From UHGV virus genome UHGV-1994978: a stretch of 12,529 bases of DNA. The stretch is one strand, 5' to 3'. The stretch is from a virus. Positions within the stretch are counted from its first letter, which is position 1. The number at the start of each line of letters is the position of its first letter. Of the stretch, positions 1 to 12,529 are shown one piece after another. The translations under genes and the position numbers were made by a program. The notes under the pieces are model-generated. The model was not told where the DNA came from and did no database searches. It worked only from the letters and a program-made list of their open reading frames with translations.

Positions 1-489
1 GTGCAGGACAGGATTGAAGAAATAGAAAAAGAAATTATCAATGCTCAAACTGTAAGAGAGATACCTAAATTTGATTTTGATATGGATGAAGTACTTGATC
101 CAATGAACATAGAGCTACGAGCGAAAGTGCGAAAACAGCTTAGGTTAGTACTTAAAGCAGTGAAATACTGGATGTTCGATAAGCGTATTTTTATCCAATT
201 GGAATACTTCAATGATGTACTTTCACACATGCTTGTAATTGATAATAAACGTGGCGGTGGAGATGTAATATATGAAATGTCTATTGAAGAAAGAAAGGGT
301 GAACGAATCTATACAGTTCATGAAAATGGTCATGCAGTTTTCATTGCATCAGTAACTATCGGCACAGATATATGGTCATTAGCTTTAAGCCGCACACGTA
401 CAATTGATAGCATTGGCAATTACCTAAGCCTCCTTGCTCGTGAAGGTTTTGAGATCTTTGTGAACGAAGATCAAATTGATTGGTTTTAG
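1..489 (+). CDS. hypothetical phage protein; frame is open at the window start, so the true 5' end may lie upstream
   Basis: 162-codon ORF from the track, stop at 487-489, followed by a terminator hairpin; no recognisable motifs. Confidence 0.5.
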   Translation: MQDRIEEIEKEIINAQTVREIPKFDFDMDEVLDPMNIELRAKVRKQLRLVLKAVKYWMFDKRIFIQLEYFNDVLSHMLVIDNKRGGGDVIYEMSIEERKGERIYTVHENGHAVFIASVTIGTDIWSLALSRTRTIDSIGNYLSLLAREGFEIFVNEDQIDWF

Positions 490-568
490 TATTGTGAGAG
501 TACCTTACTTTCAATAAGTATGAAAATTCTTTGAAGAACGTAGTTTTTACATTTTAAACTTTATTTTT

Positions 569-598
569 ACCTCGCAGGAGAGATTCTGCGAGGTTTTT
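569..598 (+). terminator. rho-independent terminator
   Basis: ACCTCGCAG (569-577) / CTGCGAGGT (586-594) stem with 8-nt loop, then TTTTT (594-598), about 80 nt after the stop of ORF 1..489. Confidence 0.6.
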
Positions 599-717
599 CC
601 ATGTATGGTAATGCAATGAGGTGAGGCGTGGCTTGGGGGGCGTATAGAGCGTTACAGGAAGGATTTGCGTTAAGTGTTAGTTTGATGTGCATATCTGAGT
701 ATATTTTCCTATTATCT

Positions 718-746
718 TTGACCAGTCCTCGGGAATAATATATAAT
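718..746 (+). promoter_or_regulatory. sigma70-type promoter, TTGACC -17 bp- TATAAT
   Basis: -35 TTGACC at 718-723, 17-bp spacer, perfect -10 TATAAT at 741-746, about 90 nt upstream of ORF 836. Confidence 0.55.
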
Positions 747-835
747 GGCTTCACGCCCTTAATAAAGGCTAGGCAGACAAAAGAGATATATAAATCTTTT
801 CGCTACTGCCGATATCAAGTAGGAGCAAGTCCAAA

Positions 836-1192
836 ATGACACTCAAACATAATGAAACACATATTTATTATTCCAATGATTGTGCCGTAGAACAACAAGA
901 TAAAGAAATCTGGATCGACCAGAATTTAGTATATAGCTGCTGTAAAGGCGATGAAGTAGAGTATACAGAAGGTAATAAGTCGGACTCTCCATTCTATGGT
1001 CAAGAGGCTTTACAAACTATGTATTATACTGACCGTGGAAATGTTCAGTATAATAATGAAGATGGGAGTTTTTACTTTCGCCTTGATGATGGGAATATGA
1101 ATACATACATAGATGGACAACTCCAGATTGATGATCCTAACGGTGACTATGTAGAATTCATTGAGTTCGCAAATAGTGTAATGTCTAAGTAA
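836..1192 (+). CDS. highly acidic small hypothetical protein (118 aa)
   Basis: ORF with AGGAG at 821-825 upstream of ATG 836; roughly 23 Asp/Glu against 7 Lys/Arg by eye; sits downstream of the consensus promoter. Confidence 0.6.
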   Translation: MTLKHNETHIYYSNDCAVEQQDKEIWIDQNLVYSCCKGDEVEYTEGNKSDSPFYGQEALQTMYYTDRGNVQYNNEDGSFYFRLDDGNMNTYIDGQLQIDDPNGDYVEFIEFANSVMSK

Positions 1193-1205
1193 GAAAATTT
1201 ATAAA

Positions 1206-1248
1206 CGAAGGTGCTAACCTTCGACGGTCATCATATATGACCGATTTT
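1206..1248 (+). terminator. tandem hairpins, putative terminator
   Basis: CGAAGGT/ACCTTCG stem (1206-1223) and CGGTCA/TGACCG stem (1225-1243) followed by ATTTT; just after stop of ORF 836..1192. Confidence 0.4.
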
Positions 1249-1292
1249 AAGTGAGATACCATAAATACTCCTATAACAGATAGGAGAGATTT

Positions 1293-1466
1293 ATGAATTG
1301 GATATACAAAATAATCTTTGAAATCATTGCTACGGCAATCTATATGTTCGTACTATTTCCATGTTGGATAGTACTGTGCATCTTTTTTATGTTACTAACA
1401 GTATTAGCACTACCTTTGAAAATTCCAACCATAAATAAAATGGTTATCAAGTTTTTGGAACGATAA
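1293..1466 (+). CDS. small hydrophobic membrane protein (57 aa), not in the ORF track because it is under 60 aa
   Basis: ATG 1293 preceded by AGGAGAG; my translation MNWIYKIIFEIIATAIYMFVLFPCWIVLCIFFMLLTVLALPLKIPTINKMVIKFLER; almost entirely hydrophobic. Confidence 0.45.
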   Translation: MNWIYKIIFEIIATAIYMFVLFPCWIVLCIFFMLLTVLALPLKIPTINKMVIKFLER

Positions 1467-1484
1467 AAAATAACATGGTATAAT
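1455..1484 (+). promoter_or_regulatory. sigma70-type promoter with extended -10, TTGGAA -18 bp- TGgTATAAT
   Basis: -35 TTGGAA 1455-1460; TG at 1476-1477 and TATAAT 1479-1484; oriented toward the RHH and HNH genes. Confidence 0.5.
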
Positions 1485-1604
1485 CCATATTATGGTGATC
1501 ACTACCTCAACGTGATAATTATAATTCTACATCAAAAAGTAATCACCAACATGGGGATCTTTTTGCGTTGAGAAAAAATGGAAAATGTTAAACAAAGGAA
1601 TGTT

Positions 1605-1757
1605 ATGAAAGAAAAGAAAACTATTAGTGTTGGGGTGAGATTAAGTCCTACACAAGAAGAAATACTAAAATCACTTATAGTGTGTGGTAAGGCTACAACG
1701 ATGAGTTCAGCCATTCAGTATCTGATACAGCAATATGGGATTTTAGATAGTAAGTAA
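1605..1757 (+). CDS. ribbon-helix-helix (Arc/MetJ/CopG-like) DNA-binding protein; alternative in-frame start at 1578
   Basis: AAGGA (1594-1598) six nt before ATG 1605; MKEKKTISVGVRLSPTQEEILKSLIV-CGKATTMS-SAIQYLIQQYG fits a beta-strand / helix / Gly-loop / helix RHH layout. Confidence 0.5.
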   Translation: MKEKKTISVGVRLSPTQEEILKSLIVCGKATTMSSAIQYLIQQYGILDSK

Positions 1758-1830
1758 GGGTTTGGTACTTTCACTTTAGAAAGGTACTAACAGTACTTCA
1801 GGATGAAGTACTTAGTTTCAAGGATGAAGT

Positions 1831-2331
1831 ATGAAAAAGGAAAAAAGAAATGACCTAAAGGGTCAGGAATTACCACATGTAAAACAAGCACTACGAGTAT
1901 GGAATAATTTTCACTCAAGAGTACGTAATAACATCAATTACAGTACTGTTACCATCTGCGATGACTGGTATCGGTTTAGTGATTTTTATTATTGGTATGT
2001 TGAAAATGTTGTTGATGGTTGGCATTTAGATAAAGACATATTAGGAGGTAATGAGTACAGCCCAAGTAACTGCATCTTTGTACCGAGAGAAGTAAATCAA
2101 TTGTTCCGTAAAGTACCAACATCATTATCAACCGGTGTTGTCGTTAATCAAAAGGGCTATCAAGCACAAGCAACATTTGATAAGAAAGTACATAAGTTTG
2201 GGACATACCCAACGATAGAAGAAGCTCATGCTGCTTATGTTGTTGGGCGTAAATCATATATCTATAAAATATCGCAGCAGTATAAAGCATTTCCAAAACT
2301 TAGTGCGGTACTATTACAAAAATCACAATAA
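1831..2331 (+). CDS. HNH homing endonuclease (HNH_3-type nuclease motif plus AP2-like DNA-binding domain)
   Basis: DGWHLDKDILGGNEYSPSNCIFVPREVN matches the HNH_3 His/Asn pattern; C-terminal YQAQATFDKKVHKFGTYPTIEEAHAAY resembles the AP2 domain typical of phage homing endonucleases. Confidence 0.8.
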   Translation: MKKEKRNDLKGQELPHVKQALRVWNNFHSRVRNNINYSTVTICDDWYRFSDFYYWYVENVVDGWHLDKDILGGNEYSPSNCIFVPREVNQLFRKVPTSLSTGVVVNQKGYQAQATFDKKVHKFGTYPTIEEAHAAYVVGRKSYIYKISQQYKAFPKLSAVLLQKSQ

Positions 2332-2338
2332 TAAAATT

Positions 2339-2368
2339 GGCCTATAGTGGGTAGAGTCGCTATAGGCC
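2339..2368. other. stable stem-loop (9-bp stem, 12-nt loop) between HNH gene and next gene
   Basis: GGCCTATAG (2339-2347) pairs with CTATAGGCC (2360-2368); no T-run follows, so not a classic terminator. Confidence 0.4.
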
Positions 2369-2403
2369 ATGAAAAATTAACATAATTTACAGGGGTATTT
2401 ATC

Positions 2404-2853
2404 ATGGCAAGAAAAGAAGCAATTCATAATAATCAGAAAGTAAAGGGAGCATTAAAAAATATAACATTACATGCCCTTTCCAAAGAAGCAAAAGATGTAA
2501 TGAGAAATCTAATTCAAGAAAGTGATTTTTTAGGTAAAAACAGAGTACCAGAAGAAGACGTGTATGCCATTGTTCGTAATAGTCCAGAGTTAAGCGAACA
2601 GCTAACATTTGAATATCTAAAGCTATACAGACAAACAAAAGGTATGAACTACCCGGATAGTAAATCAGCACGTGAGAAGTACAAGAGGATCGCTACGCTC
2701 ATTTCACAGGCATTCGAGCAACTACTGAACGATGGTGTACCCCTCAACATGATTGCAAAGTATAAGTCTAAGCAGTTGATGACAGACGAACAGAAAGCCG
2801 CACATCTAGAGATGTTGACCTGCTCCCCGTTGATTAGTACACCCCGATGTTAG
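2404..2853 (+). pseudogene. phage gene interrupted by IS insertion (N-terminal part; native frame ends at the IS junction 2815/2816, the last 12 codons are read from the IS inverted repeat)
   Basis: ORF with AGGGG upstream of ATG 2404; reading frame runs straight into the IS left inverted repeat. Confidence 0.5.
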
Positions 2854-2858
2854 TAATG
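2816..2858. repeat. IS left terminal inverted repeat
   Basis: TGACCTGCTCCCCGTTGATTAG...GTTAGTAA aligns with the reverse complement of the right end. Confidence 0.7.
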
Positions 2859-2886
2859 TCTTCATAAGCCACATGAGGACATCCCC

Positions 2887-3150
2887 ATGAAGAAGCGTTT
2901 TTCCGACGAACAGATCATCAGTATTCTCCGCGAAGCCGAAGCTGGGGTACCCGCCCGTGAACTCTGCCGCAAGCATGCCATTTCCGATGCCACGTTTTAC
3001 ACCTGGCGTAAGAAGTATGGCGGTATGGAGGTGCCTGAAGTTAAGCGCCTGAAGTCGCTTGAGGAAGAGAACACCAGACTCAAGAAGCTGCTTGCCGAAG
3101 CCATGCTGGATAAAGAGGCGCTTCAGGTGGCTCTTGGGCGAAAGTACTGA
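2887..3150 (+). CDS. IS3-family transposase OrfA (helix-turn-helix and leucine-zipper part)
   Basis: [46 protein letters not shown]... is the typical IS3/IS407-group OrfA pattern. Confidence 0.9.
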
Positions 3151-3173
3151 CGACAGACCAGAAGCGGGAAGCC

Positions 3174-4218
<1,045 letters not shown>

Positions 4219-4219
<1 letters not shown>

Positions 4220-4612
4220 TGAAAAATCTACACAATGAAATTATGAATATCATTCAGTACGCCATTGATAACCCGTATCAGTTTGGAGATAACGATTGCA
4301 ATATTATTGTATTACGTATTATCGATTTAATTAATGGTACTACGCACTTAGCAAATCGTGAATATACAAGCATACAGGAAGGTATAGCAGGTCTAAAGGC
4401 TGAAGGATGGAATCATACAGGGGAGATAGTTGAACAGTACTGTAACCCCGTACAGGTCGTTATAGACGGTGATATATGGCTGGATCCTGATAACCCTTTA
4501 ATTATGGCAGTGGTTGTATCAGGTCGGGTACTTGGAGTGAATGAAAGCCATGATGGGTTTGAACTTCATCCAAAACCAACGAATGGAACATTTTATAGAG
4601 TAAGGAAACACA

Positions 4613-4620
<8 letters not shown>
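4219..4620 (+). CDS. putative tail assembly protein with NlpC/P60-like domain (lambda gpK C-terminal-like)
   Basis: GDNDCNIIVLRII has the NlpC/P60-type catalytic Cys context and His residues follow (ESHDGFELHP); directly upstream of and overlapping the J-like gene; weak similarity judged by eye. Confidence 0.45.
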
Positions 4621-7820
<3,200 letters not shown>

Positions 7821-7822
<2 letters not shown>

Positions 7823-7830
7823 TAAATATC
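7821..7830 (+). promoter_or_regulatory. AATAAATATC motif, candidate late promoter element
   Basis: Exact 10-mer 37 nt upstream of ATG 7868; same 10-mer recurs upstream of two other genes. Confidence 0.35.
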
Positions 7831-7867
7831 AAGGGGATAATTTCCCCTATGACTTAAAGGATTTAAT

Positions 7868-8164
7868 ATGGCACAAGGATTACAATGCTGGAATAGTGCA
7901 GGGGTATTAGTAGTAGATCTCGGTGATTATAATATGCGGTATATGGGTACTTACTCAATTACTGCTACTACTGCATCAAGTTATACTGTTACTGTACCCG
8001 GAATGAAAACAACAGGGTGGATAGCCTATTACGCACCATCTACGGATGTTTTTAATAATTGGTCTGTTATTTGTAATAATGGTTCAATGACTATCATTTA
8101 TCTACCAACGGGATCACCGTTTGCTGGTACGTATAGTTTCAACGTATATAAATGGACGGTGTAA
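7868..8164 (+). CDS. hypothetical tail-fibre-associated protein (98 aa)
   Basis: AAGGA upstream of ATG 7868; N-terminus MAQGLQCWNSAGVLVVD shares the NSAG-L-(V/I)D motif with the next gene. Confidence 0.6.
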   Translation: MAQGLQCWNSAGVLVVDLGDYNMRYMGTYSITATTASSYTVTVPGMKTTGWIAYYAPSTDVFNNWSVICNNGSMTIIYLPTGSPFAGTYSFNVYKWTV

Positions 8165-8165
8165 T

Positions 8166-8822
8166 ATGTCAGGGTTTGAAGTTTATAATTCTGCGGGTGC
8201 TCTCACGATTGACAGTACTAACAAGTCAATTCTCACAGGTGCTGTTAAGGCAATGGGTACACTGACTGATCAGGGGTACTACACAGGCTTTACATGTGCT
8301 TTTGGTAATGGTGGTGCTCTTGGCTTCTTGCCACCTGCAACTATCGTGAACAGGAACACTACGCAGTACTGGTTTCAGATACAGAAAGATGGTGGCTGGT
8401 GTTTTCCCGGTGCTGAGTTGTTCCAGCCGGGGATAGGGCGATTCATGACGAGTACGCACACTGCAACGCCTACGTCTGGTTATCTCGATGTGTTTAATGC
8501 TTCCGGTACTTTGATATGGTCTGCTGCATCGGCGGCTACCATGCCCCGTATACAGGGTTTCTTAACCGTACCTGCGGCAACAGATTTGAGTACTGCAATC
8601 ACAGTAACAAGCCCTGTTGCTAATCCCTGGTTTTGCTGGTCACAATGTCCGGGCAACTTAAGTGATGATGGGGAAACAATCGGTTATTCGGGAATAGTTA
8701 TTCGACGTAATAGCAGTACTTCATTCAGCTTGCAGTACGTTTCAAAGAACCAGAAAACATATCGTCAGGCAATGGGTAACAATGGTTTTCAAATTGCTTT
8801 AGCTACTTTCACCGGATATTAA
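8166..8822 (+). CDS. hypothetical tail-fibre-associated protein (218 aa), paralogous N-terminus to the preceding gene; the ORF-track start at 8121 is probably too far upstream
   Basis: ATG 8166 one nt after the previous stop; MSGFEVYNSAGALTIDSTNK; Gly/Ser/Thr-rich, as often seen in fibre or receptor-binding proteins. Confidence 0.6.
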   Translation: MSGFEVYNSAGALTIDSTNKSILTGAVKAMGTLTDQGYYTGFTCAFGNGGALGFLPPATIVNRNTTQYWFQIQKDGGWCFPGAELFQPGIGRFMTSTHTATPTSGYLDVFNASGTLIWSAASAATMPRIQGFLTVPAATDLSTAITVTSPVANPWFCWSQCPGNLSDDGETIGYSGIVIRRNSSTSFSLQYVSKNQKTYRQAMGNNGFQIALATFTGY

Positions 8823-8823
8823 C

Positions 8824-8833
8824 AATAAATATC
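8824..8833 (+). promoter_or_regulatory. AATAAATATC motif, candidate late promoter element
   Basis: Exact 10-mer 29 nt upstream of ATG 8863. Confidence 0.35.
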
Positions 8834-8862
8834 ATTATAAGAATAATAATAAGCGAGACAAT

Positions 8863-9129
8863 ATGGACATTGGTACAATCTTAGCTCTTATTATTTCTGG
8901 TTGTGTACTTCTGTACACTGTATTCCGCGACAATACAAAAGATACTGATGGACTACTTACACGTGTTTCAGAACTGGAAACTAAACAAGCAGTACAGGAA
9001 AGTAGTATGGTGCGTATTGAAGCTGATCAGAATAAGATGCGTGATGCTTTAACTAAACTTGAAAACCAGATTCATGATCTGGATGTGAAAATTGAAAAAA
9101 TCATTACCATTCTTGAACAGAAACAATAA
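8863..9129 (+). CDS. small membrane-anchored protein with C-terminal coiled coil (88 aa)
   Basis: N-terminal hydrophobic segment ILALIISGCVLLYTVF followed by a heptad-like helical region; function not assignable from sequence. Confidence 0.55.
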   Translation: MDIGTILALIISGCVLLYTVFRDNTKDTDGLLTRVSELETKQAVQESSMVRIEADQNKMRDALTKLENQIHDLDVKIEKIITILEQKQ

Positions 9130-9135
9130 GAAGAA

Positions 9136-9167
9136 AGGCGATAGTACATAATGCTATCGCCTTTTTG
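9136..9167. terminator. bidirectional rho-independent terminator between convergent genes
   Basis: AGGCGATAG / CTATCGCCT stem flanked by an A-tract upstream and TTTTT downstream. Confidence 0.6.
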
Positions 9168-9617
9168 TTATTTGTTGGTTAGTACGGCAATCATTGCATC
9201 AACACGATTAGGTGTTTGTTTATACCATAATGAATCTTTAGCCTGTCTGATGGCTTCCGGGTAATCTTTTGTTTTAAGGGCTACTAACATCTTTTTGAAT
9301 TTCTGTACCCCGCCTAAACCTAACTGGAACATCATTATCACAAGAAAATCTTTCCAGTCGTCAGGTAGCCAGATGTTGAGCGTTTCAACATTATGTACTG
9401 CAATTAGTATATCCTGGTCCAGTAGTCTATCTGCTTGCTCAATAGTAATACCATCTGGATACTTGTCACCAACATGTAGTAAATGACCGTAGCCAATGGT
9501 TTCAAATCCTAGTGAATCTTTGTATGTCCAAAATTTGTTATCGTGAAAGTACTTCAATTTTGTTTGATAAGCGATAGTACCTTCATATTCTTTTAATCTG
9601 TCTTTTAGTTTACTCAT
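9168..9617 (-). CDS. T4-type lysozyme (glycoside hydrolase family 24), putative endolysin
   Basis: YKDSLGFETIGYGHLL aligns with T4 lysozyme YKDTEGYYTIGIGHLL; MMFQLGLGGVQKF and WYKQTPNR match T4 MVFQMGETGVAGF and WYNQTPNR; Glu/Asp/Thr catalytic positions appear conserved. Confidence 0.85.
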   Translation of the reverse strand: MSKLKDRLKEYEGTIAYQTKLKYFHDNKFWTYKDSLGFETIGYGHLLHVGDKYPDGITIEQADRLLDQDILIAVHNVETLNIWLPDDWKDFLVIMMFQLGLGGVQKFKKMLVALKTKDYPEAIRQAKDSLWYKQTPNRVDAMIAVLTNK

Positions 9618-9647
9618 TAATAAATACCTATAATAAATCTATATAGG

Positions 9648-9657
9648 GATATTTATT
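9648..9657 (-). promoter_or_regulatory. AATAAATATC motif (minus strand), candidate late promoter element for the lysozyme gene
   Basis: Reverse complement of GATATTTATT; 30 nt upstream of the lysozyme start codon. Confidence 0.35.
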
Positions 9658-9681
9658 GTGAGAGTTAATAAAGCATGGGAG

Positions 9682-10107
9682 ATGTTCGATACTGATATGT
9701 GGGATATGTCAGAAGTAACAGATGGGAACTACGTTTCGTTTATCTACATTATTCAGTTTCCAGAGACTGGCGAGTACTATTTCGGTAAGAAGCAAATCTA
9801 TAAAAAAGTACGCGACATAAAGAATTTAAAGGCTACTTCAATTGAATCGAACTGGCCTGATTATACCGGTAGTAGTAAGTGCGTTAATGAAATGATTGAT
9901 GCCGGAATGCCATACACTAAAAAGATTTTGTACTGTGTTAAATCTGACGCAGAGGCAACGATTTTAGAAACAGCATTGATTAGCTACATTGGTTTACATC
10001 CCGACTGCTTAAATAAAGCAATTATGTGTAAAGCACGATTGCCAAAGAATCGTTTAGATTTATTTAAAGTACTGCAAGATCTAATTGATATGTTGGGTGT
10101 GAGGTAA
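9682..10107 (+). CDS. hypothetical protein, possibly a small GIY-YIG-like nuclease domain; track start 9658 (GTG) is the alternative
   Basis: GGGAG four nt before ATG 9682; SFIYIIQFPETGEYYFGKK loosely fits GIY...YIG spacing, with later Arg and Glu (ILETAL) candidates; weak assignment. Confidence 0.5.
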   Translation: MFDTDMWDMSEVTDGNYVSFIYIIQFPETGEYYFGKKQIYKKVRDIKNLKATSIESNWPDYTGSSKCVNEMIDAGMPYTKKILYCVKSDAEATILETALISYIGLHPDCLNKAIMCKARLPKNRLDLFKVLQDLIDMLGVR

Positions 10108-10111
10108 ATAC

Positions 10112-10672
10112 ATGACAAGAATAACGGGTATAGATAATGTCACGAACTATATAAAAACAACAGGAACGAAGTTAGGTAAACAGTTCCAAGATGAAATTAT
10201 TAAGCGTTCAAGAGTATTATCTATGAAAGTACAGGCAGATATGAACAATGCCGTAGACAAAGGTGCAGTACCTTTCACTCAACGATCAATTCTATTCTTT
10301 TATAAAAAACGGGGTAGTGGGGTTACAGCTACAATCATGGTCAAAGATGTTCAGGCACAGTACTTATATGGTGTACTGGTTGAACAAAAGGCCATTGATA
10401 AATTTGTGCCTACTTCAAAAGCCCGCTTAACAAAGCAGGGTAATATTAGTGGACTAAAGAAGAATTTATCAAGTGGACGATACAAGATTGTCAAAGGTAA
10501 AAACGGAAAAGAACGATTAATAGATACTACTCAAAAGAAAAAACAAAAGCGTGTAATCGGTCTACGGGAACGTAAACGCCGTAAAATAATTTATGATTTC
10601 TATCAGGAAGTGAATGATGGTGTGATGTTAGTAATGAGTGGTATACAGGGAACATTCAAGGTAACAAGATGA
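10112..10672 (+). CDS. hypothetical protein with strongly basic C-terminal region (186 aa)
   Basis: ORF starts 5 nt after the previous stop; KKKQKRVIGLRERKRRK basic cluster; no family recognised. Confidence 0.6.
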   Translation: MTRITGIDNVTNYIKTTGTKLGKQFQDEIIKRSRVLSMKVQADMNNAVDKGAVPFTQRSILFFYKKRGSGVTATIMVKDVQAQYLYGVLVEQKAIDKFVPTSKARLTKQGNISGLKKNLSSGRYKIVKGKNGKERLIDTTQKKKQKRVIGLRERKRRKIIYDFYQEVNDGVMLVMSGIQGTFKVTR

Positions 10673-10980
10673 ATTTTGATGAACATTATGGTGAACTAAC
10701 CAGTGAGATTAAACTCGATGGTAATACACCAGAGGCTAATAGTATGCCAATTCATAAATGCTTTCTTGGTAATAAGTTCAAGAAGGTACTAAAGAGTAAA
10801 CAGATTAATATCGAACATTTTATGAATGTTTGCTATGAGAAAAAACAAGATATAACGGACGGTTCAGTACTCACATGGTCACTACAAGGTGTCCAGATGG
10901 ATGTGTATGTAATCGAACACAAAAAACTATTCGTTAAGGGAAAACACTTTTGGGTGTATTGCGTGGGGATCATTGAATGA
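10669..10980 (+). CDS. hypothetical protein (103 aa)
   Basis: ATGA start/stop overlap with the upstream gene suggests translational coupling. Confidence 0.55.
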   Translation: MNFDEHYGELTSEIKLDGNTPEANSMPIHKCFLGNKFKKVLKSKQINIEHFMNVCYEKKQDITDGSVLTWSLQGVQMDVYVIEHKKLFVKGKHFWVYCVGIIE

Positions 10981-11270
10981 TTGGTGTAATAATTGATTTA
11001 ATTAAAACTGGAATGGACTTTTTCATCAAGAAGAAAACTGTAGAACAGGAAGTTCAAAAAAATAATGCTGAAGGGCAGATAGAAACGAACAAAGAAGAGA
11101 TTGAAAAGGTGACATTCCATTGGCGTAATGCTCTAGGATGTGTGCTCACCTTAATCATTCTATATAACTGGATCATAGTACCAGTACTTGATGCTTTTGG
11201 TATTGTGGTTATCCAAGTGCCGTTAGGTCAACTACTGCAAGTACTATTGATTATGGTTGGTGGAAGCTGA
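10977..11270 (+). CDS. hypothetical membrane protein with two C-terminal transmembrane segments (97 aa)
   Basis: ATGA overlap with the upstream gene; hydrophobic stretches LGCVLTLIILYNWIIVPVL and GIVVIQVPLGQLLQVLLIMVGG; strong terminator follows. Confidence 0.55.
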   Translation: MIGVIIDLIKTGMDFFIKKKTVEQEVQKNNAEGQIETNKEEIEKVTFHWRNALGCVLTLIILYNWIIVPVLDAFGIVVIQVPLGQLLQVLLIMVGGS

Positions 11271-11272
11271 GT

Positions 11273-11298
11273 AAGCCCCTTAAGGGGCTTTTCTTTTA
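11273..11298. terminator. rho-independent terminator between convergent transcription units
   Basis: AAGCCCCT / AGGGGCTT palindrome then TTCTTTTATT, directly after stop of 10977..11270. Confidence 0.7.
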
Positions 11299-11499
11299 TT
11301 CCCAAAAAATATTAGGTTCTCTACGTGGTTCATTTACTTCTGTTCTTTTAACCCTGGCTACTACTTCATTGGTTTTTTTGTCTACAATATCATATGTAAT
11401 TTCTTCAATTGAATCCTGAAAACCACTTTCTTTACGGTGTACATGATTCAATTCATAATCTTTTGTTGGATATTTTTTGTAGAATTCTGATTCAGTCAT
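11296..11499 (-). CDS. hypothetical protein (67 aa from ATG 11499; track extends to 11511)
   Basis: GGAGA five nt upstream of ATG 11499 on the minus strand; charged, no recognisable motif. Confidence 0.5.
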   Translation of the reverse strand: MTESEFYKKYPTKDYELNHVHRKESGFQDSIEEITYDIVDKKTNEVVARVKRTEVNEPRREPNIFWE

Positions 11500-11524
11500 G
11501 ACTATCTCCACTTATTATATATTA

Positions 11525-12529
<1,005 letters not shown>

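What the first reader, a model, noticed from the sequence alone, without database searches (positions are those of the whole stretch)
836..1192. Highly acidic small protein driven by a near-consensus promoter
The 118-aa product is very acidic by eye and its gene follows TTGACC-17-TATAAT. Small acidic early phage proteins are often DNA mimics or other host-takeover and anti-restriction factors such as Ocr or ArdA, though I see no sequence similarity to known ones.
Basis: inference. Interest (0 to 1): 0.45.

Follow-up and report, generated by a model that had tools for sequence, protein, structure and literature searches.

The report
Orphan acidic prophage accessory protein
A real, well-promoted gene for a small, very acidic protein of an unknown family sits next to the integrase of a decayed E. 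coli prophage. It behaves like a swappable phage accessory gene, perhaps an inhibitor of some host protein, but nothing shows that it mimics DNA or blocks restriction.

Summary
ORF 836-1192 encodes a 118-aa protein (pI 4.05, net charge -16) preceded by TTGACC-17-TATAAT at 718-746. The gene is under purifying selection. Its promoter, a structured about 83-nt leader and a tandem 3' hairpin are conserved in relatives.

The window is an IS-damaged prophage remnant that integrates with a large serine recombinase between yeaG and mipA in E. coli. The protein belongs to a tiny family of 26 clusters, all in Enterobacterales prophages and all annotated as hypothetical. It always lies just downstream of the recombinase.

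AlphaFold gives a confident fold (pLDDT 93) of eight beta strands plus a C-terminal helix. That fold has no significant match in the PDB or among viral models. There is no hit in Pfam, PHROGs, PADLOC or NCBIfam, so it is not Ocr or ArdA.

It is unlikely to be the recombinase's directionality factor. Its sequence identity does not track recombinase identity, and a sister prophage with a 96%-identical recombinase C-terminus carries an unrelated gene in the same slot.

Best reading: a self-contained, moron-type accessory cassette encoding an acidic protein-binding inhibitor. The target is unknown, and DNA mimicry is untested.

The parts
1..489 (+). 3' end (last 162 codons) of a large serine recombinase (integrase) gene; context rather than part of the cassette
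   Evidence: 100% identical to the C-terminus of the 644-aa 'recombinase family protein' next to yeaG in E. coli AREA_C483. Relatives carry Resolvase, Recombinase and Zn_ribbon_recom domains.
569..594 (+). Terminator-like hairpin after the recombinase gene (11-bp stem followed by a T run); it insulates the cassette from upstream transcription
   Evidence: An equivalent hairpin is present in relatives.
718..746 (+). Sigma-70-type promoter TTGACC-17-TATAAT (11 of 12 matches)
   Evidence: A TATAAT with a -35-like element is found at a comparable position in most relatives checked.
753..835 (+). Predicted 5' leader of about 83 nt. It contains the palindrome GCCCTTAATAAAGGC (755-769), a hairpin at 772-810, the motif GCCGATAT and the Shine-Dalgarno AGGAG (821-825). 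There is no upstream ORF.
   Evidence: Folding energy z = -2.4. The leader is nearly invariant between E. coli, E. cloacae and E. soli copies, and substitutions in the palindrome keep the dyad. The other leader type has hairpins with compensatory changes and an invariant CTAC-N6-GTAG-CGG motif found once per locus. There is no Rfam match.
836..1192 (+). Coding sequence of the 118-aa acidic protein (pI 4.05, net -16); predicted compact domain of eight beta strands plus a C-terminal helix
1206..1250 (+). Tandem 3' hairpins. Hairpin 1 is 1206-1223. Hairpin 2 is 1225-1243 (CGGTCAT...ATGACCG), followed by ATTTTAA. This is the predicted terminator or 3' end of the cassette.
   Evidence: 95% of cells are paired, and 5 of 7 pairs of hairpin 1 show compensatory changes. 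Hairpin 2 with its tail occurs once per locus, always just after this gene.
1293..1466 (+). Neighbouring small hydrophobic ORF (57 aa, two predicted membrane helices) whose Shine-Dalgarno lies in a hairpin (1268-1286). It is a conserved neighbour, not shown to be a partner.
   Evidence: A 26-29-aa hydrophobic ORF ending HYWH or HKWY occupies this position in other loci. It is retained in the sister prophage that lacks the acidic gene.
1605..1757 (+). Neighbouring 50-aa protein that looks like a ribbon-helix-helix regulator. This is inferred from the sequence pattern; one source names a homologue Arc/MetJ-type.
   Evidence: Conserved in 11 of the 12 related loci examined. One homologue is named as an Arc/MetJ-type ribbon-helix-helix regulator by JGI. 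No Pfam or PDB profile hit reaches significance.

Best explanation
The gene is the payload of a self-contained, moron-type accessory cassette. The cassette consists of its own sigma-70 promoter, a structured leader, the ORF and a tandem-hairpin terminator. It sits in the integrase-proximal slot of an uncharacterised lineage of Enterobacterales prophages that integrate with large serine recombinases.

The product is a compact, soluble, cytoplasmic, strongly acidic beta-sheet domain. It has no catalytic or nucleic-acid-binding signature. It therefore most likely works stoichiometrically, by binding and blocking another protein.

The most likely class of target is a basic, nucleic-acid-handling host or competitor protein, which would make it an anti-defence or host-modulating inhibitor. 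The amount made would be set by the strong promoter and by the conserved RNA structures at both ends of the transcript.

Shown here: the gene, its acidity, the cassette anatomy and its conservation, the confident fold, and the fact that the slot is swappable. Inferred: inhibitor function, the class of target and the timing of expression.
For: - **Real gene:** it is under purifying selection, with dN/dS 0.15-0.45. Acidity is conserved at 36-66% identity.
- **Confident fold:** pLDDT is 93.2 and pTM 0.84, and all five models exceed 91. The fold is eight strands plus a C-terminal helix. There is no signal peptide or hydrophobic segment (sequence).
- **Cassette anatomy:** an upstream terminator, an 11/12 promoter, a conserved leader and 3' hairpins with covariation.
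- **Accessory character:** E. coli 14EC007 carries the same prophage type at the same site. Its recombinase C-terminus is 95.7% identical and it has the same downstream small membrane ORF and RHH-like gene. An unrelated 125-aa gene replaces the acidic cassette.
- **Accessory-rich neighbourhood:** in relatives the region between integrase and terminase carries UzuA, an OLD nuclease, a reverse transcriptase and DUF3800.
- **Published parallel:** anti-defence operons combine strong promoters, structured 5' UTR motifs and small HTH or RHH regulators (bioRxiv 10.64898/2026.07.27.740549). A small RHH-like gene lies about 410 nt downstream here.
Against: - No partner, phenotype or expression data exist.
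- An acidic pI alone is weak evidence for an inhibitor.
- The RHH-like gene is separated from the acidic gene by hairpins and another ORF, so this is not a canonical acr-aca operon. The RHH assignment is not confirmed by any profile.
- No repeated operator was found linking the promoters.
- The cassette has the same G+C content as its neighbours, 35%, so it is not a recent import.
- It is present in nearly all sampled members of the lineage, which would also fit a core regulatory role.
- The T tract after hairpin 2 is short (ATTTTAA), so termination may be partial.
Confidence: 0.4

Rival explanations
1. One reading: a DNA-mimic anti-restriction protein of the Ocr or ArdA kind. It would be made early in infection and would occupy the DNA-binding groove of type I restriction-modification enzymes.
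For: The protein is small and acidic, with net charge -16, 19.5% D+E and pI 4.05, and acidity is conserved. It has a strong promoter and lies in phage context. The prophage also carries its own DNA methyltransferase at 11819-12529, so restriction is a relevant pressure.
Confidence: 0.12
2. A lysogen-expressed moron that benefits the host. Examples would be a sensor or decoy in superinfection exclusion or abortive infection, possibly acting with the adjacent small membrane peptide.
For: It is an autonomous promoter-plus-terminator cassette next to the prophage end. It is intact in two IS-ridden prophage remnants. The neighbourhood in relatives is rich in defence genes. A small hydrophobic ORF is conserved immediately downstream.
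Against: The membrane ORF is kept when the acidic gene is replaced, so they are not an obligate pair. No PADLOC family matches. Soluble 118-aa proteins without an effector domain are unusual as defence proteins. Intactness in recent remnants may simply reflect their young age.
Confidence: 0.2
3. A lysis-lysogeny regulator, such as an antirepressor that titrates the prophage repressor or the neighbouring RHH-like protein.
For: Its position in the lineage is constant, next to a small RHH-like gene. The leader and promoter region are elaborate and conserved. Acidic proteins can compete with DNA for a repressor's binding surface (general knowledge).
Against: A sister prophage lacks it, although that prophage is defective. 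No repressor has been identified in this lineage. No LexA box or shared operator was seen (and inspection).
Confidence: 0.12
4. The recombination directionality factor (excision cofactor) of the adjacent large serine recombinase.
For: It is always the next gene after the recombinase. Known directionality factors are small, diverse and lack a common fold (PMC12286644).
Against: Identity between acidic proteins does not follow identity between their recombinases. In one pair the acidic proteins are 65% identical while the recombinases share 23% over the catalytic domain only. In another pair the recombinases are 97% identical and the acidic proteins 60%. In a third the figures are 78% for the acidic proteins and 36% for the recombinases. 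A prophage whose recombinase C-terminus is 95.7% identical carries an unrelated gene instead. Directionality factors bind their cognate integrase specifically and are usually not syntenic with it (PMC12286644).
Confidence: 0.05

Closest known systems
Phage 'morons' (autonomous promoter-gene-terminator cassettes inserted between conserved phage genes)
   Same: It has its own sigma-70 promoter, its own hairpin terminator and an upstream terminator. It lies in a prophage, and an unrelated gene occupies the slot in a sister prophage.
   Different: G+C content is the same as the neighbouring genes. The gene is present in most sampled members of the lineage. Expression from the repressed prophage is not known.
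Ocr (T7 gp0.3) and ArdA DNA-mimic anti-restriction proteins
   Same: Size of about 120 aa, strong net negative charge, carriage on a mobile element and a strong promoter.
   Different: There is no sequence similarity. The predicted beta-sheet fold differs from the helical Ocr dimer and the elongated three-domain ArdA (the architectures of Ocr and ArdA are taken from established structural literature).
Anti-CRISPR/anti-defence operons with an Aca regulator (including the RHH regulator Aca14)
   Same: A strong promoter, a conserved structured 5' UTR, a small acidic payload that varies between related elements, and a small RHH-like gene nearby.
   Different: The RHH-like gene is not in the same predicted transcript, because hairpins and another ORF intervene. 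No shared inverted repeat was demonstrated. There is no similarity to any catalogued family. The RHH fold is not confirmed.
Recombination directionality factors of large serine integrases
   Same: A small phage protein encoded next to a large serine recombinase.
   Different: It evolves independently of the recombinase and is absent from a prophage with nearly the same recombinase.
Polo-box domain (PLK4 PB3) as the nearest fold
   Same: An antiparallel beta sheet packed against a C-terminal helix; a protein-protein interaction module.

Membership tests
Ocr (Pfam PF08684, T7 gp0.3) | Sequence match to the family profile | tested here: not met
   The Pfam scan at E <= 10 returns only CBM_10 at E 0.3. 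PHROGs returns nothing relevant. There is no tblastn hit in phage records.
Ocr (Pfam PF08684, T7 gp0.3) | All-helical dimer that mimics bent B-DNA | tested here: not met
Ocr/ArdA-type DNA mimics in general | Surface array of carboxylates that matches DNA phosphate spacing | not testable with these tools
Only composition (net -16) and the positions of conserved acidic residues are known.
Ocr/ArdA-type DNA mimics in general | Inhibits type I restriction-modification enzymes | not testable with these tools
   This needs a plating or transformation assay.
ArdA (Pfam PF07275) | Sequence match to the family profile | tested here: not met
   and no plasmid tblastn hit.
Phage moron | Own promoter directly upstream | tested here: met
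   An 11/12 consensus match at 718-746, conserved in position in most relatives checked. This is a prediction; the transcription start was not measured.
Phage moron | Own terminator directly downstream | tested here: met
   Tandem hairpins at 1206-1243 followed by ATTTTAA, 95% paired across 9 loci with compensatory changes. The T tract is short, so efficiency is unknown.
Phage moron | Present in some but absent from other closely related phages at the same position | tested here: met
   E. coli 14EC007 has a recombinase C-terminus 95.7% identical and the same downstream genes, with an unrelated 125-aa gene in the slot. This rests on one example.
Phage moron | Base composition different from the flanking genes | tested here: not met
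   G+C is 35.0% against 34-36% for the neighbours.
Phage moron | Expressed from the repressed prophage | not testable with these tools
   This needs RNA-seq or a reporter in a lysogen.
Recombination directionality factor of a large serine integrase | Cognate pairing: the factor co-varies with its integrase and accompanies it | tested here: not met
   Pairwise identities are uncoupled. The gene is absent beside a near-identical recombinase.
Recombination directionality factor of a large serine integrase | Binds the DBD2/coiled-coil junction and switches the reaction to attL x attR | not testable with these tools
   No multimer prediction or recombination assay is available here.
acr-aca type anti-defence operon | Payload co-transcribed with a small DNA-binding regulator that binds repeats in the promoter | tested here: inconclusive
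   An RHH-like gene lies about 410 nt downstream, but behind hairpins and another ORF. A dyad at +2 to +17 keeps its symmetry through substitutions. No repeat is shared with the downstream promoter.
acr-aca type anti-defence operon | Payload matches a known anti-defence family | tested here: not met
   No hit in Pfam, PHROGs, NCBIfam or PADLOC. No dedicated anti-defence library was available.

The most novel reading that the evidence does not exclude
The protein founds a new structural family of phage-encoded inhibitors. Its target would be a defence or DNA-handling system of Enterobacterales, for example type I restriction-modification or type I-E/I-F CRISPR-Cas, or one of the systems carried by rival prophages. 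Its output would be controlled by a previously undescribed pair of cis-acting RNA elements: the conserved 5' leader motifs and the covarying 3' tandem hairpin. The neighbouring RHH-like protein might take part in this control, in the manner of Aca regulators.
Probability: 0.2. Interest if true: 0.6.

Novelty: new member of a known kind. Interest (0 to 1): 0.35.

Why it matters
If the protein is an inhibitor, it would add a new fold and a new family to the phage counter-defence or host-takeover repertoire. It has no detectable relatives in sequence or in structure. It would also give an entry point into a prophage lineage in which almost every early gene is unannotated.

The conserved leader and 3' hairpins are testable cis-regulatory RNA elements. 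As things stand, this is a well-defined hypothetical protein. Its value is as a candidate for anti-defence and interaction screens, not as a finding that changes current views.

Tried and rejected
- **Family and homology searches.** Pfam, PHROGs, PADLOC and NCBIfam scans of the protein found nothing significant. The best hits were CBM_10 at E 0.3 and the Mrh PHROG at E 0.12, both rejected as noise. tblastn against phage and plasmid records found no match. A profile search of PDB sequences gave nothing below E 0.4.
- **Exhaustive phmmer search of representatives.** Apart from family members, it returned large repeat proteins at E 1e-9 to 1e-4 with 5-7 matched stretches each. Their Pfam content is Tudor/Agenet, RTX and Big_13. 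The matches are repeated 'DG-aromatic...DDG' hairpin turns, so I treat them as compositional or repeat-inflated rather than homologous.
- **Rfam** on 450-1900 found nothing near any gathering score.
- **Directionality-factor hypothesis.** Examined and down-weighted. A fused-chain AlphaFold test of recombinase binding was considered but not run.
- **Shared operators.** A repeat search of 490-2880 found none. No LexA-box-like site was seen by inspection.
- **Other cargoes on the 3' hairpin-2 motif.** A scan of IMG/VR found only family members and unrelated generic terminators.
- **Literature.** No paper mentions WP_000172777.
- **Neighbouring genes.** Attempts to identify a repressor or replication genes in this lineage failed. 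The tail protein has only relatives of 27% identity or less among sequenced phages.

Full report
**Observation**

The ORF at 836-1192(+) is present as described: ATG start, TAA stop, 118 aa. It has 13 Asp and 10 Glu against 5 Lys and 2 Arg, which gives net charge -16 and pI 4.05. This is the lowest pI of any ORF of 80 aa or more in the window. The N-terminus (MTLKHNETHIYYSND) has no hydrophobic segment, so the product should be cytoplasmic.

It is the only 11/12 match in the window. AGGAG lies at 821-825, 10 nt before the ATG.

The consensus match by itself is not improbable. 47% of simulated sequences of this length and composition contained at least one 11/12 site, and promoter-like sites are not enriched overall. 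Its credibility comes from its position and from conservation, described below.

**Where the window comes from**

Bases 1-489 are the end of a 644-aa large serine recombinase gene. In E. coli AREA_C483 the same DNA (98.6% identity) lies between yeaG and mipA as a prophage. The recombinase is at the yeaG end. Terminase fragments, IS elements, a lysozyme, a DNA methyltransferase and a DUF2188 gene follow before mipA.

The window itself is a more decayed copy. An IS3-family element (2816-4036, with inverted repeats TGACCTGC...) truncates the ORF at 2404-2853 and abuts tail genes, so the terminase-to-head region is missing. Only 2 of 5,426 complete E. coli genomes carry this prophage type. No sequenced phage is close; the tail protein has relatives of 27% identity or less.

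**The family**

A word-indexed search of 5.8 billion proteins found 6 clusters with the single sequence and 26 with a profile. An exhaustive phmmer search of 1.84 billion representatives added nothing beyond family members and repeat-inflated hits.

All members are 106-127 aa and all are annotated as hypothetical. Those with a named source come from Enterobacterales: Escherichia, Enterobacter, Citrobacter, Kosakonia, Pectobacterium, Pantoea, Phytobacter and Mangrovibacter. There is no match in Pfam, PHROGs, PADLOC, NCBIfam, PDB sequences, phage records or plasmids.

Acidity is conserved (pI 4.05-4.62, net -9 to -19) and dN/dS is 0.15-0.45. It is therefore a real protein on which the acidic character is maintained.

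**Structure**

- With 7 sequences AlphaFold2 gave pLDDT 85.5.
- With 26 sequences it gave pLDDT 93.2 and pTM 0.84, with all five models above 91 and the same topology.
- The topology is strands 5-11, 23-27, 30-36, 39-46, 60-65, 68-73, 79-83 and 88-92, then helix 106-117.

**Anatomy of the transcription unit**

- **Upstream insulation.** A strong terminator-like hairpin (569-594 plus a T run) closes the recombinase gene.
- **Promoter.** A -10 TATAAT with a -35-like hexamer 16-18 nt upstream recurs at a comparable distance in most, though not all, of the relatives checked. Some have an extended TGnTATAAT, and the flanks differ.
- **Leader.** The predicted 83-nt leader is more conserved than the coding sequence between the E. 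coli, E. cloacae and E. soli copies.
  - A dyad at 755-769 keeps its symmetry through substitutions: GCCCTTAATAAAGGC, GCCGCTATTAACGGC and GCTGTTAGTAACAGC.
  - A hairpin at 772-810 folds better than shuffles, z = -2.4.
  - A second leader type, in other members, has a hairpin with compensatory changes (TGAGA/TCTCA, TGAGC/GCTCA, TGGGT/ACCCA). It also has an invariant CTAC-N6-GTAG-CGG motif found once per locus, 25-45 nt before the ATG.
  - No Rfam family matches.
- **3' end.** Two hairpins follow the stop codon, at 1206-1223 and 1225-1243, then ATTTTAA.
  - Across nine loci 95% of cells are paired.
  - Five of seven pairs of the first hairpin show double compensatory changes.
  - The second hairpin is invariant in sequence (CGGTCA...TGACCG).
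  - None of 500 shuffles reached the observed covariation score.
  - The second hairpin with its tail occurs exactly once per locus, always after this gene.

The gene therefore looks like a monocistronic cassette bounded by terminators.

**Context in relatives**

In every locus examined the order is:

1. a large serine recombinase;
2. a 190-640-nt intergenic region;
3. the acidic gene;
4. a tiny hydrophobic ORF;
5. a 49-50-aa RHH-like gene;
6. an HNH/AP2-like gene;
7. a 155-170-aa gene;
8. a variable block, largely on the other strand, that in different relatives holds UzuA, an OLD-family nuclease, a reverse transcriptase or DUF3800;
9. lambda-type terminase genes.

The integration site differs with the recombinase: yeaG/mipA, or next to a rimO-like radical-SAM gene.

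**Is it the recombinase's directionality factor?**

Constant adjacency suggested this, but the test fails. Pairwise identities of the acidic proteins (43-78%) do not follow those of the adjacent recombinases:

| Pair | Acidic protein identity | Recombinase identity |
|---|---|---|
| L001 vs L002 | 65% | 23%, catalytic domain only |
| L001 vs L018 | 60% | 97% |
| L016 vs L013 | 78% | 36% |

In addition, E. coli 14EC007 has the same prophage type at the same site. Its recombinase C-terminus is 95.7% identical, and it has the same small membrane ORF and RHH-like gene. An unrelated 125-aa gene stands in place of the acidic cassette, and the tandem hairpins are absent. Directionality factors are cognate-specific and usually not syntenic with the integrase (PMC12286644). 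I put this reading at about 5%.

**What it most likely is**

The slot is swappable and the unit has its own promoter and terminator. That is the definition of a moron-type accessory cassette, although its G+C equals that of its neighbours.

The product is a well-folded acidic domain without enzymatic or DNA-binding features. The most economical mechanism is stoichiometric binding of another protein.

Two features resemble published anti-defence loci. Those loci combine strong promoters, structured 5' UTR motifs, small HTH or RHH regulators (Aca14) and variable payloads. Here, too, there is a strong promoter with a structured leader and a small RHH-like gene nearby. The RHH assignment rests on the sequence pattern (for example KGVGVRL-ETQEKVLQ-SGAIQYLIN in the Pantoea-type copies) and on one source annotation. 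Profile searches did not confirm it.

I therefore favour an inhibitor of a host or competitor protein at about 0.4 overall, with the cassette anatomy itself much more secure. The rivals are:

- a lysogen-expressed protective moron, 0.2;
- an antirepressor-like regulator, 0.12;
- the specific DNA-mimic anti-restriction reading, 0.12.

None of these can be excluded without experiments.

The class suggested, a small acidic phage accessory factor, is compatible with everything found here. The named examples, Ocr and ArdA, are excluded as families by sequence and by fold. 'Early' timing is an assumption.

**Limits**

- There are no expression data, no multimer prediction and no dedicated anti-defence profile library.
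- The AlphaFold-database fold library was unavailable.
- The evidence that the slot is swappable rests on one sister prophage.
- The terminator has a short T tract.

Noticed in passing
window 753-835; also L016 2600-2730, L018 7870-8000, L013 2575-2669: The 5' leader of the acidic gene is conserved and structured. It comes in at least two variants that share a GC(C/G)GATAT motif before the Shine-Dalgarno. One variant has a hairpin with compensatory changes and an invariant CTAC-N6-GTAG-CGG element found once per locus. No Rfam family matches. It may be an undescribed cis-regulatory RNA or a protein-binding site.
   Followed up: partly
window 1206-1250: A tandem 3' hairpin element follows the acidic gene. 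The first helix covaries (5 of 7 pairs). The second is invariant in sequence (CGGTCA...TGACCG, then RTTTTAAT). Sequence invariance in a terminator stem suggests recognition by a protein, or overlap with the next promoter.
   Followed up: partly
window 1268-1466; L016 about 3180-3260, L013, L009, L020, L002, L006 (gap after the acidic gene): A conserved tiny hydrophobic ORF lies after the acidic gene. It is 57 aa here and 26-29 aa elsewhere, ending ...LKIVSKVILHYWH. Its Shine-Dalgarno sits in the 3' arm of a 7-bp hairpin, preceded by a conserved TGATAAATA motif. Size, hydrophobicity and the occluded ribosome-binding site resemble type I toxins or small phage membrane peptides.
   Followed up: partly
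window 1605-1757: A 50-aa protein has a ribbon-helix-helix-like pattern and is conserved in nearly all related loci. It belongs to a family of 67 clusters, again apparently confined to Enterobacterales; one member is named Arc/MetJ-type by JGI. A hairpin followed by a T run (about 1530-1570) lies between the predicted promoter at 1455-1484 and its start.
   Followed up: partly
window 2816-4036: An IS3-family insertion sequence of 1,221 bp has terminal inverted repeats TGACCTGC(T/C)CCC and two transposase ORFs at 2887-3150 and 3174-4007. It truncates the ORF at 2404-2853 and joins it directly to tail genes, so it marks a deletion of the terminase-to-head region. Its G+C is 53% against about 36% in the flanks.
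   Followed up: partly
L031 5259-5636 (E. coli 14EC007, NZ_CP024131.1): An unrelated 125-aa gene (WP_053887548.1, pI 5.1, N-terminal RGRVPK) occupies the slot of the acidic gene in a sister prophage at the same chromosomal site. It has no family match.
   Followed up: partly
L018 10672-11478 and 13267-15087; L016 8025-9317; L001 32154-33275: The region between the early cluster and the terminase in related prophages is a variable block. It carries known or candidate defence genes: UzuA (Uzume), an OLD-family ATPase-TOPRIM nuclease, a reverse transcriptase and DUF3800.
   Followed up: partly
L001/L018/L022/L026 versus L002/L006/L027/L029/L030: One conserved phage backbone is combined with very different large serine recombinases (19-50% identity). 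It integrates at different sites: between yeaG and mipA, or next to a rimO-like gene. The integration module has therefore been exchanged.
   Followed up: partly
L018 8001-8342 (P0005): This copy of the acidic gene is a mosaic. The last 32 residues and the downstream genes match the window. The leader and the N-terminal two thirds are of the other type. This implies recombination inside the gene.
   Followed up: no
window 1831-2331 and 9658-10107: Two mobile-endonuclease-like genes lie in a small prophage remnant. One is a 166-aa protein that matches the central part of HNH-endonuclease PHROGs. The other is a GIY-YIG (SegE-like) protein.
   Followed up: no
window 4702-4723: A run of 22 N (an assembly gap) lies inside the start of the large tail-protein ORF at 4662-6392.
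   Followed up: no
window 649-700; L031 about 4750-4800: A conserved non-coding block (GCGTTACAGG...TTTGCGTTAAGT) lies just after the recombinase terminator. It is retained even in the prophage that has a different gene in the slot, so it belongs to the backbone rather than to the cassette. Its function is unknown.
   Followed up: no
P0028 (127 aa): One family member has a tandem duplication of the segment GKKSDSPFY. Many others lack about three residues (EVE/EYx) just before this segment, so this loop tolerates length change.
   Followed up: no

What the first reader, a model, noticed from the sequence alone, without database searches (positions are those of the whole stretch)
7821..9657. Same 10-mer AATAAATATC upstream of three late-type genes, candidate late promoter
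The exact 10-mer lies 29-37 nt upstream of the start codons of 7868..8164, 8863..9129 and, on the minus strand, the lysozyme gene. By composition I would expect well under one copy in the window. It contains ATAAATA, close to the T4-type late promoter box TATAAATA, which could mean a phage-encoded late sigma factor, distinct from the sigma70-like early promoters at 718-746 and 1455-1484.
Basis: partly seen in the sequence, partly recalled or inferred. Interest (0 to 1): 0.6.

Follow-up and report, generated by a model that had tools for sequence, protein, structure and literature searches.

The report
T4-style late promoter boxes in prophage
The repeated 10-mer is real and is one local spelling of a short box, NATAAATA, that sits in front of nearly every virion and lysis operon in an uncultured family of enterobacterial prophages, looks and is laid out like the late promoters of phage T4, yet the family has no recognisable copy of the T4 protein that reads such promoters.

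Summary
Observation confirmed: AATAAATATC occurs exactly three times (7821+, 8824+, 9657-9648 minus), expected 0.12, and lies 37, 29 and 30 nt before three start codons. The functional unit is shorter, NATAAATA. The window holds more copies: 9619-9628(+) facing the GIY-YIG operon, and 1260-1267(+).

The window is the IS-deleted remnant of a low-GC siphovirus-type prophage next to mipA in Escherichia. The family is spread across Enterobacteriaceae and has no cultured relative.

- In 11 reconstructed relatives ATAAATA is the most enriched 7-mer upstream of gene starts (91/163).
- The same holds in 8 further species (25/35) and in T4 itself (14/29), but not in 57 lambdoid loci (10/162).
- It is invariant at nine orthologous positions while the flanks diverge.
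- It has no -35 element and a purine peak at T4's +1 position.
- It forms back-to-back pairs between divergent genes, as in T4.

A T4-type, -10-only late promoter is therefore well supported. What reads the box is open: an unrecognised element protein, sigma70 plus an activator, or a superinfecting gp55-encoding phage.

The parts
7821..7830 (+). Box a: AATAAATATC (core ATAAATA 7822-7828). It overlaps the stop codon of the tail-tip J gene and lies 37 nt before the ATG of the 98-aa gene (7868). By T4 spacing the predicted start is about G7834.
   Evidence: TAATAAATA is kept after the J stop codon in every relative that has an intergenic gap there.
7832..7848 (+). Hairpin AGGGGAtaattTCCCCT just after box a. 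The predicted start falls inside its 5' arm. It is either a 5'-terminal stabilising stem or a terminator that box-initiated transcripts escape (inferred).
   Evidence: stem.: -11.6 kcal/mol, z -3.8. Relatives keep a hairpin here with different stem sequences.
8824..8833 (+). Box b: AATAAATATC, 1 nt after the stop of the 218-aa DUF8377 gene and 29 nt before the ATG of the 88-aa membrane/coiled-coil gene (8863). Predicted start about A8837.
   Evidence: Among the IMG/VR relatives that have a g88 homologue at this junction, the box is present in 9 loci and absent in 11; it is the exact T4 spelling TATAAATA in L007, L009, L013, L014 and L017. In the species-representative loci it is TATAAATA in L191 and L195. 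No hairpin here.
9648..9657 (-). Box c(-): AATAAATATC on the minus strand, 30 nt before the lysozyme ATG (9617). Predicted start about A9644. Its reverse complement supplies the spacer between the Shine-Dalgarno sequence (SD) and the start codon of the opposite gene.
   Evidence: Exact in 7 of 11 reconstructed relatives and one mismatch in others. Where lysozyme is flipped to the + strand (L196, L010) it is preceded by terminator, then (A/C)TAAATA, then SD-ATG.
9619..9628 (+). Box c(+): AATAAATACC, the mirror partner, 31 nt before the GTG (9658) of the GIY-YIG / neck-protein / holin-like operon. Predicted start about A9632.
   Evidence: The inverted pair AAATACC...GGTATTT is kept across the family. 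T4 has the same layout at genes 4/53, inh/segE and 26/51.
1260..1286 (+). CATAAATA (1260-1267) plus hairpin CTCCTATaacagATAGGAG (1268-1286), 25 nt before the ATG of a 57-aa membrane protein in the left arm.
   Evidence: The orthologous gene in G9 also has the box.
11783..11790 (+). One-mismatch variant CTAAATAC, 29 nt before the methyltransferase ATG (11819). It is one arm of an inverted repeat AAATACCC...GGGTATTT in a divergent gap. Weaker call.
   Evidence: CTAAATA and TAAATAC are themselves enriched upstream of starts.
7868..8822 (+). Genes downstream of box a: a 98-aa protein (7868-8164) and a 218-aa DUF8377 protein (8166-8822), tail-module accessory proteins of unknown function.
   Evidence: Syntenic in all relatives.
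8863..9166 (+). 88-aa gene with an N-terminal membrane helix and a coiled coil (8863-9129), followed by a bidirectional terminator (9132-9166).
9168..9617 (-). T4-type lysozyme (149 aa, Phage_lysozyme), the only minus-strand gene in this stretch.
9658..11290 (+). Operon downstream of box c(+): SegE-like GIY-YIG nuclease (9658-10107), 186-aa HK97-gp10-like neck protein (10112-10672), 103-aa beta-barrel neck-like protein (10669-10980), 97-aa holin-like protein (10977-11270) and a terminator (11273-11290).

Best explanation
The 10-mer is the local spelling of an 8-bp box, NATAAATA, that acts as a -10-only promoter for the late (virion and lysis) transcription units of this prophage family. It works the way T4 late promoters work. 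RNA polymerase carrying a specificity factor other than plain sigma70 recognises the box. It melts the AT-rich segment just downstream and starts at a purine about 6 nt after the last A. That gives leaders of 26-34 nt before the 98-aa gene, the 88-aa gene, the lysozyme gene and the GIY-YIG operon. In the 40-nt gap between lysozyme and the GIY-YIG gene, two boxes sit back to back, one per strand. Each also serves, read backwards, as the spacer between the opposite gene's Shine-Dalgarno sequence and its start codon. At some sites the start falls at or inside a GC hairpin, which would either cap the 5' end of the mRNA or let new transcripts escape a terminator that stops upstream ones. Shown: the motif, its placement, its conservation and its match to T4 architecture. 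Inferred: promoter activity, the start sites and the role of the hairpins. Unknown: the factor that reads the box.
For: (1) Non-random in the window: 3 exact copies against 0.12 expected. (2) Unbiased k-mer test on 11 reconstructed family genomes: ATAAATA is the top 7-mer 12-70 nt upstream of, and co-oriented with, SD+ATG starts. It scores 91 of 163 against a 3.5% background, while composition-matched permutations score 2-31%. (3) Independent replication in 8 species-representative genomes from Scandinavium to Serratia: 25 of 35, again the top 7-mer. (4) Controls: 57 lambdoid loci show no enrichment (10 of 162 against a 5% background); the T4 late region gives the same top 7-mer by the same method (14 of 29). 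(5) The core is invariant at orthologous positions while the flanks diverge: before the 185-aa tail gene 11/11, before the major tail gene 10/11 plus one more in G13 where the ORF caller picked a different start, after the major tail gene likewise 10/11 plus one in G25, before the fibre gene 9/11 (there it lies inside the upstream ORF with synonymous positions frozen), before the 88-aa gene 7/11, lysozyme 7/11, terS 6/11. (6) No -35 conservation and G excluded next to the box. (7) The purine fraction peaks at 0.87 exactly 6 nt after the box, which is T4's +1. T4 analysed the same way gives 0.83 at the same index. (8) The same back-to-back divergent arrangement occurs in T4 at genes 4/53, inh/segE and 26/51. 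(9) Where the lysozyme gene has been inverted (L196, L010), the order is terminator, box, SD-ATG. (10) AATAAATA is the commonest natural variant of the T4 box, 9 of 50 sites (PMC2988020). (11) Canonical sigma70 promoters exist elsewhere in the same element (718-746, 1455-1484), so the box is a second promoter class.
Against: No transcript 5' ends or expression data were available, so every start site is a prediction. No gp55, gp33 or other sigma-like protein was found in the family, so the machinery that defines T4 late promoters is missing or unrecognisable. The first box position is relaxed here (A 48%, T 22%, C 18%, G 12%), whereas in T4 it is T or A. The enrichment p-values are inflated by shared ancestry among the genomes. 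At three of the nine positions the box abuts a GC hairpin, so a role in termination or RNA stability cannot be separated from promoter function there. At site b (+ strand, 8819-8847) and 270 nt upstream of the lysozyme gene on its own strand (minus strand, 9887-9860, inside the GIY-YIG gene), the window also has 10/12 sigma70-like matches. The second of these recurs in only 2 of 11 relatives.
Confidence: 0.65

Rival explanations
1. The boxes are weak sigma70 promoters: a -10-like AATAAA/TATAAA hexamer with no -35, made usable by an activator encoded in the element. Candidates are the conserved ribbon-helix-helix protein (window 1578-1757) and the all-alpha 150-190 aa family that the IS has cut in this window (2404-2853). 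This is how P2 Ogr, Mu C or RinA-type late activators work.
For: TATAAA matches 5 of 6 positions of the sigma70 -10 hexamer. Temperate phages usually use sigma70 plus an activator. The RHH gene is present in every genome that reaches the left end. A second uncharacterised all-alpha family occupies the same left-arm slot in many members. No alternative sigma was found.
Against: The box lacks the near-invariant T at the last -10 position, and the first position is mostly not T. No conserved upstream activator site or -35 is visible. The all-alpha family is absent from about half of the reconstructed left arms. Nine separate promoters across 25 kb is unlike the single activated late promoter typical of temperate phages. 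The RHH fold is classically a repressor fold (my own knowledge).
Confidence: 0.15
2. The elements carry no late specificity factor of their own. The boxes are read by the gp55-type sigma of a superinfecting virulent phage, either a T4-like phage or a jumbo phage of the CBB/GAP32 type. Virion and lysis genes are then switched on only during such an infection, which would serve satellite-like mobilisation or abortive lysis.
For: The box is the gp55 recognition sequence. Jumbo enterobacterial phages use ATAAATA together with a gp55-like sigma (PMC5259590). The conserved core, terS through the holin-like gene, contains no identifiable regulator. The variable left arm has no recognisable replication, repressor or sigma genes and instead carries cargo such as Hcp, Tlde1, DUF3800 and Mrr-like proteins. 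The GIY-YIG gene's nearest cultured homologues are Seg-type endonucleases of T4-like phages. The lysozyme shares 73-75% nucleotide identity in patches with jumbo-phage tail lysozymes. The element is 36-42% GC in a host of about 50% GC.
Against: This is purely circumstantial, and absence of annotation is not absence of function. T4 itself degrades cytosine-containing host DNA and blocks its transcription through Alc (my own knowledge), so T4 proper is an unlikely helper. The element encodes a full virion, terminase, recombinase and lysis set, as an autonomous temperate phage would. Some members carry large helicase/primase-sized genes.
Confidence: 0.13
3. The motif acts at the RNA or terminator level. 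It could be the A-rich 5' flank of bidirectional terminators, an RNase processing or stability signal, or an AU-rich translation enhancer within long polycistronic late transcripts.
For: At site a and on both sides of the major tail gene, the box directly abuts a stable GC hairpin. After the major tail gene that hairpin is followed by a U-tract. Read on the opposite strand, hairpin plus TATTTAT scores as terminator-like.
Against: Six of the nine conserved positions have no hairpin; mean fold z-scores are +0.1, +0.8 and -1.1 at the fibre, 88-aa and 185-aa gene sites. An A-tract need not be an invariant heptamer. The lone minus-strand lysozyme gene and the genes that follow strong terminators need a promoter exactly where the box lies. 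The distance to the start codon ranges from 11 to 57 nt, which is unlike a translational element. No Rfam family matches.
Confidence: 0.05
4. It is a by-product of composition: AT-rich intergenic DNA, tandem TAA stop codons, and the reverse complement of a favoured Shine-Dalgarno-to-start spacer (GGTATTTATnATG).
For: The 7-mer count in the whole window is not above expectation. Box a overlaps TAA TAA. Both boxes at site c mirror the opposite gene's translation-start region, and GGGTATTTATCATG occurs at 2392-2406.
Against: Composition-matched permutations are not enriched. AT-poor and AT-rich controls behave differently. The core is invariant at orthologous sites despite divergent flanks, and inside a coding region at the fibre site.
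Confidence: 0.02

Closest known systems
Bacteriophage T4 late promoters (TATAAATA, read by gp55 with gp33 and the gp45 clamp)
   Same: An 8-bp box with the same core. AATAAATA is the commonest T4 variant. No -35 element. An AT-rich stretch followed by a purine 6 nt after the box. Short leaders. Many promoters scattered through the virion genes on either strand. Back-to-back pairs in divergent gaps, including one in front of a Seg-type GIY-YIG gene.
   Different: The carrier is an integrated, siphovirus-type element with a lambda-like terminase and portal and a serine recombinase, not a T4-like myovirus. No gp55, gp33 or gp45 is detectable. The first box position is relaxed to any base.
NATAAATA / ATAAATA late motifs of T4-like cyanophages (S-PM2) and of jumbo enterobacterial phages CBB and GAP32
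   Same: The same relaxed consensus, placed before structural genes (PMC2988020; PMC5259590).
   Different: Those genomes encode a gp55 homologue or a gp55-like sigma, and they are virulent phages.
Phage rV5 putative late motif TggTAaAAtA
   Same: A T4-like late-looking motif in a phage with no gp55, gp33 or gp45 homologues (PMC3606486). This is a precedent for the puzzle of a box without its reader.
   Different: A different consensus, a virulent myovirus, only eight copies, and no comparative support reported.
Late-operon activators of temperate phages (RinA/ArpU family; P2 Ogr and P4 delta; Mu C)
   Same: Temperate elements that switch on virion genes through a dedicated factor. P2/P4 shows a satellite and its helper cross-activating each other's late promoters.
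   Different: Those systems use one or a few sigma70 promoters with an upstream activator site. Here there are at least nine -10-only boxes and no identified activator.

Membership tests
T4-type (gp55-dependent) late promoter | An 8-bp TATAAATA box (A tolerated at the first position) about one helical turn upstream of the start | tested here: met
   The window boxes are AATAAATA (x4) and CATAAATA. Exact TATAAATA occurs at orthologous sites in relatives. T4 usage is from PMC2988020. The position relative to the real start is not mapped.
T4-type (gp55-dependent) late promoter | No conserved -35 element | tested here: met
   Position-frequency tables for 77 sites in 23 orthologous groups, running to 20 nt upstream of the box, show only a general T/A bias. 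That range reaches roughly position -32 if the box ends at -6, so it covers only the downstream edge of a standard -35 hexamer.
T4-type (gp55-dependent) late promoter | An AT-rich melted segment after the box and initiation at a purine about 6 nt after its last A | tested here: met
   G is nearly absent in the two positions right after the box. The purine fraction peaks at 0.87 at index 12. T4 analysed identically gives 0.83 at index 12. This is in silico only.
T4-type (gp55-dependent) late promoter | Placed before late (virion, lysis) genes, on either strand, including back-to-back divergent pairs | tested here: met
T4-type (gp55-dependent) late promoter | A gp55 sigma encoded by the same genome | tested here: not met
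   phmmer with T4 gp55 and an HMM of 115 homologues against 27,441 ORF fragments from the family loci fetched up to then (L001-L188): best E 1.6. No sigma domain in the Pfam scans. The 186-aa candidate folds as an HK97-gp10-like neck protein. The left-arm all-alpha family against a gp55 profile gives hhalign probability 0.3%. Sensitivity to very divergent gp55 is limited.
T4-type (gp55-dependent) late promoter | Co-activator gp33 and sliding clamp gp45 in the genome | tested here: inconclusive
   No dedicated gp33 or gp45 profile was run. The Pfam scans of the proteins examined show no clamp domain. The 103-aa candidate is a beta-barrel of the PilZ or phage-neck type, not gp33-like.
T4-type (gp55-dependent) late promoter | Box-dependent initiation by gp55-RNA polymerase | not testable with these tools
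   Needs in vitro transcription or in vivo 5'-end mapping.
Sigma70 promoter | A TATAAT-like -10 with T at its last position, plus TTGACA at -35 or an extended TG | tested here: not met
   The box ends ...AAATA with no T at the -7 equivalent, and there is no -35 or TG conservation. Consensus sigma70 hits in the window are no more frequent than in shuffles, 36 against 39.
Intrinsic terminator | A GC-rich hairpin followed by a U-tract at every copy | tested here: not met
   A hairpin is present at 3 of 9 conserved positions only, and a U-tract is clear only after the major tail gene.

The most novel reading that the evidence does not exclude
This widespread family of low-GC, prophage-like elements in Enterobacteriaceae encodes a complete virion and lysis set but no late-transcription factor of its own. 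Its NATAAATA promoters are wired to the gp55-type sigma of superinfecting virulent phages (T4-like phages with unmodified cytosine, or CBB/GAP32-type jumbo phages). The element would then be a virion-encoding satellite, or an abortive-lysis device, triggered by a lytic phage's late programme.
Probability: 0.12. Interest if true: 0.9.

Novelty: new variant of a known kind. Interest (0 to 1): 0.6.

Why it matters
T4-type late promoters are regarded as a hallmark of T4-related phages and their gp55/gp33/gp45 machinery. Here the same box, with the same architecture, is the dominant regulatory signal of an unrelated family. That family is integrated, siphovirus-type, present in many genera of Enterobacteriaceae, and has no cultured member. 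If the boxes are active promoters, two outcomes are possible. Either a new and unrecognisable specificity factor has converged on the T4 box, or these elements borrow the late sigma of virulent phages. The second would be a new kind of link between prophage-like islands and lytic phages. Both outcomes can be tested with a handful of strains named in this report. In practical terms, the box gives an annotation rule for the late transcription units of this family.

Tried and rejected
- **gp55 in the family.** A single-sequence search and a 115-member HMM found nothing.
- **The left-arm all-alpha family (window 2404-2853).** hhalign against gp55 gave probability 0.3%. PDB sequences, PHROGs and NCBIfam gave nothing useful. 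It remains an unassigned candidate.
- **Pfam on 47 non-redundant left-arm proteins.** No sigma, helix-turn-helix or replication families; only cargo.
- **Consensus RNA structure of the site-a hairpins.** MAFFT could not align the divergent stems, so fold_alignment returned no pairs. I replaced it with per-sequence folds.
- **A sigma70 promoter for lysozyme inside the GIY-YIG gene.** Found in the window, but it recurs in only 2 of 11 relatives.
- **Nucleotide searches of cultured phages.** These found only the IS. Among complete E. coli genomes there is one decayed copy.
- **Terminal repeats in the IMG/VR contigs.** None; they are gene-bounded prophage cut-outs, so there is no evidence of free virions.
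- **Rfam.** Only the IS1222 frameshift element matched.
- **Literature.** Three searches found no description of this family or of T4-type boxes in prophages.
Full report
**1. Observation.**
AATAAATATC occurs exactly three times, at 7821-7830 (+), 8824-8833 (+) and 9648-9657 (-). Dinucleotide-preserving shuffles give 0.12 copies on average, and none of 200 reaches three. Read from the sequence, the copies end 37, 29 and 30 nt before ATG 7868, ATG 8863 and the minus-strand lysozyme ATG 9617. The bare core ATAAATA is not over-represented in the window as a whole (8 found, 5.4 expected). What is unusual is where the copies sit. Four of the eight lie in the short gaps of the late region, and a fifth (1261-1267) lies 25 nt before ATG 1293.

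**2. What the window is.**
- The proteins are a lambda-J-type tail tip, tail accessory proteins, a T4-type lysozyme, a SegE-like GIY-YIG nuclease, a holin-like protein and a DNA methyltransferase.
- Exact-protein look-up places the region in enterobacterial chromosomes next to mipA-yeaE-yeaD-gapA. The flank is 49% GC and its GapA reads, from memory, like E. coli GapA, while the element is 36-42% GC.
- One complete E. coli genome carries a decayed copy. It shows the full layout: serine recombinase, small genes, terminase, and so on through lysis genes, methyltransferase and then mipA.
- In the window, an IS1222-like IS3-family element (2816-4036) without a target-site duplication joins the left arm directly to the middle of the tail module. 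The left arm here holds the recombinase C-terminus, small genes and two good sigma70 promoters. About 20 kb of head and tail genes are therefore missing.
- The window is a prophage remnant. No cultured phage is close: nucleotide search finds only the IS, and the best protein identities are 32-45%.

**3. Family-wide evidence.**
- IMG/VR holds more than 20 syntenic relatives with 58-88% identity on the 218-aa protein. By walking with two more proteins I rebuilt 11 genomes of 23-35 kb.
- An unbiased count of all 7-mers lying 12-70 nt upstream of, and co-oriented with, SD+ATG starts puts ATAAATA first. It scores 91 of 163 occurrences against a 3.5% background. The 20 composition-matched permutations score 2-31%, and the highest of those overlap the motif.
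- The same test on 57 lambdoid or other siphovirus loci shows nothing (10 of 162 at a 5% background).
- On 50 kb of the T4 late region it recovers ATAAATA as the top word (14 of 29).
- On eight further species-representative genomes it again gives ATAAATA first, at 25 of 35. These are Scandinavium, Buttiauxella, Pseudescherichia, Pluralibacter, two Phytobacter, Pseudocitrobacter and Serratia.
- The p-values are inflated by shared ancestry, so the stronger argument is site by site. The heptamer is invariant while the flanks diverge:

| Position | Genomes with the exact core |
|---|---|
| Before the 185-aa tail gene | 11/11 |
| Before the major tail gene | 10/11 (one more in G13, grouped apart because the ORF caller picked a different start) |
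| After the major tail gene | 10/11 (one more in G25, same reason) |
| Before the long fibre gene | 9/11 |
| Before the 88-aa gene (site b) | 7/11 |
| Before lysozyme | 7/11 |
| Before the GIY-YIG gene | 5/11 exact, others one mismatch |
| Before terS | 6/11 |
| After the J gene (site a) | wherever a gap exists |

- At the fibre site the box lies inside the upstream ORF, as the codons ATA-AAT-A, with no synonymous change in any genome.
- The consensus is nATAAATA followed by C, T or A and almost never G. The base before the core is A 48%, T 22%, C 18%, G 12%.

**4. Anatomy.**
- No -35 element is visible in the 20 nt tabulated upstream of the box.
- Weighting each orthologous group equally, the purine fraction peaks at 0.87 with essentially no C exactly 6 nt after the last A of the box.
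- In the window this rule predicts starts at G7834, A8837, A9644 (minus strand) and A9632.
- The lysozyme/GIY-YIG gap is only 40 nt and holds two boxes in inverted orientation (9619-9628 on +, 9657-9648 on -). The inverted pair AAATACC...GGTATTT is kept throughout the family.
- In two relatives the lysozyme gene has been turned to the + strand. There it is preceded by a strong terminator, then (A/C)TAAATA, then SD-ATG. A promoter is needed at exactly that point.
- Hairpins accompany the box at only three positions:
  - Before the major tail gene, the stem begins at the predicted +1 in most genomes (within one base in all nine that have the hairpin). That would give a 5'-terminal stem-loop on the most abundant tail mRNA.
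  - After the major tail gene, the hairpin carries a U-tract and overlaps the box. Transcripts started at the box would lack the 5' arm and escape termination.
  - Site a, the window's 7832-7848 hairpin, is intermediate.
- These hairpin roles are inferences.

**5. Direct comparison with T4.**
T4 late promoters are an 8-bp TATA box about one helical turn upstream of the start. They have no -35, an AT-rich melted segment, and A in place of the first T at 9 of 50 sites (PMC2988020). I analysed T4 75-125 kb the same way. It has 25 [T/A]ATAAATA sites, mostly 14-35 nt before start codons where an SD-ATG follows, and purine peaks at 0.83 at the same index 12. It also has three back-to-back divergent pairs, at genes 4/53, inh/segE and 26/51. 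The inh/segE gap has the same design as the window's lysozyme/GIY-YIG gap, down to a Seg-type GIY-YIG gene on one side. The box therefore works like a T4 late promoter on every criterion that sequence can address.

**6. Who reads it?**
- T4 gp55 by phmmer, and an HMM of 115 gp55 homologues, found nothing in 27,441 stop-to-stop ORFs of the family loci fetched up to then (L001-L188; best E 1.6).
- The genes conserved in all members run only from terS to the holin-like gene. They are structural or lysis genes by annotation or fold.
- The left arm is a mosaic of cargo: Hcp, Tlde1, DUF3800, DUF2971, Mrr-like and HNH endonucleases. It has no recognisable sigma, helix-turn-helix repressor or replication gene.
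- Two left-arm genes are conserved and unassigned. One is a ribbon-helix-helix protein (window 1578-1757), present in every genome that reaches the left end. The other is an all-alpha 150-190 aa family (window 2404-2853, cut by the IS), present in about half. The second shows no relation to gp55 (hhalign 0.3%) or to anything in PDB sequences, PHROGs or NCBIfam.

**7. Rivals.**
- Sigma70 plus an element-encoded activator is the conventional alternative. But the box lacks the T at the last -10 position, no upstream site is conserved, and nine dispersed promoters is atypical for a temperate phage.
- An RNA-level or terminator role fits three positions but not the other six, and it does not fit the terminator-box-gene order.
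- Pure composition is excluded by the permutation and control tests.
- A more unusual reading stays open: the elements rely on the gp55-type sigma of a superinfecting virulent phage. Several facts fit this.
  - Enterobacterial jumbo phages of the CBB/GAP32 type use ATAAATA with a gp55-like sigma (PMC5259590).
  - The nearest cultured homologues of the GIY-YIG gene are in T4-like phages.
  - The lysozyme shares 73-75% nucleotide identity in patches with jumbo-phage tail lysozymes.
  - The GC content is far below the host's.
- All of this is circumstantial. T4 proper is an unlikely helper because it destroys and silences cytosine-containing DNA (my own knowledge).

**8. Verdict.**
The "T4-type late promoter" reading is well supported as a description of how the element works (confidence about 0.65 that these are -10-only late promoters). 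Membership in the gp55-dependent class fails on the one feature that defines the machinery. I rate it a new variant of a known kind, with interest 0.6. It is a clear, family-wide and testable case of the T4 late box outside T4-like phages with no visible reader. Nothing here rests on expression data, and 5'-end mapping would settle the main claim quickly.

Noticed in passing
window 2816-4036: An IS1222-like IS3-family insertion sequence (orfA/orfB with the Rfam IS1222 frameshift element at 3117-3234), 99.6-100% identical to copies in three phage-collection records, two of them E. coli phages. It has no target-site duplication (flanks ...GATGT / GTGGC...). It joins the prophage left arm directly to the middle of a tail gene, which implies an IS-mediated deletion of about 20 kb covering the head and most tail genes.
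   Followed up: partly
window 4702-4723 and about 6362: A run of 22 N lies inside the tail-tip J gene. Relative to the intact copy in L001, one base is missing near 6362, which splits J into two ORFs (4662-6392 and 6650-7822). This is either further decay of the remnant or an assembly error.
   Followed up: partly
window 1578-1757 and 2404-2853; relatives G7, G9, G11, G13, G17, G25, L188: Two conserved but unannotated left-arm genes. One is a 59-aa ribbon-helix-helix protein driven in the window by an extended -10 sigma70 promoter (1455-1484). The other is an all-alpha 150-190 aa family, cut here by the IS. These are the only candidate regulators I could find; their function is unknown.
   Followed up: partly
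left arms of G7-G25 and L188 (about 9 kb between the recombinase and terS): The left arm is a highly mosaic cargo region. It carries a T6SS Hcp, a Tlde1 toxin domain, DUF3800, DUF2971, an Mrr-like nuclease, T5orf172 and several HNH endonucleases. No recognisable replication or repressor genes are present. The layout looks more like a defence/cargo island fused to a virion module than a normal temperate phage early region.
   Followed up: partly
window 9658-10107 and orthologues: A 149-aa SegE-like GIY-YIG nuclease with no DNA-binding domain. It holds the same syntenic slot in every family member but diverges much faster than its neighbours (38-76% identity). Its nearest cultured homologues are Seg-type endonucleases of T4-like phages (31-35%).
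   Followed up: partly
window 10112-10980: Two virion neck-type proteins, one HK97-gp10-like (186 aa) and one small beta-barrel (103 aa). They are encoded not in the head-tail module but between the GIY-YIG gene and the holin-like gene, in the operon divergent from the lysozyme gene.
   Followed up: yes
L005-L008, L011, L016-L018, L024, between the J gene and the 98-aa gene: Many relatives carry an extra small ORF of about 45-60 codons in the site-a gap. In several (for example L007, L008, L011 and L016) its C-terminus echoes the C-terminus of J (...I-x-V/I-Y-D-x-x-x-K-L-R-V/I-x-M-N). In others (L005, L017, L018, L024) I could not see the echo. The window lacks this ORF but keeps the box and the hairpin.
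   Followed up: no
L005 and L006, 10654-10714: In these relatives site b is replaced by a tandem (CAATAA)n repeat and the box is lost.
   Followed up: no
G7 19748, and orthologues in G8, G9, G11, G12, G16, G17, G18 and G25: Before the major tail protein gene, a GGGGTAAA...TTTACCCC hairpin with compensatory changes begins within one base of the start predicted from the box. This suggests a 5'-terminal stabilising stem on the most abundant tail mRNA.
   Followed up: partly
window 11774-11818: A second divergent gap, between the lipoprotein gene (-) and the methyltransferase gene (+), has the same inverted-repeat design (AAATACCC-N-GGGTATTT) but with imperfect boxes: CTAAATAC on + and ATAAAATA on -.
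   Followed up: no
(homologues of the 186-aa and 103-aa proteins): The family occurs in chromosomes of Escherichia, Enterobacter, Citrobacter, Klebsiella, Kosakonia, Cedecea, Pantoea, Phytobacter, Pluralibacter, Serratia, Kluyvera, Scandinavium and Buttiauxella. Members are always annotated 'hypothetical' and none comes from an isolated phage.
   Followed up: no

What the first reader, a model, noticed from the sequence alone, without database searches (positions are those of the whole stretch)
7868..8822. Two paralogous small proteins after the J-like gene, candidate receptor-binding tips
The J-like protein ends soon after its conserved C-terminal repeats, and two translationally coupled genes follow whose N-termini share M-x-x-G-x-x-x-x-NSAG-x-L-(V/T)-(V/I)-D. 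The second is Gly/Ser/Thr-rich. A duplicated, diverged pair at this position suggests host-range determinants or fibre assembly factors.
Basis: inference. Interest (0 to 1): 0.45.

Follow-up and report, generated by a model that had tools for sequence, protein, structure and literature searches.

The report
Two-protein phage receptor-binding tail tip
The two small genes after the tail-tip gene are relatives of a two-protein receptor-binding unit that other small E. coli phages are thought to use to grab the outer-membrane PQQ importer PqqU/YncD, so this is a new member of a recently described kind, sitting in a damaged prophage.

Summary
Two intact genes, ORF1 (7868-8164, 98 aa) and ORF2 (8166-8822, 218 aa), follow the J-like tail-tip gene and share an N-terminal motif.

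They are homologues of phage IsaakIselin RBP-2 (34% identity) and RBP-1 (39%). The PHROG families match (7961 and 4524), and ORF2 falls in Pfam DUF8377. A 2025 paper predicts, from modelling only, that this pair forms a heterodimer binding the outer face of the TonB-dependent transporter PqqU/YncD. Genetics show that phage needs YncD.

The order J, ~100-aa gene, ~215-aa gene recurs in all 12 loci examined. The last 56 residues of J travel with the pair. ORF1 is the fastest-evolving tail gene.

Two differences from the reference module:
- No TonB-like exclusion protein (SIP-1) follows the pair here.
- This copy of the prophage is damaged: an IS3-family element truncates the tail operon and J carries a 1-bp deletion.

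Verdict: a new member of a known kind. The receptor is inferred, not shown. Interest is modest.

The parts
4613..7822 (+). J-like central tail fibre / tail-tip gene. It is disrupted in this window by an N-run at 4702-4723 and a 1-bp deletion near 6363.
   Evidence: PHROG 31 'central tail fiber J' and Pfam Phage_Tail_Tip and fn3. tblastn with the intact 1067-aa J of L004 shows frame changes. A 1-bp deletion is seen against L018.
7652..7819 (+). Last 56 residues of J (…[33 protein letters not shown]). This is the tip segment that travels with the RBP pair and is the likely docking site.
   Evidence: This segment is 54-64% identical to HK639-type and Bas10 J proteins, whose other parts are 23-28% identical. 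Oekolampad J, which carries a DUF6453 RBP, has a different tip.
7868..8164 (+). ORF1, 98 aa, homologue of IsaakIselin RBP-2 (QXV80561). It has a conserved N-terminal beta-hairpin followed by a variable beta-sandwich.
7868..7948 (+). ORF1 N-terminal 27 residues (MAQGLQCWNSAGVLVVDLGDYNMRYMG), the conserved hairpin motif.
   Evidence: Majority-residue fraction is 0.83 here against 0.45-0.58 in the rest of the protein. The motif is found at the start of genes after J-like genes in other phage groups.
8166..8822 (+). ORF2, 218 aa, homologue of IsaakIselin RBP-1 (QXV80560), Pfam DUF8377. It is made of two hairpin-plus-sandwich units.
8475..8534 (+). Second hairpin motif inside ORF2 (residues 104-123, SGYLDVFNASGTLIWSAASA), marking the start of the second unit.
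   Evidence: Conserved block in alignment A2. The model has strands at 108-110 and 116-119. Residues 106-175 hit the ORF1-like phrog_2427. hhalign E=3e-4.
8863..9129 (+). 88-aa protein with an N-terminal membrane helix and a coiled coil. It appears co-transcribed with the pair and occupies the position that SIP-1 has in IsaakIselin, but it is unrelated to SIP-1. Its role is unknown.
   Evidence: No similarity to SIP-1. Only weak PHROG and NCBIfam hits. Conserved in L003-L005.
9132..9166 (+). Strong terminator-like hairpin (15-bp stem followed by a T run) that would end the J-ORF1-ORF2-p88 transcription unit.

Best explanation
ORF1 and ORF2 encode the two subunits of a separate receptor-binding protein that sits on the tip of the J-like central tail fibre of a siphovirus-type prophage.

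Proposed mechanism (all steps in this paragraph are inferred):
- The small subunit has one hairpin-plus-sandwich unit and the large subunit has two. Together they associate into a three-unit head.
- The conserved N-terminal beta-hairpins and the conserved core blocks hold the pair together and dock it on the last ~56 residues of the J trimer.
- The variable beta-sandwich surfaces contact the extracellular loops of an outer-membrane beta-barrel protein of the host. This commits the phage to irreversible adsorption and DNA ejection.
- By homology the most likely receptor is the host's orthologue of the TonB-dependent PQQ importer PqqU (YncD).

Shown here: homology to IsaakIselin RBP-2/RBP-1, the conserved gene order, the co-inherited J tip, the domain repeat, the fold match to a solved RBP, and the fast divergence of ORF1.

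Taken from the literature: YncD dependence of the related phages (genetic evidence) and the heterodimer bound to PqqU (AlphaFold2-multimer model only).

In this particular genome the module is probably no longer used to build virions. An IS3-family element has cut off the upstream tail genes and J is frameshifted. About 97% identical prophages elsewhere are intact.
For: Homology to the reference pair:
- ORF2 matches bas10_0025 (RBP-1): 39% identity, full length, E=7e-51.
- ORF1 matches bas10_0026 (RBP-2): 34% identity, E=2e-15.
- The PHROG families are the same, 4524 and 7961.

Receptor evidence from related phages:
- Phages carrying homologues include IsaakIselin, JohannLBurckhardt and IME347, all YncD-dependent, and Eeyore, computationally assigned to YncD.
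- PMC12124388 models RBP-1 and RBP-2 as a heterodimer on the outer face of PqqU and reports that PQQ blocks infection.

Context and evolution:
- The order J, ~100-aa gene, ~215-aa gene holds in all 12 loci examined.
- The J tip co-varies with the module.
- ORF1 and ORF2 diverge faster than J: 66% and 77% against 82% in L004, and 40% and 58% against 63-70% in L005.
- N-termini are conserved while the protein bodies vary.

Structure:
- Both models are confident and all-beta.
- The N-terminal hairpins have lower pLDDT (68-72), and residues 1-25 of the Oekolampad RBP had to be modelled for lack of map density. Both are as expected for a docking element that needs a partner.
Against: - No member of this family has been shown experimentally to bind a receptor or to be in the virion. 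The heterodimer and its complex with PqqU are models.
- Identity to the YncD-linked proteins is only 34-45%, and the variable regions are the ones expected to set specificity. The receptor here could therefore be a different outer-membrane protein.
- The SIP-1 exclusion protein that accompanies the pair in IsaakIselin and in HK639-type prophages is absent here.
- I could not model the complex because the tool predicts single chains only. I could not check that the host encodes PqqU.
- This copy sits in a truncated tail operon.
Confidence: 0.72

Rival explanations
1. The architecture and role are the same (a two-subunit RBP on the J tip), but the receptor is a different outer-membrane protein, for example another TonB-dependent transporter, rather than PqqU/YncD.
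For: Identity to the YncD-linked proteins is only 34-45%. The sandwich regions are the most variable parts. The TonB-like SIP-1 that targets PqqU from the periplasm is missing from this subgroup: window, L003, L004 and L005. Hosts differ (Scandinavium, Pluralibacter and others).
Against: ORF2 meets the family criterion used in the receptor-prediction preprint, more than 30% identity with full coverage. All experimentally typed carriers of the family use YncD. PqqU is reported to be widespread in Gram-negative bacteria.
Confidence: 0.2
2. The two proteins are tail-tip structural caps or fibre assembly/chaperone factors that do not touch the receptor. Specificity would lie in J or in the side fibre.
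For: No direct binding data exist for this family. A separate 946-aa Peptidase_S74 fibre gene lies upstream in intact relatives.
Against: There is no similarity to Tfa or gp38-type chaperones in Pfam, PHROGs or NCBIfam. The folds match distal receptor-binding domains and a solved RBP. J ends right after the conserved tip and has no extra C-terminal binding domain. The locus type correlates with terminal receptor across phages.
Confidence: 0.06
3. The genes encode superinfection-exclusion or other lysogenic-conversion ('moron') proteins expressed from the prophage.
For: Exclusion genes do sit in this locus in related phages.
Against: Neither protein has a signal peptide or lipobox, by direct reading of MAQGLQCW… and MSGFEVYN…. 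They are tightly packed behind J in the late tail operon. The known exclusion factors of this locus are unrelated small secreted proteins or lipoproteins.
Confidence: 0.02

Closest known systems
IsaakIselin (Bas10) RBP-1 / RBP-2 / SIP-1 module, the PqqU (YncD)-targeting locus of Drexlerviridae and related temperate phages such as HK639 and Eeyore
   Same: Both subunits are homologous, with the same PHROGs and full-length alignments. The small-then-large gene order, the position next to the end of gpJ, and the conserved J tip are also shared.
   Different: Identity is 34-39%. The genes lie on the same strand as J here, but are convergent with J in IsaakIselin. No SIP-1 homologue is present; an unrelated 88-aa membrane/coiled-coil gene takes its place. 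The backbone is a different temperate prophage and the host genera differ.
DUF6453 (PF20051) RBPs of LptD-targeting small siphoviruses: Oekolampad RBP (PDB 9RPT chain C) and Rtp44
   Different: The DUF6453 protein is a single 321-aa chain, not two chains. There is no significant sequence or profile similarity (hhalign E 0.006-0.03; no Pfam hit). The receptor differs (LptDE), as do the J tip and the exclusion protein, which is a lipoprotein.
T5 pb5 on the pb4 central fibre, with the Llp exclusion lipoprotein
   Same: The logic is the same: a separate, non-covalently attached RBP at the tip of the central fibre binds a TonB-dependent transporter.
Lambda gpJ C-terminal receptor-binding domain
   Same: It is the same tail-tip position and the same type of target, an outer-membrane beta-barrel.
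   Different: In lambda the binding domain is part of J. Here J ends at the conserved tip and binding is delegated to two separate proteins.

Membership tests
PqqU/YncD-type two-subunit RBP module (IsaakIselin RBP-1/RBP-2) | Large subunit homologous to RBP-1 (phrog_4524 / Pfam DUF8377), more than 30% identity over essentially full length | tested here: met
   39% identity over 218/217 aa, E=7e-51. phrog_4524 E=6e-59. PF28254 is recorded for this exact protein.
PqqU/YncD-type two-subunit RBP module (IsaakIselin RBP-1/RBP-2) | Small subunit homologous to RBP-2 (phrog_7961), encoded immediately upstream of the large one | tested here: met
   34% identity, E=2e-15. phrog_7961 E=1e-15. 1-nt spacing between the two genes.
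PqqU/YncD-type two-subunit RBP module (IsaakIselin RBP-1/RBP-2) | Location at the variable locus next to the 3' end of the gpJ homologue, with the matching J tip | tested here: met
PqqU/YncD-type two-subunit RBP module (IsaakIselin RBP-1/RBP-2) | Accompanying TonB-C-terminal-like secreted exclusion protein (SIP-1, phrog_25729) | tested here: not met
   tblastn finds SIP-1 homologues in HK639-type loci (L001, L006-L012) but none in the window, L003, L004 or L005. The gene at that position is unrelated.
PqqU/YncD-type two-subunit RBP module (IsaakIselin RBP-1/RBP-2) | The two subunits heterodimerise and bind the extracellular face of PqqU | not testable with these tools
   The structure tool predicts single chains only. 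In the literature this rests on AlphaFold2-multimer.
PqqU/YncD-type two-subunit RBP module (IsaakIselin RBP-1/RBP-2) | Infection depends on yncD/pqqU and is blocked by PQQ | not testable with these tools
   This needs an inducible intact relative and a host mutant.
DUF6453 LptD-binding RBPs (Oekolampad RBP, Rtp44) | Match to Pfam PF20051 or profile similarity to the family | tested here: not met
   No Pfam hit. hhalign E=0.006-0.03 with probability of 6% or less.
DUF6453 LptD-binding RBPs (Oekolampad RBP, Rtp44) | Shared three-dimensional fold | tested here: met
Tail fibre assembly chaperones (Tfa / gp38-like) | Sequence family match | tested here: not met
   No such hit in Pfam, PHROGs or NCBIfam.
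Cor / Llp / Rtp45-type superinfection exclusion proteins | Signal peptide or lipobox; small secreted protein | tested here: not met
   The N-termini MAQGLQCWNSAG and MSGFEVYNSAG have no hydrophobic leader or lipobox. Compare bas18_0026, MKTLIMICAVLLSGC.

The most novel reading that the evidence does not exclude
The pair may be a split version of a three-unit receptor-binding head, with one hairpin-plus-sandwich unit in ORF1 and two in ORF2. These three units would match the threefold J tip. Single-chain proteins with three such motifs would be the fused form: the 321-aa DUF6453 LptD binders and a 313-aa metagenomic protein, P0337, whose first unit is detectably ORF1-like. On this reading the 'unrelated' RBP families found downstream of gpJ in small siphoviruses share one ancestral repeat. 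New receptor specificities would then arise by diversifying or reshuffling its units.
Probability: 0.3. Interest if true: 0.55.

Novelty: new member of a known kind. Interest (0 to 1): 0.3.

Why it matters
Most databases still label these genes 'hypothetical' (PHROGs 'unknown function'; Pfam DUF8377). Linking them to the PqqU/YncD-type module gives them a testable function. It also extends that module from a few E. coli phages to a widespread family of prophages in Scandinavium, Pluralibacter, Enterobacter and related genera.

Two points could help rational swapping of receptor specificity in small siphoviruses:
- The last ~56 residues of J move together with the pair.
- The subunits are built from a repeated unit with a fold like the LptD-binding RBP.

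They also hint that separate RBP families share a common origin. None of this changes the general picture of how such phages adsorb.

Tried and rejected
- **DNA search of phage records.** Megablast of the region against phage records found nothing. Only protein-level searches found relatives.
- **Solved structures by sequence.** A profile search against PDB sequences gave only chance hits. The link to 9RPT is by fold only.
- **Sequence link to DUF6453.** I looked for one with profile-profile comparisons. E-values of 0.006-0.03 are not significant, so I do not claim homology.
- **J C-terminus resembling the RBP hairpin.** The end of J ([15 protein letters not shown]) looks by eye like the RBP hairpin motif, which suggested hairpin-to-hairpin docking. 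A motif HMM scored it no better than shuffled J sequences (best -0.6 bits against a shuffled 95th percentile of -0.2). I dropped it as evidence.
- **p88 as a diverged SIP-1.** The 88-aa downstream gene shows no similarity to SIP-1. Its family hits are weak and inconsistent.
- **Context of P0337.** The three-unit protein lies on unannotated phage-like metagenome contigs with no recognisable J gene, so it adds no positional support.
- **Long or repetitive hits in the representative search.** Proteins of 339-3056 aa (for example P0287, P0333, P0353) matched the ORF1 profile only through repeated or low-complexity stretches and were ignored.
- **E. coli complete genomes.** They hold no close copy of this module. 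The best match covers J at 76% identity.

Full report
**What is in the sequence**

The window encodes the distal part of a siphovirus-type tail module on the + strand.
- A truncated tail gene lies at 4037-4219.
- A DUF6950 gene lies at 4219-4620.
- A J-like central-fibre gene spans 4613-7822 (PHROG 31; Pfam Phage-tail_3, fn3 and Phage_Tail_Tip).
- Two small ORFs follow.

ORF1 is 7868-8164 (98 aa). ORF2 runs to 8822. The mechanical ORF list starts it at TTG 8121, but the ATG at 8166 gives MSGFEVYNSAG…, which is the N-terminus of every homologue, so ORF2 is 218 aa. The ORF1 stop and the ORF2 start are 1 nt apart. J and ORF1 are 45 nt apart.

The shared motif is real. ORF2 is moderately rich in small residues, G+S+T+A 42% against 31% in neighbouring proteins.

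**Is the similarity more than chance?**

Pairwise BLASTP is marginal (E=0.01). Family profiles are clearer:
- The ORF1 family (115 cluster representatives) matches the N-terminal half of the ORF2 family with hhalign probability 91%, E=9e-7.
- It matches the C-terminal half with E=3e-4.
- Residues 106-175 of ORF2, and 102-177 of its HK639 homologue, hit the ORF1-like phrog_2427.

ORF2 carries the motif twice, as MSGFEVYNSAGALTIDS at residues 1-17 and SGYLDVFNASGTLIWSAASA at residues 104-123.

The AlphaFold2 models are confident: ORF2 has pLDDT 88.3 and pTM 0.81, and ORF1 has pLDDT 84. They show the same pattern three times, a short beta-hairpin followed by a six- or seven-stranded sandwich. The pair is therefore best described as 1 + 2 copies of one unit.

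**What the genes are related to**

tblastn against phage records finds ORF2 homologues in 57 phages and ORF1 homologues in 25, always next to each other. They include:
- the temperate phages HK639, Eeyore, Flotzy, LMessi, CharmingMan and LLS;
- the Drexlerviridae phages IsaakIselin (Bas10), JohannLBurckhardt (Bas11), IME347, NBD2 and Henu7;
- several Klebsiella and Cronobacter phages.

Annotated records call the large-subunit homologues 'hypothetical protein' and most small-subunit homologues likewise, though a few Cronobacter records label the latter tail or tail-fibre protein.

The literature supplies function.
- IsaakIselin, JohannLBurckhardt and IME347 require the outer-membrane transporter YncD. 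The variable locus beside gpJ correlates with the terminal receptor (PMC8594841).
- A 2026 preprint confirms a YncD-linked family at this locus and assigns Eeyore to YncD computationally.
- PMC12124388 renames YncD as PqqU. It models QXV80560 (bas10_0025, 217 aa, 'RBP-1') and QXV80561 (bas10_0026, 101 aa, 'RBP-2') as a heterodimer on the extracellular face of PqqU. It proposes QXV80559 ('SIP-1'), a TonB-C-terminal-like secreted protein, as the exclusion factor, and it notes that PQQ blocks infection.

ORF2 is 39% identical to RBP-1 over its full length (E=7e-51). ORF1 is 34% identical to RBP-2 (E=2e-15). The PHROG families are the same. Pfam has since filed the ORF2 family as DUF8377 (PF28254), which is absent from the local Pfam copy but precomputed in the protein collection.

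**Context and evolution**

In all 12 loci examined, a ~100-aa gene and a ~215-aa gene sit at the end of J. These are 10 bacterial prophages plus HK639 and IsaakIselin.

The last 56 residues of J are 54-64% identical between this prophage group and the HK639 and Bas10 groups, although the rest of J is only 23-28% identical. Oekolampad, which uses a different RBP family, has a different tip. The J tip and the pair therefore behave as one exchangeable module, which points to the J tip as the docking site.

Within the closest prophages, ORF1 is the fastest-evolving tail gene: 66% identity against 82% for J in L004, and 40% against 63-70% in L005. ORF2 is somewhat faster than J.

In both proteins the N-terminal hairpin is conserved. 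ORF2 also has conserved core blocks at residues 101-130 and 154-176. The sandwich regions vary. This is the pattern expected for a conserved attachment and assembly part with variable binding surfaces.

The ORF1 N-terminal motif also turns up, at weaker E-values, at the start of genes beside host-specificity genes in Xanthomonas, Stenotrophomonas, Acinetobacter, Burkholderia and Psychrobacter phages.

**Fold comparisons**

- The Oekolampad RBP (bas18_0025, 321 aa, Pfam DUF6453) lies at the same locus. Residues 1-25 and two internal segments were missing from its cryo-EM density and had to be modelled. It shows hairpin-like motifs near residues 4, 121 and 215.
- Profile comparisons do not reach significance. 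I record a shared fold and a similar layout, not proven homology.
- A 313-aa metagenomic protein, P0337, has an ORF1-like first unit (E=3e-5 against the whole library) and two further motif copies. This shows that single-chain three-unit versions exist.
- BFVD matches are 220-290-aa uncharacterised proteins from Acinetobacter, Pseudomonas and other phages.

**Differences from the reference module**

SIP-1 homologues are present just downstream of the large subunit, on the opposite strand, in HK639-type loci. In HK639 itself this stretch is unannotated. None is found in the window or in L003-L005.

At that position the window has an 88-aa gene (8863-9129) with an N-terminal membrane helix and a coiled coil. 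A strong terminator-like hairpin follows at 9132-9166.

**State of this copy**

An IS3-family element occupies 2816-4036, with imperfect terminal inverted repeats, orfA at 2887-3150 and orfB at 3174-4007. It abuts codon ~146 of a 207-aa tail gene. The sequence to its left is unrelated to the prophage, and there is no target-site duplication, which indicates a deletion or rearrangement.

J carries a 22-N run and a 1-bp deletion relative to intact relatives.

The exact ORF2 protein occurs in many assemblies. There it sits in ~97% identical prophages that have an intact 1067-aa J and the upstream tail genes, and whose right-hand boundary lies next to mipA and gapA. The genes are thus functional in the lineage but probably idle in this genome, unless the defects are assembly artefacts.

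**Verdict**

The finding is a new member of a recently described kind, the PqqU/YncD-type two-subunit RBP. The receptor identity and the heterodimer remain inferences.

The one element that goes beyond the literature I read is the 1 + 2 repeat architecture and its fold-level link to the LptD-binding RBP. It is suggestive but unproven.

Noticed in passing
window 2816-4036: IS3-family insertion sequence. It has terminal inverted repeats (TGACCTGC[T/C]CCC…), orfA at 2887-3150 (HTH_Tnp_1) and orfB at 3174-4007 (rve), presumably joined by a frameshift. It truncates a 207-aa tail gene to its last ~60 codons (4037-4219). There is no target-site duplication and the sequence to its left is unrelated to the prophage, which suggests an IS-mediated deletion or rearrangement.
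   Followed up: partly
window 4702-4723 and ~6363: The J gene has a run of 22 N and a single-base deletion (TATAAC becomes TAT-AC) compared with intact ~97% identical prophages. Either J is a pseudogene here or these are assembly errors. The Scandinavium lactucae copy (L003) has a frame break at a different place in J.
   Followed up: partly
L001 6649-6888, minus strand (HK639 record about 23577-23816): An unannotated homologue of the IsaakIselin exclusion protein SIP-1 (about 32% identity, E=5e-11) lies between HK639_25 and HK639_26. The same gene is present in L006-L012 but absent from the window's subgroup.
   Followed up: partly
window 8863-9129 and 9132-9166: An 88-aa protein with a membrane helix and a coiled coil is co-oriented with the RBP pair and followed by a strong hairpin terminator shared with the convergent lysozyme gene (9168-9617, minus strand). 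It could be a lysis component or an alternative exclusion factor. No informative homology was found.
   Followed up: partly
window 9658-10107: A GIY-YIG SegE-like endonuclease gene diverges much more than its neighbours among related prophages (38-42% against 60-83% identity), as expected for a mobile homing-endonuclease insert.
   Followed up: no
window 7830-7849: A perfect 6-bp inverted repeat (GGGGATAATTTCCCC) sits between the J stop and the ORF1 ribosome-binding site. On the minus strand it scores as terminator-like. Its role is unknown.
   Followed up: no
L015 5001-5942 (protein P0337): A 313-aa metagenomic protein has three copies of the hairpin motif, and its first unit is ORF1-like. 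It may be a fused, single-chain counterpart of the ORF1 + ORF2 pair. Its neighbours are unannotated.
   Followed up: partly
phage records (e.g. Xanthomonas phiL7 19710-19790, Psychrobacter Psymv2 33645-33695, Acinetobacter Presley 30704-30772): The ORF1 N-terminal motif recurs at weak E-values at gene starts in distant phage groups, including some that are not siphoviruses. In Psymv2 the motif overlaps the annotated host-specificity gene. This hints at a widely used attachment element.
   Followed up: no
window 10977-11270 and 11819-12529: The homologue of the 97-aa membrane protein in an intact relative carries a weak GTA_holin_3TM hit. A 236-aa ORF runs off the window's end and was not characterised.
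   Followed up: no

What the first reader, a model, noticed from the sequence alone, without database searches (positions are those of the whole stretch)
9682..11270. Tightly coupled four-gene cassette of unknown function next to the lysozyme gene
Four co-directional genes with overlapping or abutting start/stop codons end at a strong terminator: a possible GIY-YIG-like protein, a protein with an extremely basic C-terminus, a 103-aa protein and a two-transmembrane-segment protein. None has a secure assignment, and the compact operon structure suggests they act together.
Basis: inference. Interest (0 to 1): 0.45.

Follow-up and report, generated by a model that had tools for sequence, protein, structure and literature searches.

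The report
Prophage late genes: nuclease, tail-completion, holin
The four tightly packed genes are real and almost always travel together, but they are the ordinary tail end of a defective enterobacterial prophage's late operon (a small nuclease, a tail-completion protein with a small partner, and the holin for the neighbouring lysozyme), not a single new system.

Summary
Observation confirmed. Four co-directional ORFs (9658-10107, 10112-10672, 10669-10980, 10977-11270) are separated by 4 nt or share ATGA overlaps. They end at a hairpin plus U-run terminator and lie divergent from a T4-type lysozyme gene (9168-9617, minus strand). Gene 1 starts at GTG 9658, not ATG 9682.

The "one cassette acting together" reading is only partly supported. 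In 85 related loci plus the window the genes co-occur almost always: g1 84, g2 86, g3 85, g4 79 of 86. The order varies, however. In about 10 loci g2-g3 sit upstream of the lysozyme and g1 overlaps g4 directly.

- g1 is a stand-alone GIY-YIG (SegE-type) nuclease domain with conserved core residues.
- g3 is an orphan beta-barrel protein that co-varies with g2.
- g4 is a GTA_holin_3TM-type holin serving a lysozyme that has no signal sequence.

The window's prophage is defective (IS insertion, broken tail-tip gene). Overall this is an unannotated but conventional mix of phage morphogenesis and lysis genes, of modest interest.

The parts
8863..9129 (+). p88: an 88-aa protein with an N-terminal transmembrane helix and a coiled coil. 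It is a conserved neighbour of the lysozyme gene and a candidate lysis accessory (holin partner, antiholin or spanin-like), role unproven.
   Evidence: Hydrophobic residues 1-23. A homologue is present in 85 of 86 sources, almost always next to the lysozyme gene. Only weak Pfam hints: DUF2730 at 2.9e-4 and XhlA at 1.1e-4 in homologues.
9132..9166 (.). Hairpin between the convergent p88 and lysozyme genes. It looks like a terminator on the + strand.
   Evidence: 15-bp stem followed by T-rich sequence; inverted repeat I1.
9168..9617 (-). T4-lysozyme-type endolysin (149 aa) with no signal or SAR segment.
   Evidence: PF00959 E 2.7e-10 and phrog_13211 E 6e-38. No hydrophobic window (maximum KD19 0.89). 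Present in 86 of 86 sources. On the minus strand in about 70 of the 86, and on the same strand as g1-g4 in 15 loci plus the phage DCP80 segment.
9658..10107 (+). g1: a stand-alone GIY-YIG (SegE-type) nuclease domain protein, 149 aa, with a GTG start.
   Evidence: PF19835 E 3.3e-15, 56.8 bits against a cutoff of 25. phrog_7363 homing endonuclease E 4e-9. Conserved F28-I/V-Y30, Y41-x-G43, K45, Y69-x-x-S72-S73, E104 and N119 in 39-77 homologues. Present in 84 of 86 sources.
10112..10672 (+). g2: a lambda gpZ-like tail completion protein (186 aa, net charge +26), encoded outside the neck module.
10669..10980 (+). g3: an orphan 103-aa beta-barrel protein that partners g2.
10977..11270 (+). g4: a holin of the GTA_holin_3TM type, 97 aa, with an N-terminal amphipathic helix, a charged linker and two transmembrane segments.
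   Evidence: PF11351 E 1.6e-4 (22.6 bits, just below the cutoff of 24.8) and phrog_3427 holin E 6e-5. 19 of 35 homologues hit PF11351, and no other family hits more than one homologue. Hydrophobic stretch at residues 50-96.
11273..11298 (+). Intrinsic terminator closing the g1-g4 unit.
   Evidence: 7-bp stem (5 GC), 4-nt loop and T-run. -18.5 kcal/mol, z = -2.7.

Best explanation
The region is the distal end of the late (virion assembly plus lysis) gene block of a defective, lambda-like siphovirus prophage of Enterobacterales. It is a translationally coupled string of functionally different late genes, not one machine.

- g2 is the phage's only gpZ-type tail completion protein. Inferred role: one or a few copies sit inside the top of the finished tail, contacting the tape-measure N-termini and the DNA end through the basic patch. 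[quoted passage not shown]
- g3 is a lineage-specific small beta-barrel protein that works with g2, either as a second minor neck/tail component or as an assembly partner. This is inferred from linkage and co-variation only.
- g4 is the holin that lets the signal-less T4-type lysozyme, encoded divergently next door, reach the cell wall. p88 upstream is probably an accessory of this lysis step.
- g1 is a small stand-alone GIY-YIG nuclease that is inherited with the lysis genes. Its target (host DNA, competing phage DNA, or a homing site) is unknown.

Shown: the gene structure, the family and fold assignments, co-occurrence, modular rearrangement and purifying selection. Inferred: the biochemical activities and the g2-g3 partnership.
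For: Gene structure and terminator.

Context: the cassette follows DUF6950 and J-like tail-tip genes. It lies near the right end of prophages inserted next to mipA in E. coli.

Map of a relative: lambda-A-like TerL, W-like protein, portal, protease-capsid fusion, FII-like protein (PF05354 E 2.5e-5), a gp17-like 153-aa protein (weak), tail fibre, major tail protein, chaperones, tape measure, distal tail protein, J, then g2-g3, p88, lysozyme, g1, g4.

g2 as tail completion protein:
- 5 of 54 distant relatives match Pfam Minor_tail_Z, best E 2.4e-7.
- hhalign E 4e-23 against the distant set, whose profile aligns colinearly with lambda Z at both ends.
- g2 scores 73.6 bits against that profile.
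- There is exactly one Z-like gene per locus, always after J and never between head and tail-tube genes, in 26 loci.

g4 as holin. The PF11351 family includes the ICP1 holin TeaA. The lysozyme lacks any hydrophobic segment.

g1: PF19835 above threshold, with conserved motif residues.

Modularity:
- Three gene orders occur.
- g2-g3 co-vary at rho 0.63, all other pairs at 0.18-0.49.
- The g4 allele was swapped in an otherwise near-identical background.
- dN/dS is 0.05-0.36.
- No defence-system hits.
Against: - g2 itself has no direct Pfam or PDB sequence hit, and hhalign against the single lambda Z sequence is insignificant. The gpZ link is transitive plus structural.
- A tail completion gene sitting behind the tail-tip gene and among lysis genes is atypical. 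In lambda, HK97, SPP1 and 80alpha it lies between the head-closure and terminator genes.
- g3 has no informative homologue, and its best fold matches are PilZ domains, not phage proteins.
- The window's g4 scores just below Pfam's gathering threshold.
- No spanin was found, so the lysis set looks incomplete.
- A terminator-like hairpin (9132-9166) and the inverted lysozyme gene separate g1-g4 from the upstream tail genes, and no convincing promoter was found. How the unit is transcribed is unknown.
- No protein function was tested.
Confidence: 0.72

Rival explanations
1. The four genes, with the lysozyme, form a self-contained accessory module kept by the host. It could be an abortive-infection or defence system, or a domesticated lysis/DNA-release system built from a nuclease, a basic DNA-binding protein, a small adaptor and a membrane pore.
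For: - The cassette is intact and under purifying selection in three decayed E. coli-type prophages that have lost or broken most structural genes: the window, AREA_C483 and 14EC007.
- It has its own terminator.
- A nuclease plus a small membrane protein is a common defence architecture.
- The family has no cultured phage representative in 50,697 phage records apart from a fragment in the phage DCP80 record.
Against: - No PADLOC match beyond a generic homing-endonuclease model for g1 (E 0.001).
- The same genes sit in apparently complete 28-40 kb phage contigs, in line with the tail genes.
- g2 is homologous to a virion tail completion protein and is the only such gene in those genomes.
- The gene order is not fixed, and alleles are exchanged independently.
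- Three decayed prophages are too few to show preferential retention, and dN/dS between recently diverged copies mostly reflects history before decay.
Confidence: 0.08
2. g1 is a selfish homing endonuclease that happens to sit in this intergenic slot, so the 'cassette' is three phage genes plus a parasite.
For: - The best family matches are Seg-type and homing endonucleases.
- g1 co-varies least with its neighbours (rho 0.18-0.36).
- It is absent from L019 and L025.
- The phage DCP80 segment carries an unrelated EndoVII/His-Me type nuclease ahead of the g4-like, g2-like and g3-like genes. This looks like a recurrent landing site for mobile nucleases.
Against: - g1 is present at the same position in 84 of 86 sources across 34-76% protein identity. 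Homing endonuclease genes are usually sporadic.
- It lacks the C-terminal DNA-binding domain that gives Seg and I-TevI enzymes their site specificity, because the protein ends about 30 residues after the catalytic core.
- It is translationally coupled to g2, or to g4 in the alternative gene order.
- dN/dS is 0.08-0.23.
Confidence: 0.15
3. g2 and g3 are lysis proteins rather than virion proteins. For example, the highly basic g2 could act as an outer-membrane disruptor that replaces the missing spanins.
For: - No spanin pair was found, and the lipoprotein gene at 11525-11773 occurs in only 11 of 86 sources.
- g2 has net charge +26 and lies between lysis genes in most loci.
Against: - g2 has a confident globular fold matching a tail completion protein, and profile links to gpZ.
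- It has no hydrophobic or amphipathic membrane segment and no signal sequence.
- In about 10 loci g2-g3 directly follow the tail-tip gene, upstream of all lysis genes.
- Lambda gpZ also carries a basic run (sequence printed).
Confidence: 0.05

Closest known systems
Phage lambda gpZ, and the tail completion proteins 80alpha gp51, HK97 gp10 and SPP1 gp16.1
   Same: - Similar length (186 aa against 192 aa for gpZ).
- A long N-terminal helix, a beta region and a C-terminal helix.
- An internal basic run.
- Transitive profile homology to PF06763.
- A single copy per genome.
   Different: - No direct Pfam hit.
- The conserved motifs are shared with an unannotated sister group rather than with lambda Z itself: D-x-G-x-V-P-F-T, V-K-x-x-Q-A-x-Y-L and Q-G-N-I.
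- The gene lies after the tail-tip gene, in the lysis region, instead of between the FII-like and U-like genes.
GTA_holin_3TM holins (PF11351; RcGTA holin, ICP1 TeaA)
   Same: - A small protein with an N-terminal amphipathic segment, a charged linker and C-terminal hydrophobic helices.
- Encoded close to an endolysin that lacks an export signal.
- More than half of the homologues hit the Pfam model.
   Different: - The window protein scores 22.6 bits, below the 24.8 cutoff.
- Only two clear transmembrane segments.
- Separated from the lysozyme gene by three other genes in this arrangement.
T4 Seg-type GIY-YIG endonucleases (Pfam SegE_GIY-YIG). By size and architecture it also resembles stand-alone GIY-YIG nucleases such as T4 endonuclease II; that comparison is from memory and was not tested.
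   Same: GIY and YIG motifs, and conserved Glu and Asn in the catalytic core. The Pfam score is well above threshold.
   Different: - No C-terminal DNA-binding domain.
- Fixed rather than sporadic distribution.
- No detectable sequence match to any solved GIY-YIG structure.
Lambda late operon organisation (A-W-B-C-E-FII-Z-U-V-G-T-H-M-L-K-I-J, with the lysis genes elsewhere)
   Same: Relatives have a lambda-A-like terminase, a W-like gene between terminase and portal, an FII-like head closure gene and a J-like tip protein with DUF6950 upstream.
   Different: - The Z-like gene has moved behind J.
- A large tail fibre gene lies between the neck genes and the major tail gene.
- The lysis genes are appended directly to the tail module.
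- The lysozyme gene is inverted in most members.

Membership tests
GIY-YIG nucleases, SegE_GIY-YIG (PF19835) - g1 | Profile score above the curated threshold. | tested here: met
   56.8 bits against a cutoff of 25, E 3.3e-15, residues 19-107. Homologues in L003 and L004 carry the same Pfam hit.
GIY-YIG nucleases, SegE_GIY-YIG (PF19835) - g1 | GIY and YIG motifs, plus the conserved catalytic Glu and structural Asn. | tested here: met
   F28-I/V-Y30, Y41-x-G43, E104 and N119 are invariant or at least 90% conserved in 39-77 homologues. The equivalence to I-TevI E75 and N90 is by motif order, which is inference.
GIY-YIG nucleases, SegE_GIY-YIG (PF19835) - g1 | Conserved catalytic Arg after the YIG motif. 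| tested here: inconclusive
   Basic residues cluster at positions 49-52, and K45 is invariant. Position 52 is Lys in most homologues and Arg in the window. No structure was available to assign the equivalent residue.
Seg-type homing endonucleases - g1 | C-terminal DNA-binding domain and sporadic, mobile distribution. | tested here: not met
   The protein ends about 30 residues after the catalytic core. It is present at the same position in 84 of 86 sources.
Tail completion proteins (lambda gpZ, PF06763; HK97 gp10-like fold) - g2 | Direct sequence-profile match to the family. | tested here: not met
   No Pfam family for g2 or for any of 32 homologues. hhalign against the single lambda Z sequence gives E 0.1.
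Tail completion proteins (lambda gpZ, PF06763; HK97 gp10-like fold) - g2 | Homology through intermediate sequences. | tested here: met
   The g2 profile retrieves 98 representatives from 1.84 billion proteins. 5 of 54 distant ones match PF06763, best E 2.4e-7. hhalign gives 99.5%, E 4e-23, against the 42 most distant. Their profile scores g2 at 73.6 bits and lambda Z at 16 bits, colinear at both ends.
Tail completion proteins (lambda gpZ, PF06763; HK97 gp10-like fold) - g2 | Fold: a long bent N-terminal helix, a beta hairpin or domain, and a C-terminal helix. | tested here: met
Tail completion proteins (lambda gpZ, PF06763; HK97 gp10-like fold) - g2 | Gene located between the head-closure and tail-terminator genes. 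| tested here: not met
   In relatives the FII-like and gp17-like genes are adjacent, with no Z-like gene between head and tail-tube genes. The Z-like gene follows J.
Tail completion proteins (lambda gpZ, PF06763; HK97 gp10-like fold) - g2 | Presence inside the virion tail, and a requirement for infectivity. | not testable with these tools
   Needs virion proteomics, cryo-EM and a knockout.
Holins, GTA_holin_3TM (PF11351) - g4 | Profile score above the curated threshold. | tested here: inconclusive
   The window protein scores 22.6 bits against a cutoff of 24.8, E 1.6e-4. 19 of 35 homologues have E <= 0.01, best 1.6e-5, and no other family hits more than one homologue. phrog_3427 holin E 6.4e-5.
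Holins, GTA_holin_3TM (PF11351) - g4 | A small membrane protein with transmembrane helices, encoded with an endolysin that has no export signal. | tested here: met
   97 aa, with a hydrophobic stretch at 50-96 split by a conserved P69/G75 turn. The lysozyme has no hydrophobic window. g4 is linked to the lysozyme gene in 79 of 86 sources.
Holins, GTA_holin_3TM (PF11351) - g4 | Timed membrane hole formation that releases the endolysin. | not testable with these tools
   Needs expression and lysis assays.
PilZ c-di-GMP receptors - g3 | RxxxR and D/NxSxxG binding motifs on the split barrel. | tested here: not met
Known anti-phage defence systems - whole cassette | A match of the components to curated defence models. 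| tested here: not met
   PADLOC gives only a generic homing-endonuclease model for g1 (E 0.001) and nothing for g2-g4.

The most novel reading that the evidence does not exclude
The small nuclease is a functional, selected component of this lysis module rather than a passenger. A stand-alone nuclease (GIY-YIG here, an unrelated EndoVII-type enzyme in the phage DCP80 segment) is translationally coupled to the holin. It could act at the end of infection, for example by destroying host or competitor DNA, or by processing DNA at lysis. The lysozyme-nuclease-holin set could then be what decayed prophages retain.

A weaker companion idea is that g3 is a new kind of tail-completion partner protein.
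Probability: 0.12. Interest if true: 0.55.

Novelty: new member of a known kind. Interest (0 to 1): 0.3.

Why it matters
- It turns four 'hypothetical proteins', annotated that way in well over a hundred Enterobacterales prophages, into testable assignments: a nuclease, a tail completion protein and its partner, and a holin.
- It documents a lambda-like phage lineage, with no cultured representative in the phage collection searched, in which the gpZ-type gene has left the neck module.
- It provides a diverged gpZ subfamily with a confident model, at a time when the location and role of tail completion proteins are only starting to be resolved structurally.
- It does not reveal a new kind of system.

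Tried and rejected
- DNA searches against phage records found nothing near-identical. In distant mode only short lysozyme matches appeared.
- tblastn of g2 against 50,697 phage records found only the odd phage DCP80 record.
- NCBIfam gave nothing for g1-g4, and PADLOC gave nothing useful.
- PDB sequence searches with the g2 and g1 profiles gave nothing.
- Direct hhalign of g2 against lambda Z, and of g3 against lambda U and FII, was insignificant. jackhmmer from lambda Z into the collected proteins found nothing.
- The Foldseek search of g3 against viral models had no hit below E 7e-3, so g3 could not be assigned. The PilZ reading was rejected because the binding motifs are absent.
- An invertible-switch explanation for the lysozyme orientation was checked and dropped, because no inverted repeats flank the gene.
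- The promoter scan was no better than shuffled sequence.
- A search of E. coli genomes with a more distant relative found nothing.
- Rfam found only the IS frameshift element, and there are no tRNAs.
Full report
**1. What is in the sequence**

The window carries four + strand ORFs:
- g1: 9658-10107 (149 aa)
- g2: 10112-10672 (186 aa)
- g3: 10669-10980 (103 aa)
- g4: 10977-11270 (97 aa)

g1 and g2 are separated by 4 nt, with a GTGAGG ribosome-binding site. g2/g3 and g3/g4 each share ATGA overlaps. Two bases after the g4 stop codon lies a 7-bp GC-rich hairpin followed by a T-run. It folds at -18.5 kcal/mol, z = -2.7.

Divergent from g1, across only 40 nt, is a 149-aa phage lysozyme gene on the minus strand (9168-9617; PF00959 E 2.7e-10).
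- g1 starts at GTG 9658, not ATG 9682. The upstream Trp7 is conserved in at least 90% of homologues, and AGGGA lies 8 nt before the GTG.
- The basic part of g2 is residues 101-160, not the extreme C-terminus.

**2. Where it sits**

The window is part of a defective prophage.
- An IS3-family element lies at 2816-4036. It is 100% identical to copies in E. coli-grown phage records, and its IS1222-type frameshift element is at 3117-3234.
- The IS abuts tail genes: DUF6950 and a J-like tip protein.
- The J-like gene is broken into 4613/4662-6392 and 6650-7822, whereas relatives have a single ORF of 1067-1270 aa.

Two complete E. coli genomes carry decayed relatives of the same element between yeaG and mipA. 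In both, the lysozyme and the four genes are intact near the right end, followed by a methyltransferase and a DUF2188 gene.

No deposited phage genome is similar at the DNA level. tblastn of g2 hits only a segment of the record 'Escherichia phage DCP80'.

**3. Co-occurrence and gene order**

A g2 profile recovered 80 loci from IMG/VR. Other loci came from assemblies and genomes. Iterated HMM searches over all ORFs of 85 loci plus the window found:

| Gene | Sources out of 86 |
|---|---|
| lysozyme | 86 |
| g2 | 86 |
| g3 | 85 |
| p88 (upstream 88-aa TM + coiled-coil gene) | 85 |
| g1 | 84 |
| g4 | 79 |

Several of the g4 absences are at contig ends.

Three gene orders exist:
- About 60 sources, including the window: p88+, lysozyme-, g1, g2, g3, g4.
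- 15 loci: the same order, but with the lysozyme co-directional and 3 nt from g1.
- About 10 loci: g2, g3, p88, lysozyme-, g1, g4, with g1 and g4 overlapping by 4 nt.

In addition, g1 is essentially deleted in L019 and L025.

Pairwise identities across 68 complete loci correlate well only for g2 and g3 (rho 0.63). All other pairs give 0.18-0.49.

Between the window and E. coli AREA_C483, g1-g3 and the lysozyme gene are nearly identical (dS 0.07-0.13). g4 is only about 52% identical and instead resembles the allele in L003.

So the genes travel together, as members of one late region, but they are separable modules. The only tight pair is g2-g3. dN/dS is 0.05-0.36 for all genes.

**4. What each gene is**

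*g1.* It matches Pfam SegE_GIY-YIG well above threshold. The GIY and YIG motifs, an invariant Glu104 and an invariant Asn119 are conserved. It has no DNA-binding extension and no match to solved structures by sequence.

Sequence evidence points the same way.
- The g2 profile, searched against 1.84 billion representatives, found 98 proteins.
- Of 54 distant full-length ones, five match Pfam Minor_tail_Z, best E 2.4e-7.
- hhalign of g2 against the 42 most distant gives 99.5% probability, E 4e-23.
- The profile of those 42 aligns colinearly with both ends of lambda Z and scores the window's g2 at 73.6 bits.

*g4.* It matches GTA_holin_3TM just below threshold, and also a PHROG holin family. 19 of 35 homologues hit PF11351, and no other family hits more than one homologue. 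It has a 47-residue hydrophobic C-terminal half, whereas the lysozyme has none. PF11351 includes the ICP1 holin TeaA.

**5. Genome logic**

In a related 40-kb contig the order is:
1. lambda-A-like terminase
2. a W-like gene
3. portal
4. protease-capsid fusion
5. an FII-like 93-aa gene (PF05354 E 2.5e-5)
6. a 153-aa gene with a weak gp17 (terminator) hit
7. a 1274-aa tail fibre
8. major tail protein
9. two chaperone-sized genes
10. tape measure
11. distal tail protein
12. J
13. g2, g3, p88, lysozyme, g1, g4

In 26 loci that span terminase to J there is exactly one Z-like gene. It is always behind J and never in the neck region. This lineage has therefore moved its tail completion gene out of the FII-Z-U position to the end of the tail module, where the lysis genes are appended. 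In most members g2-g3 ended up between g1 and g4.

**6. Mechanism and confidence**

The best explanation (about 0.7) is a conventional late gene string.
- g2 is the tail completion protein, with g3 as a lineage-specific partner.
- g4 is the holin for a cytoplasmic T4-type lysozyme, with p88 as a probable accessory.
- g1 is a small GIY-YIG nuclease of unknown target.

The family, fold, linkage and selection results are shown. The activities are inferred.

Open points:
- No spanin was found.
- No promoter was identified, and a hairpin plus the inverted lysozyme gene lie between the tail genes and g1.
- g3's role rests on linkage alone.

Rivals:
- A host-retained defence or lysis module (0.08). 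There are no PADLOC hits, and the genes sit in line in complete phage contigs.
- g1 as a selfish homing endonuclease (0.15). The family matches, the weak co-variation and an EndoVII-type nuclease in the same slot in the phage DCP80 segment favour it. The near-universal fixed position and the lack of a DNA-binding domain argue against it.
- g2/g3 as lysis factors (0.05). The fold and the alternative gene order contradict it.

**7. Novelty**

This is a new, unannotated member set of known kinds. The displaced gpZ-type gene with an orphan partner, and a fixed stand-alone GIY-YIG gene coupled to the holin, are mildly unusual. Nothing indicates a new type of system. Interest 0.3.

Noticed in passing
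window 2816-4036: An IS3-family insertion sequence with orfA/orfB at 2887-3150 and 3174-4007, and an IS1222-type frameshift element at 3117-3234. It is 100% identical to copies found in phage records grown on E. coli K-12 and C. Its CDS span is the same as that of the ISSen4-family element in E. coli AREA_C483. It cuts ORF 2404-2853 and joins non-structural genes directly to tail genes, so most of the prophage's structural region is missing.
   Followed up: partly
window 4702-4723 and 4613-7822: A 22-base run of N lies inside the start of the J-like tail-tip gene. Its length is not a multiple of three, so it creates an apparent frameshift. Separately, the gene is truly interrupted between 6392 and 6650, whereas relatives have one ORF of 1067-1270 aa. 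It is therefore a pseudogene in a defective prophage.
   Followed up: partly
window 8863-9129 and 9132-9166: An 88-aa protein with an N-terminal transmembrane helix and a coiled coil is conserved next to the lysozyme gene in 85 of 86 sources. It has only weak DUF2730 and XhlA hints. It is a better candidate for a lysis partner of the lysozyme than g1-g3, but its role (holin partner, antiholin or spanin-like) is unresolved. A 15-bp hairpin separates it from the convergent lysozyme gene.
   Followed up: partly
window 9168-9617, compared with loci such as L047, L050, L053-55, L058, L063, L064 and L079-82: The lysozyme gene is inverted relative to its neighbours in about 70 of 86 sources, but it is co-directional and 3 nt from g1 in 15. 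No flanking inverted repeats were found, so this is a fixed rearrangement, not a switch. How the inverted copy is transcribed from a 40-nt gap is unexplained.
   Followed up: partly
window 10977-11270 against L002 14069-14359: The holin allele differs sharply (about 52% amino-acid identity, dN 0.42) between two elements whose g1-g3 and lysozyme genes are near-identical (dS 0.07-0.13). The recombination breakpoint lies at the g3/g4 junction.
   Followed up: yes
window 11296-11511 (-) and 11525-11773 (-): Two small minus-strand genes lie between the holin terminator and the methyltransferase gene. One is a 71-aa protein. The other is an 82-aa lipoprotein (lipobox LTGC, phrog_7757 E 1.4e-44, two further Cys residues). 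They occur in only 11-12 of 86 sources, so they are variable cargo, possibly a superinfection-exclusion type lipoprotein.
   Followed up: no
window 11819-12529: A 236-aa methyltransferase gene conserved at the prophage right end in several relatives. It is followed by a DUF2188 gene and then mipA in E. coli. It has a weak PADLOC 'mad2' match (E 1.2e-10).
   Followed up: no
L001 (PQ671644.1 Escherichia phage DCP80, record positions about 14.4-25.5 kb): A record classified as a T4-like Gaprivervirus (141 kb) contains a siphovirus-type segment. In order it carries a tape-measure-sized gene, a J-like gene, a TM plus coiled-coil gene, an EndoVII-type nuclease, a 57-aa g4-like protein, g2-like and g3-like genes, and a lysozyme gene. 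This is either a chimeric assembly or an unusual acquisition. The nuclease slot is filled by an unrelated nuclease family.
   Followed up: partly
L087 6106-9930 and related loci: In relatives, a 1274-aa tail fibre gene lies between the neck genes (FII-like and gp17-like) and the major tail protein gene. This is an unusual position for a fibre gene in a lambda-like layout.
   Followed up: no
family level: This prophage lineage is widespread in Escherichia, Enterobacter, Klebsiella, Citrobacter, Kosakonia, Cedecea, Pantoea, Serratia, Cronobacter and Raoultella. It yields many 28-40 kb IMG/VR contigs. Apart from the DCP80 fragment, it has no representative among 50,697 deposited phage genomes.
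   Followed up: partly
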